Shown here: piece by piece, positions 1-64,000 of the stretch | Numbering within the stretch: position 1 is the first letter of the stretch | Layout of the letters: every line of letters begins with the position of its first letter | NCBI GenBank assembly: GCA_946965045.2 | Contig: OX337239.1 | Span: 310,001-374,000, forward strand | Direction of reading: 5' to 3' | Length of the DNA stretch: 64,000 nucleotides | Origin: Epithemia pelagica | Lineage: Eukaryota > Protista > Bacillariophyta | Translations under genes and position numbers: made by a program | Notes under the pieces: generated by a model | Seen by the model: the letters and a program-made list of their open reading frames with translations, nothing else | The model's database searches: none | Told to the model about the DNA's origin: nothing

Positions 1-454
1 GTCGTTTGAAGAATAAACGGCAATTCCTAGGAATACTGAAAACTGCTCTGGTGCAGCTCTTTCGCAAACCGTACATGCAAAACTACCATCGAGAAAATGG
101 TCGCACAGGTGGACAGGAAGCAAGCCAATTGCTTCTGTCTCATGGAAAATGCATTTACAATGGACCAACTTAAGCCGCAACAACAATGATGTTTCATGCT
201 CATGGATCTCACATCCCTTTCCCACGGTTTTCTTGTTTACGACATCATTCCAGTGGGTGCGTCAACAAGTTTTGCCCATTCTCCGGAATCAAGAGCTTCT
301 TGAATGTACTTGGCAAGTTTCAGGGCTGACGAATACTCTCCTTGCTCCGATTGCAGTCGAGACTGGAATTGAGAAAGTGACTCTTGAGGACAAGAAATAC
401 TCTCAACAAAGATACTCCCAGGTACACAAGGACAATCCGGAGTGACTCTGAGCA
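1..454. repeat. Segmental duplication copy A (continues off the left edge); partner 9243-9696
   Basis: Base-by-base match to 9243-9696 (offset 9242) with about 8 substitutions counted by eye (~98%). Confidence 0.97.
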
Positions 455-1492
455 CTGTCGTAACCTCAGTGTTTTTCCAAGGCATTACACACACAACCTT
501 TTGAAACAAGTGGTCTTCCGGGTCTGATTTATTTCGGCATACCTCCGCTCGGCAAAATTCTCGAAGTTGCAAAACTTCTTCGTGGCGCATTTTATAGGTT
601 TCAAGGCGACCCAGGGCTTGATGAACAAGGAAACGAATCCGGCGCTTTGGTTACTTTGATTGTGAGGCTGAAGAATTCCGGGACAAAAGTCTTGAGCACT
701 GGGGATCAGGTCATTCAGTGGTGGTAGGTACAGGTTTTCTTCGTTCGAATCACTGACAAACTCCGCGTTCACAATACGAATACGAATACGCTGACGATGA
801 TGAGACTCGAGAGTCGCCTGGAGTTTGTATTTTTGGAGAAGAAGGAGTTTCACGTGAACAAGAACATGGTCCTCCTTTATCTTTTCTTCCTCAATTGACT
901 CGATTTTGATACCGGATAGCTCCTCTAGAAGAAGTCGACGATGGCTGTATTCTGATTTGATAGTACAGAGTTGGTTCAATTGCTGTTGAAGTCGTTCATT
1001 TTCTTTTTCAAGGACTTCTGTCTCTTCTTTCGATGCCAATTTTGCGTCTAGTTTCACATTTTCTTTCCCAATGGCTACCGCCTCCTTCTGTAATGCTTCA
1101 AGGTTTGACTGCAACTCCGCCTTTCGTTTATGAAGAGCCAACATCAATTCCTCTTGTTCGGCCAATCCACGTTGGATAGTTTCTTCGTCGAACTCCTCGT
1201 CGTCTTGAGCGAGAAGTGAATTTTGAAACTCTGAAGAAAAAGAATAGTCATTGTCATCCATCGTGCCTTTGCATTGAAAGTTGTGCAACAGTTCACGCAA
1301 TTCTTCCTTTCGATGCTGCAGCAAGCGGTGGCCATCCAGTTGTGGAGACAATGGAACCGGTCGCAACCACTGGTCCACGACCGTACCATAGTCAATGCGT
1401 GTCACGGCAGCTTCGCAATCATTGACTCCATAGGCCGTTACCACTTCTTGTTATGCGGCCGCGACTGTTGCTGCTCGAGAACTCAAAATCAT
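237..1492 (-). pseudogene. Coiled-coil + RWD-like protein (possibly Zwint/Kre28-like kinetochore protein), disrupted
   Basis: ATG at 1492 is followed in frame by TAA at 1451-1453. ORF 485-1444 is coiled-coil and ends ...LPPLNDLIPSAQDF. A 1-nt frameshift near 637 joins it to IRFLVHQALGRLETYKMRHEEV...LRVTPDCPCVPGSIFVESI (ORF 237-590). The family is a tentative recognition. Confidence 0.5.
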
Positions 1493-2430
1493 GGTCGATT
1501 CGTCCTTACTCAGCGACGATGATGATGTTGCCTCCCTGACTGATCAGGTTGGATTGATTATTGATTGTGGACACGGATCGACACCCCCTTTGTGACACGG
1601 ACGCTTGTTCCATGCACGAGTCGTTGACTTCCCTCCCATGTGTTGCTGGTCCACGCACTGTCTTGTTCGCCATGGCACCTTCCTCCCGCCTTCATCACCA
1701 CCACCAACGTCACAGCCAATTGCTTTTCCCAATGAATCCCTTCTCTTGCTCGACTCCACCCATAATGCAGTAGCAATCCTCGTGTCTTTCGATACCTACC
1801 GAATACCGAACCAAGGGTATTCGTACGATACGTGCACAGGCGGAGCAATCCAGTGCCGTTGGGGGGAAGTTACCGGGTCTCGAATTCGAGCAACAGAAGC
1901 GAAACCATGTACGACACTGGGACCTTTTGGCTACTCGCTATTCTCCTTTTTCCACAACTGTCTACCCAACCGCAACCAATAGCTCACAAGGATTGCCCAA
2001 GTTGGCCGGGGTTATGCCATCATGCTTGACATTCATAGTTGTTCATTCTGCCATCATTGGAGATTCCACATCTCCAATCGACAGAGATGCGACCAACAGT
2101 CTGTCCATCGTCCCACTCTTTTCACTGACCACTTCGGGTCGAAAAGAGACAAGAGATCCAAAATCCAAAATCCAAAATCCACAATCTTTTCAGCTTTTTT
2201 GGTTTGGGGCAAAGAGAATCCGACCACAGAGCGTATCCATCTCAATCCAACTCCTTCGACCTTTCCACAAAGCAGACGAACCATGAGAGTTTGCCTGTCT
2301 CATTGGTATATTCGCAATCGACATGTACCACAACCAAGACGACGACGACGACGACGACGACAAGTCTTGCAACTGGACACTGTCGGGGGGCGTGCCTGTT
2401 CTTCGACACGTTGACACGACGTAAGATCAA

Positions 2431-4427
2431 TTGGAAAAGTCTGTATCCGCGAATGAACCAAAGGCAGGAGATACCAAAGAAACTGCCGAATCCCTCCAAG
2501 ACGGTGCAATCGAAACGGAAGAAGTGACTGAAAATCAACATGCAGAACCAGAGGAAGAAGCACCCCTGGTGAACATTCCCAATATACGTGAGATTCGTCA
2601 ATCGCAACAAAAGTTTCGAACAAGACTGTCAGTCCCCAACTGCAACTCTTGGATTTGGCACTGGCGGCTCTTCGAAGGTTGCATCGCATCCATCACGATC
2701 GAAGGGCAGTCATGGAAAACACTCTGGTGGCACAATCCCTGGAGCAGCTTCATGCGGAACAAGACAAGGATCAGGGCAAACCAAACAGTTTCTGGCAAAC
2801 AACCGTCAAGGGCATTGTCAACTTTTTGACCGCAAAAAGAACAAGAAGTAGACTCTGAATCGAAACCAGACGACATTCCGAAAAACTCCAAAACGGATGC
2901 GGAGATTCATGAGTATACCAAAGTGGAACAATCCACCGCGCTCAACGTGTTGCGACCCATGCTCTTTTCGTTTGCTCCAAGCTCAACAACCACATCGTCG
3001 TAATCCAGTCCGGCAGGAATTGGATTCACCTTGCCCAGAATATTGTCGAGAGGTTTCGGAACGCTTTATCGAGCTCTTGGACATTGTATCCAGACAAGAT
3101 CCCACCTTTACCATTTTGGATGCCTCGCAAACCGAAAAAGTCCTCCAGTTCCTCTGTTTGGGTGGTACCCTGAACAGTGCTGAATGGTGCCAGCACTTGT
3201 ACATGGCCCGAAAGGATGACAAGCCCCCAGGTAGGGGCAAACGCGATAAAGTGGTGGACGAAGACGGAGAAAAAATTGTGTGGCGGGCCTATGTACAAGT
3301 GGCCAAGAATAAAGATTGTCCCATGACGGAACGACAAGAAGCCGTTCGCAAACTGAAACGTTTGTTTATGGATCGATGGAACAAGAATTACCCTTTTTTC
3401 CAAGGTTCAGCGACTGGAACAAACATTGGCCGTGATTGCGGCTGTTTGTGAGATTTCGGATCAAGGTCTTGAGGAAGAATTCCAACAATTTGTCGTAACT
3501 GTGGTTCGTCGGTTTTGGGGAAAAGACTTTTACGAAGGATTCCGAAAAACTCTCGAGGAGGCAAAGGATCTCAAGAAGTACCTCAACGGACGAGATCCTG
3601 CGTTGATTGATTCACTCGCAGGAGCCTACGCCTGTCATGACTTGACAACCTCTCCAAAACTGATGGAGGTGTTGTTAGACCTGAAATCGTTGCGTACATC
3701 GGCAGAAACAACCGACCGATATATTGAACAACCGCTCCGCCATTACTATGACACACCCAAATCCGATCGAAACTCGGTCAGTGACGTGGAATTTGTCATG
3801 GCCTTGCTTTATTCGTCCATGTCCAAGTCGGAGTCATTAACCCGCACCTCGCAACATACCTTCTCCATGATTTCGACGCTGCTCACCCTCACTTCTCCTC
3901 CGCAAGTGGGACAACACTTTACGACATGGCTGGCGCATTTGGAGCTGCGAACCCTGATTGGGGGCGGTGATGTACAAGTAAAAGGAGCTGACTACAAACC
4001 AGGCCTATGGGCTTATTGGCAAGAAGCTAAGCAAAAAGGAGAAACGCAGCATGGGATCTCTTGGTAAAAAATGGACAGTCTTACCACTCCGCTGTTAATG
4101 AATGCCACCGAGGTTCGAGGGTCGAAAGGTGGTCGTTTGAAAATGCTGTACGATATCGATGATCAACCATCACAGCGTGCCTATGAGATTGTTTTGAACA
4201 TTATCTGCGAAGAAGTTGGTTCCAATGTCGAACCGGCAACACTGTTTTTGAAAGTGCTAGCCCTGGCCGAACGGAACAAGGTCGATCTGAGTCATTGGAA
4301 ACTGAATCGCATGCCGGATTGGGTCAAGCGACCGAAACTAGTTGATAGACCCCCGATCCGACAGACTGGATCCGGTGGAAGAAAAAGAAGAAGTTATGTA
4401 GATTCGGCGCTGGCGTCCCGGTCGTGA
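2431..4427 (+). pseudogene. Degraded gene of unknown family
   Basis: Collinear protein-like ORFs 2431-2829, 2649-2858, 2897-3451, 3426-4067 and 4071-4427. The last two are in the same frame, separated only by TAA-AAA. A frameshift lies near 3430. Confidence 0.6.
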
Positions 4428-4897
4428 CCTGGGATGCCAATCCCAATCACGGCTTGTGGGGATGGCTCAGTTTTGCTCGCATGGATCGGTTGCCTCTCGA
4501 ACTGGTCTTGGTCCTCTTGTGCAATGTGGGCGGCGTCATGGGTTATGCCCATTGTTTGCAGTATTTGGATCCGTTGGTCATTGCCGTGGCCGCGCTCATG
4601 GAACCCGTGGTGGCCGAAGTCTTGGCCAGTCTCGCCCATGTGAGTCCCTGGCCTGGACTCACGGGATGGACCGGCAATCTCCTTGTCACCACGGGAACCC
4701 TCACACTGGTCTGGCACAGCAATACGCATCAACCACCAAAACAACCATTACAACCACCAAATAAATCACCATCATCACCATCACCTCACACGAAAACGAA
4801 AAAAATGACGACCACTATCCACACTAACGACGACAACGACAACGACATGGACCACTCACCACCAAGAACAAGAAGAAGAAGAGAGGGTGAATCTTGA
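4424..4897 (+). pseudogene. C-terminal fragment of a DMT/EamA-type transporter
   Basis: Hydrophobic helices with GLWGWL...LCNVGGVMGY...LDPLVIAVAALMEPVVAEVL...GWTGNLLVTTGT. There is no N-terminal half, and the fragment abuts the previous pseudogene. Confidence 0.65.
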
Positions 4898-5209
4898 AGA
4901 ACGACGACGGCCACCACATTTTCCTCGCGACGACCGAGCCGTAGTACTTCTAATAGCAACAAGAGGAGAAATCATTCCACCACCACCACATCTCTCCATG
5001 GCGATGGCCGAGCCGTAAAAAATGACAATGGGGATTGCAACCTTGGAACCACACCACCGCAAGTCTCCAAATAGGTTTTCCTTGCACAAATTTCTTTTGG
5101 ATCATCTCTTTGGTCCTCTCCTAGGTAACTCCTAACCACAAGCCCTGATTTTTCCATCCAGACCACGACAACTCGGAACTAGGTAGAAGATAGATAGTCT
5201 CTATATTGC

Positions 5210-5780
5210 GTACAGCTCTTGGTGGAAAGCCCGCTCGCGACGTCAACGCGGCTGTACATTGAACGGGTAGGGCGACAGGACATCAATGGATGCCTGTCAG
5301 GCAACTACGGCACACCCCAGAGGCTAATCAGAGGAGCCCCCAAACTCGTAAGTCGTCCCCATCATCTGGACACGAGTGCCCAGGGTGAGTAGGCTAATCA
5401 AGAGATAGCCCTAATCTCTAAATACATATGAACGGGGGCGGCGACAGGACATCAATGGATGCCTGTCAGGCAACTATGGCACACCCACACCCCATGTATT
5501 CCCCACCATCTGGACACGAGTGCCCAGGGTGAGTAGGCTAATCAAGAGGTAGCCCTAATCTCTTGGAGTACATACAATTTGAACGGAGGACGAGGCGACC
5601 GTATTGTATGTACTCCTGAGGCTAATCAGAGGAGCCCCCAAACTCCCCACCATCTGGACACGAGTGCCCAGGGTGAGTAGGCTAATCAAGAGGTAGCCCT
5701 AATCTCTATCTGGCACAGAGACCGAAGTCTCCATGCCAGATACCTGGTGACACAAGGACAAGTCCTCATGCCACCTGGGT
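5210..5780. repeat. Cluster of reiterated inverted-repeat (hairpin) modules, non-coding
   Basis: A ~57-nt unit CATCTGGACACGAGTGCCCAGGGTGAGTAGGCTAATCAAGAG(G/A)TAGCCCTAATCTCT occurs x3 (5363, 5507, 5651). GACAGGACATCAATGGATGCCTGTC occurs x2 (5274, 5443). A 14-bp perfect IR sits at 5565-5578/5603-5616 and a 9-bp IR at 5707-5715/5734-5742. Confidence 0.93.
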
Positions 5781-5920
5781 TTTGGGATAACACCGACAAC
5801 CGACACACCAACAAGGACCACCAAGGACATCTCCGACAAGGACCCTAGCTAGACTCAGCTGATGTAATCGTTAGAAACAGAAGAAGGGGTAGAGTGAGTT
5901 GGTTGAGTAGGAAAGATTCA

Positions 5921-6880
5921 TCACCGACATGACTGTGCGCACGTACCACTAGCAACCGACAACCGACATGTTATTTTTCTGGGTTTTTTTGGATTTTTTT
6001 GCTTTTTCTGGGCTTTTTGGGATTTTTTTGCTTTTTCTGGGTTTTTTGGATTTTTTTCAACTCCACCACTACCCGTACCCGCGGACAAAAGACGAGCGGA
6101 TCGTCGAACGTGCACCATTCGGCGTGCCTTCTTGGAGTAGGCAACAACAAGGATCCTGCCCAAACGCGGGGAGTCCTCGGGGCCGGAGGAACTCTCGATC
6201 ACGCTTTGGGGGGCATTCTCGTCAATGTGAGGCGAGGGCGAGGTATCTTTTTGGGTGGGGGTGGGGGTGGGGGAAGGAGGGGTGGAATTTCGAGGGGGTG
6301 AGTCGTGCCCCAAAGTGATCTCGTCGTCGTCGTCAGGGATGAGCGCAGGTTCGGGCTCAGGCTGATGACGGTCGACTGGAGGGGTCTCCTCTTCCTCGTC
6401 GTCCTCGAGATCCTCTGCGAGTGCGAGAGGAGGGAAGTCCAAGTCAGCGTCGACCTCGCAAGGCAGAACAGCAACAGTGTCGACGTCGACCTCCTCCTCG
6501 CGATCGCGAATCTCGACCTCTCCATCCTCGTGACGACGATTCTGCTCTCCATCTTCGTGACGACGATTCTGCTCGCAGTCGCAGTGCTTCTCAGCAAGCT
6601 TTGCTTCAGCAATGGCCAGCTGTTGTTGAAGCTGAGCTTTGTCGTGTCGAAGCTGTTTAAGCTCCGCATGCTCGTGTCGAAGCTCCGCGTGTTCGCTACT
6701 TGTAGTACGACTTTTCTTGTTGAAAATGACCCGAAACAGGTGTTGGACGATAAGTTTCGCCTCATCGAGGACATCAGCGACACCGTAACACAGTATGAGA
6801 GTCACAAAAGGAGCAACTAACAGAGCCCATTCGGAGCTGATCATCTTTTCGTAACAGTAATCACAATCACACATCATCAT
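5921..6880 (-). CDS. Hypothetical protein: N-terminal hydrophobic segment, coiled coil, acidic/Pro-rich linker, C-terminal RRSARL motif and Lys-rich tail
   Basis: Open ORF of ~320 aa, with ATG at 6880. It contains an internal repeat EQNRRHEDG x2 and ...LGRILVVAYSKKARRMVHVRRSARLLSA. Confidence 0.6.
   Translation of the reverse strand: MMMCDCDYCYEKMISSEWALLVAPFVTLILCYGVADVLDEAKLIVQHLFRVIFNKKSRTTSSEHAELRHEHAELKQLRHDKAQLQQQLAIAEAKLAEKHCDCEQNRRHEDGEQNRRHEDGEVEIRDREEEVDVDTVAVLPCEVDADLDFPPLALAEDLEDDEEEETPPVDRHQPEPEPALIPDDDDEITLGHDSPPRNSTPPSPTPTPTQKDTSPSPHIDENAPQSVIESSSGPEDSPRLGRILVVAYSKKARRMVHVRRSARLLSAGTGSGGVEKNPKNPEKAKKSQKAQKKQKNPKKPRKITCRLSVASGTCAQSCR
5974..6057. repeat. 28-bp tandem repeat x3
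   Basis: The unit TTTTTCTGGG(T/C)TTTTTGGATTTTTTTGC repeats three times with small variations (84 bp). Confidence 0.9.
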
Positions 6881-7062
6881 GGTCAATCGTATTTTTGGTC
6901 AATCGTATTTTGTTTTTGTGCGTGTTGGATTGTTGCGTGTTGTTGTTGTTGGCGTTTCGTGTTGTTTGGCGATCGGACCATGGAGATTGCGAGGCAGCGG
7001 GGTCGGTTTAGACGAACGCAACAATCAACCGTTCGAGGGCAGCAACACCCACCGTCGGGGCA

Positions 7063-7873
7063 ATGTCGCACGTACCTCGAGGGTCGAGGGCAGCAACACA
7101 GCGCAACAATCAACCGTCGGATGCAGCGGAGTTCCACAACCAAGACGACGACGACAAGAACAAGAGCAAGTCCATGACGACGACACAACAACATCAACAA
7201 AACGAAGAAGAAGACTATGGCAATGAGGATGAAGAACACGAACCCTACTTTAATCCTCACGAAAAAACCTTGCTGCGACGATTGCCCAAACGATTGCGCC
7301 ACAAAATGTTGCCCTTTTGCGATCCAGAGTTCAAATCTGCATCGCCCTTCTTGTTTGCATTTTCCGTCGTGTTGGAGGCAGGTGCGGCAGTCTCATGTTT
7401 GGTGTTCAAGGATGGCTTGTCGTTTCTCGTGGGGGCTGCCTCTGGACTCCAGTCATCATCGACAACACTCTCCTTGAAGGATTGGCAGAGCCTCTTGGAC
7501 ATTGATGCGGAACCCATGTCGTGTGTTTTAATTTGGCTCTCGTCGTGTGTCTGTGTCATGGCAGTGACAGCCTATCGCGATGGCAACTTTGCCCGCTTGC
7601 TGTCGCGGTGGATCGGGGGCCGGTCGAATGGACTATACGGCCGTCCCCACTGCCGATTCCTCCAACGACAAAAGTGGAGCCAAGCGAGGCGATGTTCCTG
7701 CTTCGTACCGTGACCATCCCACACCTCAGGATACGTACAATTTACCATCGGAGGAAGCCGGGGATGGGAATGCTGGTGGTCCGTTTGAGTCAGAAGTGGA
7801 CGATTCATCTGTATTGACCTTCGATACGAAACCATTTGCAACCGGACAGCCCTTTGACGGAAGATCAGTTTGA
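7063..7873 (+). pseudogene. Unassigned coding-like fragments
   Basis: Overlapping ORFs 7063-7713 and 7580-7873 have protein-like composition. They may be upstream pieces of the Rab3GAP remnant; unresolved. Confidence 0.3.
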
Positions 7874-8069
7874 TACGAGCTTGCCTTCGGGGGGCAGGAA
7901 CAAAGAAATTCAAAGCATTTCCACACGGAAGCAACCATGACGGGCAAAGTGATGCAAGCCAGGCATCTCGGTATTGGGAATTGGGATTATCGAAGCGTGG
8001 CGAGTCGGGCGACGAGAAGAACCCGCAGAACGTTTGCGGATGACCCAAGTGTGGCGACCTTTCATACCG

Positions 8070-9251
8070 GGCAAATGACACAGTACTATGACGCCGACCA
8101 ACCCAGCCAAACAGAGGCGAATGAGCCTGTCATGTCCCGACGTGGATGACCACCCGCATGGGGTCCCGATGTCCCGTCGAAGGTCAAAGCATCCGAAGCA
8201 ACGGACATCAAGTCTTTGCACCCTATCTGCAGCGCCCTTTGCCGTTGACAGACGATTTGATGGCTCAGCGACGACAATGGTGGGGGCAACAAAGTACCTC
8301 TTCGAGTTCGGCAATGAACGGTCATTCAAATCTTGGCGTCGCCAAGCTTTCACCCATGTAGTCTCAGAGGGATATTCTAGAACGTGTTGAAGTGGACAAC
8401 ATGATGCAACGATCAAAATTGTTGTCAGACATGAGTGCCTTCAAGGCGGCCAATCCTGGATGCGACTTGGAAGACTTTATACATTGGTACGGTCAACCAC
8501 GCAGCGCTTTGACGGATGATCAGCAAGCTCAAGAACTTTTATCCTCCTTGTCGTCGTCCACCATGGATGCTCCAAATCCTGAACCATGTCCATCACCACC
8601 AGCAGCATCGAGTCTAGCAGTGGAGCGCACACGGGAGTTTGGGTCCAAAACATGGAAGGAAACACCTTCCATGGGGGCGGAAGATCAAGAGCCCTTGTTC
8701 CGAGCTTCGGATACTGTGGAAATTGCCTTGAATGATTGAAAGACCCTTCATCCCGCCAACTTATAAGCAGTGTTCTGGCAACCAACTTGAGCAATGCCTA
8801 CTTTTCGTCGGTGATTTCAGCTCAAGTCGGGGCGGATATCGGAGAACATGCGATTCAACTTGCAAGTATGCGCGTATACTTGACGCAGTCCATTGCTCCG
8901 AAAGGTTTACAACGATACACGGGTGAAGAGGATCAATTTCTTGATGTGTATCAATGGACGCAGTGGTTCTCGCTACAGAGGCGGTATGGAACAAATCTTC
9001 TTCGATTGCCTACGAATCCTACACGAAGTTTTAGGAATCAAAACTCTCAATGTGTCCATTGTCGTGAAGGAGAGCAAATCGATGAAGAAAGCTCCAGGCC
9101 TGCGAGTAAGACCTGCATCGTTGTTCATATCGCAGTAAAATTCCCTAGAAAAAAATTCCCAACAATTCTGCGCAGCGAAGATGTACTAGGAGTACTATTA
9201 TACGAATCTTTGGCAGCAAATGCACAACAGAAAGATATCCAAGTCGTTTGA
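8070..9251 (+). pseudogene. RAB3GAP1: Rab3 GTPase-activating protein catalytic subunit, C-terminal half, disrupted
   Basis: Family motifs APYLQRPLPLTDD and LLSDMSAFKAANPGCDLEDFIHWY are present. In-frame stops occur at 8359-8361 and 8737-8739, with frameshifts near 8140 and 8760. Confidence 0.85.
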
Positions 9252-9696
9252 AGAATAAACGGCAGTTCCTAGGAATACTGAAAACTGCTCTGGTGCAGCT
9301 CTTTCGCATACCGTACATGCAAAAGTACCATCGAGAAAATGGTCGCACAGGTGGACAGCAAGCAAGCCAATTGCTTCTGTCTCATGGAAAATGCATTTAC
9401 AATGGACCAACCTAAGCCGCAACAACAATGATGTTTCATGCTCATGGATCTCACATCCCTTTCCCACGGTTTTCTTGTTTACGACATCATTCCCGTGGGT
9501 GCGTCAACAAGTTTTGCCCATTCTCCGGAATCAAGAGCTTCTTGAATGTACTTGGCAAGTTTCAGGGCGGACGAATACTCTCCTTGCTCCGATTGCAGTC
9601 GAGACTGGAATTGAGAAAGTGACTCTTGAGGACAAGAAATACTCTCAACAAAGATACTCCCAGGTACACAAGGACAATCTGGAGTGACTCTGAGCA
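9243..9696. repeat. Segmental duplication copy B; partner 1-454
   Basis: Same alignment as copy A. Identity stops abruptly after ...GTGACTCTGAGCA (454/9696). Confidence 0.97.
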
Positions 9697-9874
9697 ACTC
9701 CGGGTCTGCATCCGGGAACATTTGGGTCAATATTTCTTCCATGCCTGCAGTATCGGTCGGAGGTTGGGAAGAGGACGGCATAGATCCCTTGCTTGGTTCT
9801 GCGTTGGGTTTCACAGGTGCGGGTGCTGCCTTGTTGCTGGAAGCCGAAATCTGCGCGTGGAGGAATGTCAACAA
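9479..9874 (-). CDS. Chimeric ORF: CUE-like N-part fused in frame to the duplicated C-terminus of the 237-1492 gene
   Basis: MEEILTQMFPDADPELLR (CUE-type MFP motif) joins directly to VTPDCPCVPGSIF...APTGMMS, identical to ORF 237-590. Expression is unknown. Confidence 0.55.
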   Translation of the reverse strand: MLTFLHAQISASSNKAAPAPVKPNAEPSKGSMPSSSQPPTDTAGMEEILTQMFPDADPELLRVTPDCPCVPGSIFVESISCPQESLSQFQSRLQSEQGEYSSALKLAKYIQEALDSGEWAKLVDAPTGMMS

Positions 9875-11126
9875 ATCCTTGGCAGTCGGATCCGAGAGAA
9901 TTTGGGTGGCAATGGTTCAAACAGCGGCGGTTCCGGGGCCTGGGCCAAACTGGTCCCATCTCGAATCATCCAGGCGGCCAAAATATCCGGAGGAACATCC
10001 TTTTGTTGCAAGACTTGCAAGAATGCTTTGGCTTCAATGTCGACTGCTTCGAGGGAAATGACTTAGCTTTTTGGCATTTCCACAGGTGGCGATGGATCGA
10101 AACGCATTTCCGATGGCTGCGGCTGCTGTTGTTCTCCCATGAGTTTGATGAGCTTACTCGATGGTTCCTCACCCTGGTTGGCAGACGGTTCCATTCCATT
10201 GGACTACTCTTGTGATTTTTGTAGTTCCTCCCTGGCATCCCGTTGGAGTTCCTCCAAGGTCAAATAAGGATTGCTGCTTGTTGCGTAAATTCCAAAAAGG
10301 CTTGCCACAAGATACCTCGATCTTGTTCTTCCTGTACGGGCCCATTGGTCCCCAACAAGGCTCGAATAGACATGTCTTGCGCCTTGCGTTTCCGTCCCCG
10401 CTCTTGCGCAAATTGGGCAAAGGACAAACACACCGTTCCGAAAATGCCCGCCATTGGACAATGCGTCGAATTGTTGACAAGAGGACAAATATTCGGCATA
10501 GGCGAGTCAGAGTGTCACAATGGTTGTTATTGGCCAATAGTTTGCGAGCATCGTCCATCCAGGTCAACAAGGCCGATTGAAACATCATTGGACCGCCTTC
10601 CAAGGCATCCTTTTCCGTATTCTTGTCTTGAGCCGCTTGAAGCACCACATGGGGGTCGACTTTGTTGGCGGCTTGTAATTCGTTTGCCGAGGATATGTTC
10701 AAAGAATGGCGAGAACGAAACAAGACGTATAGTATCGAATGGTGTTATGCTAAACATGGGATAGGCACCAAAGGCTCCCACTTTGGAGGGATTGGGATTG
10801 CCTTGGGCAATTTTGCGCAATCGGGCCCAATCCTGGGGACCAACCGCGAGTCCATTGTTGCGATACAAGACTTGCGTGACCACGCCATTGTTACCAGTCG
10901 AACATCGAATTTCGACGCGCGTGGCTTTGGCATTGTTGCTAGTTTGCAACAATTCGCGATAGACGGCCCCGGCATAGACGGCCAAAATCTTGTCCATCCA
11001 GGCCCGTTGAGTCCTCACTTCCACTCGTTCTTCTTGTGCCATTGAAGCATCCGTATCCGTGCTGTCCCCCCACAAGTCCTGCAAGGGGTTGATCATAGTA
11101 CTGTTGCTGCTCGACGACGACGACAT
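9875..11126 (-). pseudogene. Sacsin-like GHKL ATPase (DUF3684-type) remnant
   Basis: DKILAVYAGAVYRELLQTSNNAKA...YRNNG...DWARLRKIAQGNPNPSKVGAFG matches the family N-terminus, but with an N-to-T change in the N-box and a shortened G-box. Frameshifted fragments follow. Confidence 0.75.
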
Positions 11127-14100
11127 GGTGTGGTGGTTCGCCCCAACAGGATCGAGTGTATCTCCAAGCTTTGCAAACCTGGAGGAATGCTACTCTTCTT
11201 CTTCTTCTTCCCCCCGTTTCTCCTTTGTGTCTGTTCCTTCCCCTTTGTGTTTCCTCTCTCGCTTTGTTCTCACGTGGAGAGTTGGACATAACCAATCTCC
11301 TCAAGTCTCGATCGAGAGAAATGATGAATGACAAGGACAACAGTGGACGAGGGTGGAACAATGTGGAATTGGCCGTGGTTGTGCTCGAACGGTGGTTTTG
11401 CCAGAGGCGGTTTGGGTGGTGGGACCACCACAACAGGCTGGAGAATACGATCGACTGGGAGTCCACGAGCGCGCAATTCGTGCTAGGTTGTATGAAACAA
11501 ACAAGGCGGCGTGTGTTTGTTTGGTTCGGATGATTGTGTGTGATTTGTGGTTGTTTGTTTGTTTGTTTGGTTGGTTGGTTCGGATGATTGTGTGTGATTG
11601 TGATGGTGGTTGACTCGACACGCACGGCGAGAGTACCATTGTGGCTCAAATCACAGACGGGAGACGTAGAGTCCCCTCCTCCTCCTTCTTGTAGTTGTAA
11701 GGAGAGAGAGAGAGAGACGGCTCCACCCATGACGACGACGACGACGAGCAACACATTAAAGATCTCTTGTCGTATTGCAGCAAGGACCGCGTTGATTCGA
11801 ATTCTTCTTCGGTCCGGCCAACCAAGATTTCCAAACAACGAGGTAAATGTTGTGCGCACTTCGATTCCTTCCGGTTTCCTTTCATCCTCCGTTCGTCCAG
11901 ACCACCACCAGGATTGCACAAGTGTCTCTTGTTCTCTCTCGACTGGCGATTGTTTCAACATCATCATCATCCTCCGGACGGTACTGTCGTCAGGACGACC
12001 CATCCACAGTGATACAGGATTCGATACGCAACCAACAAGACGAGAAAGACGGCCAATCCATGTTCCACCAACCCAAAGAGTAGTTTCAGACAAGCAGTAT
12101 TCGTTGTCATTGGGTTGTCGTCGTTCTTGTCATGAAACTGAACGGAAATAGGCGTGTCCTGAGTGGTTTGGCTGTCATTGTCATTCTCCTCGTCGTCCAA
12201 ACGCCCGACTCGCACCATCCGACGGGGATCCACCACAATGACCATGGGAACAGGAGCATGGCATGATGGTCGTCGTCGTAGTTCACGATGATCCTGTCGT
12301 GGTCGTCCATGCGAACCACAGACAGTTGCGGCATGACCGCTGCCATGACTGTTACTGCCACTGTTGCTCCAGCAACTGTCGTCGGCATCCTCCGGAAAGA
12401 CGGTCGTTGTGGCTTGTGTGGGAGGATTGTTATCGCCGTGAGTTCCTTTCGCGGCCATGGAAGACCAACCACCGAGGAAAAAGCAGGCATCTCCTGCTTG
12501 TGGTTGCTGCTTGGTGGGTGTCATGGTTGGTGGCACGAGGGAATCTCTCGCGCTGTCTCGTCGTCCGACACACACAATATGGTTGGAAGGACAATCTCCA
12601 ATGACTCTCTCTCTCTCTCAGTCTCCCTGGATTCCAAACAAATGGAAAAGACTAGTAGAATCGATCGTATTGTTGTTGTTGAAACACACCAGTGTCTTTT
12701 GGGTCAATGATGTTGAATCGCCTCTAGAGAGCAAACTGTCGGAGTTCGCTTCTCTGTTCTCTGTCACTGAGCTTTGTGTCTGTTGAACCATGGAGCATGG
12801 AGATTTTCCTCCATGGATGGTGCGTCCGTTGGGCGGTTTTGGGCGATTGGCACTTTCATTTTGAAAACGAGTCACATACTCCTAATCGGTGATTTGTATT
12901 TCAATGATTCAGGGAGTATCCTCCGAAGGAAAAATCATCTCACTCCCCATCCAACAGAGACTTTGTAATCTCTGGGAAGTATCGATGGTTGGTAGGTGCC
13001 GCGTCACGACACGAGGCATGACACTGTGACGTCCCACGAGTCTTCTTCTGGAGCCTGCATCGCCGGCCGGTGGCAAAAGCGCCAGCCGATATACTGAACA
13101 AGAGCAGCGATCGAACCATGTTCACAAAACAAGGAACAAAAAGGTGAAGTCGCCCGGCCTCTTCTTGAAAGAACCAAAAAAAGTCGCTCCTCTGTCTCTC
13201 TCTTTGTTCTCGTGGTGGCGATTCTTCATGTGCTGGCCACTCACGCGTCGTTTCCGATTCGTTCCAGGCGCCGCAAGGATTGGAACACGATTGTCGGTGA
13301 CTGAACCAAGGCAACACGGGGACACTGACGTTCGTTGGCTCTCTCTACGGACTGTTCGATTCCAGTGTGGAAACCAAGCACGATCAGGTCCATGAAACAC
13401 AAACAAAGGAGATTGGGAACGATGCAACGAAACGGATTGCCGTGTGAAACACGCGTTCTTGAAAGTCTTGTCGTCGTCGTCATACATCAAAAGAGAATGT
13501 CTCCAAATGGCCCATTGCTTCATTCTTGTGCGGGCACACGACGGATCTACCAGCCGCCACAATCAGAGGTCTCATCCAACAATAATGATCCATTCGACAC
13601 ACAATACTACTACTTCACAAAAGAGCCGCAGAGCTCTGATAAATGTGGTGACGGGGCCAATTTCTTCGTTTGTGGCGAGAGGAGAATAATCCACAACCGT
13701 CCTGGACACGCCATGCAAAGAGATCTCTACTGTAGGATGCGTTCCACAATCTACACAGTGGTTGGTCCTCCAAAAGAACCTTGACAATGACGGAGAGCAG
13801 TGTGACGATTGTTGCGTCATTCTGCACAGTCACTGAGAAGAATCACCATTGCACCACGGGGCTCGTTGGAGTTGGACATGTTGGAACACGTTTCTATCGT
13901 ATATACACCATCAGGCGAGTGATGCTATCTGCGAGAAACAAAGAGGGCAAAGGACCCCATACTATGTGCGACGGTGCAACTGAGGAACCAGAATGCGATT
14001 CCATCTCCACCAGGAACTTCATTCCGCGAGTTCCGATCTGGGAGTACCACGCTCGAAAACCCAATCGTGCTGCACCTCTTGCGCGTATAGTCTTGGAGGC

Positions 14101-14380
14101 AGGCTCTCGTTCCCGTTCCCTCTGTGAATCATAGAAGACAACATGTGTGTTCGATCGAGAACGAGCCTGGATTGATCCACATCAACTGGTATTATGTAAG
14201 AGCGAGAAGAAAACAAAGTTGCAAACGATCACGTAGAATGATTTCTGCAACAGGAAACAGAACCCCACGCAACGAAAGGTGCTCCGACGGACGAAACGCA
14301 TCCTTCACAAAAGTGATTCGTTGATGTGGCAACAGTGCTTATACATGTCTTCCCGAGTGCTGCAGTAGGAGAAAGTCTTT

Positions 14381-15622
14381 ATGTCAAAAAATTTAGAAAG
14401 CGGTCCATCGCTCCGAGAAGGGCATGATATTCAAGACATGAAAATCCACGAACAAGCGCTCTTGTCTGGACTGGAGTTCCGCTACAACAAAGACAAATCT
14501 GAGGAACCCATTTGGAGTGCATCCACTTTGCCTCCATGGCGGGGACGGAGTCGGATCCACCACGCTTCGGTTGTTGTGCATCATCCAGCCTCGAAACACG
14601 ACGAGAAGGTTGTGGTGATCAGCGGAGGAACTGTGACGGAAATTTGCCTTCCAGCAGATTCGGTGATTCTATTATATGATGACCGTAACAAGTGGCAACA
14701 AGGACCCCCTATGCGAGAAATACGGAGTGGGCATGCTTCGGTGGTATGCAATGGCGCTGTTTACGCCATTGGCGGACGCAGCGAATCTTACTTTTATTCG
14801 ACTAACAACGGCGGTCCATCGGGCTTGGATTCGATTGAACGCATCCATGTTAGGGACTTGTTTCCGCATTCATTATCGTCTCGAAGCAGCAGCACGAATG
14901 GATGGACGATGTTGAACTGTCGTCTGTCGACGAAACGACATGGGTGTGCCGCCGCTGTTGTACATGACAGATTTATTGTGGTGGCCGGGGGGTTGAATGG
15001 ATTGAATTATTTATCATCGGTTGACATTCTCGACACGGCATGTGGAAATTCATGTATTGTCACATCTGGACCATCGTTGGAAACACGTCGAAGTTTTTTA
15101 GGAATGGCTGTGATTCGACAACGTATATATGCTGTTGGTGGGAGTAATAGATGGGATGCCCTGAGCTCAGTCGAATATCTCGAATTTGATGATTTGTTGG
15201 ATAACACAGCAAAAAGTACAGAGTCTGTGTTCCCTTTTTCCAAGTCCTGGACAATGCACAAGGAACTGAGTCTGAAGTCGCCTCGAAATCAACATGGTGT
15301 AGTCCAAGTGGGTTCCTGTCTTGTCGTTGCAGGAGGATACACCAGCGGTGTAGGTGTAGGATCACATTATGTGGTGGAAGTTTTAGATGCGGCGAAAGAC
15401 ATGTGTTGGGAGCTTCCCAACTTGAAAGAGTCGAGGACTGGCTGTAGCATGGTGTCCTTGTCGAATTGTATCGCTGTGATTGGTGGGCTTCATGCGGAAG
15501 AGCCTTGCGAAACCATCGCACTTGTGGACAAGAACAGTCGACTATTTGCTCGTTTGGTGGAAATGGGTAAGAGTCCAATGTATAGCTTGAGGAACGCCTA
15601 TGTGGAACGATACCGCAACTGA
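14381..15622 (+). CDS. Kelch-repeat beta-propeller protein 1 (no BTB), 413 aa
   Basis: Repeated GG...W...M...R..H/GC units (GAVYAIGG, FIVVAGG, IYAVGG, LVVAGG, IAVIGG); intact and intronless. Confidence 0.93.
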   Translation: MSKNLESGPSLREGHDIQDMKIHEQALLSGLEFRYNKDKSEEPIWSASTLPPWRGRSRIHHASVVVHHPASKHDEKVVVISGGTVTEICLPADSVILLYDDRNKWQQGPPMREIRSGHASVVCNGAVYAIGGRSESYFYSTNNGGPSGLDSIERIHVRDLFPHSLSSRSSSTNGWTMLNCRLSTKRHGCAAAVVHDRFIVVAGGLNGLNYLSSVDILDTACGNSCIVTSGPSLETRRSFLGMAVIRQRIYAVGGSNRWDALSSVEYLEFDDLLDNTAKSTESVFPFSKSWTMHKELSLKSPRNQHGVVQVGSCLVVAGGYTSGVGVGSHYVVEVLDAAKDMCWELPNLKESRTGCSMVSLSNCIAVIGGLHAEEPCETIALVDKNSRLFARLVEMGKSPMYSLRNAYVERYRN

Positions 15623-15876
15623 AAAAGAGAGGCTGCCATTGCTACAAATGATATCCGTCCATGCCATAGAGCTCTATAAGTAGAAAGTAGTCTACCGTCT
15701 GAATGAAGAAGATATTATTCGTAGGAGTAGGGGTACCAACAGAAATACTCCCACACAATAGGTGGAAAGCAGCCGTGGGTGTGCTATTACTACAGATGAA
15801 ACAAACAAACAGACAGACAAAGCGCGAATCAACATAAAGCCCGTAGTACAGTGTGTTCCAAAAGATGCACTTCCTG

Positions 15877-17942
15877 TCATTGAGCATCGTCGTCCTCGTC
15901 CGGACCCAGACACCCGCGAACAGAGGGCAGTTTCCTCCAAATCTCTGTAAAGGCCCAGAGAATAAACAAGGCCAAACGAATCCCCATGACTTGTCCCATT
16001 CCCACCACAAAGAGGACCGAGATCATGGTGGGAAAGGACAAATGATTCGTCAAAGGAACGGCCGCTTCCTGGGAGGAGGTTTCCACAATGGAGAAAAAGG
16101 CAATTCTCCAAATGGCGGCACCCGGCACGAGCAAATACAAACTGGGCATGAGACAAAACCACAAATCACTCCGTTGATATTGAAATCGATTGTTTCGTCG
16201 ATAGCCATTTCGGGTATCACCCGCGCCTTGATCGGCCCATCCATGATCCACAAACCGCACGACGGTAGGAGACTGCGGCGTCGCCGTGAGCACGGGGGTG
16301 GGAATCTTGGGAGTGCCTTGTTCGGTAACGTGGTGAGTGGTGTCCGTGACCAAGGGCTCGGTAATGTCTTTGCGGCGTTGGAGTTTCTTGAGGAGGAAGG
16401 CAGTCGGTTCCACGGCCAATTTGGTCAAGTGAAGCTTGTTCAAAAGAACAATCAACACGTGGGCCGTGATTGTCACCAAAAGGGCTGGAATAAAATTCCC
16501 AATAAACATGGGTTGTTTCCACGTGACCGTCAACATGTACTGGGAATGAAGACCCAGCATTTGCGTCAAGATGCAAATCGGCCAGTGCTTGGGGGACACT
16601 CGTAAATGCATCAAGGCTCCCACGCCCAAGATTGGATACAAGTAGGGGAACCAAAAGGGATCCACTGCACCCATTCGGTTCGGAGCCGTGCATGGAGCAG
16701 TGATTCGGTCAAAATGGTCCGGACCACCGTATCCAGAGAACCACAAGCCAATGGCCACGCCGAAACCCAATCCAAACGATCGTAAGGCAGCCAAACAAAA
16801 TCGAGTCAATCCAGTAATCACCAAGTTCTGAGTGATTTCATAGAGACTCAAAACAAAGGAGATTCCATGTAGAAAACAAAAGAGTGAACCAAGTACTTGC
16901 GCTCTAAAGCAAGAAGATTCCGGAAAGAGAACTGTCCAGTACGTTGACTGTAGCAAAAGAATAAGAAGGATGATGAGAGAATAGCTTCTCCGTTTCATTG
17001 TGCCAATCATGAAAGAAGATCAAGAGAACGTACCAGCATGGCAGTTGCAATAGCAATCAAAAACTCTTCCACTCCGACCAGTTGCGAATGCTTGGAACAC
17101 AAGAAATGAATAATACCAGCCACAGAACCAATGACAAAGCATGCCATAAAGTCCGTAAGAGTTCCTCCAAAGTACACAACACATCCAAAGGACGCTAACA
17201 GAGGGAACAGGGCAATGCGACCGGGGAACTGCCGATAAAAAAGCTCAAAGCCTCGAAAGGCCTTCTTGGATGGCCCATTCTTGCTGCTGGCTTTGGTAGT
17301 AGTAGTAGCTGTGCTGGTGCGTTCTTCACAGACTTGAATCCGTTGGAGGCCTTCGGTAACGGATATCGAATCCTCCAGAACTCCCAAGGCAATCCGCGAC
17401 AATTCTTGCATGGCGTAACCATCATAGTCACTGGCGAATCGATGATAGGTCATAATGGCTCCCTGCTGATAGGTCCAGCGCGTCGCGGCAATTTCAATTT
17501 CCAAGTCTAAATCCTCCACCTTGAGCTTCTTGCGCAATTCATCGACAAAGGACCGCGTGAGAAAGGCGGCATATGCCACTTTGAGCATGGAATCTGCAAT
17601 CCGAATGATAAAGAGGACGGAACAGACTTGTTGATAGGTCATGTCCTCAAAGTCACTGAGACGCTTCACAAAGGGACGGAGCTTGATGGGAACCGGTATG
17701 TCATCCCACGATGATGTCGAAGAGAATGTTGTCCGGCTGTTATTGCTCGAAAGGGAACCATAGTAGTTCTTGTGCTGTTTGATCAGAGAGAGATTTGTCA
17801 AAATTCCTTGGGCTGCGGTTTTCGTGAGCGACGCCGGAGGAGATTCAATGTCAAAGTCCTCGTCGCTGCCTACCAGTCTGTGCTCGAGCGTGCGCCTTTC
17901 ACGACGTTCCAAACACAGCGCTTCTACGTAACGCGATGACAT
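15877..17942 (-). CDS. ThrE/DUF1212-family threonine/serine exporter-like membrane protein, 2 exons, ~659 aa
   Basis: A GT-AG intron at 16948-17033 (phase 0) joins ...IATAML to STYWTV.... ThrE-like motifs GISFVLSLYEITQNLVITGLTRF and LYLLVPG are present, with many TM segments. Confidence 0.8.
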
Positions 17943-19490
17943 GCTGTCTGAAAGTACCGTTGCCTAATAGAATGCCAGGAACAAACCGCAAGAGAAGAGA
18001 GTGATCTTGCTTCCTCAGCAACCACTCCTATCACGTTCATTATCAGCAGCGATGTCATGCTGCTGCTGCTGGTCTTTCTTCCTCCTTGGCTGTGCGGAAC
18101 ACATCTTGAACGAAAAGTGTTCGAGACATCCAACAGATCAGCCAACATGATTCACAGGCAACAACTTGTGAAAACCTCGTTTGAGCAATCTTTCAGACGG
18201 TCCAACACCAAACGCGACCTAACGCGACCAGATGCCAAAAAAGCGACCGGCTGGTGGCTCAACTGGGTTGAGAGTTGAAGATTGGAAATTAGATCTGCAC
18301 CCAAAGACCACCGGCCATCACCATGAGATTGGAGACGAAATCACCTCAACGTTCATAACGGGCGCTTCTTGTTGCATGCACACAGGATATTCTCGCTATT
18401 TCAGGTTGTTGATGTTTCTCGTCTGGGTTCACTCAGGATCTCCCCTCATGCCGTTTGTTGTTTCTACGCAATTTCGGATCGCTTCTAGACTTGAGGCAAG
18501 AGTTGAAGAAGTGATTGTTCACTCCGTCTTTGGGATCAGCTAGGAAGGCGGGAAGACCACCCGGACTTGGCCATTCATAATCATTTACGGAAGGTACGAC
18601 ATGAAAATGTATCCTATAGTGATCCATATCGAGAACTCGAAGCACAATAAACCGGCGCAGGAGACTACTTTGTTTGATCATGGCGGTAACTTTGGCACAT
18701 GAATGCATTACGATGGCCTTGAAGATCAATGTTGCGAACCTGACAACTCTGATTTTTTGCAGAATGCTGGTCGGTTGCCATCCAAGTTGATTCTCCAACT
18801 TCACGACAAACCTCTAGAGAGTCATCATGAACCAGCAAGACGCAGACGCATCTCCTGATCCTTCAAAAGAGAAGCCCACTCGTCCTCAGAGACCACGAGT
18901 CAATATTTCGTAGTTGGGTTGGATCCATGAGAGATTTGAACGGAAGAACCTGGATGGAGCTCCTCCTCCGTTGTGCTTGGTGTGTTATGTGGCTGAGTCG
19001 GGTAGCGGGGCAGGCGCGGCATTTCACGCGGGAAGCATGTCGTGGAAGCCCGCCGCGCAAGTCGTCCCACGATTGTGATTAGGGGGGAGATTGGCAGGCA
19101 ACACGGGGGAAAACTGTGTGACCACACGAGAGTGAGTTTGCGGCCACAATTTGATGGATGGAACTCGTCGTTCTTGCTCTTGCGGCCCCATTCAAAAAGT
19201 GTGAGTGGAACCTGAGTTTCCCAGGATTGTGAGATGTGACCTCGACAACAAACAATGCTCGTTCGCTACAACGAGGCAACCACCCTTCTCACATTTTTGA
19301 TTCCCTCTTCAGTTTCCCACGTGTCCTTGTCTTGCCATTCATTGCTTCACGGAGCTTTCTCGTTCCACGCTGGACCCCTCGGACACGCTGTGATTTTGCA
19401 CCTCTCTCTCGCACCAATCGGTACCCTCCATTGATCCGTCTCTTCTGGATCCAGTGATTGTAGAAGTTCCGGGCTTTGTTCACAAAAGTC

Positions 19491-21071
19491 ATGACACAAT
19501 CGATCATGGCCGGCAGTTTTCCCCAGTGGATCGTCCGCACCGCACTCACAACGAGTGAGACGCTGTGTGCAACATTTTCGTGGCAGGACCAAGACGATGA
19601 CGACCAGAATGGTAGACGTACTTGCAGAAAAAACAAGAGTCGAAGGATTCTTCCAGATGGAGATCCATACCAGGATGACGACGACCAGGACGCCTTTGAC
19701 GATTATCCAGAGGACACTCTGGGGGATGATGATCCAATACCACTTTGTTTAAACCACGTATGGAAGGACTTTGATTCCTCCCTGGATAACTTGGCCTCGG
19801 ATATTTTATCCTTTGCCACATCGACACCTCCCATTCCTCGAGAAATAACCATTTCGAACGAGGCCGAATCTCCAGTGGGCCATGGGCGACGAGCCATGGA
19901 ACAAGAACAACAACACCACAGACATTTGCCGTCCACCAGCTTGATTCCCCCCAGACCGCTTTCCCGGACTGCGCCACGCTTGGTTCGCCATTCCCCTGTC
20001 TCTCCGGCCGGTAGTCCTTGCCACAGCTGCAACAACGATCTGATTGCGTCCGGTACATCGGTGGTTTCCTCCTTAGGTTCCGAAAGTCTAGTGGCCAATT
20101 CCAACAACGAAGAAGAAGAAGAAGAGGAAGATAGTTTGTTGGAGGACCTGGAGGACGAGATTGAATTCATGGCAAGCCTCCCGGGACCGCTCCGGCGGCA
20201 ACCGTGGAGCAGCAGTGAAACTGGAACTGTCCAGTCTCCCCTTCGCATGTCCCGAGAGACGGCGCCAGTGGACCGACCATCGTCACCCTTGGTGCAGTCC
20301 CCGGCAGTCAACCGGACCTTTGTCTTTTCGCCCCCCGACATTTCACGCCACGCCGTGTCTCTGTCACAACGGTCCGGTTCCGCATTTCCAAGGACGAGTG
20401 CAACGATGAATCATGGTACCACAGACGACTCGGGACTTTCTGCTGCAGACGAGAATACATGTTCGCTACTCGTCATGGAACGAGAGGATGTGACGACAAC
20501 AAGTTCCGCGTTGGAGTCGGGACGATCGCAAGAGCCATTGAGTAGTGAGGGGGTGATTTCGGAACGGGACCAACCCGAAGAAGGTGCATCGACCACATGT
20601 TTCACCTATTCGACACAAGAAACGAGCGATTCCTTTTTCCTCCCGTCCCATCTTGACAGTTCACCACCCACCGAGCTTGTTCGACAACAACAACAACAAG
20701 AAGAAGTGGAAACAACGACGAATCGGTCCTGTCCTCCCAATGATTGCGCCGACGGATCGAGTTACAGTACATCCTACAACAATCATGATTATTACATTCT
20801 CCAGGCAGCCACCACGGTCAAACGCATGTTGGTAGTAACGAATCCAAACCAAACTCTTGAAAGTCCTCTCCTGAGCCACCACACAACCAAGAACAAGAAA
20901 CTACGAGAGCGATCGCCGACGACGCGCAAAACCACCACCACCACCAAGGGCCTCCATCGCTCGCATTGGTTTTTACCTTCTCCTCAAGAAACCTGCATGT
21001 CTGGAATGAGCACACCGAGCCATTCACCCACATGTTCGCCCTGCGGTTCCGTGGCCGAAATCTCGGTATAG
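19491..21071 (+). CDS. Hypothetical Ser/Pro/Thr/acidic low-complexity protein
   Basis: ORF of ~526 aa from ATG 19491; no recognisable domain. Confidence 0.65.
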   Translation: MTQSIMAGSFPQWIVRTALTTSETLCATFSWQDQDDDDQNGRRTCRKNKSRRILPDGDPYQDDDDQDAFDDYPEDTLGDDDPIPLCLNHVWKDFDSSLDNLASDILSFATSTPPIPREITISNEAESPVGHGRRAMEQEQQHHRHLPSTSLIPPRPLSRTAPRLVRHSPVSPAGSPCHSCNNDLIASGTSVVSSLGSESLVANSNNEEEEEEEDSLLEDLEDEIEFMASLPGPLRRQPWSSSETGTVQSPLRMSRETAPVDRPSSPLVQSPAVNRTFVFSPPDISRHAVSLSQRSGSAFPRTSATMNHGTTDDSGLSAADENTCSLLVMEREDVTTTSSALESGRSQEPLSSEGVISERDQPEEGASTTCFTYSTQETSDSFFLPSHLDSSPPTELVRQQQQQEEVETTTNRSCPPNDCADGSSYSTSYNNHDYYILQAATTVKRMLVVTNPNQTLESPLLSHHTTKNKKLRERSPTTRKTTTTTKGLHRSHWFLPSPQETCMSGMSTPSHSPTCSPCGSVAEISV

Positions 21072-22389
21072 CGCGAACATACGGTCAGTCTTTCCCGGAG
21101 ATATCATGCGATGGAAACGATATCTATACAGAAACAAAGGTTCTTGGCAAGTGGCGTTCCTGATTCTACGATTGTCTCTATAAGAATAGCCATTTTGAGT
21201 GTAACGGGGCATAAAACAACGGGTCATGGTTTGGTTGACGTACTCGTATCGTATAGCACTGACACGGACTACCTACCTAGTAAAGGCAGTTGCCTGTTTT
21301 TGCAACGACGCCGTACCGCCACTGCTCGACACGCTTAATCGTCCTTCTCTTTTGCGGGGCCACACCACACTCATTTGATGACATTGGGTCGTATGGTGCG
21401 ACGACCAAGGGACCACATCTACACTACCTTGATTACCAGTTAGTATAGGTGTAGCTGAAACCACACGTCTCGTAGAGGTTCCGCCCCGTCCAAAAGAGCG
21501 CACCGCCATTCTTGGCGCCGCAGTACGAAAGCTTGGGAAGGATCATCCATCATGGTAAGTCTGCAATAGACATGGGAAAAAAATAATGTGCGGTCCATCG
21601 TCTTTGTGGTACTCCTAGCTAGGAGTAGCTATTATTTGTCTTGGGTCTGTTTTTGTGGTAGCTATATGTGACGTCACATGCGGACCCACCGCTGACATCA
21701 TCACTAATTCGGATCTTCTTGTGAATTTGACGGACAAGGACACATCTCGCTTTCTCATTTTCTTTCCGACCAAGACTAAAGTCTACCGTGTGTTGGATGC
21801 CCCTTCTCCCTTGTCCGTGTCCCTTGTTGCGTGTGTTGTTGTTGTGTGGGTGGTACTCTTGTTGCTCCATGGTGTGCCGCTTTCTTCTTTCTTGCGTTTG
21901 CTTTTCTGCTTTCTGCGGCTTTCTGGTTTCTTGTTTGTGTCTTTCCGTCTTGGAATTACCGCTTGCAGTCACTACAGACAGTCCCCAATGAGTTAAATGA
22001 CGGGAGACTCTTTGTTTGATACGACATCAGCCAGACCTCCATGGTTGCCTTTGTCACACAACTTTTCGATCGTTCTCGTTTCTCGATACCAGGATGTGAT
22101 GGGTGATGGCGGCCTGCGTCACCCTCCTGCAGTCGATCGTCGCATTAGCAGGATGACCAATGACCACAACAGATGCAGCGGCATTCGGAACTTTGAACAT
22201 TTACAAACGTCCACTCCTCGGTATAAAAAGCAAAAGCCCTTTTGCAAGCAAGCAACAGAGATTTGGATACCACCACCAAACACGCCACATTTTTACTTCT
22301 TTGGCGAAACCATATCTGTGGTGACGTGATAGAAGAATATCGAATACCCTCGGCAGCCTTCCATTCCGAATTTAGAATTCAGTGCCACC

Positions 22390-23955
22390 ATGGGCAACTC
22401 CCTCTCCAACCACCACAACAAGTTTCCCGGAGTCGTGACGGACGATGAATCCGGCTGTGTCGTCTATGGAACCTTTTTGGAACCTCGCCATGTCCACCAA
22501 TTGCATCGCATCCGTCGTGGTCGTCGTGGTCGAACCACCAAGAACAACAACAACAAGAACAACAAACCATTGAAACGATTGAGTTTCTTGTCGTGTACCT
22601 TGGGCGATTGCGAGGGCCATGTCTTTGCCACCACCTTGGCTCGGTATATTACGCGCAATCCGCAATTGGAATGGGTCTTTGTCACGGGACGCTTGCTCTT
22701 GGAGAATCCGGCCCAGGCCTGCATCGTCCTGGAAGCTCTGCACAACCTCACGGCACTCTACCGACTGTGCCTGTGTTTTGGAGGATCCTCGGCGACAGTC
22801 ACTGTGGGCCAAACACTGGGGTCCGTCATCCAGAGACACGGTACCACGCTTCAAGTGTTGCACCTCAATGCCATTTCGTGGCGCGACCATCCACAGGCCT
22901 TGCAGGCCCTGGCACACCACGGACTCCGACACGCCACGGCCTTGCATACATTGGATTTCAGTGAGTGTCGCATGACGGACCAAGGATTTCAAGCCTTTTG
23001 TCAGGGTCTCCTGGAAGAGGATGATAGTGAGGAGGAGAATGATAATGGAACGACGAACCACAACAAGAATAACAAGAATGGTCCAGCCGTTCGCCTTTGT
23101 CTTCGAACCTTGGTGTTGCGACGCAACAAGCTCACGAGTCAATCGTTGCCTTGGGTGGCCAAGCTCTTGACGTGTCTCAGTTTGGAGCACGTGAGTCTGA
23201 GTAAAACCTCCTTGTTTCACCGAGCCACTCCCCATGAGGTCGAATCGTTCGTCGACGCACTCCAACAACACTCGTGCCTCCAGACGCTGGACCTGTCCGC
23301 CTGCGACATGGACGAGACGACACTCCCCTTGGTCTTGGACGCCTTGCGATTCAACCACCGACTGACTTCCTTGGATCTCAGTGACAATCCCTTTCTCCAA
23401 ACAAAAGAAGGAACCTTGTTGAAACACTTGACGCCCGTCGTGTCGCAGTGGACGACCTTGTCGACGCTCACCGTCCAAAACCACAACCATGCCGCCGCCT
23501 GTCGAAACGACTCCTCACCAAACCCTGCAGAACAGGAACCGAGCGACTCGACTAATACGACGAGGCTGCTGTGCCAAGAATTTGTCCAGGCCCTGAGACT
23601 CAACACCAGTCTCACACGTCTGGACATGGACCCGGCCTCCAAAGCTCTGTTGGAGCAACGTCCGGACCAACAACAACAACAACACGGCAAATCCACCAGT
23701 TTGAGTCTCTGGTCGCACGTCAACAATGTGCTGCAATGCAACTTGACACGACAACGATTGGATCGTCGTCGTCCGCATGCCGACTCGATTCCACTGGCGG
23801 TCTGGCCCACGTTTTTGGAACGACTGCTGTCACGAACCGACACGAAAGGACAACAACAAGAACAACCGCATGGTCCTTCCGTGGCACTGTTGGTCCTGCA
23901 ACGACAAGTGCCCAAGATTGTGACGCTTCCTGCAACCCCAAGAACGTCGTGCTAG
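22390..23955 (+). CDS. RNI-like leucine-rich repeat protein, 521 aa
   Basis: LRRs such as LHTLDFSECRMTDQG, LRTLVLRRNKL, LQTLDLSACDM and LTSLDLSDN, plus LRLNTSLTRLDM; N-terminal MG (possible myristoylation). Confidence 0.9.
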   Translation: MGNSLSNHHNKFPGVVTDDESGCVVYGTFLEPRHVHQLHRIRRGRRGRTTKNNNNKNNKPLKRLSFLSCTLGDCEGHVFATTLARYITRNPQLEWVFVTGRLLLENPAQACIVLEALHNLTALYRLCLCFGGSSATVTVGQTLGSVIQRHGTTLQVLHLNAISWRDHPQALQALAHHGLRHATALHTLDFSECRMTDQGFQAFCQGLLEEDDSEEENDNGTTNHNKNNKNGPAVRLCLRTLVLRRNKLTSQSLPWVAKLLTCLSLEHVSLSKTSLFHRATPHEVESFVDALQQHSCLQTLDLSACDMDETTLPLVLDALRFNHRLTSLDLSDNPFLQTKEGTLLKHLTPVVSQWTTLSTLTVQNHNHAAACRNDSSPNPAEQEPSDSTNTTRLLCQEFVQALRLNTSLTRLDMDPASKALLEQRPDQQQQQHGKSTSLSLWSHVNNVLQCNLTRQRLDRRRPHADSIPLAVWPTFLERLLSRTDTKGQQQEQPHGPSVALLVLQRQVPKIVTLPATPRTSC

Positions 23956-24321
23956 ACGGAATAACCCCTGTTGGTTGTCTTTTGGTTTTGGTTTCCTGTC
24001 ACCCGATTTGCTATGTATTTTTCTCTGTATCTCCGTAAAGCTAGGCGGTGTTTCAGTAACGATTCTTGTGGTCTACATTCTCTCTAGCTCACCATGCCTC
24101 GCAATTTCGAACCGCGAGATATAGTGGAAAATCTCTCCAGGAGACTCCCTCTATTAGGGCCCAAAGTTCCAATGGCGGAACGATCAAGAAGCGTTCATAC
24201 AATACAACACCAGTTTTACTTTGAGCCTTTAACTGTAAATGGACTCCGGGACTAGATATGTAGTTTTCTTGCTACGATGCTGCTCATCCGATGCTATCTT
24301 TGGGTCCGATGCTATCTTTCC

Positions 24322-25464
24322 TTAGGTTCGGTAGATTGGAACCTTACCCAATTCCAACAAACGAGAAAATAGCTGACTATTCTTGTCCAAAAGTGAGAGG
24401 GTTTCAATAAACGGTTCTCTCTCATGAAGCCCACCAATCACAGCGATACCATTCGATAAGGAAACCATGCTACAACCATACCTCAACTCTTTCAAGTTGG
24501 GAAGCTTCCAACGCATATGTCTATCGGCATCAAAGACTTCCACAGAAAACGAACTTCCTCGGGGGGTGAATCCTCCTGCAACGACAAGACAGGAACCCAC
24601 TTGGACAACAGCATGTCGCTCTCGAGGCCTAAGATGCTCGTGGATCGTCCAGGACATGGAAGACGGGAACACAGATTCAGCACTATTCGCTGTATCGTCC
24701 AACAACTCGTCAAATTCCAGATGTTCGACTGAGCTCATGGCAAGTCCTCTATGTCTCCCACCAACAGCATATATGCGTTGACGAATCACAGCCATTCCAA
24801 AATAACTTCGAGGTTTTTCCAACGATGGTCCAGATGTGACCAAACATGAATTTCCAAGTGCCGTGTCGAGGATGTCGACCGAAGACCAATCATTATTTCC
24901 ATTGGTCCCACCTGCCACCACAATAAATCTGTCGTGTACAACAGCGGCGGCACATCCCTCTCGTTTTGTAGACAAACGGCAGTTCAACATTGTCCATCCA
25001 CTCGCGCTGCTGGTGGAAGATGAGGATGAATGCGGAAACAACTCCTCAACATTGATGCGCTCGATCGAATCCAAGCTAGAAACGTCTCTTTTTCCCCCAA
25101 TGGCGTAAACAGCGCCATTGCATACCACCGAAGCAAGGCCATTTCGGCTTTCTTGCATAGGGGGTCCTTGTTGCCACTTCGCACGATCACCACAAAATAA
25201 AATAACTGAGTTGGTTGAGGAGTAAGTTCCGTGCAAAACTCCTCCAATAATCACCACAGTCTCGTCGTGTTTCGAGACTGGATGATTCACAACAACCGAC
25301 GTGTGGTACCTCCGATTCCCTCCGAACGGTGGAGGCCAAGGGGCTGGCCTCCATTGCGGTTCTGTTTTATCCTTTTCGTCGGCAAACACCAGACCTGAAA
25401 AGAACGCTTGCTTGTGGATCTCCATTGTAACTATATTCCCTTTTCGGTGCCGTTTTTGTGACAT
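24322..25464 (-). CDS. Kelch-repeat protein 2, 380 aa
   Basis: Clear paralogue of Kelch 1. TAA at 24322-24324 precedes an in-frame 30-aa tail (GKIASDPKIASDEQH...) that Kelch 3 still encodes. Confidence 0.92.
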   Translation of the reverse strand: MSQKRHRKGNIVTMEIHKQAFFSGLVFADEKDKTEPQWRPAPWPPPFGGNRRYHTSVVVNHPVSKHDETVVIIGGVLHGTYSSTNSVILFCGDRAKWQQGPPMQESRNGLASVVCNGAVYAIGGKRDVSSLDSIERINVEELFPHSSSSSTSSASGWTMLNCRLSTKREGCAAAVVHDRFIVVAGGTNGNNDWSSVDILDTALGNSCLVTSGPSLEKPRSYFGMAVIRQRIYAVGGRHRGLAMSSVEHLEFDELLDDTANSAESVFPSSMSWTIHEHLRPRERHAVVQVGSCLVVAGGFTPRGSSFSVEVFDADRHMRWKLPNLKELRYGCSMVSLSNGIAVIGGLHEREPFIETLSLLDKNSQLFSRLLELGKVPIYRT

Positions 25465-25589
25465 GCAATTTCAAGGTAGTCGCCGAAAGTAACTTTGTTT
25501 CGTTCTCGCTCCCACACCACGTTGCTCGAACGGCTAGTGGAGATGGCTTTGTGGGAGCCACGCGCTCGCACACACATGATGTACACGCT

Positions 25590-26760
25590 GCGCGATCTCA
25601 GCAAGCGTTTGGTTCGTTGAACTGGACCGAGCAGTTCTCCAAGAAGCGCGAAAAAACACGAGAGGTGCTGAGAACGGTGGGCATTGTCCAATACAAGCGC
25701 GACATGATATAGCGTGTAACTACCATATCTGAACCGGCGCGAGTTTGTCAAACCATTCTTGGACCATCGGTGGACTGTATCTCGCTTCGTATAACTCGTC
25801 TAGGTCGCACACCACAGACTATGGGAACTACCTAGGGATTTCTTGTCCACACAAACGAGTGCAGTGTCCGTATTGCAATGCCTCTGGGATTGCAGCAGTA
25901 ATAGATATAGGACAGCAGCCGACAGTTACAGAATCCACTACGAAATTGGCCTTATCCTTGTACCAGTTCTTCTCTCCTCTTGTGTTTGTTTGTGAAATGT
26001 GATATTTTCCGTTCCGTGGTCTACTCCAGCACAGTTGTGTGCGCGTACAACGAACCAATGCGGCATTCTTGCAGAGATTCTTCGAGTCCATTTTTTTATC
26101 GGGCTGTTTGCTCTGTGTGGAACCTTTCACTTGATATGACTCAAATTGCTCCAGGATACTAATTTTGAGCACTCGCTTGTCTTGTGTATACATGGCCATC
26201 ATCGTAGTTGTTTAGAAACACTGGATTCGAAATATAGAGCATTGCTATTGCTGGTGGTCGTTGCTAGAGGACCACTCAACTGAGGGAAACAACACACTTG
26301 CGGCATTGCTTTCGTCTCTCGTGCATTGTCAGCAACTAGCGTCCACCATAGACGACAGAACCTAGACTCAACAATTGAACTCAAACAGGTGAAGCACTCG
26401 CTCTGATCTTGAGTACACTCCTTCCCAATAATAAAGCAAGCATTGTCATTCAACACTTGATTCACTCATAGCATTGGCAAGTCTAATGGCAAGTCTACTG
26501 ATCCTGGAACGAAAGCTTGTTTCTTCGAGATGAACCGCCTTCATTCCGCTAGACCGAATGTCACCGGTACTGGCGGATGATTCCACTGGGATCGTGGTGG
26601 AGATCAGTCGACTGTGTGGCCATGGTTCCATGGTCGATCGGTTTCCGAGTTCCGAATGGAAAGAGCGCGCGAATACGCCGGCCGGAATGGGTATGGGGCG
26701 GCCGGTGCGTGTACTCCGAGATGGACGAGTCTATGTAATTGTAGCAGCGTCGGGCGGTGC
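25590..26760. repeat. Diverged duplication upstream of Kelch 2; partner ~36330-37400
   Basis: Collinear shared blocks, e.g. CAACACTTGATTCACTCATA, GGCAAGTCTACTGA(T/C)CCTGGAACGAA and GAGCATTGCTATTGC. Remnant minus-strand peptides WTLVADNARETK vs WTLVVDKAKETK. Ends are approximate. Confidence 0.85.
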
Positions 26761-26989
26761 AGTGTCTCGACAGGCACCACATCTCTTTTGCTCGCAGATG
26801 CGTATACAGAATACAGAATACGTATTACGAATACCATGTACAGAAATCATCTCCAGAAGGGCCATGATCTCGCCATGAACGTCTTTCGAGTAGTGACTCT
26901 TCGGTACGCAATTGGAATGGGTCTTTGGGACAGGTCGGTTGCTGTTGGAGAGTAGTGCTCAGACTGCCGTGATCTGGACGGTACAGATG

Positions 26990-28615
26990 ATTCGCAAAAA
27001 GAAGAGAATCGCTTGCAAGCTCGTCGAGGGCTTCTAACGAAAGCAGATTCATCATTTTTGTCAGCACATGCCTTGGACAAGGAGAATGCCCAAAGTTCAA
27101 TCGAATCGGTTCTTTCTCAGTCAATGGAAGTCTTCCGAAATTGGGACCAGACCTCCAATCTGTCAAACAATGACTTGATCTTCAATACTGTCCGAGACAA
27201 ACGAAACCTGACTTGTATCCCGCATAAGCCTCCTATGGAGAAGATCTGTACTTCGGGAGTTGTTCCGTATTTGCATCGTGTCCTACAACAACTGGATGAT
27301 TATCTACAACTGCAGTTCGAGTCAACATGGGCCCTGACAAATATGACATCATCTACCTCGAACACAGTGGTTTCCTCTGTGGCAGAGTTCCCTGGCATGG
27401 TACATGAGCTAGGGCGACTGGTTGTGTTCGGTAAAACGGCCGATTTACGCTTTTAGTCGGCGTGGTGCATTGGCAACATCGCGGCCGAATCGTCCAAATA
27501 CAGAGATGGGCTTCTCAAAATGGATTCCGTAAGAAATGGATTTGTTCAAAACATTATCAGCCCCAAGACGAAAACACTCCTTGGACACTTTAAATGGGCT
27601 CTTAGTAACATTCTTAGAGACAGTTCCCATCGCGATATCGTGGAAACAAAGTGTTTCGTACGCCCGCTGGTGAGGATCCTCGAAGAATCTTCAAGAGACA
27701 ATGTCCAGCTGAGGTTGGACGTTTGCTACTGTCTTCAATATCTTGCGGAAGGCAATGTAGAAGATGGAAGTCGCCCACAACTCCTGATTGACTTCTTCAA
27801 GGTGCTCCCTACCTTGAATAAAGTTCTCCAAGACGAAGTGACTTCAAAATGCCCGACCCCCAAGCTTCTTGTACGTCTTACTCGATGCTTCGGAATGATT
27901 GCCTCCGGAAACGCAATGCAAACAGACTTGTTATTATCCACGGGGATTCTTGACTTCATCGTTCCATTGGTACACGTCAAGAACAAGGCAGTTGTAAATG
28001 AGACAATGTGGCTACTCTCCAACATTGCCGGAGGGACGAAAGACCAGGCGGAAGCTCCGGCGAAACGGAGCCGCATTTTGAGGGAGTTCGTGAAGGCCTC
28101 CCACTCCGACAATTGGGCCACACGGAAAGAGGGTTTGTGGACCCTTTGTAATCTCCTTTCGAATAATTCTCCAACACAAACGATAGCTGTTGTAAGCGCG
28201 GGGGCGATTTTGCCGTTTTCCGCGAGTCTCCAAATATCAGAATCCGATCTGTTGATATCGATCTTGGATAGCCTATATAGGATGCTGGTCTATGATGCTA
28301 ACCAACCGAATAACAACATGCCGACTGTAATCGAGGAAGAAGGGGGACTCGATGCTATCGAAGCACTGTTGAATCATCGGAACGATCAAGTATACGAGAA
28401 AGTCCTGAAGATAATTGAAGATCATTTCGGGACTGAACCCGACTTAGCGGAAGAAGATCCCAACGCTGGTCCCAAACTTTTTCGGGCTTTCGCCCTCTGC
28501 AAAGAATTTGTTTCCTGCGGACTGTTCAGTCATTGGAGGGGTTGGAAACTCAAAGGGCGTCTGCTCAATGTCGGGCGGTGTTGTGTCTCCCTCCTGTTTC
28601 GGTCGGCTGCGATGA
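26990..28615 (+). pseudogene. Divergent importin-alpha (karyopherin alpha) copy, intronless, 5'-truncated
   Basis: Partial IBB IRKKK..NRLQARR with a frameshift. ARM motifs LQFESTWALTN, AWCIGNIAAE, ETMWLLSNIAGG, KEGLWTLCN and GGLDAIEALLNHRNDQVYEK are present. There is an in-frame TAG at 27454-27456 and a frameshift near 28472. Confidence 0.9.
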
Positions 28616-28769
28616 CGGCAATGCCAACGAACATGCCCATGGAATTTGCGGTGATAGAATCGACTCGCAACAATCAACGACAGAAATTTTGTTTGTGGAG
28701 TAGTCGTCATACATTGGTGGTGTCGCTGCAAGCGCAGTTCTGAAGTGTGTGACATCATAAACAGGTGAG

Positions 28770-28983
28770 AACTCTGAGTCTGGGGGTCTGGTAGGTAGAA
28801 CTCGGCTTCCATTCCGTGAAACTCCCGAACCGTTGCTTGGAAGTTAGTATCTGCGGGTCTTTCTCCAGTCCAAGGGTGAATGCCCGTCAATCCACCAAGC
28901 CGCGGTCTTGTCGGTGCAACGCTTACTCGCGGTGTAGGCGGTGGTGGTGGCCTCTGAGGCGGTCTCAATGGAGCTGTAGCCAT
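28770..28983 (-). pseudogene. N-terminal gag-like fragment
   Basis: ATG lies ~95 nt after the PBS. MATAP...PPPPP...PRLGGLTGIHPWTG resembles N-termini of diatom Copia polyproteins as I recall them. The 3' limit is uncertain. Confidence 0.55.
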
Positions 28984-29078
28984 GGTCGATTCCAGTCTTC
29001 CAGTTTCCTCGTTTCAAACTTGGTTTGATCCCGTTCTCGTCGTCGTTGTATCAGCAATGCTCTTACAACTCGCTACTT

Positions 29079-29090
29079 GGGCTCACAACC
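29079..29090 (-). other. Primer-binding site GGTTGTGAGCCC (copia-type half-tRNA-iMet PBS)
   Basis: Immediately follows the LTR terminal CA; 10/12 match to the copia PBS GGTTATGGGCCC as I recall it. Confidence 0.75.
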
Positions 29091-29314
29091 TGCCGTGATC
29101 TGAACGGTACAGATGCAATGGATGTTGTACGCAACAGAGACGATACTCTGATATGGTCAACAAGCAGCAAGGAAGATGTTGGAAGAGATGCAATACAACA
29201 ATCAAACAGTTCGAAATTATGATTCGGGACAAGAGGGGAGAGATTTTATCTACCTTAGTGGCTCGACTCGCTCGCTGTACAATACTACCCCAGCTATACC
29301 TCACTTCCGTGACA
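29091..29314 (-). repeat. 5' LTR, 224 bp (TGTCACGG...TCACGGCA on the minus strand)
   Basis: Bounded by the TSD on one side and the PBS on the other. Confidence 0.82.
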
Positions 29315-30280
29315 CAGACTTGCATTGTCCTCAAGGCCCTTCACAAGTTCGACATCACTGAACACTGAACCGATTGTGCCTGTGGAGGATCGTCGGCCAC
29401 CACTGCCAACGTGGGCCAAGCACTGAGTTCCGTTTCCTTGACACATTGTACCAAGCTCCAATTGTTGCATCTCAATGCCAGTTCCTGGCGGGACCATCCG
29501 CACACATTGGATCTCAGTGACTGTCGCACTACGGACCAGGGATTTCAAGCCTTTTGTCCGGGACTCCTAGAGAAGATGATGATGATGAGGGGGAGAAGAA
29601 TGGACGAACGAACCACAACAACAATGGTCCTGCAGTCTGTGTTTGCCCCTTCGAACCTTGGTGTTGCGAGGGAACAAGCTCACACGCAAATCGTTGCCAT
29701 GTGAGTCTATGTAAAACCTCCTTGTTTCACCAAGCCACTCCAAACGAGGTCGAATCGTTTGTCCACGCACTGAAAAACACACTTGCCTCCAAACGCTGGA
29801 CGTGTCATCTTGCGACATGGACAAGGCCACACTCCCCTTGGTCTTGGACGCCTTTTGCGATTCAACCACCGACTCGCTTCCATGGATCTGAGCGACAATC
29901 CCTTTCACCAAAAGGAGTACAACGAGAAGGCACTGTCGTTGAACTAATTGATGCCTGTCGGGGCACAATGGACCACCTTGTCGACGCTTACCATCCAACA
30001 AAACCACAGACATGCCTTCTGTGGACAGAACTCCCTGAACAGGGACCGACCGACTCGACTACTTACTACAAGGCTGCTGTGCCAGGAATTTGTCCTGGCT
30101 TTGCGGCTAGCTCACCTACAATCCATAGCTTTTATTGTACCTTGTCTCACCATTTCGAACCGCGAGAAAGTATCACTCAACTAGAGAAAGCAAGACTCAA
30201 GCCATACCTTTCGCAAAGTTCCACTGGCTGAACGATCAAGCATCGTAAATACAATACAACACCAGTTTTACTTTGAGCCT

Positions 30281-31492
30281 TTAACTGTATGTAGACTCTG
30301 TGACGCGATTTGCAGTTTTCTTGCTATGATGCTGCTCATCCGATGCTATCTTTGAGTTCGAAGCTATCTTCCCTCGGGCTCGGTAATCGACTGGAACCTT
30401 ACCCATTTCCAACAAACGAGCAAATAGCTGACTACTCTTGTCCACAAGTGAGAGGGTTTCACACGACTCTGTCGCACCATTCCCACCAATCACAGAGATA
30501 CCATTCGACATGGAAACCATGCTACAACCATACCTCGACTCTTTCAAGTTGGGAAGCTCCCAACACATACGTTTATCGGCATCTAGAACTTGCACAGAAT
30601 TCCAATCTTCACCGTGGGTAAATCCTCCTGCAACGACAAGACAAGAACCCACTTGAACTACAGCATGAAGCTCTCGAGGCGACTTGAGACTAAGATGCTC
30701 GTGGATCGTCCAGGACTTGGACAATGCGAACACAGATTCCGCATTATTCGCTGTATCGTCCAACAAGCTACCAAATTCCAGATATTCGACCGAGTTCGAG
30801 GGATCAATATTGATCCCACCAACAGCATAAATGCGTTGGCGAATGACAGCCATTCCAAAATACCTTCGAGGTTTTCCCAACGATGGTCCAGATGTGACAG
30901 TACATGAATTTCCACATGTCGTGTCGAGGATGTCAACCGATGATAAATCATTCAATCCATTCAATCCATTGAACCCCCCGGCCACTACAATAAATCGGTC
31001 ATGTACAACAGCGGCGGCACACCCCTCTCGTTTTGTAGACAAACGACAGTTCAACATCCTCCATCCATTCGCGTTGATGGCGGAAGATGAGGATAAATGC
31101 TGAAACAGCTCCCAAACATGGATACGTTCAATCGAATCCAAGCACGATGCGCGGTTGTACCCACCAATGGCGTAAACAGCGCCATTGCATACCACCGAAA
31201 CATGACCATTTCGGCTTTCTTGCATAGGGGGTCCTTGTTGCCACTTCGCACGATTACCACATAGTAGAATAACTGAATTTGTTGTGGAGAAAATTTCCTG
31301 CAAAACTCCTCCGATAATCACCACAGTCTCGTGGTGTTTCGAGACTGGATGAGGCACAACAACCGACGTGTGGTACCTCCGATTCCCTCCTAGCAGTGAA
31401 GGCCAAGCGGGTGGCCTCCATTGCGGTTCTGTTTTGTCCTTTTCGTCGGCAAACACCGGTCCAGACAAGAGCGCTTGTTCTTGGATCTCCAT
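30281..31492 (-). CDS. Kelch-repeat protein 3, ~403 aa
   Basis: Intact paralogue from ATG 31492 (MEIQEQALLSG...). Confidence 0.92.
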   Translation of the reverse strand: MEIQEQALLSGPVFADEKDKTEPQWRPPAWPSLLGGNRRYHTSVVVPHPVSKHHETVVIIGGVLQEIFSTTNSVILLCGNRAKWQQGPPMQESRNGHVSVVCNGAVYAIGGYNRASCLDSIERIHVWELFQHLSSSSAINANGWRMLNCRLSTKREGCAAAVVHDRFIVVAGGFNGLNGLNDLSSVDILDTTCGNSCTVTSGPSLGKPRRYFGMAVIRQRIYAVGGINIDPSNSVEYLEFGSLLDDTANNAESVFALSKSWTIHEHLSLKSPRELHAVVQVGSCLVVAGGFTHGEDWNSVQVLDADKRMCWELPNLKESRYGCSMVSMSNGISVIGGNGATESCETLSLVDKSSQLFARLLEMGKVPVDYRARGKIASNSKIASDEQHHSKKTANRVTESTYS

Positions 31493-32706
31493 ATATGGAA
31501 ATATTGCGATTTCTTTGTACAAATGACGTTCTCGGAGCGATCGACTGTTGTTTTGATGGGACGTTCTCTTTATCCAACTCTAGAGCCACCGTTAATTCTG
31601 AGTGAAAGCACAGATGTTACATCAACGAATCACATGTGTGCTGGGTGCATTTCGACAAGTGGAGCACGTTTTGAAGCGTAGGACAGCATTTTACGTGGTC
31701 ATTTCCATCTTGGTTTCCTAGCAATTTGGAGGCGAGCAATCCACGATCGTTCTTGATCGAACACATATGCTGTTTTCAAAGGTACATAATTTATATTGGC
31801 TCAACAAGTTTTGCTCAGAAGGAACGTGAACGAGCATGCCTCCAAGAGTACGTTCGTGAGAACGACAGAGGTACTGCACTCTACGCTCGATCCAAAACAA
31901 GCGACATGGAATTTATAGCGTGGCGCTCATATATTATTTGCGACCCGAAGGAATTGTTTTGTGAAAGATCTGTGAAACCCTGATGACAGAGAAGCTCTCT
32001 TGATTGGCGGTAAAACCTCGCACACCTTCTTTGTCCACTGAAGACGACAGAACTTAGTGCTCTTGAGTACCAAGGGTGAAGCATCAATTGTCTTTGATCC
32101 CTCGATTGTTGAATGAGCGACTTTTCCTTGAAATCTTCCTCCCGATTGCCCCAGACAGTTTGCAACCAGCTCGGATCCTTCCACGCTGACCAAAATGATG
32201 GAAAGTGGCCGTCTTTGGTGTTGACAGTCACGAATATTGAATGATGTCATGCGGCATCGCGATCAATGGGTCCATAAAGGATAACACATTCTTCAAGTTC
32301 TCATGATCACGTATGATCAAATAAATGGGACCAGTTGCAAGTTGATTAGTACCAGCGATGAGAATAGCAGCATCCATGTGATCCTCCTCATCGGACTACC
32401 GGTAGACGCTTCTCGGAAGTCGGGTTAATGTCCCTGTTGCAAAAGTTGTCCTATCTATCCAGCAAGATGAGCCACAGAGGAATCATTTTCCATTTATTGC
32501 GTCTTGAAAGAACCTGAAACGACACATGGGTCTCCATACCACATGGTCGATCTATTGTCAGTCGATCGCGACGAGCGACGAGATGGTTTGTCGCGCCTAG
32601 CTCGCTCCTGACGCTGACTACCTCTACTGCTCCCTCTAGTAGTAGCTAGCTAGAGAGTAGAGTACATAGCTCCTCGCTGACCGCTCTCGTCTTTTGGCAG
32701 TTCACC

Positions 32707-34497
32707 ATGTCCTCGTCAAACTACGCTTCCGCTTTTGCACCGCCGCTCTTGTATTCCTCGCAATGGCAAGCACTTCGTCAACAGCAGCAACTACAACAAC
32801 AACGACATCGACGACGACACCCCCCAAAAGAACAGCAGAGACCATTGAAGCGGCACATGCATTGGAGCCACAAGTGTTTGATTGGTGGAAGCTTGTTCTA
32901 TCTGCTTCTGATTTGGTATAGCAACACCATTCTTCGACATGAACCAAAACCACAAGAGTCTCCCGAAATGTCGTCTTCTCTTTGGTATTATCGAGATTGG
33001 GATACTTTGACAACTGAAGTCGCTCTTTGGTGGCATTCGTTTGAACATCCGAACCATGACACGTCCAAAAACTACTCGACCGATAACCAGGACAACAACG
33101 AGACTCGAATTCGAAAAATGGTACAACGAGCATTTTGGTTGTACCAACATAAGGATGTACCACGTCAAGAATCCCAAGAATCGTCTGCCCAAAAACGGCA
33201 ACGATTGGAACAAATTTCGTACATTCAACAACACATTTTGTGGTCCGGAAATTCAACCACCCAACAATCAAAATCACTTGAGCCATCTTGTGTCTTGTTG
33301 CTGCATGGTTTGCCACGATCCTTGGAACGTCGTGTCTTGCCAACTTGGTTGCGTTTTGTCTTGATTCCCAATCTGCTGCAGTATCAGTGTCATGTGGTGG
33401 CCTACACAGATGCCAAAACACATGAAGCACCGGGAAGATCGGGATGGGGTGGGCCCTTGGATCCTACCGCTGTATCACGGCTCTTGCCCCTCGCCGTACA
33501 ATTGACATGGCAAGAAATTTGTCGTCATCGAGCCTTGTCGTCTGCAACATCAACAAGCATGCCACAATCAACATCATTGTCCCCACCGTTGGTGGTGGTG
33601 GACCAGTATACCGACGAAGAGGTGCAACAAGCGCATGCGGAATTGTGGCATGACATTCGAACCGTTCGAGATAATTCAACATCATTGTCCCAAACCAACT
33701 ATAAACGATTGCCACCCTTGTGGTATGTTCCACAAGGATTTACACAAACGGCCGCAGACAACATTGTCACCATGTGGCATGCCATTCAAGGCGTCTATGA
33801 ACTGGCCCAAAGAACGGCTCGGAAACACGGCCTTGAGTTTGTTCGAATGGGTGTTTTTCGCGCCGATGTTGTCTATACGACTCCGATTGATATTTTTCGG
33901 TATCCGACAAGTGTCAACCACAAATCGCACTATGCCTGGGATGTGAACAATACCGTGGCAGTCTTGCCCGGCTTTGCCCAAAATCCTGTCAATGATCGTT
34001 TGTTTTACGGACCTACTGATCCAGCTGTCCACGTTTATGCTACACAACGATTTCCGACCATTCGCTCCTTTGTCCTCTCGCGACCTGGACAAGGAGTGGG
34101 CATGCATCCCGAAACCTTTGTCCACGAATCACTCCTTCCCCAAATGACAAACCCGCAACCACAAGAACAACCACATTCAAAACATGCACCCACCAAACCG
34201 ATTCAAGTGGTGACGGATCCCGACCTTTGTTTCGCACGGGTCCGAGCCGATGCTTCGGTCTGGGTCAATGACTGCGATATTCAAGCGCCCACCAATCGGA
34301 CCGGCAGTACTATTGGTCATGTGTTGCAGACACTGCAACAAACCCTCGGGCACGCCTGTGGCATTACCGGGCCGATTGCCCAGTACAAACAAATGAGGGC
34401 ACCCAAATTTGTCGTCCAAGCGCAATGTCGCGATGGGAATAGCATTCCCAACGACACCAACCACACGACCATCCTCACCAAGACCAGAAACCGATAG
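32707..34497 (+). CDS. Type II membrane protein, putative glycosyltransferase-like, 596 aa
   Basis: One N-proximal TM helix, then LHGLPRSL...VLP, RMGVFRADVVYTTPIDI and VNDRLFYG. Function is inferred only. Confidence 0.7.
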   Translation: MSSSNYASAFAPPLLYSSQWQALRQQQQLQQQRHRRRHPPKEQQRPLKRHMHWSHKCLIGGSLFYLLLIWYSNTILRHEPKPQESPEMSSSLWYYRDWDTLTTEVALWWHSFEHPNHDTSKNYSTDNQDNNETRIRKMVQRAFWLYQHKDVPRQESQESSAQKRQRLEQISYIQQHILWSGNSTTQQSKSLEPSCVLLLHGLPRSLERRVLPTWLRFVLIPNLLQYQCHVVAYTDAKTHEAPGRSGWGGPLDPTAVSRLLPLAVQLTWQEICRHRALSSATSTSMPQSTSLSPPLVVVDQYTDEEVQQAHAELWHDIRTVRDNSTSLSQTNYKRLPPLWYVPQGFTQTAADNIVTMWHAIQGVYELAQRTARKHGLEFVRMGVFRADVVYTTPIDIFRYPTSVNHKSHYAWDVNNTVAVLPGFAQNPVNDRLFYGPTDPAVHVYATQRFPTIRSFVLSRPGQGVGMHPETFVHESLLPQMTNPQPQEQPHSKHAPTKPIQVVTDPDLCFARVRADASVWVNDCDIQAPTNRTGSTIGHVLQTLQQTLGHACGITGPIAQYKQMRAPKFVVQAQCRDGNSIPNDTNHTTILTKTRNR

Positions 34498-34926
34498 ATG
34501 TTTGACAGCAATCCCAATCACGGACAAACACACAAACAAAAAGGTGAATTTCGGCTTGCCCGAATGAGTAAAACAACAGAAACCACTGTTGCTGCAAAAG
34601 TACCGAGATTGTGTTGCTGTCATTGCGAGGAAAGAGCTCATTGTTAAACGTTTCGTATGGAGACGGCTAGTGTTTAGTTCTATTTCACCCTTCGGGCCTC
34701 CCGGAAAATTCTCGATGCATTACAGAATGAATTGTGAACCAAACATGCAACTTTGATTCGAAGCCATTCTAGAACAAACTAATAACTAATACCATTTCCC
34801 TTCGTTTAACACGAGCGGCCGATACATGGAGAAAATTCTTGACCTCGTTTTGGAATTTCTAACATCGATTGGATTCTTGAGAGCAATGACAGGTTGATAT
34901 ACCTCTAGTCCCCCTTATTGTATCTC

Positions 34927-36030
34927 TCATAAGGTTGGAACTTTGCCGATATCCAACAAACTAGTAAATAGCCAACTGTTCATGTCCACGAGTGAAATCG
35001 TCTGGCACGAGCTTGTAGCGTCAAAACCTCCTATCACAACGATGCCATTCAATAAGGAAACCATGCTACAACCATGCTCCGACTCTTTCAAGTTGGGAAG
35101 CTGCCAACACATGTGTTTTGTCGCATCTAGAACTTCCACAGTAGCGTTGTTACCAGCCTTCCCTCCTGCAACAACAAGACAGGACCCCACTTGGACAACA
35201 GCAGTATGTAGTGCTGGAAACTTCAGAATTAATTCCTTGTGGATCATCCAGGACTTCGACATTGGGAACACAGATTCTGAACTATTCGCTGTATCGTCCG
35301 ACAAGTCATCAAACTCCAGATATTCGACTGAGCTCAGGGCATCCCAGCTATTGCACCCACCAACAGCATAAATGCGTTGTCGGATCACAGCCATTCCAAA
35401 ATAACTTCGAGGTTTTCCCAACGATGGTCCGGATGTAACGGTACATCCATCTCCACTTGCCGTGTCGAGGATGTCAACTGATGATAAACTATTATTTCCA
35501 CCGCATCCCCATCCCCCTGCCACCACAATAAATCTGTCATGTACAACAGCGGCGGCACACCCCTCTCGTTTTGTAGACAAACGACAGTTCAACATCCTCC
35601 ATCCATTCGCGTTGATGGCGGAAGATGAGGATAAATGCTGAAACAGCTCCCAAACATGGATACGTTCAATCGAATCCAAGCACGATGCGCCGTTGTATCC
35701 ACCAATGGCGTAAACGACGCCATCGCATACAACCGAAACATGAGCATTTCGGCTTTGTTGCATAGGGGGTCCTTGTTGCCACTCCTTGCCATCAACAGGT
35801 AAAAGAATCACCGAGTTTGTGAGCTTGACATTTTCAATGTAGCGTCCTCCTAATACAACGACAACCTCCTCGCTCTTCCTGCTTGGATGACGCACAACAA
35901 TCGATGCATGGTACCTCCGATTTCCTCCTAGCAGTGGAGGCCAAGCAGGTGGCCTCCATTGCGGTTTGGTTTTGTCCTTGTCGTCGGCAAGCACCAGACC
36001 TGAAAGTACGGCTTTTTCGATGATCTTCAT
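34927..36030 (-). CDS. Kelch-repeat protein 4, 367 aa
   Basis: Intact intronless paralogue. Confidence 0.92.
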   Translation of the reverse strand: MKIIEKAVLSGLVLADDKDKTKPQWRPPAWPPLLGGNRRYHASIVVRHPSRKSEEVVVVLGGRYIENVKLTNSVILLPVDGKEWQQGPPMQQSRNAHVSVVCDGVVYAIGGYNGASCLDSIERIHVWELFQHLSSSSAINANGWRMLNCRLSTKREGCAAAVVHDRFIVVAGGWGCGGNNSLSSVDILDTASGDGCTVTSGPSLGKPRSYFGMAVIRQRIYAVGGCNSWDALSSVEYLEFDDLSDDTANSSESVFPMSKSWMIHKELILKFPALHTAVVQVGSCLVVAGGKAGNNATVEVLDATKHMCWQLPNLKESEHGCSMVSLLNGIVVIGGFDATSSCQTISLVDMNSWLFTSLLDIGKVPTL

Positions 36031-36329
36031 TGGAGATATTTGAGTTTCTTGACGAATCAGACGATCGCAGTTTTTGTGGCATGGGAGTTACTTCAGTCTG
36101 GAACGAAACCAAGCACAAATCTCACGCCAACGAATCACATTCATTTCGTCGGTTGGAGCGTGGTTTCCTTCAGACGGGGGCGTTCCTGTGTAGAGAAGAT
36201 CATTGACGAATATCGTGTTCCCAGCCTTGTTTCGTTTTCGATCACACATCACAAAGCTGTGGAGAGACTCGAGAGGCTACTGGAGATGGCATTGAAAGAT
36301 CCACGCTCTCGCTCTTTATTCGCCATCTC

Positions 36330-37400
36330 AGCGTGCGATGCGCAAACGTTTGCGGTTCGTTGAACGTGAACGAGCAGTTCGCGAGAGAACAAAAGAGGTG
36401 CTGAACGGGAGGCTTGATCCAAAATAAGCGAAATGTACTTTGGTGTGGAACTGACAAATAGGCATCTGCTCGTTCTTGCCGAGGGAAGGAACCATTCGTG
36501 GACCATCGGTGGTCCACCGCACACATGTGGTCCTCGTTTCGGCCTCTTTTGCTCGCTCTTTTGGTAGAACTCTTGTCTATGCAGTGGAGTGGGAATCAGG
36601 GACTAGTTCCAGAACAAAAACGAGTCCAGTCCGCAGTGCAATGTCTCAGTTGTGTCCGCACACAAGGACCCATTGGAGCATCTCATTGTAGAGATTTTGA
36701 GAGTCCATTTCTTGTCTGGCTTCTGCTTGCTTTGAGTGGAACCTTTTGCTCTTTTTGATAGGACTCTAATTTTGAGCGCTCGCTTGTCCGTTGATTTGCG
36801 CTGTCCAGGCTCTCATTTGTTTTCAAAATACCTAATCATGCTTGTTTGAAACTCTGGATTCAAAAGGTGGAGCATTGCTATTGCTTCTCTGGTCTTGGCG
36901 GTCGTTGCCAGAGGACCTTTCGACCGTTGTCCACAACCTTGAGTATTCTTTGTCTCTTTTGCTTTGTCAACAACAAGAGTCCAACCTCGGCTCATTAATT
37001 CATCGTAATCAGTTGAAGCGTGTCCTTGTGCTCTTGAGATCCAACTCTATCAAGCAACCATTGTCGTGCAACACTTGATTCACTCATACCATTATTGGCA
37101 GGTGTAGTGGCAAGTCTACTGACCCTGGAACGAACGCTTCTTTCTTGGAAATGGACCACCCTCATTCCGCCAGACCGAGTGGCGCCAGTACTGGGGCATG
37201 ATTCCACTGTGGTGGAAATCAGTGGGCGCCGTCATGGCCGTTGCATGGTCGAAATCGATGGATCAACACGCAAAACCAAAGGTTGTATCAATCCTTTTTT
37301 GTTCCGAATGATGGAAGGGCGTGCGCCTAAAATACGCCGGTCGAACTGGTTCGGCCGGCGTAATGATTCAAAGTCGGACGAGCGTTGGATGCCGTCGGGC
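36330..37400. repeat. Diverged duplication upstream of Kelch 4; partner ~25590-26760
   Basis: See partner feature. Confidence 0.85.
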
Positions 37401-37693
37401 GGTGCCATTTCCCCGACAAACAACTCGCAACAACAAAAAAATCAAACTACCTCCACCCAACGACGACGTGCACAACAACGTCGCAGCATCAAACTTTAAC
37501 GGGGAGACTGCTAGTGTACTTTGATTTTATCATCCGTTCAAGGATATTCCTACAAGATTCTACTCGATTGCGACCCGTCGGTGTGCTTTACACAAGTCTC
37601 GCTCTCTGTGGTTCTCATTTGCTTGGAATGGACCGACGGGATTTTCGTCCTGCAATGGCGCAACGTTACTTCTTGTTGCCAAAGACCAAGCAT

Positions 37694-39341
37694 TCAAAGC
37701 GCTTCATACGCTGTTCCAGCTGAGCACACTTGTGGACCAACGAAGACGAAGTCTCCTGGCGTTCCTTCCAGACTTCCAGATCCTGAACACGGAGAGTCAA
37801 CGGGCGGACTGAATCCTCGGCACTTGTTCCTTCCGTGTCGCCACGTTCCGCTTCCTTGTTGATTGGTTCCTCGTGATTGTTGCGACACCTGGATGGCTGT
37901 GGCATCCTCGTCGTTTGTGTCTTGTGGGGACCGTTCCCGCTTGTCACGGGTGACCAGGTCTGTCGAACCGACATTCACGTCACCCACCGCAGCAAATTCC
38001 GAGACGGGGGCACGAAACTGGTCGTCCGTCTCCAACAAAGAATACATCAGTGGCAACAAGGCTTGTGCCTGGTCACGGTCCTTCAACAGTGAGGCAATGC
38101 TAATTTGGGCAAGATTGGCGCGATGAACCGTAGTGTGAAGGTTCATGATTTCGGCCGACAGTTCTGCGTGACTCGAATACATGGTCTATCACACACAATG
38201 GAGTGGTCACAACCACAATCAAACACGACGAAATTGTGTGAATTCACCAACATGAAAAAGAAACTCCAGCACAGCATTGACAAAAGAATCGCGGCAAGAG
38301 ACATACCTTGAGCTGTTCTTTCTTGCCAACGAGAGGAATGATCTTACACTGTTCGAATTCGTCGCCACCTGTCACGAGGATACCCTTGGGCGTGGCAATC
38401 GTGGCGCAATCACATCGGCGAATCGTGTGGTTGGACATTTCCCAAACAATGTCCCGAGCTGTATCTAGAACTTCCACCGAGCTCACCGGGTTTTCTCCTG
38501 TAGAACCTCCAGCTACAACGAGACACTGCCCAACTTGCACAACGGCATGATTGCTTCTTGGAACACTGAGCTGGAGGTTGCCTTCATACTGCCAAAGCTC
38601 ATCGTCTGATAATCCTTCCACGTCCCTTCCCCCCAGGTCTAAATACTCCACCGACCGTAGTGCTGTCCCGCAGTCAAGTCCCCCCACCACATAGATTCGA
38701 TCACCAACGACAGCCATTCCTGAATATTGCCGAGGATTTCGTAGGCGAGGTCCCATCCAAACAGGTTGAGAGCCATCCATTGCCGTGTCCACAATATCAA
38801 TGGATCGGCATCTCCACCCACCAACGACGACAATAAAGCGATCTTGCAGGACTGCCGCGGTGCATCCAATTCGTTTAGTGGACAAGCGACACTTCAATTT
38901 CGTCCAACAAATGTCGTGGTTGATGCTTGTCGTTGATGTTGGATACAACAAGTTCTCAATGGGGATGCGCTCCATACTGTCCAAGCCTGACGTCTCATCA
39001 TGTCCTCCGATCACATACACGTGCCCTTTGCAAACAACGGCGGCATGACCGAATCGTTTATCATTCATGCTGGGCCCTTCCACCCATTGGTTTTCTTCTC
39101 CTTGTACTTTCAGAAGAATGACGGAGCTGGTCTCGCCTTCATTTTGTTTCTTTCCTCCCAAGACTGCAATGGTATGCGATTGGATCTTCTCGTCGCTGTC
39201 GTCTTGGACGTCTTCATGATCAATGCCAACCGACGCGTGAAAACAACGCCATCCACCCAACAAGGGAGGCCACTTGTTGGAGTCCGATACGTTTCCGCAC
39301 TCAAGAACTCCAAGTCCAGACAAGAGCGCTTGTTTCTCCAT
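37694..39341 (-). CDS. Kelch-repeat protein 5 (divergent) with C-terminal extension, 2 exons, ~508 aa
   Basis: ATG 39341 (MEKQALLSGL). A predicted GT-AG intron at 38186-38306 (phase 0) joins KKEQLK to TMYSSHAEL.... Confidence 0.8.
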
Positions 39342-39843
39342 TTTTCGTTTGTATGATGGTAATAAGTGAAACAAAGTCTGTTTAGAATGTGAGAACGTCG
39401 ACACTTTCCGTTTTGACCCTGCTGCTTCTCCTCCTCATCCCATGGACCAGCCGATTCCTTCTTATTGCTATGGTTTCTGTCGTTTCTTTTCATCGACGTG
39501 TGATATTTTAATGTCCAAATCCATCAGAATCATGGGTCCTTCATGTCGAAATTTGTCAAAATGGATGCAGCCGACCCGCCCGGCGCGATGTTTCGCGACC
39601 AAAATCTACCCAATCTACGCATCGAGATCTCGTCGTCGTAGCATAGAGTATATAGGTATCGATCGAAGCATATCTGTTCGGTCAATCGGTCTCGCTGAAC
39701 TCTCTCTGCTGGACCTTATCTCTAGAGAACTGCCTAGTCGTGTAGATTCTGGCAGATGGTACATGCATATTGACTGTGGTTCTAAGACGAGCGATCAAAT
39801 GGGGCTCTTTTCATAGCATCCCAGCAAGAGTTTCTTGAACCTA

Positions 39844-42572
39844 TCATAGAAAAGGACTCGGAATCGAGGAAACGACCGACTGTGTGGGCTTGTTTTCAAT
39901 GTCAGACCATTCGTATCCACCACCCCCACGTTCATGGTCCTCCTGTGGACTACTACTACTGCTGCTGCTACCCAGCAATCTCAGTCGTTTGTCGTGGAAG
40001 GCCAACAAGCTCGGCCGGTGGCCAACACTGACGTAGGTCAAACCCGATGAAGATAAGACAGCTCCTCCTCCAGTGGCTTTGGTTTCTTCCGTCTTTTTGA
40101 GCTCTTTTCGGGCCATGTTTTGTAACAACTGGTACATTCGAGCTTCCGAAACCATATCCAAGGCCGAAGTGGCTTCATCTGCAAAAGAAGAATGTTGGGA
40201 AACAAACGAGAACCCATGAGGTCATTTCCATCTCGCCACATTGACGGATCGACCAAAAGACAACCACAAATGATGTTCTACGGCGCAACATATGACTCAC
40301 CTAAAATGACCAATCGCGGTTCGTGGACGAGCAAACGCCCAAATGCCAGCCGTTGTTGTTCTCCAAGGGAGAGTACATTGGTCCAATCCTGTACCGAATA
40401 CAAACCAGCCGTGGCATTGCCATTTCCCGCACGTTGGGCGACGTGGAACAAATCGACCTTTTCCAGAATTTCCAATAGTCGTTCATCACTGGTATCCATC
40501 GCTGAGGCGTCCAAATTGTCCTCCAAAGCATTGTCGTCACCATTTTGTGACTCGAACGATGATGCCATGGACTCATCGGGTTCCGCTGCAGACACATCCA
40601 ATGGCTGTTCTCGCCGTCGAGGATACAAGAGCTGTTCTTTGAGTGAGCCTCCCAGCGTACAATAGGGCCGTTGTGGCAAAAAGTAAATGTCGTCGGATGG
40701 CCGAGCAATGGTTCCTTGTCCGCTGGTCCACAATCCAGCCAGAGCACGAAGCATGCTGGATTTTCCAGCTCCGGAGGGCCCGACAATCAACAAATGTTCC
40801 CCCTCGGAAACATGAAAGGATAAGTCCCGTACCAGGACACGATACCGATCCGGCGTATACAAGGTCAAATTGTGTACGGACAAGATCGTACTTGCAGTCT
40901 GTGACGATACTGTGCCCTGGGGCATGAAAGAGGATCCCAGAGGAATGGACTCGAATTGAATCACGTCTTGTCGGGGATCCTGTTTCAAGTTGGCCGTAGT
41001 ATCAGTGGACGCAGTGGAGTTCATGGACATCTCGGGGAGTTTTAATAAGCCAGTTGTTGTAGTCGATGGAACAGTATCGTCGGATGCATCTCCATTCACT
41101 GGTTTCTGGAGACTATCCGCAGCAGGTTGTTCCCAACGCAGCGACGTGGTGGTAGCCTGCTCATGTTGTTGTTGCATCGCTTGATAAAAGGAGCTTAGTC
41201 GCTCCAGTCCAGCTGAGAAACTGCTGAGACGTTCAAATTGATTAATGAGCAAGCTCAAATCATTTAAAATATGATTGAACGCACCCGCCGCCTGACTAAT
41301 GACACCCAACGCGACTGCTCCCGAGAAGTATTGAGGAGCCACCACGACAATGGGTAAGATTTGGACCAAATAGCGATAGGCATTGACAAAGTATTCCAAA
41401 TTCCGTTGTTGAATGTTAATATCTCGTCGATTCGAAATGACAGAGGACAATTGCGTTTGAACTGCTGCTCCCTCCAGTCCTTCTCCTTGATAAAAGGCAA
41501 TAGATTCCGCATTGTCACGCCATCGGACCAACAAGTATCGCAAATCGGCTTCTCGTTGCAACTGCCATAAATTCAACCCCACGAGGGATTGTCCGAGATA
41601 GGTTGTGACTGTCGTCCCAATCGAAGCATACAAAATCACGGCAACCAACAGTTGCGGGTAGATATTGTACAAAATGACCGAAAAGGCCACCAAGTCAATC
41701 ACACTGGTCAATACTGTCACGGTCAGCTGCAGCGAGTATCCCGTAAAGGTATTGACATCTTCGGCAATTCGCTGATCGGGATTGTCAATGATACCCACAC
41801 CATCTGGTGAAAGAGAAGTTGCCTCTTCGGACCCATTGGTCTGTTGCCAGTCACCATTGTTGTTGCTCGTTGCAGTGGTGCTTGTCGTCGTCGTTCCACC
41901 ACTCCTCTTTTGTTCTTCGAGTTGGTAATAGACTCGATTTTGTGTATAGAGCGTCACGGTGCGGGTGGTCATCCATTGCCTCCAATGCACGGCCAATTGT
42001 TCTCGTTGATACTTGTAGTACGTCACGACGGGTGCCCCCACCACCAAGGCGGCCACAAATTTTTGCAAGACATTGTAAAACTCGGTAACATCCCGAGCGG
42101 ACAGGGCATTCCAAAAATCCTTGCTCAAAAAGGAAAAGACGACGGAAACACCCGAATTCAAAAAGGTCAATCCCAAAACACCTACTAACAACCAACGACC
42201 CTCCTTGGATTCTTGATAATAGGGCAGCGACAGTTGTCGAAAGACTCCCACTTGTTCGCGAATCCAATTCCAATCCAAGGATGAAGAAGGAGTAGTAGTT
42301 TCTGGTGCCTCTTTGTTGTTGTTATCCTCATTCGTGGACTGGTTCGAATTGGAACACATTTCATGTGTCGATGATGGTTTTCTCCTACAAAAATCAACCC
42401 CTCGTGTGATCCCTAGACCCTGTCGACGAGGCTGTACGGTTGAAAATCCCTCTACAAACAACAGGGACATGGCTCCATCATGGTGGCTGTTCGGGCTTTG
42501 ATTGCAACCGATGCTGGACCAAAGAAACGGTATGAGAACCGCAGCAAGGATAAGATTCCTTTTTGTCGTCAT
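39844..42572 (-). CDS. ABCD-family half transporter, 2 exons, ~868 aa, possibly plastid-targeted
   Basis: NPDQRI, EADLRY..VR.RDNAESIAFY, Walker A GPSGAGKSS and signature LSLGEQQR. An intron at 40179-40300 restores VILDEATSALD. The N-terminus is signal-peptide-like. Confidence 0.93.
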
Positions 42573-43462
42573 TTTCTGGATCCACTGATCTGGAGTAGAG
42601 CTTGTCGATGTAGGTGTTGGTTTTCTCGGTTTTGGTTTTCTCTGGATCTTTGACTTGGACCATTGTGATCGTTGTGCGGCGATGACGAATCCGAGAAACT
42701 GGACGTGTGACGTGTCACACGCGATCAGTGGTCGCTATTACAAAGAAACAAATCACGATTCAAACTCGGCTACCCCCTAATAGATCTGGCTAGCACCTCC
42801 TACTCCTAACTCTTAGGAGTAACTCCTACTCCTACTCTAGCTAGGAGTAGGAGTAACATTATCATGCATCTTACTCCTACTGTGCGATTATTTCGCCTTC
42901 CGATAGTGCTGGTTGTGGTTTGGTTCTGTCTCAGTCCACTTCCACTTCCGAATATTGTTTTTTCATGAGTCGTTTTTTGTGGCGTGCATCGCTCAAATAC
43001 GGTAGTCTTATACTCTTAGATCTTAGAATCATCGCCCAACTTTTGTCCTACCTTCAGATTTCAGATCTACTGACGTAGGAGTACTGGGTCCTTTCTCTTC
43101 TGCACCACAGTCCACAGTGCTCCGTGCTCCGTGCTCCGTCGTGCTCCGTGCTCCCTGCTGCTAAGGGTCTACCTTCTACCTACTCTAGGTGGTAGCTCTC
43201 TATTGCGACTTTCGACGTCTCTCTCGACACCCACCACATTATCTACCTAGGAGTAAGAAGTAAGAATCGTACTATGTATGTCGAATCAATAAAAGTCATA
43301 GCTGAGGATTGGCCATTATTACCCCGCTAAGCCGAGTTTTGTCGTGTGGAAACTGGATGGTGGAAAGCGACAGTTGGGGCGGTTCACACTTTTCCCTTGC
43401 TCCTATTATTCCAGGAGAAAGCCGCAAAACCTCGATACTATTCCAAACAATCGATATTAACG

Positions 43463-44188
43463 ATGCATCTCCACGAAGCAGAGAAGCTCATGTCCCAAGG
43501 TATGGCGCTGCTTCAATCAAGGAGATTGGACCAAGCCATTGGGGTGTTTCAGAGAGCTGGCGGAGAAATCAAGCAAAGTCTCATAGTGCCATCTAATCCT
43601 AACAAAACGTGTGTTCAAAGACCCATTATGAGTTTATGGGATGGCGGCCGTGGTCAGAACCCCCAAGATGCTACCAAGATCATGGATCCAGTTGATTCCT
43701 ATCTATACCCTTTTGGCTTTCAACTTCATGACCGTGGTACCACGATCAATAGGGAGGCACTTGAGGAAAGTGACTTTTCGGAAGAACAGCTAGCCAGCTG
43801 CACGGCGGCCTTGCTCTTTAACCTTGCGCTGTGTCATCAGCTCAAAGGATATTCAAGTAATCTTGTTTGTGCGCGAAATCTGTATGAACAAGCTTGGGCT
43901 TGTTCCTGCCGACAAGAAGTACACGGTGACCGTTTATCACCGTCTGATCGAGGCGCCAGGTATTGTCTGCAAATGGCTATTTGCATGAACATTTCCACTT
44001 GTTTGTACAACTTGGGCGACCTCGAAGCTATTCAGACATGGCTGTCGCTCCTCCATCAACTCATTGAAGATTGCTGCTACCACCAAGCACAAGGAGATCA
44101 AGTCAACTTTATTTCAGAAGAGTGGCTCCGGTTTTTCCAAATGGGTACTCTCTTTCGATCCAACTGCGGCGCGGCCGGAGCTGCCTGA
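43463..44188 (+). CDS. Hypothetical TPR-like helical protein
   Basis: ORF with AALLFNLALCHQ...ARNLYEQAW; the start codon is uncertain. Confidence 0.7.
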   Translation: MHLHEAEKLMSQGMALLQSRRLDQAIGVFQRAGGEIKQSLIVPSNPNKTCVQRPIMSLWDGGRGQNPQDATKIMDPVDSYLYPFGFQLHDRGTTINREALEESDFSEEQLASCTAALLFNLALCHQLKGYSSNLVCARNLYEQAWACSCRQEVHGDRLSPSDRGARYCLQMAICMNISTCLYNLGDLEAIQTWLSLLHQLIEDCCYHQAQGDQVNFISEEWLRFFQMGTLFRSNCGAAGAA

Positions 44189-44853
44189 AGTCTACGGAAT
44201 TTTGTTTCATAGCGGTACTTCTCTCTGGACGAGTCAAGTATACTATCACATCGAGAAAGAACGGATCATTCGGTGCCATGGGGACACTCTGTCTTTTTGG
44301 GGCCGTACCTGGTAGCAGATAGGGATATTCATCGCGATAGCACAACTAACGAGTCACTGTTTTTGTGCAGTCTCGAATAGAAATCTTTATGTGTTTCGTC
44401 TTGAGGTCTCCTCGATCATGTTTCTTCATTTCTACACCAGAAACTGTGAGATAGGGAGATAGGCCTCGACAGATGTCATAGGAGTAGGAAAGAGTAGAGA
44501 CATGTATTCACAAATCGCCACAAACTATATGTCTGTGGGTCCCATCTATCAATGGCTACCCCTTCTACGAGAAATTTTGCGTGGTCAAGAGAGAACCCGT
44601 TCGGCCCCCATCAAGGGATCAGGTTTCAGGTTATGCGAGTCGCGAGACCCCGGGACCGGGTTCGTAACCAGGGAGATGGGGTAATCCTGAGCAGGTCGCT
44701 ACCTTACCAGTCAGATACTGACTGTGACCTATAGGAGTTACCGAACGCTTTTTCTGAATAAAGAACACTCTAGCGACAAAAGATGATATACTGACTGCTA
44801 GTACTATTAAAACCCACCACCACCCGGTTCATAACCGCTACATATTTGTACTG

Positions 44854-45792
44854 CTAGTCATCTTCCACTTCGATCTGAAACACTTTCGCCTCACCATTTT
44901 CAATCTTCATCTGAACCAGATTCACCACTGCTCCAAACACCTTGTGATGCCCATCCAGATCTCCTCTGTATTTCTCCTTTAAGATATTGTAATGTTTCAG
45001 TAAATTGTTGACAGTTTCATGTCTCGCCCTGGCATCAGCCATCATCTTGTCTTGATAGTCATTTCTTCCAGTAGGTGTGACAAAGTAGCATCCAGAATCG
45101 TTGTAACCACCATCAGCAATCACTTTCTCATTCGGTAGTAGCTCTTGAACAAGCCAGTCTCTGGCAATCCGTAGGTCTGGCCAAGCGCCACAAGGGAATG
45201 CACCATTCCACCACACTATCCAGCCAGTTTTCAGGCAGATTCCCACCTCATACCTCACACCTGCTCCCTTAAACTTGTGCGAGTACCATTTTGGATCAAA
45301 AGGTGACGGTTCCAAAATCCTGAAGTCAGTACCATCCAAACTAATGAAACAGACCTGTCCAGGTACACAACAATCAAACCTATTGTCCCATACAATCTGT
45401 TATAAGAACAACAGCAATGGTCAGATATGAGGAGGACGACTTCATGGCAAATTCATGTAGGGCCATGTACTTACATAATTAAGACCACTACACAACAAAT
45501 TTACAAACACTTTGACCCACTTCCTGTAGGTCTTCCTCGTTGTTTTGGCTATTGAGACCATAACATCCTCTGTAGCATAGACTTTCAGAAAAGCCAATGT
45601 CCACAACAAATGACGAGGCGATGCACCTTTGGGCAATGAACTGTCCAGTTCATCCCACACATGAACACAGAGCAAAGGAGACATTCCAAAGTAAGAACGA
45701 AAAGCACGTGAGAAATCAAGTGAGTGTGAGTGTCTTGCTCTACCAAGCATTGGCAGAGCCAAGTTGATGAATATTCGTTGTGTCACCAACAT
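44854..45792 (-). CDS. DDE_Tnp_4-type transposase, 2 exons, ~286 aa
   Basis: A phase-0 intron at 45397-45474 joins SGLNY to IVWDNRF. Motifs SLDGTDF, YSHKFK, PDL, IADGGY and RARHETVN are intact. Confidence 0.92.
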
Positions 45793-46130
45793 GGTGGGAG
45801 AAAACCGCTTTGGAAAATTTGTGTTTGCTCAGTGTGTGTCGCGATGCTGACCACACCTTTACTCTGATCTCGGTCTGTCTGTGTGTAGTACTGTCAGTTC
45901 ATTGGAACAGGTTTTTTGGAATTTCATCACGTTCATTTGATTGGCTGGTCAGTTGAGCAGCGACACTAAACTTTGTACTGTTCTACATATAGTGACCAAT
46001 TCGAATTCGTGTCCGGTCATTGGAACCGGCCTGGAACGGTGCAGAAATCGATTCAAAAATCGTTTTCATTCAAAAACTGGAATTTCTGAATGGCCCTACC
46101 TCGCCAACATCCTATTACTTTCTACATCTT

Positions 46131-46357
46131 AAGCGACCCACATATTGCCCTTATCTTGGGTTAACTGTGGGTCGCTTGATTATATCATTTGAACGACTAG
46201 AAAGTGTCCTGGGTCGGTTTTGAAAAAACGACCTGGCTCGAAAAAATCGACCCAGCTCGTTTTTTTAAAACCGACCCAGGACACCTTATAAGTGCCCAAT
46301 TCACTTGGACGAACGACCCACGGTTGACCCAAGGTAAGGGCAATACGTGGGTCGCAC
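46131..46357. repeat. Concentric nested palindromes
   Basis: An 18-bp perfect IR at 46204-46221/46267-46284 encloses further pairing. It is flanked by two mutually inverted 41-bp units (46134-46174, 46314-46354; 4 mismatches), each itself a hairpin. Confidence 0.95.
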
Positions 46358-46548
46358 TACTTCCAGAATTGGAGCCAAATTGGGCATGGCCTCCTCGATT
46401 GAAAAATGGAGTCCATGATGAAAACCGACCCAGTCCGGATTTTGGTGAACTGTTTTTAGGGTCATAATTAGTTTTCGTGCGAACAGACCAGTCTGGTTTT
46501 GCACTCCCTCGCGCTTTTGTTTTACGTACTAATAGTACCTATACTCCG

Positions 46549-47624
46549 ATGACCAGGTCTGGCCGCAACACTTTGGGCGAGGGTGCCCTACTTTCGTGGA
46601 ATTCAAAGTCAACAGATGCCGAATTCCTTGACAAAATCGTGTCAGAAGGCTTGATTTCGGAGAGCGCCACACCCAAATCTGTGTGGTTGGAACACGCTGT
46701 TTTCCAAAAGTACAAATTGGAATCATTCAGGTCGGCACTCAACAAAGCCAAAAGAAAATACCAAGTCCACTTGAAGGATCAACATGAGAGAGAGACTGGT
46801 CATGGTCATGAGTTGGGTGGTGGTGAGACGGCCCCATCTATGGATGGAAAGGTAAGGAACCCCAATGATGGAGATCTCAAACCAGCTCCTTCTTTGTTTG
46901 GGTCGTCCAAAGGACAAGGTAAGTGCCAGTGTACACTGTTTGTTTGATTGTTGAGTCACTGTCCTTACCTGTTGTGGTTTATTGTCTTTTATGACCAGGT
47001 GTTGCTGCCAAGGTCGCTCCTGAGTCTGTTGTCAGTGACGATGCTATGGTGAAGAAAAGGGCGGCAGGATCCATGGCATTACAGGAGACACTACAGGTAC
47101 AACTACAACAAAAGAGGAAAAAGACGAATGAAGAAGACAGTGGTAATGACATGATGAGGAATTGGGAGCCTCCTCATGTCTTGACACAGTGGGTCGACGA
47201 CAAGAAACAGCGTCATTTGGTGATTTTGGTGGTGTTGCCTACAGGTATTGCACATGAAGACACAACAAATTGCTTGATTGAAGTGGATCCGAGCCAGCTA
47301 CAGGTACATGTGAAGGTAATTTGGCCTGACAACGCAACTCATATCCATTATCTAACCCAACACATGCCCAGAGAGTGGCATGTCGAGGAGAAAAACCTAC
47401 GAATGAAACTTGCTTTGGAAGACGCCATGAATCAGATGCGAAAAAGAGAAACAGACTTTGTCAGGTCAAAGTTTTCTCTTTCTCTTCCTTTCATGGTCCA
47501 AAGCAGGTTCGACTACGAATTTATGTACGACACAACAAACGGATTCAGAGCGTTGTTGATTTCCCTACATGAGCCGGACGCACAATTTGAAGGCGGCATG
47601 AAGCACAAGATGGTGCGTCTGTAA
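46549..47624 (+). CDS. Transposon accessory protein (ORF2), 2 exons, ~331 aa
   Basis: A phase-1 intron at 46919-46998 (GTAAGT...CAG) joins the ORFs in frame. Helical N-terminus (FQKYKLESFRSALNKAKRK) and beta-rich C-terminus. Confidence 0.85.
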
Positions 47625-48311
47625 ATTAATGTAGTATGATTTGGGGCGGTTGCAAAAACCGGGTGGTGGTGGGCCTAAATCTTTCTATTAGTTCTCTATT
47701 TGTCTATGTTCATAGTTTATGCTATAGTACATCGATTAAGCGTTCTGGTCGTGTTCCGCTTTGTAGTCAGTCTTTGCCTGGAATGACAGCGAGCTGCTCA
47801 GGATTACCCCAGCTCCCAGTCCGAGTAGTACATTCTAGCTTTCGTAGTTTCTAATTGTCGTTAAATATTAAGTTTTTCAGTAGATGTCGCCGCTGGAGAT
47901 TCAAAAACTCGAAGGTATCCTGCCATAAAGGCCGAACCCTCTCCAAGATCCTTCTTCATTTTCAGTTTGGATCAATGTCATCATGAACGTGTGCCTTTTA
48001 TCATCAACAACCCTGCAACGATGCAACGAACTGCACGTAGACAGTATCTCCAACTCGGTCAAGCGAGACCGAACGTGACGAGTGAATGGTGCCTCACAGA
48101 AAGGTGTTTTTGCTCCGATTCCGCTCATTGTCTCAAAATCTTGCACAACAACGATTCATTCTTTGGTTTGTAGACGGAACCGATCATTGATACTTTCTGA
48201 AGCTCGAAGTCAAGGCCTGTAGCTTGATGAACATTCCGTTCCAACGACAGTCGCCCCATTTTACGAGAAGTAGTAGTATTAACAGCACCTTGTGTCGCAA
48301 CGCAAGCCATT

Positions 48312-51300
48312 ATGCTCTTTTTTCTCAACGACGAAGAGGCAGCAAGCATAGAGGAAGCATTGGACTATGCAAGCGATCCAGAAGAGTGTCTCAAAGAAAC
48401 ATCGGATGACTCCGATTTTACGGTCCCTCTGAATGAGGTAGTCGTTGTCGCAAAGAAGAACACCAACATCAATGACGAAGAGGAAGACGACGTTGCTTCC
48501 TCCTTGGTAACATCCTCCGTGTCTTCGGTTCGATGGCAGTTCCGACCCAAACGATTGTTCCAGCGCACGGGCGGCTCATCCTCTCGCTCACTGGGCAACA
48601 GGAATGTGGCACGGTCGGCGAGGACTCTGGAACAGAGTCAGACCACCAACAACAACAAGGCAAAGGACAATCGGTCCCCCAAGGTTCCCCGTCCCGTTCC
48701 GAAAACCAAAACAACAAAAAGCAAGAAACCTGCTTCCTCAAGTCAAAGTCCTTATAGTCGTGGCTCGCGCTGGAGTACATCCTCTCGATCCATGGCCGCC
48801 ACGACCGCTTCCAATGGACGGAAAGAACTGGCAAAGACCAGTCGACAAAAGGGAGCCAAAGAGACCATGCAAGGAAAGGGGCAAAAGAAGGGAGCCAAAG
48901 GCACCATGCAAGGAAAGGGGAAGGCTGTCAAAAAACAGCAAGCAAAGGAACAGACGAACATGTTGCCTATAAAACCGATGCCCACAAAGACGCCCCCTGT
49001 AGAGTTTGCTCATGAATTGCGCCGACAAAACTCTGAATCTTGTCTTGCCAGTATGATTGGATCCTCCATGTCATCATCGGACCAATCATCATTGTTCTCC
49101 TTTGGTTTACCCGCCTGGGGAGACATTCGTTGGAGTGATATTCCTAGTTGGTCGTTTTCGGCCATGGCCGAATGTTTGACACTTGTTTCGGGGTCAGCCG
49201 CCACCAATGAAGGTGGTGGTGGTGTGCAATTGTTCGACGACGACGACGAAGTGTTTTACGATGCACCCAAGACCGAATTGAAACCGAACGACTCGGTCGG
49301 TGGACACTTTGTGCTCACAGAATCCATTCCTCCCGACGCAAAAGAACCGAACTCTACCAAAAAAGCTTCGGCCGTTGCTCCCAAGAAAACGACTGCAGTA
49401 AACAAGAGCAAGAAGCAAAAGAACGGTCGTGTACAGAAAAGTGCTACTCAGGCCCACCCCCATGGCTCTCAAAACCACCGCATGCGACGAAGAGCATCTA
49501 CTGGTTCTATTCGAGGTCCATCTCTGTTTCAAGCCTCGGTTCAACGTTGTGTTCCTCCCACATCTTCGAAAGAAACCAAAAAGTCGTCGTTGGCATCCAC
49601 AGCGAAAAGGTTCCTCCAAAACAGTTCAGTTGCAATGCTTAATAACAAAGCAGAGCGTACGACCAAACCTACCGCCGCCAAACCCGATCCAATGGGTGTC
49701 CCCCACAAAAAAGGAATGCAAACAGACAAGACCACCAACACAAAAAGCACCCGCGCCGTAGACAAACCAAAGAAGGTTTTCCAAAGTCCCGAAACAAAAG
49801 CCCGACCTTCCAAAGATCAGAGTCCCCAAGTAAAACGAAGCATGCCGCGACGAGGATCTACTGGATCCACTTTGTCAATCAAGACGACGAAATCATCGAC
49901 CTCCGACACACTCCATGATGGAGACAATAAGAAACGCAGGGCTTCCCTGGGAGCATCCAAGTCTTTTTCGGACCGGTCCTTTGAATCATGGGGCTCGACC
50001 AAAGATCTATCATTAGCGTGGAATCCATCGTCCAAACGATCATCGTCCACAGGACGAGCTAGAAGTGAACCTTCAACACCCTCTTTGGTGGCATCCGCCC
50101 CAAACAAGGTTCACAAGAAGAAGTCAGCGAAGTTGGTTGACAACCCAGAACAAACACCGAAAGCTATCACCGCCAACCCCGATCAAATTGGTGTACGCGG
50201 GAACAAAGCAATGCATTCAAACAAGACCGCCAATACAAAGAGTACCAAGACCACCGACAAACAAAACAAAGCCTGCCAGAATGTACAAGCAAAGGTCCAA
50301 CCCACAAACGATCACAGTACTCAAGTAAATCGCCGCATGCCGCGAAGAGGATCTAATGGATCCACTTTATCAATCAAGACTACGAAATCATCGACCTCAG
50401 AACCACTCCATGATGGAAACAATAAGAAACGCAGGGCTTCCATGGGAGCATCCAAGTCATTTTCGGACCGTTCATTCGATGCATGGGGATCCGCTAATGA
50501 TCTTTCTGTGGCTTGGAATCCATCTTCCAGACTATCATCATCGTCCACAGGACGAGGTAAAAGTGACTCAGTTGTACTTACTCCCAGTAAATTGGAATCA
50601 ACTCCCAACAATAAGATGCTCAAGAAGAAGTCAGACAATGTGCTCTATAAACCAGATCGTGCCTTCAGCAACGCTTCCGCCGCCAAGCCCGGTCATAATG
50701 AAAGTTCCCGGAAGAAAGGAATGCAGACGGACAAGACAAGCAAATCAAAGAGCACCCGAGCCACAGACAAGCCACCAACAGTTGTCCAGAGTCCAGGAGC
50801 AAAGGTTCAATCTCCAAAATTTCCGAGCACTCAAGTGAAGCGAAGCATGCCGCGAAGAGGATCCACTGGGTCCAGTTTACCTAGCAAGACAACAAATCCG
50901 TTGATCTCTGATAGACTCCAGGATGGAAACAATAAGAAACGCAGGGCTTCCATGGGAGCATCCAAGTCATTTTCGGACCATTCATTCGATGCATGGGGAT
51001 CCGCTAATGATCTTTCTTTCGCTTGGAATCCATCGTCCAAACGATCATCATCGTCTACAGGACGAGGTAAAAGTGACTCGACAGTGTTAGTTGGACAGCA
51101 ATGCTCTGAGAATCTGGAGTTTAGCAATAGCCCACGACATCGAGATGGCAAGGATAAGTTGTGTGAAGACGATGTGCCTCATAATAAAGTATCTCAAGAT
51201 TCAATTGTCAAAAAAGAAACGAATAATCCTGAACAGACCAAGCAGAGTGTCAGTGCTCTCCACGAAGTCAAAGTTATACAAGGCGAAATCGCTAGCCAAG

Positions 51301-53173
51301 AAAAGATGAAGCATCAAGACAGCATGATGCAGCCGCAACCCAATGGCACAACCAAGACAAGTCAGCGAATGCCTCGACGGAGATCGACAAGATCAAGTTT
51401 ACCAAACCGAACAACAGGAGAGCTGTCTAAGCTATTGAAAGACGATGGAACGAAGCGCAAAAGACGCGCATCAATGGGTGCAGCAAAGTCTTTCTCTGAT
51501 CGTTCATTCGTAGCATGGGACTCAGTGAGGGAGAAGTCGTTGGCTTATCACCCATCCCCGGAACGATCATTGTCTTCGGTTAATAGCGACCCGGAAGCTT
51601 TACAAGGACATCAAGTCTTTGAGAATGAAATGAGAAAGACTATCCCACGAGAAACGGCTAATAACTCACATTCAACGGGTTTATCGGTTCCTCAACATAA
51701 CGTTGTCGCAAATGCAACGAACGGTCCCACAACAAGCCAACAGAACGGGAGTCCTCTCCGCCAAGCTAAGTCAATGCAAAGTAGCACCACCAACGGCAAA
51801 AATGTATCGGAGAACTCGAAGAAAAATAATGACAAAGCGCTCCAATCACAAAGCGCTCCACAAAGCCACCGTATGCCTCGGCGAAAATCAACTGGATCAA
51901 GTTTGCCAAGCAAAATGAAAGAAGAGAGCGTTAACGCTTCCAAAGCTGGAGCGAAGGGCAAACGACGTGCTTCCATGGGCGCATTAAAGTCCTTTTCTGA
52001 CCGTTCAATGGGGACATGGGAATCAGATAAGGGGCTTTCATTAGCGTGGAATCCACGATCACCTTCTGATGAGGGTAGACAGTCTCATCGAGCGACGTCT
52101 TTGTCAATAAGGAAATCATCAACGGGACACCAAACCGTTCAATCGAGTTCTGTTGGGACCAAAGGAGCGACCTCTGGGAAATCACGCGAAAAACCGAATT
52201 CAGTCTCGAAAGGATCCGTTACAAAGAGTGTTCAAGACGCAGAAAAGAAGACGGCGGGAGCCATTTCTCCAGTATCAGGAAGAACAGCAACAGATGCCAA
52301 CCAACTACATTCTCGACCGTTTGGAAGCATGCCTGGTACTCAGCCGGCTGTATCAGAAAATCCCACTCCCACGTTTCCTATCCGTATTCCAGGATTGCAA
52401 TTTTTTGGAAAGAAGTCCAGCCAAGGAGCGCTGTCGCGAGAGGTTCCGTACCCTCGACGAATGCCACGTAGGGGGTCTTTTGGATCTCTGCCTATTGAAG
52501 AAAAGAAATCAAATGAGTACGAGGCCTCTCGCCGTGTTTCCGGCAAAGAATCATTGGGGTCCGAATCAAAGCATGGAACCAGATCAATCGGCAAAGTCCA
52601 TTCTGGACAAGCGGTCGCGCCAAAACAGTCGACGTCGAAAACGAACGGAGCAAACCGATTGAAAGGATCTTCCTTTGCCAGTCCAGTGCCCAGACGAGCT
52701 TCACTTGAAACGAAGCAATTCCAGGAATCTAAATTTGGAGGAACAAAGTCTTCTCGAGATGTGACAAAATATAAATCTTCTGGACCTCAAAAGCACATGG
52801 GCAATGTGTCCTCTGAAAGCAAGGGTCAAAGGTTGACCAATGGTGGACCCAACATTGCCAAGACCATTTCTCGAGTCTTTTCAAATGATAATCAATCACC
52901 AAGGAAACCAGTCGTCCCAAAATGCGGCTTTCTATGGGAGATAAGTGGAAACCGTCTGATTCAAGAGATGCCTTGCAACCTAGGAAACGAGTAGAGCCAG
53001 CAGGTGCAGAACGCCGAATGCCAAGACGGGGATCCACGGGGTCGTCTACTCTGAAGTCAGATGCTTGCTTGAAACGCCCTGTCCCCTCGCAGCAGCCCAC
53101 TAAATATCGACAAACGCCGAGACGACGTTCCCTGGGGAGTTTTGAATCCTCAATCGGTGAAACATCAAGATGA
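48312..53173 (+). CDS. Large basic Ser/Thr/Lys-rich repeat protein (1560 aa ORF plus frameshifted tail)
   Basis: Five RRAS(M/L)GAxKSFSD(R/H)S modules and seven MPRRxS motifs. ORF 52922-53173 continues the same motifs after a shift at CCCAAAATG (~52920). Confidence 0.85.
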
Positions 53174-53549
53174 AAAGGAACTTTTTTGAATTATTAACTG
53201 TCAACCTGTCTGCCAAAAGAGCAACTACTCCTAATAGCTAAACGACTTCTGTTTCCTTCTCCGCACCAAAACTATGTATGCTGACGCCTACTTCTAGCTA
53301 GGAGTAGCTACGGCAGGTAGTACTCCTAGAGGATTTATTGAGTACCTACCTTATTTACCTCCCAGCGGATGTGAGTGAGTCCCGCAGGCCTCAGTCGGAA
53401 AAAGTTGTGGTGTCTGACAGAGGGAATGCACCTAATAGTGCGACTGAGTTGGTTCTCCCTTCTGCTTGGTGGTAGAGTGAGTTTTTTCGGAGACGAGCAA
53501 CAAATCAAGTTTGGGGCTTTCCTGCAACAGGTCGTTGACCAATCTCAGC

Positions 53550-55980
53550 ATGTATCGCATACAAATCAGGCCGCCAAGCATCAGCATCCAAGAAAAAATG
53601 CCGGAGCACAACGGAATCTGTTCGGAAGAAGAGAGAGCAGATCAGACCCATGCGAACGAAGTCTCATCGGAAGACAAGGAGGTCCTTTCTACAGTGGAGA
53701 AATGGTGGAACTATTATGAGAAATTGTGTAGTCTTTGTCACGCTTTAACACCTGAAAACGCGAGGAAGATCAGCCGTTATGTTCATGGCATCCCGTACTT
53801 TCCGGAAACGTTGAAGACTACCTTGCACGAGGCATCGGAGAACTTTTGTCGTGTTTTCGATGCTTTGCATGAAATGAACTCGACGAGTGACTCGAATGAT
53901 GGGAACGCGATGAGCGATCCAACCAGATCGAATGATGGGAACGTGATGAGCGATCCACCCAGCAACGACCTTACGCTTAGTGAGCTCCTGGGGAAACTCA
54001 TGTCACACGCCGGCAGCTCGTAGAAACACTCCCGCTGGAATCTCAGCAGATCGTTGCGATTGAATTGGTGAAATACGAAGATGCAGAGAAGATGCAAGAT
54101 GCTGAATACGAAGCTAAACGACAAGTGAATTCTGCGATAGCACATACTCGTAGTACTGCTTTTAAAATTTGGAAATCCATCTATGCGGTGGACCGTACGT
54201 TCAATGCCTGTGCCTGTCCGCTTGAAGAAGACTGTACAATCGGGACACAAACGGAGGAAGCAGCGAAGAGACACATCGCTCTACACAAGCCGGGAAGCTG
54301 GCTGGGGAATGCAAGGAAGAAACAGCTTTGCTTCACAACAAACAAGAATTTGATCTCGAGGCTTTCATTCCACATGAAACTGAGTCCGAAAATGAGGCCT
54401 ACCAGAAGCTACAGAGGACAGCCAAAGACTGGGAAAGTTGGATAATGAAGGCAAAACACCTTAGCAGCATGGATTCAGATGACAAAGAGAAAACAGTGCG
54501 TGCAGTGGAATGGTTCAAGGCAGGTGCTTGTTACACTACGGAGACTGATCTATTATTCCCCGGTCCGCAGTCTCAAGAAATCGCGGGGATACATCAAGTC
54601 TTTCGTGGGTTGCTTGACCGCATTGCTGGATGCCGGAAGCATCTCAGAAGTCGTACGCATTCAAATCCTGGCGGCTTTCTCTTTGTAATGTTTGATCATG
54701 ACTTCAAACTTGCGTTCGAGGTGAAGTCATTTGGGCGAACGAAGCAAGGGCATGATTCGCTTCAACAAGAGAGCTGTGAGCAAATTCTGGGTCGTCTGGC
54801 GAGGGACGTCAACGAGAGCTTTAATCTGTATGGTATTGGCACGGGGACTTTTGCGACGGGTATGAAATGCACCTTAGCGTATATCACCGTGTACAAGCTG
54901 GAGCTTCGTATGAAGGAAGCTACCGAATCTGACTTCCAAGTGGCAAGTCTCGTTCTATACAAGTCAAAGCCCTTGCCTCTAATGACGCAAGAGTGCTTCA
55001 AGAAATGGGCCGGGAGCCGCCAATACGCTGATGTGCAAGAAAAGTTCTACAATCAAAATGGAGGAGTCGATGAACAAGGCATTCCTCGTGGCATTCGATT
55101 TTTATGGGAGATGATGTCGAAGCGTCGTGCCAACTTCTTTGGACCTGATTACGGTTTTCTTTTCAAGCAAGGCGAAAAGGTAGATGAGCTTCTTGGGACA
55201 GGCGGCGGTTTCAGTGTTGTTATGGGATTGAGCAGAGATTCCAATTCGGTTTTGAAAGTATCCACACTTCCTGTTGCTGGGCTCATTCAATTGGAGAAAG
55301 ATGCGCTGGAGAGCCTTGGTCGAAAAAAGCCAGAGCTTGACGAGATCGGCCTTCCTATTTTGAAGGAGGAAACAAAAATCTCTGTCAGACTTGGGGGCAT
55401 TGATAAAGAAATTCATGGTTTGGTTCTTCAGCCAAGAGGACAACCTATACTGTCGGCGATTTTTTCTACCAATTTTTGTCGTGTCTGAAAAAAGTGTCAA
55501 TACAATTAAAGAGTGCTCTGGATTTCATTCACAGCCGGAATTTTTTTCACAACGATGTGAATCCAAAAAAACATGATCGTGGTACGGGAGGCCGACAGCG
55601 TCCGGGCTTTTCTCATTGATTTTGGCTTTGCGTCGGAAGGGTCTAAGAAAAGATATGGATTTGTGGGTTCTCAGTACACCCACGGAGACATTTTCGAGAA
55701 GTACCCTAAAGAGGAGTGGTACCCGAAAAAAGAGTATGACTTGTGCAGTCTAGGTTTCTCAATGACAGTTCTTGTGAATCGTGGGGAAGTAGAATGGGAA
55801 ATGGGTCGATTTCCTCGCTATCCGATGAAAAACTATTGGAATGAAAAAATTGATCAAAGGCGTCAGGCAGCCATTCGAATCATTGGGGGATTTGATAATC
55901 AGGAAACGGATTGGCTGTCCTGGGTCAAGCTTGATAAGAAAACAAATACGATGAAGAGAAAACATGCTGAAACTGATTAG
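53550..55980 (+). pseudogene. Crinkler-like restriction-endonuclease-like + protein kinase gene, frameshifted
   Basis: TETDLLF...LAFEVK (PD-(D/E)xK-like), then LGTGGGFSVV, VLK, HNDVNPKN, LIDFG and YDLCSLG. Four frameshifts occur near 54015, 54320, 55455 and 55571. Confidence 0.72.
53892..53957. repeat. 30-bp direct repeat x2, period 36
   Basis: TCGAATGATGGGAACG(C/T)GATGAGCGATCCA; encodes SNDGN(A/V)MSDP. Confidence 0.9.
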
Positions 55981-56365
55981 ACGGATCTGTATTGGTGCTT
56001 GAAGGGTATCTCGTCACTGACTTTCTAGGCGCCGACTAATATAATAGGAGAAAGGGTGATTTCATGCATCCTCTTCCCCCTCATATCAAGTGCATAGTAG
56101 CATCAGATGCTGGCAAGAAGAACTACGTGTAGGACTCATACGAATCTGACCATAGCTTTTCTGTCTCATACACTCGTCATATAGTCAAGCAACTCTAAAT
56201 CTTGGTTCAACCTTCAAGCGACATGAGATATACACTATAGTAGATTTATCGTTGAACGATCACACAATTTTGAATACTGAGAGTGTTGGTCTCAGGCTAC
56301 CTTTCACTACCTTGCTCTCACAACGTTCTTTGACAGGGTTTGTTTCGGATATCGGTCATGTTTTT

Positions 56366-56911
56366 TTATAATTCCTTGTCTCCTTTCGATTTGTTCAATG
56401 TTTTCTTGACACCATCGGTAATGTGACTCCACAAGTCAGTGACTTCGGTTTGCAATTGTTTGACAAAGGATCGAGACGACAATTCGTCCACCTGACTTTG
56501 GACACTGGACAATTGCGTTTGCAAGACCTTGATGAGTTGATCCTTGCCTTCTAATTCTTCCGTGTACCGTGCCTTGAGCAAGACAACCTCTTGCTCGCCC
56601 TTTTCACTCAACTGTTTGAATTTGTTCATATCCAATTCCAATCGTTCCACATAGCGATCCGACACGCGTTTGTTTCCCGTCAAGGTTGCCACCTCGGCCT
56701 TGGATTCTTCCAATTCCTTGGCCAGTGCCGACTTTTCCGCTTCCAAGGAGGCCAATTGTTCACACGTACAACCATCGTCGGCAACCACAGTAGTGGGTGT
56801 TTCTTCTCCCTCTTCTTGGGCCTGAACCAACAGAGCCGCATCCATCAACGTCACCACGACGACCCAAATCAAAACCCACAAACAGAATGGACGAGAGGCA
56901 AAAGTCTTCAT
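56366..56911 (-). CDS. Hypothetical signal-peptide + coiled-coil protein, 181 aa
   Basis: Hydrophobic leader ending ...LVQA, then a heptad-rich body. Confidence 0.75.
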   Translation of the reverse strand: MKTFASRPFCLWVLIWVVVVTLMDAALLVQAQEEGEETPTTVVADDGCTCEQLASLEAEKSALAKELEESKAEVATLTGNKRVSDRYVERLELDMNKFKQLSEKGEQEVVLLKARYTEELEGKDQLIKVLQTQLSSVQSQVDELSSRSFVKQLQTEVTDLWSHITDGVKKTLNKSKGDKEL

Positions 56912-57611
56912 TGTGTTGCGATGTTCTTGTTGTTGCTTCTATTACTCGATTGGCAGGGTGGGAAACAGGAACCAGTTACGGCGTTTTGTGATGATGAATG
57001 AGACGAAAGTTCTTTCCGTCTTGCGGTCATAACAGAGATCCATCCAACGCAGGGAACGGGTCACGGGAGAATCTTCGTTGCACCCTGGTTTGGTCGCGGA
57101 TTTTCTTCTTGCACCATAGAGCAATATAACTAGGTATACCTAGGGTACCTAGTCGATTTTATGGACTCTATACAGTTACCGGCTTTGCATTTTGCTTGCA
57201 GAACTTGCGTCTACGAGCACATCATCATCATGTCCCATGTATTACGGAAGCAACGAAACTATTTGAAACTCTTTTTTGACAGTGAGGAAAGGGTTCTGTT
57301 CCTCGTTGTTGCGCAGAACTTGCGAATCATCCAAAGGTTCGAAAAGAATGCGGGCTGTCCTGTGGCTGCAGTTCTCGAACGAACGATTCGTCCATTGGCA
57401 CGCTCTGAAGTGTGACGGCACACAAGAGGAGCCTCGTCATCTCCTCTTCCATTTCGTTGCACCATCACACACATAATTCTTCTGGGGGCAACACCAGAAC
57501 TATACGGACACTGATCTTATCTTGATGAGAAATTCGTTCCGAATTCACTAAAAAAGAGAGTTATTGGCAGTGTCCGTTTCGGTTTATCGCACTGAACACA
57601 GCGTGTCCATG

Positions 57612-58649
57612 TTAGAGTTTTCGATACACTCTCATTTCTTGTGCATCATACACACGTGTGGCCCGTAACAAGGGTCCGGTCGTATAATGATTCGCAGAGT
57701 CGTCCTCCGTTGTTATCAAAGGATTGGTCTGCTGGTTCTTGGTGGTGGTGGACCTGGTGTCGTTGTTGTTGTTGTTGTCCGGGAGTTGTTCCTCCGGATG
57801 GTTTGTTGTGGCGGCTGTTGTTGTGGTTGTGGTTGTTGGTTGAAGTGGCAGGTCAAAGCGATAGGCCATAATGTGCGTCCCGGTCGGACAGACATGGGCC
57901 AACATGCGACTGAACCGAGGCATGAGGGGAGTGACGCCAAAAATCATTACGGTCCACAACGAATCCTCCTTGTGGTCGTGGGGTGTGGACAATCTTGTAC
58001 TCGAGAGCTGTTGTTGTTGGTGGTGTTGTTGCTCCACGAGCTTGGGCAGAGAGGCATGAAAGAAATTGCCATGATAGAATTGCGATCGGTGTCGTTGATC
58101 TCGCGTCCAACACAAGATGCGTCGTCCTTGACTCAACAAGTAGAGGGTCCAGTTCAATTCCACGCCAATGGCCGAATCGTATCCGGCCAAGAGTGCTTGA
58201 TAGACACCTTCGCCATCACCACTGCCCAAATCGACAAATACATGACGCTGCTGCTGTTGATGCCGTTGTTGTTGCTTGGTGGTCGTCATTTTTGTGCTAA
58301 GAGTCGCCGAACAAGGCGTTTGCAATGACACGACAAAGTCGAGGGCTCGTCGAATCTTGAAGCCGGGCGTGGCCATGTAGGGGAGCGGCGATTTCATCAT
58401 GCTCGTCACAAAGGGAGTCGTCAGAGCCAAACAGGCCACGACGGTTCCACCCGCCATGCATCCACCCATCCACAAACGAAGCCGACGACGACGATATTCT
58501 TCTTCTTCTTCTTTCTCCTGACGTTGTTGCTCCGTGTTGGGAGGACCGAACACAACCGACGAGGGAGAAACAGGCTTGACGTTTGGCTCACGTGAAAGAG
58601 GAGTGTTTGTGGTGAATGGAGTCTTTTCGTCCTTCTCATTGGATCCCAT
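57612..58649 (-). CDS. FAM173/ATPSCKMT-type class I SAM methyltransferase
   Basis: TM segment followed by PYMAT, VDLGSGDG, GVELN and MIFGVTPLM. Confidence 0.85.
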   Translation of the reverse strand: MGSNEKDEKTPFTTNTPLSREPNVKPVSPSSVVFGPPNTEQQRQEKEEEEEYRRRRLRLWMGGCMAGGTVVACLALTTPFVTSMMKSPLPYMATPGFKIRRALDFVVSLQTPCSATLSTKMTTTKQQQRHQQQQRHVFVDLGSGDGEGVYQALLAGYDSAIGVELNWTLYLLSQGRRILCWTRDQRHRSQFYHGNFFHASLPKLVEQQHHQQQQLSSTRLSTPHDHKEDSLWTVMIFGVTPLMPRFSRMLAHVCPTGTHIMAYRFDLPLQPTTTTTTTAATTNHPEEQLPDNNNNNDTRSTTTKNQQTNPLITTEDDSANHYTTGPLLRATRVYDAQEMRVYRKL

Positions 58650-58874
58650 GACATTTGGGATTGGCCAGACCAACCAACCCGTTTCGATCCGTCTTGAATT
58701 CGTTTGGTCGTTTGGAATTATTGGACATCGTCATCCTCCTCCCAAAGATCCACAGAAGATCCGGTCGCAGATTGTGCGAAGGGTTGGTCTCTTTTTATTG
58801 AGAAGCACATAAGTCGCACGTAACGAACGATCTTCCTCCAAAAGATCCATTCTTGCTGTCTCTCTGTCTTGACC

Positions 58875-60196
58875 ATGGTAGTACCAGGCTCTCCCCCTCC
58901 TCCTTCTTCTTCTTCGTCATCCACGCCGTCCAATCCATGGTCCTCTTCCTATGGATGTTTGACTGGTCAACTCTTTTTGTATGCCCAAGGACGAGCCGCC
59001 TTTGAATCGAAACCACCACCACCACCCACACCCACAACAAGCCCATCTTCGACCACAACCACCAAGCAACAGCCACAACGAAAATGCATTCTCTTGGGTG
59101 GTTTGACCGATGGTTTGTTGCCCGTCCCGTACGGTCACTTGTTGTATGAGGCGTGTCACCAACACGGCTTTTCCGTCGTACAACCCATTTTGTCCAGTAG
59201 TTATACTGGATTTGGACATGGCACCTTGGATCGCGATGCCCAAGAATTGATGGAATTGCTCGAGTACTTTCTGGGTCAAGGAGGACAAGACGAGCACGCT
59301 ACTCAAGGAGAGTGTCACTTTTGTTTGGTGGGACATTCCACAGGTAAAAACTCTCAATTCAATGCATCTTTGCTGCTTCTTTTTTTTGTCAACCCGTGTG
59401 TGCTCACAGCGACTCGTTATCGTATTCTTCTTCTTCTTCTTGCTTTGTTGTTTTCCATTTGCGTTTGAATTTCCAAACCTATGGTTCATTGTGTTTTGTG
59501 GTGTGCGGTTTCCCAAAACAAGGCTGTCAACAAATTGTGCACTTGTTGCACCATCCGGCACTCCCACCTCGTTTGGCCCACACCATTCGAGGTGTCGTGT
59601 TGCAAGCACCCGTGTCCGATCGGGAACAGGCTCAAGTCGACGAACCAGAAATGTATCAAACCAATTTGGACATGGCGCAAAAATTGAAAGCAGAAGGCAA
59701 ACCACAGGAATGCATGCCGCGATCGGCCTTTTTTGTGCCCATTACTGCGGAACGCTTTTTGGATTTGCAACAACGAGGAGGTCGGGATGATTACTTTTCC
59801 TCGGATTATACCGACTCGGAATTGCAAGCTCGACTGCGACATGTTGTACCCATCCAGGACGACGACACGGCCACGACGGAACCAACAAGTGCACCACCAC
59901 CATCGCAACGCCGTCGTCACGTGTTGGTGGCCTTTTCGCAAGCCGATGAATATGTCGCTTCCACCATTCATGCCGAAACCTTGACGCAACGATTGGTCCA
60001 AGCCCTGAATGCCAATCTGGACGACGACGGTGGCAAAAGTGCTGGTGGTGGTGCCACGGGCTTGTGTTTGGAGGGAGCCAATCACAACTTGTCTCAACCG
60101 CCGCAGGCGCGAGTCGAATTTGTGGACGCAGTGACCAAACGAATACTCCAGGCCATGGTGCAGGAACAACAACAAGAAGAAGAACAAGAGGCATGA
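58875..60196 (+). CDS. DUF1749 (UPF0613) alpha/beta hydrolase, 2 exons
   Basis: LGGLTDGL, SSSYTGFG.GTLDRDA and LQAPVSDRE. An intron at 59344-59522 restores GHSTGCQ. Confidence 0.9.
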
Positions 60197-60825
60197 AACC
60201 AAACCACATGATCCATCCTGCCGTGGACTCGAGACGAGATCGAAACGAATGATCCTTGACATTCTTCTGACATTCGCAACAGTTACAAGGACGACGACCA
60301 CGACCACCACGAACCAATATTGGATACCCAACGAGGTGGGCCAATTGGTTGGCGCACCATCTAGGTCGTGCCGACGCTCTCGAGATACTAGACGTGGGTG
60401 TGAATCGGGAGGGTGACTGTTGCCACTGTGCGTAGAGTGGTTTCATTCCTATAGAGTCTACTCCTATTTCATTTATGGATTCTTTTCTAGCCAGGAGTAG
60501 AGACGAATGATAGGAATAGAGAGTTGGAAGTTGGAATCCCGGGGTGGCATGGAACCTATACGCGACTCATCTCAAATTTCAAAATGTGCACTTGCGCCCC
60601 CTCATTTTTTCTCTTCAACCACAAAGCGCCAAGATCTTTCGGCAACAAAGAAAAAACCGACGACGACGACGACGACGACCAGAGGAGACCAAGTCCCCCA
60701 AAGAGGCTGAGCAACGAACGAAGAACAACAACGTTTGGATTATTTCTTGCTTGGTATTATTCGAGTGCTGGATTCTCCTTTCTTTGGATTCCCTTTTGCG
60801 GCCGACACTACAAAATCCTCCACTC

Positions 60826-61677
60826 ATGACCAGAATCGACTCCTCCTCCTCCTCCTCCTCCTTGAGACCGACAAGGTCATTTGGTTCGAAACCGAGACAA
60901 CACAGGAGAAGACGAAGAAGAATACACGGAACAATGGTACCAGTCGCTTGGATGTTTCTTGTATGCCTCCTGGCCTTTTTGGTACCATGCGTCTCCTCCT
61001 CGACAACGCGGTTCCCTGCCTTGGACGACAATGACGCAACGAAGAAGAACAACCAGAACCACCACGGCCTTTCGGTACGGACCCTCCAACACAATGAGGA
61101 CGACGATGAGCCAATGGTGGATTTAGGCGGTGGTCAGGACGACGAGGACGATAAGGACAAAGACGAGGAGGACGAAAAAGACTTGGACCCCAACAGTTTG
61201 CCCGGTCCTTGTACATGGAAGTACAATTGCAATGGCTTCGAACACGCCTTTCATTGGCTCTTGAAATTGGATCGGAATCAACGGATTCAATTGCACAAAA
61301 TGATTATTCACGATTGGTACTTTTGTTCCCTGGAATCGCATTGTCCCTTGGATTTTGCCGGCGTCAACGCCGATCGCTTGGATTGCCTCGACGTTTTGAC
61401 CCGTCACGGGGCCGGACGAACCTGTCATCATGCATTGGACGAATTGTTGCATCTCATCTTCACCATTCTGAGTCGCAATCACGTGGGAACCGCCTTGGCG
61501 CAAGATTTGTGCGATTGTTTGGCCGAATACTTTACCTTTCGGCAATTTCCCACCCGCAACGTCTACCAACAATGGGATCATCAAGATTTGCGAGAAAACT
61601 TTGTCGCCGATACCATGTACTTTTTGGAAAGCTTTGCCACAGTGGAGGGATGGGATTGCCAGTTTGAAGGAATCTAA
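60826..61677 (+). CDS. Hypothetical secreted or membrane-anchored Cys/His-containing protein
   Basis: Hydrophobic segment, acidic linker and a globular C-domain; the start codon is uncertain. Confidence 0.65.
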   Translation: MTRIDSSSSSSSLRPTRSFGSKPRQHRRRRRRIHGTMVPVAWMFLVCLLAFLVPCVSSSTTRFPALDDNDATKKNNQNHHGLSVRTLQHNEDDDEPMVDLGGGQDDEDDKDKDEEDEKDLDPNSLPGPCTWKYNCNGFEHAFHWLLKLDRNQRIQLHKMIIHDWYFCSLESHCPLDFAGVNADRLDCLDVLTRHGAGRTCHHALDELLHLIFTILSRNHVGTALAQDLCDCLAEYFTFRQFPTRNVYQQWDHQDLRENFVADTMYFLESFATVEGWDCQFEGI

Positions 61678-62805
61678 GTGATACACATTTATATTCTATA
61701 GGTTCGGGGAAACCAACAGGCATCATTTATGCAAGACAAAGCATTGTTGACGTCCCAGCAAGACCTCCTTCACCCACCCAAATATAAATCGAGCGAGAGA
61801 TACCAAACTGCCATGAACACTTGTGTATCCTACAACAACGAACAATACTACTACAGCAAACAGTCGATTCCATAGGAGATTCAGGTTGTTCTGTTCTTGA
61901 TAATTGGAATAATGGATAATGGCCCTATTGATAGATAGACACTCTTTTGAGAAAGCCTTGCTTTAGAACGCTTAGTTCATTCTCTTACTTGTTCAGATAA
62001 GGTTGCCATTGCCAGTTGCCATGGACCGATAATACACACAACAGAACAACATGTTGTTGAAGAAGACTGTCATCCTCATTATCTACTACTCTTATCGACA
62101 CGGGAAAAAAGGTGATACGGTTACTCCGTAGTTTTTACGCTAGTAGAGTAAAGAGCTAGTCTAGCTATGACCCTGTTTCGATATATTATTGAGTATTGAG
62201 TCGGATTCTCCCGCCTTCCTTGTTCCGAGCGCGCATACCGTATCTGTTCTCACAATTTTCATTCCGCAGACAAAGTGGTCAGGAGATATAGCGGAAAAGG
62301 GCTTTTTTTTGTCTTCGTCTCGTCCAAACACACGCTTGGACCGTGGACTCCTCTATTCTGCCGAGAATCGAGGCTCATCGTGTTTCTTCCTAGTGGCCTG
62401 CAAGCGATCCAGAGAATTGAATCAAAAGAGAAAAGGTGGACCCACAAAGCCAAGATTGTGTTTTCATTGAAGCTTTGCTTTCATCGTTGACTCTCAGTTG
62501 AGTTCACTTTGAGCTGGCGTCGAATTTGAGGAACCCTATTCTTTAATGTCCTTGAAAGAGTGGTTGCCTTGGAATAAGGTAAGCGATTCTAAAGCGCTAT
62601 TCCATGTGTTCACACTTGGCTTCTTTCGTGCACACTTACAATGTGCTTGGACTTCCTTACCTCCTTGATTGTGTGTGCAATCGTGCTGGCGTCTCTTTCG
62701 AACTTGTTTTTCTTTCGCTCTTTTTTCAAAGCTTCCACACCAAAGAGTTCCGGCTGCCCAAAGTCAACATCTAAAAAACGATTTCATCGGTTCGGAAAAT
62801 AAGTC

Positions 62806-63924
62806 ATGACGTACTCCACCTCCTTGTCTAACAGAAGAAGTCATGGTATCAAGGTTCTGTTGACCTACCGTAACACCATCATGTCTCTCTGGGCTTTGGT
62901 AATGACTATTCAGGTTACTGTTTTGGTCCGATATACAAACCATCGACTGTCCCTCAGCGTCACTCCCTGGAACACGGAGGCCCTATCTCCTATATGGGAG
63001 ACAACGATGTTACAACCACCACCATCGAGCGAGGAGAAGAAGAAAAAGCTGGTGGTGTTCAATGCGTTGGGTCGTCGGGAGGCCATTCAATACAGTTGGT
63101 TTCACAAGCGACAGCATTTTGCCGATTGGGATTGCATTGCCTTTTTGTACGTCGATGACACGATTGTGCCGGAAGACGACTTTCACTTGATGCAATTGCA
63201 ACAGCCGACCGAGAACGACTCGACGACTTGTACTGTGATTCGAACTCCCAATGTAGCCTGGGGCGTGTTTTTACAATATCTGGCACCGCCCTTGGTACAA
63301 CAATACGAGTACATTGCTGTCATGCTGGACGATGTATTCTTGCCCACAGCTGGGCCTCATCCTGTGCGCATTCCCAAATTGTTGGAGTCTATTGAAAAAT
63401 ACAACTTGTCGTCGATATCACCGAGCATCGTGGGTGGTACCTGGGATGTGATGAATGGCGAATTGGATCTCCATGCAAACTATCAAGGCCGGTCGACACG
63501 GCATTGTTTGGTTCGTCCTTCCATGATTGAAACTTTTTCTCAAATTTTTACCAAACAGAGTTGGCAATGTTATTATTCCTTTTTCCATGCCAGCGCCGGG
63601 CGTGGATGGGGCTTGGATTTTTGTTTTGCGCAGTATTGTGCGGAGCAATCCGCTGGCTTGGCTGTGGATTACAACATGGTTGGGTATCATTTAGAACTCG
63701 TGACGAAGGACAACAGCAGCAGCTGGTTTAATGAAACCCATCAGGCGTTGCTCACAAGTGGTACGAATTTGACATTTCCGACAATCATGCGACAAACGAA
63801 TATGCAGTTTTATAAAAATGATCGAAGGGGACGTGCCCAAAATCTGTATGTGGCCAGACGATACAAGTGTGCCAAATCCAACAATTCTCTCGTTGGTACA
63901 TGGGAATGTCCCAATGACCACTAG
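62806..63924 (+). CDS. DUF707-like type II membrane glycosyltransferase-like protein, 372 aa
   Basis: YEYIAVMLDDV, IETFSQIFTKQSWQCYY and GWGLDFC. Confidence 0.75.
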   Translation: MTYSTSLSNRRSHGIKVLLTYRNTIMSLWALVMTIQVTVLVRYTNHRLSLSVTPWNTEALSPIWETTMLQPPPSSEEKKKKLVVFNALGRREAIQYSWFHKRQHFADWDCIAFLYVDDTIVPEDDFHLMQLQQPTENDSTTCTVIRTPNVAWGVFLQYLAPPLVQQYEYIAVMLDDVFLPTAGPHPVRIPKLLESIEKYNLSSISPSIVGGTWDVMNGELDLHANYQGRSTRHCLVRPSMIETFSQIFTKQSWQCYYSFFHASAGRGWGLDFCFAQYCAEQSAGLAVDYNMVGYHLELVTKDNSSSWFNETHQALLTSGTNLTFPTIMRQTNMQFYKNDRRGRAQNLYVARRYKCAKSNNSLVGTWECPNDH

Positions 63925-64000
63925 CACGATACGGCTTTTTTGAATGAGGTCGATGAGGATTCTCCTGAAAGATACTGTCCTACCTTGTTATATTCCTGCG

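Follow-up and report, generated by a model that had tools for sequence, protein, structure and literature searches.

How does a coding fragment of a nuclear-import receptor come to lie, in reverse, inside an LTR retrotransposon that is still bracketed by its target-site duplication (TSD)? This arrangement is found in a window of 64,000 nucleotides of the diatom Epithemia pelagica (contig OX337239.1, positions 310,001 to 374,000 of the forward strand), and all coordinates below refer to this window unless another locus is named.

Structure of the chimeric locus

A Ty1/copia remnant on the minus strand occupies positions 26960-29319 and encloses a plus-strand importin-alpha-like coding fragment of 1,535 bp. 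The features are as follows.

26907..26964, plus strand: left flank, a degenerate LRR-gene paralogue that ends in the left TSD copy (sequence reading and alignment to 22661-23591)
26965..26989, minus strand: remaining 25-nt terminus of the 3' LTR (U5 end, reading ...CACGGCA-3' in the sense of the element), recognised as a direct repeat with the 5' LTR
26990..28524, plus strand: importin-alpha-like CDS fragment, antisense to the element (93.6% identity to the C18 gene, Pfam)
27454..27456, plus strand: in-frame TAG stop within the importin fragment (ORF lists)
28525..28698, minus strand: segment with homology to the N-terminal part of copia pol, as in the C7 element (L016 7156-7330; blastn 83%)
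28699..28983, minus strand: what is left of the gag N-terminus, whose ATG is at 28983 and which, compared with the C7 gag, has lost internal stretches (BLASTP and blastn blocks)
28984..29090, minus strand: leader including the primer-binding site (PBS) at 29077-29090 (complementarity to tRNA-Met)
29091..29314, minus strand: complete 5' LTR, 224 bp, TG...CA (85% identity to the C7 copia LTRs)
29315..30231, plus strand: right TSD copy (29315-29319), after which the degenerate LRR paralogue resumes (sequence reading and paralogue alignment)

The 5-bp TSD, CAGAC, occurs at 26960-26964 and again at 29315-29319. By far the longest repeat of the region is a 26-nt direct repeat between 26964-26989 and 29090-29115 (25/26 identical), and the element has one complete LTR only, its 3' LTR being reduced to the last 25 nt. 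This stub is identical to the 5' LTR of a second locus described below; since that locus carries the stub's G, the lone mismatch in the repeat arose afterwards, in the 5' LTR of the window copy. The stub also has an 'AC' variant, at 26982. The pol gene is lost and the 3' end lacks PPT, U3 and R, so normal reverse transcription is impossible. An earlier note on this DNA, made from the sequence alone, had listed the TSD, the TG...CA ends, the 224-bp LTR, the PBS, a gag-like start and a second LTR of 25 nt, and each was found where it had been placed. The note's importin boundary at 26990 also holds, as homology to the parent gene begins at 26990-26994.

Excision of 26965-29319 yields a single continuous alignment across the junction to the LRR paralogue at 22390 (22661-23591). 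The claim that excision restores the LRR frame is borne out as a continuous alignment; however, the LRR copy is interrupted by stop codons to the left and right of the insertion, and upstream of the insert it resembles the paralogue over no more than 57 bp, so that the host copy is a degenerate paralogue.

The importin fragment and its parent gene

The parent of the fragment is an intact importin-alpha-like gene on contig C18, 93.6% identical (L015 8301-6757). The parental gene that the earlier note had asked for thus exists, with one recognisable intron. Its sequence, as read, comprises an open frame of 564 codons, what looks like a short exon 1, and an intron of 82 nt (L015 8466-8385); its homologues were searched with the exon-2 ORF, and the short exon 1 was obtained by reading. 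With this putative first exon included, the gene would combine IBB, ARM repeats and Arm_3 in one open frame, the arrangement that defines an importin-alpha.

The window fragment, queried as two parts, one on each side of the TAG, matches Pfam Arm and Arm_3 (Arm_3 E=7e-15). It is 91% identical to the C18 protein with one internal TAG, at a position that is CAG both in C18 and in the second copy on C13. The fragment begins inside the IBB, has no start codon, carries a shared frameshifting 20-nt deletion and does not hold the three importin-alpha parts in one open frame. Substitutions are evenly distributed over codon positions, and the fragment decays neutrally. The suggestion that a nuclear-import receptor might assist the element therefore finds no support in this piece, which is antisense to the LTR as well as broken in these ways; the judgement that this copy is dead, with neither a functional element nor an open importin frame, stands.

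The captured gene is, by sequence comparison, a divergent diatom-specific paralogue. Homologues of the C18 protein in other diatoms are 48-49% identical, and the C18-type importin and the canonical importin-alpha on C6 have only 31% identity. The identification of the insert as importin-alpha is thus correct at the level of Arm and Arm_3 homology but needs this qualification.

The fragment covers C18 exon 2 from a point approximately 75 nt past the intron acceptor and breaks off 12 nt short of the stop codon, and the sole recognisable intron of the parent lies upstream of the copied stretch. The fragment was accurately called intronless, but since it lies wholly within exon 2, this property is uninformative about a DNA or RNA origin. 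Poly(A), UTR and a TSD of its own are all absent from the insert. When windows of 1,545 nt were drawn at random from the local genome, only some 7% proved free of stop codons, a rarity that weakly favours an mRNA or cDNA donor.

The copia remnant

Both ends of the 224-bp LTR line up with those of the LTR, 228 bp long, in a full-length copia element on C7, which is flanked by the TSD CCAAA. This relative (84-85% identical) encodes, in order, a zf-CCHC gag, gag_pre-integrs and RVT_2. The window copy keeps only about 80 gag codons, which match the C7 gag (zf-CCHC) at BLASTP E=2e-17, and the 174-nt pol piece; because it has no gag-pol with RVT_2 and an integrase upstream, its Ty1/copia assignment is based on homology to the C7 relative. 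The relatives found in the genome are the one C7 element and more distant C8-type copies, compared with which the window element lacks the interior and the 3' LTR. Whole-genome DNA searches with the LTR and the interior returned nothing closer than 84-85%, so that the full-length master element sought by the earlier note is absent from the assembly.

The interior that is still kept (28525-29090) is a patchwork of gag and pol pieces. A 1,235-bp deletion within it has its junction at an imperfect repeat with 10/13-nt microhomology, indicating that the copy has a record of illegitimate deletions; smaller deletions also occur within the remnant.

The PBS adjoins the 5' LTR and is complementary, at 13/14 positions, to approximately nt 27-40 of the initiator-type tRNA-Met gene in this genome; the PBS of the C7 relative matches the same stretch at 14/14. 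The pairing involves TTGGGCTCATAACC in the anticodon arm of tRNA-Met(CAT) at G000:C2:5881192, the single tRNA-Met gene, which was recovered afterwards with a shifted search pattern. The PBS 15-mer occurs 62 times in the genome and 0 times in the control. Twelve loci that carry it were considered as the tRNA source and rejected, as they contain no tRNA gene and are the PBSs of other copia elements. Self-priming was likewise discarded, since the LTR, checked by eye, contains no complement of its own PBS.

Junctions and a second locus

Judged against element relatives of 84-85% identity, with no same-subfamily master in the assembly, junction 1 (LTR stub/importin, 26989/26990) has 0 nt of microhomology and junction 2 (importin/pol, 28524/28525) has 3 nt, GGT, or 5/6 if extended. 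Junction 1 is unique in the genome. Junction 2 is present twice, the second time on the same contig (C13) at a distance of 1.29 Mb; the search for further LTR-importin junctions proposed in the earlier note thus failed for junction 1 and led to one duplicated locus for junction 2. In this second locus the LTR is inserted at exactly the same point as in the window, and the LRR/Kelch flank is shared over more than 3 kb, which shows that the locus is a segmental DNA-level duplicate and not a product of transposition. The two loci are 3% apart, and the LTR is the most diverged part between them. A scan of metagenome contigs gave no match to junction 2.

Origin of the chimera

We propose, with a probability of roughly 0.6, that a break after integration deleted the interior of the element and was patched by end-joining or by templated capture of an importin copy, possibly a cDNA. 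A Ty1/copia element would have inserted normally into the LRR-gene paralogue, generating the 5-bp duplication, and one or more DNA breaks would later have removed everything from early pol onwards except the final 25 bp of the 3' LTR. This gap would have been filled by joining or copying a 1.5-kb importin-alpha-like CDS piece from the C18 gene, which would have entered backwards by chance. The donor may have been mRNA-derived cDNA, since both ends of the piece lie within the mature coding exon. The chimera would have been dead on arrival and would then have decayed neutrally, and part of it, together with the right-hand flank, would have been duplicated at the DNA level to the site 1.29 Mb away.

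The locus shows the marks of a repair-mediated duplication: the acceptor has suffered a deletion, the donor is intact and distant, microhomology is short or absent, and the insert has neither TSD nor poly(A). The intact TSD and both element termini bracket the entire chimera, with no second insertion site and no 3' sequences for reverse transcription. Microhomology of 2-9 nt is typical of end-joining or SDSA capture (PMC2671141), and the microsimilarity at reverse-transcriptase (RT) template switches has a median of 6 bp (PMC5131818); the 0 and 3 nt observed here, judged against an 84% relative of the element, would fit end-joining or SDSA capture better than RT switches. There are documented cases in which breaks captured foreign DNA or cDNA (PMC2671141, PMC4423477), including cDNA capture in yeast (Teng et al. 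1996; Moore & Haber 1996, both as cited in PMC2671141). Against repair, 1.5 kb is a long filler for end-joining to take from another chromosome, and the 25-nt stub is close to the terminus requirement of integrase, a coincidence under repair that a pre-integration model explains. No empty-site or full-length-element allele was seen in the one strain and study covered, and the order of integration followed by replacement is therefore what we infer, as is the pathway of repair. The earlier note's proposal that the importin segment replaced pol and most of the 3' LTR after integration is thus the best-supported account rather than a proven one.

The pre-integration model, which we consider unlikely, places the event in the virus-like particle. 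Plus-strand DNA synthesis would have switched onto a co-packaged importin mRNA: the nascent strand would have left the minus-strand DNA in early pol and returned 25 nt from its end, and the resulting cDNA, retaining both integrase termini, would have integrated with a normal TSD, the mismatched duplex being resolved at the next replication. Because plus-strand copying of an mRNA makes the antisense orientation automatic, this scheme accounts together for the orientation, the TSD around the chimera and the retention of the terminal 25 nt, integrase requiring 15-20 bp at each terminus (PMC5131818). It also suits a fragment lying wholly inside the mature coding exon, and the several gag/pol jumps could stem from the same error-prone synthesis. 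Replacement of internal ORFs of LTR elements by partial mRNA pieces is a known outcome of RT template switching, but the known LTR-mediated retrocopies are made in minus-strand synthesis and keep both LTRs (PMC5131818). Further points against the switch are the 0- and 3-nt microhomologies, below the 6-bp median, and the occurrence of a single event in 60 Mb. To our knowledge, no antisense LTR-mediated retrocopy has been found, nor are we aware of a documented case in which plus-strand synthesis switched onto cellular RNA; if the model were true, LTR elements would be capturing genes by a route that has not been described. The corresponding switch during minus-strand synthesis was rejected, as it needs an antisense importin RNA and cannot build a 5' LTR without PPT and U3.

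The other alternatives carry far less weight than break repair. That the chimera was kept because its LTR yields antisense RNA or small RNAs directed at the C18 paralogue, a proposal about function and not origin, is very unlikely. The 5' LTR is directed into the antisense piece, which is 93.6% identical to C18 and has been duplicated once, and gene fragments captured by transposable elements may give rise to cross-targeting siRNAs (bioRxiv 10.1101/777037); however, the region is contained in no RNA run, indels and stops accumulate alongside the even substitutions, and the LTR is the part that has diverged most between the two copies. Still less probable is a chimeric join of importin paralogue and LTR element made by the assembly. 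Logan short contigs, all from one study, represent all three importin loci and bridge 28488-29054, thus junction 2, and read depth extends across 26894-27087 in three runs; among the Logan records listed, no single one spans junction 1. Fragmentation keeps these contigs from bridging the entire region, and the ENA contig ctg1263l, with 100% identity along 9.2 kb, probably comes from the same assembly and adds no independent support. One misjoin, however, cannot produce junction 2 at two loci diverged by 3%, and the TSD and the continuous LRR alignment suit a genuine insertion. Finally, membership in a mobile non-autonomous family of gene-carrying LTR elements of the Bs1 type, which the earlier note had raised, has almost no probability and is refuted for this assembly. 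A second locus with the same importin/element junction and LTR would fit such a family, but it shares the insertion point and flank with the window; junction 1 recurs nowhere, the 3' PPT, U3 and R are missing, and the metagenome contigs yielded no junction 2.

Relation to known systems and significance

Drosophila copia and yeast Ty5 are primed by an internal part of initiator tRNA-Met. The window element resembles them in a PBS that matches the anticodon stem-loop and adjoins the 5' LTR, in its 5-bp TSD and in its TG...CA LTR ends, and differs from them in having no pol, PPT or 3' LTR. LTR retrotransposons reportedly decay by illegitimate recombination, with deletions at short repeats, as Devos et al. 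in 2002 and Ma et al. in 2004 are said to have described. The remnant fits this pattern in its 1,235-bp deletion at a 10/13-nt repeat and its smaller deletions; unlike such decay, one deletion of the chimera was filled with foreign genic sequence.

As in LTR-mediated retroposition (Tan et al. 2016, PMC5131818), a partial host CDS substitutes part of the internal ORFs, and as in that process and in maize Bs1, as cited in the same paper, the 5' LTR, PBS and gag start are kept. In contrast, the host piece runs antisense to an element that has lost its 3' LTR, PPT, U3 and R, the microsimilarity is short or nil, and no secondary retroposition is seen; the chimera has neither both flanking LTRs nor sense orientation nor secondary copies at independent sites, the features by which LTR retrocopies are recognised. 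With repair-mediated filler capture (SDSA/NHEJ), in which either orientation can occur, the chimera shares the acceptor deletion, the intact donor on another chromosome, the insert without TSD or poly(A) and the 0-3 nt of microhomology. The chimera departs from it in that the insert is long (1.5 kb) and a purely coding exon, and the acceptor is the interior of an LTR retrotransposon in which the deletion halts 25 bp before the end.

The chimera is probably the scar of a single repair, subsequently duplicated along with neighbouring sequence, and not a new kind of mobile element. As it gives no sign of function, its value is that of a mechanistic footprint and not of new biology. The antisense piece and the 25-nt LTR stub provide a test case for telling post-integration break repair apart from RT template switching, and the second locus illustrates that a repeated junction between a transposable element and a gene need not imply a mobile cargo family. 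The locus thus offers a cleanly resolvable diatom case in which a gene fragment from another chromosome came to lie inside a decaying retrotransposon and was then spread by segmental duplication.

Structure and insertion site of the chimera

Reading of the sequence from 26400 to 29900, together with a repeat search, bore out the anatomy that the earlier note had given the chimera: a target-site duplication (TSD), an LTR with TG...CA ends, a 25-nt LTR stub, a primer-binding site (PBS) and a gag start. The TSD, CAGAC, lies at 26960-26964, with its second copy at 29315-29319. The stub adjoins the left copy, and its 25 nt recur as the opening 25 nt of a block of 224 bp (29091-29314) that begins with TG and ends with CA. 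This repeat, 26 nt in all (25/26 matching), is the longest of the region; its lone mismatch reflects a base change that the 5' LTR acquired later, since a second locus carries the base of the stub.

Features of the chimera
29314-29091, minus strand: 5' LTR
29090-28984, minus strand: PBS and leader
28983, minus strand: gag start
down to 28525, minus strand: short gag/pol patchwork
26990-28524, plus strand: importin-alpha-like coding piece of 1,535 nt
26965-26989, minus strand: last 25 nt of the 3' LTR

With 26965-29319 excised, the flanks align as one unbroken stretch with the LRR paralogue at 22390, reading ...GRLLLESSAQT/CIVLKALH... across the excision (slash) versus GRLLLENPAQACIVLEALH in the paralogue. 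The restored LRR match noted earlier thus stands as an alignment, but the host copy is degenerate, because stop codons occur on both sides of the insertion and similarity to the paralogue starts merely 57 bp upstream of it. Tandem LRR and Kelch gene units occupy 22390-25464 and 26907-31522, and also 14438-15583 and 34932-36040; the Kelch family has at least 40 copies, clustered on contigs C13, C7, C5 and C18.

When the LTR was searched against the whole genome, contig C7 proved to carry a full-length relative (excised stretch L016, 3038-9399; G000:C7:2771037-2777398 of the assembly), and whole-genome searches found no closer relative in the assembly. The two 228-nt LTRs of this element are 100% identical and 6,134 bp apart, and its TSD is CCAAA; its gag and pol ORFs are long, with a zinc knuckle in gag, and the element looks like a young insertion. 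In its pol, gag_pre-integrs lies upstream of RVT_2, the arrangement of Ty1/copia. The window element matches it at 83-85% identity in the LTR, the leader, the first codons of gag and a pol piece of 174 nt. Compared with the C7 element, the retained interior lacks 171 nt within gag and a further 1,235 nt from the interval between gag and early pol; the junction of this larger deletion falls in an imperfect repeat (10/13 nt).

In the genome's initiator-type tRNA-Met gene, the 5' anticodon stem and loop read TTGGGCTCATAACC, to which the PBS (29077-29090) is complementary with 13/14 matches; the PBS of the C7 element has 14/14. The PBS 15-mer CTTGGGCTCATAACC occurs 62 times in the genome (control, 0), most occurrences being PBSs of other copia elements; 12 loci were sampled, and none was a tRNA gene. 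By these matches, the genome seems to carry many copia elements whose common PBS pairs with the anticodon arm of tRNAi-Met.

Importin piece and its parent gene

The genome contains three copies of this importin: the window piece, a copy on the same contig 1.29 Mb away (C13:1629099-1630356) and an intact gene on contig C18 (L015 6742-8482; G000:C18:1546741-1548481, minus strand) with an open frame of 564 codons. Pfam searches, run separately on the two pieces either side of a TAG, identified Arm and, with E=7e-15, the importin-alpha-specific Arm_3 repeat in the window piece. The best outside homologues of the C18 protein are diatom proteins with 48-49% identity, for example one from Epithemia and one from another diatom, and the canonical importin-alpha on contig C6 is only 31% identical to it; the C18 gene is an intact, divergent importin-alpha paralogue. 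As read from the sequence, its predicted structure is a first coding exon of 16 nt (ATGATGGAAAAACGAA), followed by an intron of 82 nt (GT...AG) and a second exon of 1,643 nt. In ENA the gene is modelled as P0001 (439 aa), which begins at an internal Met and leaves out the IBB part.

With 93.6% identity to C18, the window piece spans it from about 75 nt past the acceptor to 12 nt short of the stop codon. Since this stretch lies entirely within exon 2, the intronless state mentioned in the earlier note is uninformative on an RNA or DNA source. The window piece is dead: it has neither a start codon nor the beginning of the IBB domain, reads TAG at 27454 instead of the CAG of both other copies, and shares a 20-nt deletion near its 3' end with the other C13 copy. 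Private changes in the two C13 copies are evenly spread over codon positions (9/7/7 and 7/4/5), whereas the changes separating C18 from both are enriched at the third position (9/7/17).

Junctions and second locus

At junction 1 (26989/26990), the stub end ...TACAGATG is followed directly by importin sequence ATTCGC (ATCCGC in C18), with no overlap; a heptamer like that of the junction, TACAAAT, occurs in C18 3 nt out of register. At junction 2 (28524/28525), the importin side ...GGACGGT/CATCAA and the element side ...GAAGGT/TCAGTCAT give ...GGACGGTTCAGTCAT, with a 3-nt overlap, GGT (5/6 on extension). Sequence reading found no poly(A), UTR or target duplication belonging to the importin piece itself.

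The earlier note had considered misassembly. In short Logan DNA contigs from one study, which are not independent of the assembly, junction 2 is bridged, junction 1 is covered with depth and all three importin loci are represented. Loose contig ends at 26997 and 28522 run into C18 sequence, and a skip of 79 nt (28368-28448) represents the second C13 copy. A contig in ENA matches the region at 100% identity and is presumably the same assembly. The occurrence of junction 2 at two diverged loci argues strongly against a misjoin of importin and element. In the Logan contigs of three runs, a variant with "AC" added just after 26982 stands at about half the local depth and may represent a second haplotype with the same stub.

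A genome search found junction 1 once in 60.5 Mb and junction 2 twice. The second locus (L014 7100 to L018; G000:C13:1629099-1634049) aligns with window 27167-32568, sharing the importin piece, element interior, LTR, LRR remainder and Kelch gene. Its LTR/flank boundary is the same, with a 5-nt deletion, and the nearest relative of its Kelch gene is the one downstream of the chimera in the window; the locus is therefore a DNA-level duplicate of the pre-formed chimera, left-truncated inside the importin piece. Between the loci, identity falls from 96.5-97% across the chimera to 92-94% for the LTR and the LRR flank and to about 89.5% for Kelch, a gradient possibly due to later (ectopic) conversion among the many paralogues. 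Normal LTR-element reverse transcription needs a 3' PPT, U3 and R, all missing from the 3' end of the chimera, which the normal cycle thus could not copy. On these grounds we reject, for this assembly, the alternative, also proposed earlier, of a mobile family of gene-carrying non-autonomous elements.

Discussion

Replacement of pol and most of the 3' LTR by the importin after integration, as the earlier note supposed, is still the best reading (probability about 0.6). The copia element would have integrated normally, one or more breaks would have deleted its interior, and the gap would have been filled with a copy of the C18 coding sequence, through end-joining or templated capture. Among random 1,545-nt windows of the local genome, only about 7% are free of stop codons, so that a purely coding-exon piece weakly favours an mRNA or cDNA donor. 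The main rival, which we consider unlikely, is that before integration plus-strand synthesis switched onto packaged importin mRNA and then back. Such a switch would account for the antisense orientation of the importin; however, to our knowledge no plus-strand switch onto a cellular RNA has been documented, and the LTR-mediated retrocopies known to us are all in sense orientation. It would also account for the survival of the 3' end at just the length sufficient for integrase, 15-20 bp (PMC5131818), but known LTR-mediated retrocopies retain both LTRs (PMC5131818). Capture of DNA or cDNA at breaks, with deletions and 2-9 nt of microhomology, is documented (PMC2671141; PMC4423477), and reverse transcriptase switch points have a median overlap of 6 bp (PMC5131818); judged by their length, the 0- and 3-nt overlaps seem to fit break capture better.

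There is no sign of function in the chimera. Its resemblance to LTR-mediated retrocopies and Bs1-type elements stops short of the two LTRs, the sense orientation and the secondary insertions, all of which it lacks. It works like repair-mediated duplication, with a decaying copia element as the acceptor, and is a fresh instance of already known processes.

Follow-up and report, generated by a model that had tools for sequence, protein, structure and literature searches.

A palindromic module at the center of a two-gene diatom transposon, shared with a sister family and a foldback MITE: a candidate bidirectional promoter/operator

A two-gene element, its ends, and its copies

The window analyzed here, a stretch of diatom DNA 64 kb in length, contains a transposon that occupies positions 44672–47816 (3145 bp), the span common to its paralogous copies. 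It carries two divergent genes. The transposase gene (~286 amino acids) is read on the minus strand (44854–45792; exon 1 45475–45792, inferred intron 45397–45474, exon 2 44854–45396), and its product, a DDE transposase of the DDE_Tnp_4/HARBI1 type, matches the corresponding Pfam family (PF13359) with 35.6 bits where the cut-off is 24.8 (E = 9.2e-09) and has 445 homologues. This match bears out the initial annotation of the locus as a PIF/Harbinger-superfamily element with two divergent genes. The partner gene, ORF2 (~331 amino acids), is read on the plus strand (46549–47624; exon 1 46549–46918, inferred intron 46919–46998, exon 2 46999–47624). The splice sites were inferred from GT-AG and the reading frame in the sequence. 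One short GT-AG intron (~78–80 nt; window 45388–45480 and 46919–46998) is apparent in each of the element's genes, and the prokaryote-style gene calls of the public assembly break each gene into two to three pieces.

Homologues of ORF2 are conserved at 51–98% identity, and its N-terminal domain of ~65 amino acids (window 46549–46851, plus strand) is present in 66 representative proteins. ORF2, this domain included, had no match in Pfam, and for the domain neither a sequence search of the PDB nor Foldseek (at E ≤ 0.001) returned a match. Its predicted structure is a bundle of three to four helices (pLDDT 72). The best VIA-align partners of this model were GARP-type Myb DNA-binding domains, with Z scores of 5.0–5.4 that lie under the tool's reliability level and perhaps reflect merely a common arrangement. 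Such weak Myb-like matches would nonetheless fit the canonical DNA-binding partner of the superfamily, the component that brings the transposase to the element's ends (PMC2836001).

The limits of the element follow from the extent of homology among the paralogues and from the 3-bp duplications in their flanks. Twenty copies at other loci align with window 44671–47817 at 96–100% identity, and outside this span there is no similarity; the copies L002, L011, and L145 are deleted or truncated versions of it. The homology begins at the left terminal inverted repeat (TIR; 44672–44723, plus strand) and stops at the right one (47765–47816, minus strand). The TIRs, of ~52 bp and with GGAGATGGGGTAATCCTGAGCAG as their first bases, constitute inverted repeat I2 (53 nt, 83% complementary), and at more than 20 loci the termini of the copies coincide exactly with the TIR ends. 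In the window, the target-site duplication is CAG (44669–44671 on the left, 47817–47819 on the right). Among the 21 copies whose flanks were compared, it is CAG in nine, CTG in eight, and CGG, CCG, and TTG in one each, with one mismatched pair; a matching pair of CAG or CTG is thus found in 17 of the 21.

The initial annotation had described a 2865-bp transposon (44811–47675) with a TAA duplication. Those ends are ruled out by the homology over 44671–47817 and by the CWG duplication, and the sister family described below keeps the adjoining motif but not the TAA. What had been taken for TIRs is an internal, conserved subterminal motif (inverted repeat I3), CCACCACCACCCGGTT on the left (44794–44829) and AACCGGGTGGTGGTGGG on the right (47657–47692), situated inside the shared homology. 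The core CCACCCGGT of the left motif is retained in the sister family, at position 3933 of its copy L150, and the right motif is conserved at L150 6724–6741. An inverted motif of the form CCACC(ACCACC)CGGTT lies 25–40 bp past both stop codons (window 44814–44829 and 47657–47675) and is common to both families (L150 3933–3941 and 6724–6741). It may act as a 3'-end signal or as a subterminal site for binding.

At least 24 copies of the family were found, 21 of which were aligned end to end; the 23 loci examined come from one ENA assembly (ERZ21939226), and this single assembly contains all the close relatives of the transposase. L021 is identical to the window element and has a neighboring 1560-aa ORF in common with it, and hence is the window's own locus. 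With just 0–4 base differences in eight copies over 3147 bp, the family is very young. In one copy, L010, the left terminus is tandemly duplicated (63 bp), which gives two successive left TIRs (reverse-complement coordinates 4255–4319; about 5087–5151 of the locus), and the target duplication is CCG, not CWG.

On these sequence characters, the element is a NuwaI-type PIF/Harbinger (PHIS) transposon, a new family of a known kind, and the annotation is corrected accordingly in its ends, duplication, and type. The group assignment comes from the CWG target duplication: Han et al. (2015, PMC4482050) give a 3-bp 5'-CWG-3' duplication as the mark of NuwaI, a group within the PHIS (PIF/Harbinger-ISL2EU-Spy) superfamily that they describe as mainly animal, a range that the diatom host would extend. 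Like the elements characterized there, ours has a DDE_Tnp_4-type transposase, a second gene, TIRs, and the 3-bp CWG duplication; unlike them, it has a partner protein with a weak Myb-like fold match in place of a Pfam Myb/SANT match.

The central palindrome and its position

Between the divergent start codons (45792 and 46549) lies an imperfect inverted repeat of 223 bp (I1; 46133–46355) centered on 46244. Its arms (46133–46241 and 46247–46355) are 109 nt each, 79% complementary, and separated by 5 nt. Each arm contains a hairpin unit. The left unit, H1 (46131–46177; inverted repeat I8), has 12-bp stems (46131–46142 and 46166–46177, 12 of 12 positions complementary) that hold GCGACCCAC and enclose a conserved loop of 23 nt. 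Its mirror image, H2 (46312–46356, part of I1; hairpin 46314–46354), has CGACCCA at 46314 (plus strand) and 46348 (minus strand). At the center is a near-palindrome of 81 bp (46204–46284) in which units that read CGACC-YR-GSTCG are flanked by A/T runs; it includes two tandem 19-nt units (46222–46259), and CGACCYRGSTCG occurs in the window at 46229 and 46248 only. An extra AAAACCGACCCAG unit (46421–46433, plus strand; direct-repeat family D1, inverted repeat I6) lies outside the palindrome on the ORF2 side. A repeat finder and direct reading both confirmed the common center of the near-palindrome and the mirrored hairpins, as first described, and a count confirmed that CGACCCA occurs exactly eight times, on both strands, in 46134–46432. 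The window total of this heptamer is 19 against 8.75 expected, a number reached by no shuffle, and for eight of the 19 sites to fall in 300 bp the binomial P is about 1e-14. As a consequence of the mirror symmetry, the same ~110-bp sequence lies upstream of both genes in equal relative orientation, at unequal distances from center to start codon (452 nt for the transposase and 305 nt for ORF2).

As single-stranded DNA, the segment 46120–46368 folds at −82.5 kcal/mol, against −26.3 ± 3.7 in shuffles (z = −15). So strong a fold lends some appeal to the idea that the module acts as RNA, a read-through hairpin of ~220 nt giving rise to small RNAs that damp the element, whether by self-limitation or by host silencing, and there were sub-threshold matches to miRNA precursors on both strands. 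The best of these (MIR1319; 36.9 bits, where the gathering score is 116.6) reflects the hairpin shape only, however, and the Rfam search reached no family. The loop sequences, moreover, are conserved beyond what pairing would explain, and no compensatory changes were seen. We consider this role very doubtful.

With the ends corrected, the midpoint of the element, (44672 + 47816)/2 = 46244, is the center of the palindrome. The earlier claim of a palindrome at the midpoint therefore survives the revision of the ends, but it holds to the base only in one of the three length classes into which the 21 aligned copies fall. The 3147-bp class (eight copies, 0–4 substitutions relative to the window) has left and right arms of 1572 and 1572 bp. 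The corresponding arms are 1572 and 1566 bp in the 3141-bp class (three copies, 4–22 substitutions), and 1572 and 1569 bp in six clean copies of the 3144-bp or derived class (10 copies, several with further indels, 22–80 substitutions). Arm lengths thus differ by 3 or 6 bp outside the 3147-bp subfamily, contrary to the expectation that they would stay equal despite indels. The alignment traces the exact equality to a 6-bp tandem duplication, TGGTCA, in ORF2 (46797–46802, plus strand), which is present only in this youngest subfamily; a TTG duplication near the same site marks the 3144-bp class. On the simplest reading of these sequences, the exact equality would be a recent slippage accident, and the ancestral arms would have been 6 bp apart in length. 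Decayed copies, with arm differences of 29–31 bp, are uninformative on the centering.

Random placement of a 223-bp block within the 756-bp intergenic region would bring it as close as ±3 bp to the midpoint with P = 0.013, a suggestive figure, but one for a coincidence noticed post hoc. In L150 the center of the palindrome core (5336.5) lies close to the midpoint of the conserved subterminal motifs (5333); the same measure gives 46244 in the window. In our reading, the coincidence with the element's midpoint is inherited geometry plus chance, and the fact that so striking a base-exact symmetry is a recent accident cautions against inferring design from coincidences of this kind.

It had been proposed that a single strand folding at this center would bring the TIRs into register, so that a folded strand or cruciform, with its center exactly at the midpoint, aligns the ends for synapsis or replication. 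We regard this as highly improbable. Speaking for it are the base-exact coincidence in the 3147-bp subfamily, an offset of only a few base pairs in the remaining subfamilies (and, if measured from the subterminal motifs, in the sister family too), and the low probability of chance placement; the exactness, however, comes from the slippage in ORF2, and the likely older forms are 3–6 bp unequal. Arms of ~1.5 kb, about ten persistence lengths, are also too flexible for register at the level of the base. Furthermore, the PIF/Harbinger superfamily moves as double-stranded DNA, so that the folding of a single strand is no known step, and we know of no single-strand stage in its DDE cut-and-paste transposition. 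Finally, the interiors of the arms are unrelated: outside the TIRs and the center, the left arm, compared in register with the reverse-complemented right arm, is 24.9% identical to it, the random level, and registers shifted by up to 30 positions either way are no better. This last result also disposes of the suggestion that the structure is the scar of a head-to-head fusion, as it leaves no sign of a fusion of like halves.

The module is present in every family copy without a central deletion and is missing in whole or in part from three. The deletions in L002 (45960–46681) and L011 (46063–46338) overlap it, and that in L008 (46197–46257) removes part of it. Three of the five internal deletions of at least 20 bp thus overlap the module (chance P = 0.024), an excess that fits the known instability of long palindromes. 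Related copies that lack the palindrome had been held to count against its significance; they do exist in these three (in L008 only part is lost), but the remaining family copies keep it. Nucleotide diversity is no different in the module (pi = 0.011) from elsewhere in the element, and the family copies show no covariation, their divergence being too low to expect any. Constraint is not visible within the family because the copies are too young.

The module in a sister family and a foldback MITE

A search with ORF2 showed that the genome also contains a sister family (P0143, with 20 members), which we judge here from one decayed copy, L150. L150 has the same divergent gene pair, with amino-acid identities of 53–66% for the transposase and 56–60% for ORF2, and in coding DNA the two families are 66–70% identical. 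In the intergenic region, BLAST aligned only the palindrome core (59 bp, 81% identity, L150 5305–5362) and a piece of hairpin (38 bp, 82%). The left TIR of L150 is missing and its ORF2 has an in-frame stop. A 16-bp direct repeat, GTCGACAGCGAAGGGT, stands on either side of the copy (3773–3788 and 6881–6896), and the insertion seems to have been rearranged or to have lost a part. Directly downstream (7412–9520) is a transposase gene of the piggyBac type (DDE_Tnp_1_7).

The module also recurs in a nonautonomous element. A family copy at locus L019 has inserted into an 808-bp foldback MITE, which we recovered by joining the flanks of that copy (L019 1444–1905 and 5047–5392); the copy sits 58 bp to the left of the center of the MITE and has a TTG duplication. 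This MITE, fb808, known from this one copy, is 92% self-complementary, has a CAG duplication and no coding capacity, and its ends begin with GGGGTGTGGGGTAAACCTGA. The right end of L150 is 90% identical to its TIR, and on this likeness fb808 is the sister family's MITE. At its center it has the same succession of hairpin, palindrome, and hairpin, 72–77% identical over ~245 bp, with hairpins ~80% identical to H1. It contains 15 CGACC sites in 808 bp, and within 52 nt of each end there are three inward-facing [ACT]GACC[CA]A sites. The half-modules of both families and of fb808 align with z = 9–15, while DNA more than 125 nt from the center aligns weakly or not at all (z = 0.4–4.6). The suggestion that the module might occur elsewhere as an independent MITE is therefore half borne out: it is found in a MITE, but there again it is central and not free-standing.

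The arms of fb808 bear on how such an element could arise. From the center outward, the first ~240 nt of an arm run collinear with the intergenic half of the sister family (z = 10), and beyond 125 nt the match is better to the ORF2 side (z = 4.6) than to the transposase side (z = 2.1). We take this match to the gene-proximal intergenic half, together with the palindromy about the module, as a sign that a strand switch occurred at the palindrome. We suggest that ORF2 was deleted and that a strand switch at the palindrome center, in repair or replication, would then have given the symmetrical product. A long palindrome would accordingly have two side effects, as a deletion hotspot and as a strand-switch point from which a symmetrical foldback MITE may be produced.

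Could the module itself be a mobile sequence, or the remains of one? No target duplication or TIRs of its own were found around 46131–46357, either in the window or in fb808, and no free-standing module was found in the 64-kb window and ~230 kb of fetched loci (about 0.3 Mb), where all matches to it fall in family copies, fb808, or the sister family. The entire intergenic region was also considered as a nested fb808-like MITE and the idea rejected, because outside the module the arms of fb808 match it at the level of shuffles (z = 0.5–1.8). A metagenome scan for the hairpin with 9-bp stems gave 119 stretches, all of them chance and none homologous to the module, and a search for stray copies by way of a spurious 87-aa ORF that crosses the module gave just one further family copy, L145.

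Elements from other samples contribute one informative case. L149, an intact ~4.1-kb relative from an unrelated sample (about 56% identity), has the same divergent transposase/ORF2 pair and TIRs of 45 nt that are 91% complementary (1–45 and 4076–4120); no central palindrome above background was found in it, so that such a palindrome is dispensable for elements of this kind in general. L023–L025, L146, and L147, from other assemblies, are single decayed copies without clear ends and are therefore silent on the centering. In L025, a 19-bp palindrome upstream of the transposase has GAAGTCGTGAAA in common with a TIR-like stretch near the element's end (4185–4234, 5736–5772, and 6188–6204), a second instance in which the upstream region has sequence like that of the ends.

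These comparisons also bear on the view that the module is functionless, a relic left by an old inverted duplication, or by a foldback-type insertion in the ancestor that both families share, with its central position a coincidence. The absence of extra constraint within the family, the removal of the module by deletion in three of about 24 copies, and the lack of it in the distant relative L149 are all as this view would have it. A relic should hardly, however, be the only intergenic part that can still be aligned between the families (save for weak traces), with conservation at least equal to that of coding DNA (81% vs. 66–70%), and an old insertion might have left a flanking target duplication, a TIR of its own, or a solo copy in the DNA surveyed. 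On balance, a relic appears unlikely.

A candidate promoter/operator and its rivals

PIF/Harbinger elements require two proteins simultaneously, and the coupling of their expression is poorly understood. The reading that we favor, although we give it somewhat less than an even chance, is that the module is a conserved palindromic promoter/operator of the two divergent genes, built from CGACC-type sites. A symmetric operator was among the roles first proposed for the structure, and the preference for it stems from the site between the start codons, the motif array, the mirrored sequence upstream of both genes, and the conservation of this one intergenic part across two families. Within the control region between the two genes of this NuwaI-type transposon, the module would then form the conserved core. 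Each half would offer a hairpin unit and CGACC-YR-GSTCG sites between A/T runs, and since the ~110-bp halves are mirrored, a reader of these sites would meet the same arrangement from either gene. A bidirectional promoter/operator of this design would couple the expression of the two jointly needed proteins, and the sites may be occupied by a host factor or, alternatively, by the DNA-binding partner that the element itself encodes. Four observations weigh against such a role: the module shows no extra within-family constraint, its center is asymmetric with respect to the start codons, the intact L149 has the same gene pair and no central palindrome, and the noncoding fb808 retains the module with no need for a promoter.

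The last of these is more readily accommodated by the main rival, a cis-acting role in transposition, in which the module is an internal array of binding sites for the putative Myb-like partner and the transposase that aids the assembly or pairing of the ends. Such a role, which we consider rather unlikely by itself, is compatible with a promoter/operator. Not only does fb808 keep the module intact, along with its 15 CGACC sites and its end-proximal [ACT]GACC[CA]A sites, but in the window CAGSTCG is found in both TIRs (44692, plus strand; 47790, minus strand) and twice at the center (46229, minus strand; 46253, plus strand). Five of its 11 window matches fall inside 4.9% of the sequence (P = 1e-4, for a pattern chosen post hoc). 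The module is also nearly equidistant from both ends in two families, although the flexibility of 1.5-kb arms deprives exact equidistance of any weight. On the other side, alignment of the TIRs to the module is at the level of shuffles (z = 1.2–1.8) and CGACCCA is absent from the subterminal regions of the window family. L149 dispenses with such a center, and L002 lacks it altogether and yet has an intact CAG duplication, although its deletion may either pre- or postdate the insertion. TIR-like pseudo-ends inside the hairpins were considered as well and set aside, the alignment being suggestive but not significant.

The two roles might also be combined. The palindrome would in that case be a dual site bound by the Myb-like partner, which would serve both in the autoregulation of the two genes and, as a roughly equidistant internal enhancer, in the assembly of the transposition complex. 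This would explain the retention of the module in a noncoding foldback MITE. A dual operator/enhancer is known in phage Mu but, to our knowledge, in no eukaryotic cut-and-paste transposon, and we consider the combination quite unlikely here. The family, the sister family, and the derived MITE together provide a compact natural test case, in which the 223-bp block could be examined for bidirectional promoter/operator activity, for binding of the partner protein, and for a part in the formation of foldback MITEs as their hinge.

A limited literature search found no description of a central palindrome common to two sister families that is also the axis of a foldback MITE, and no relevant paper on central palindromes in transposons; the part of the NuwaI/PHIS description used here (PMC4482050) makes no mention of a conserved central palindrome. 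The components nevertheless have counterparts. Like Tourist-like or foldback PIF/Harbinger MITEs, fb808 is noncoding, has a CAG duplication, and shares the TIRs of an autonomous family (here the sister family); unlike simple internal-deletion MITEs, it is a 92% palindrome whose axis is the central module of the autonomous element. The module resembles palindromic (mirror-duplicated) bidirectional promoters, in which both divergent genes are preceded by identical sequence in the same relative orientation, but it differs from them in its unequal distances to the two start codons, and its promoter activity is putative. The En/Spm TnpA sites and the operator/internal activation sequence of phage Mu are established cases of transposon binding sites that double as promoter control. 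In En/Spm these sites are subterminal and in Mu they lie ~1 kb from one end, whereas here they are central; binding is proven there and putative here, with no kinship of sequence or protein. What our element has in common with both systems is an array of short motifs, repeated in direct and inverted orientation in the control region of the genes that the element carries, with related half-sites at the ends: CAGSTCG in the TIRs of the window family and the CGACC-type sites of fb808.
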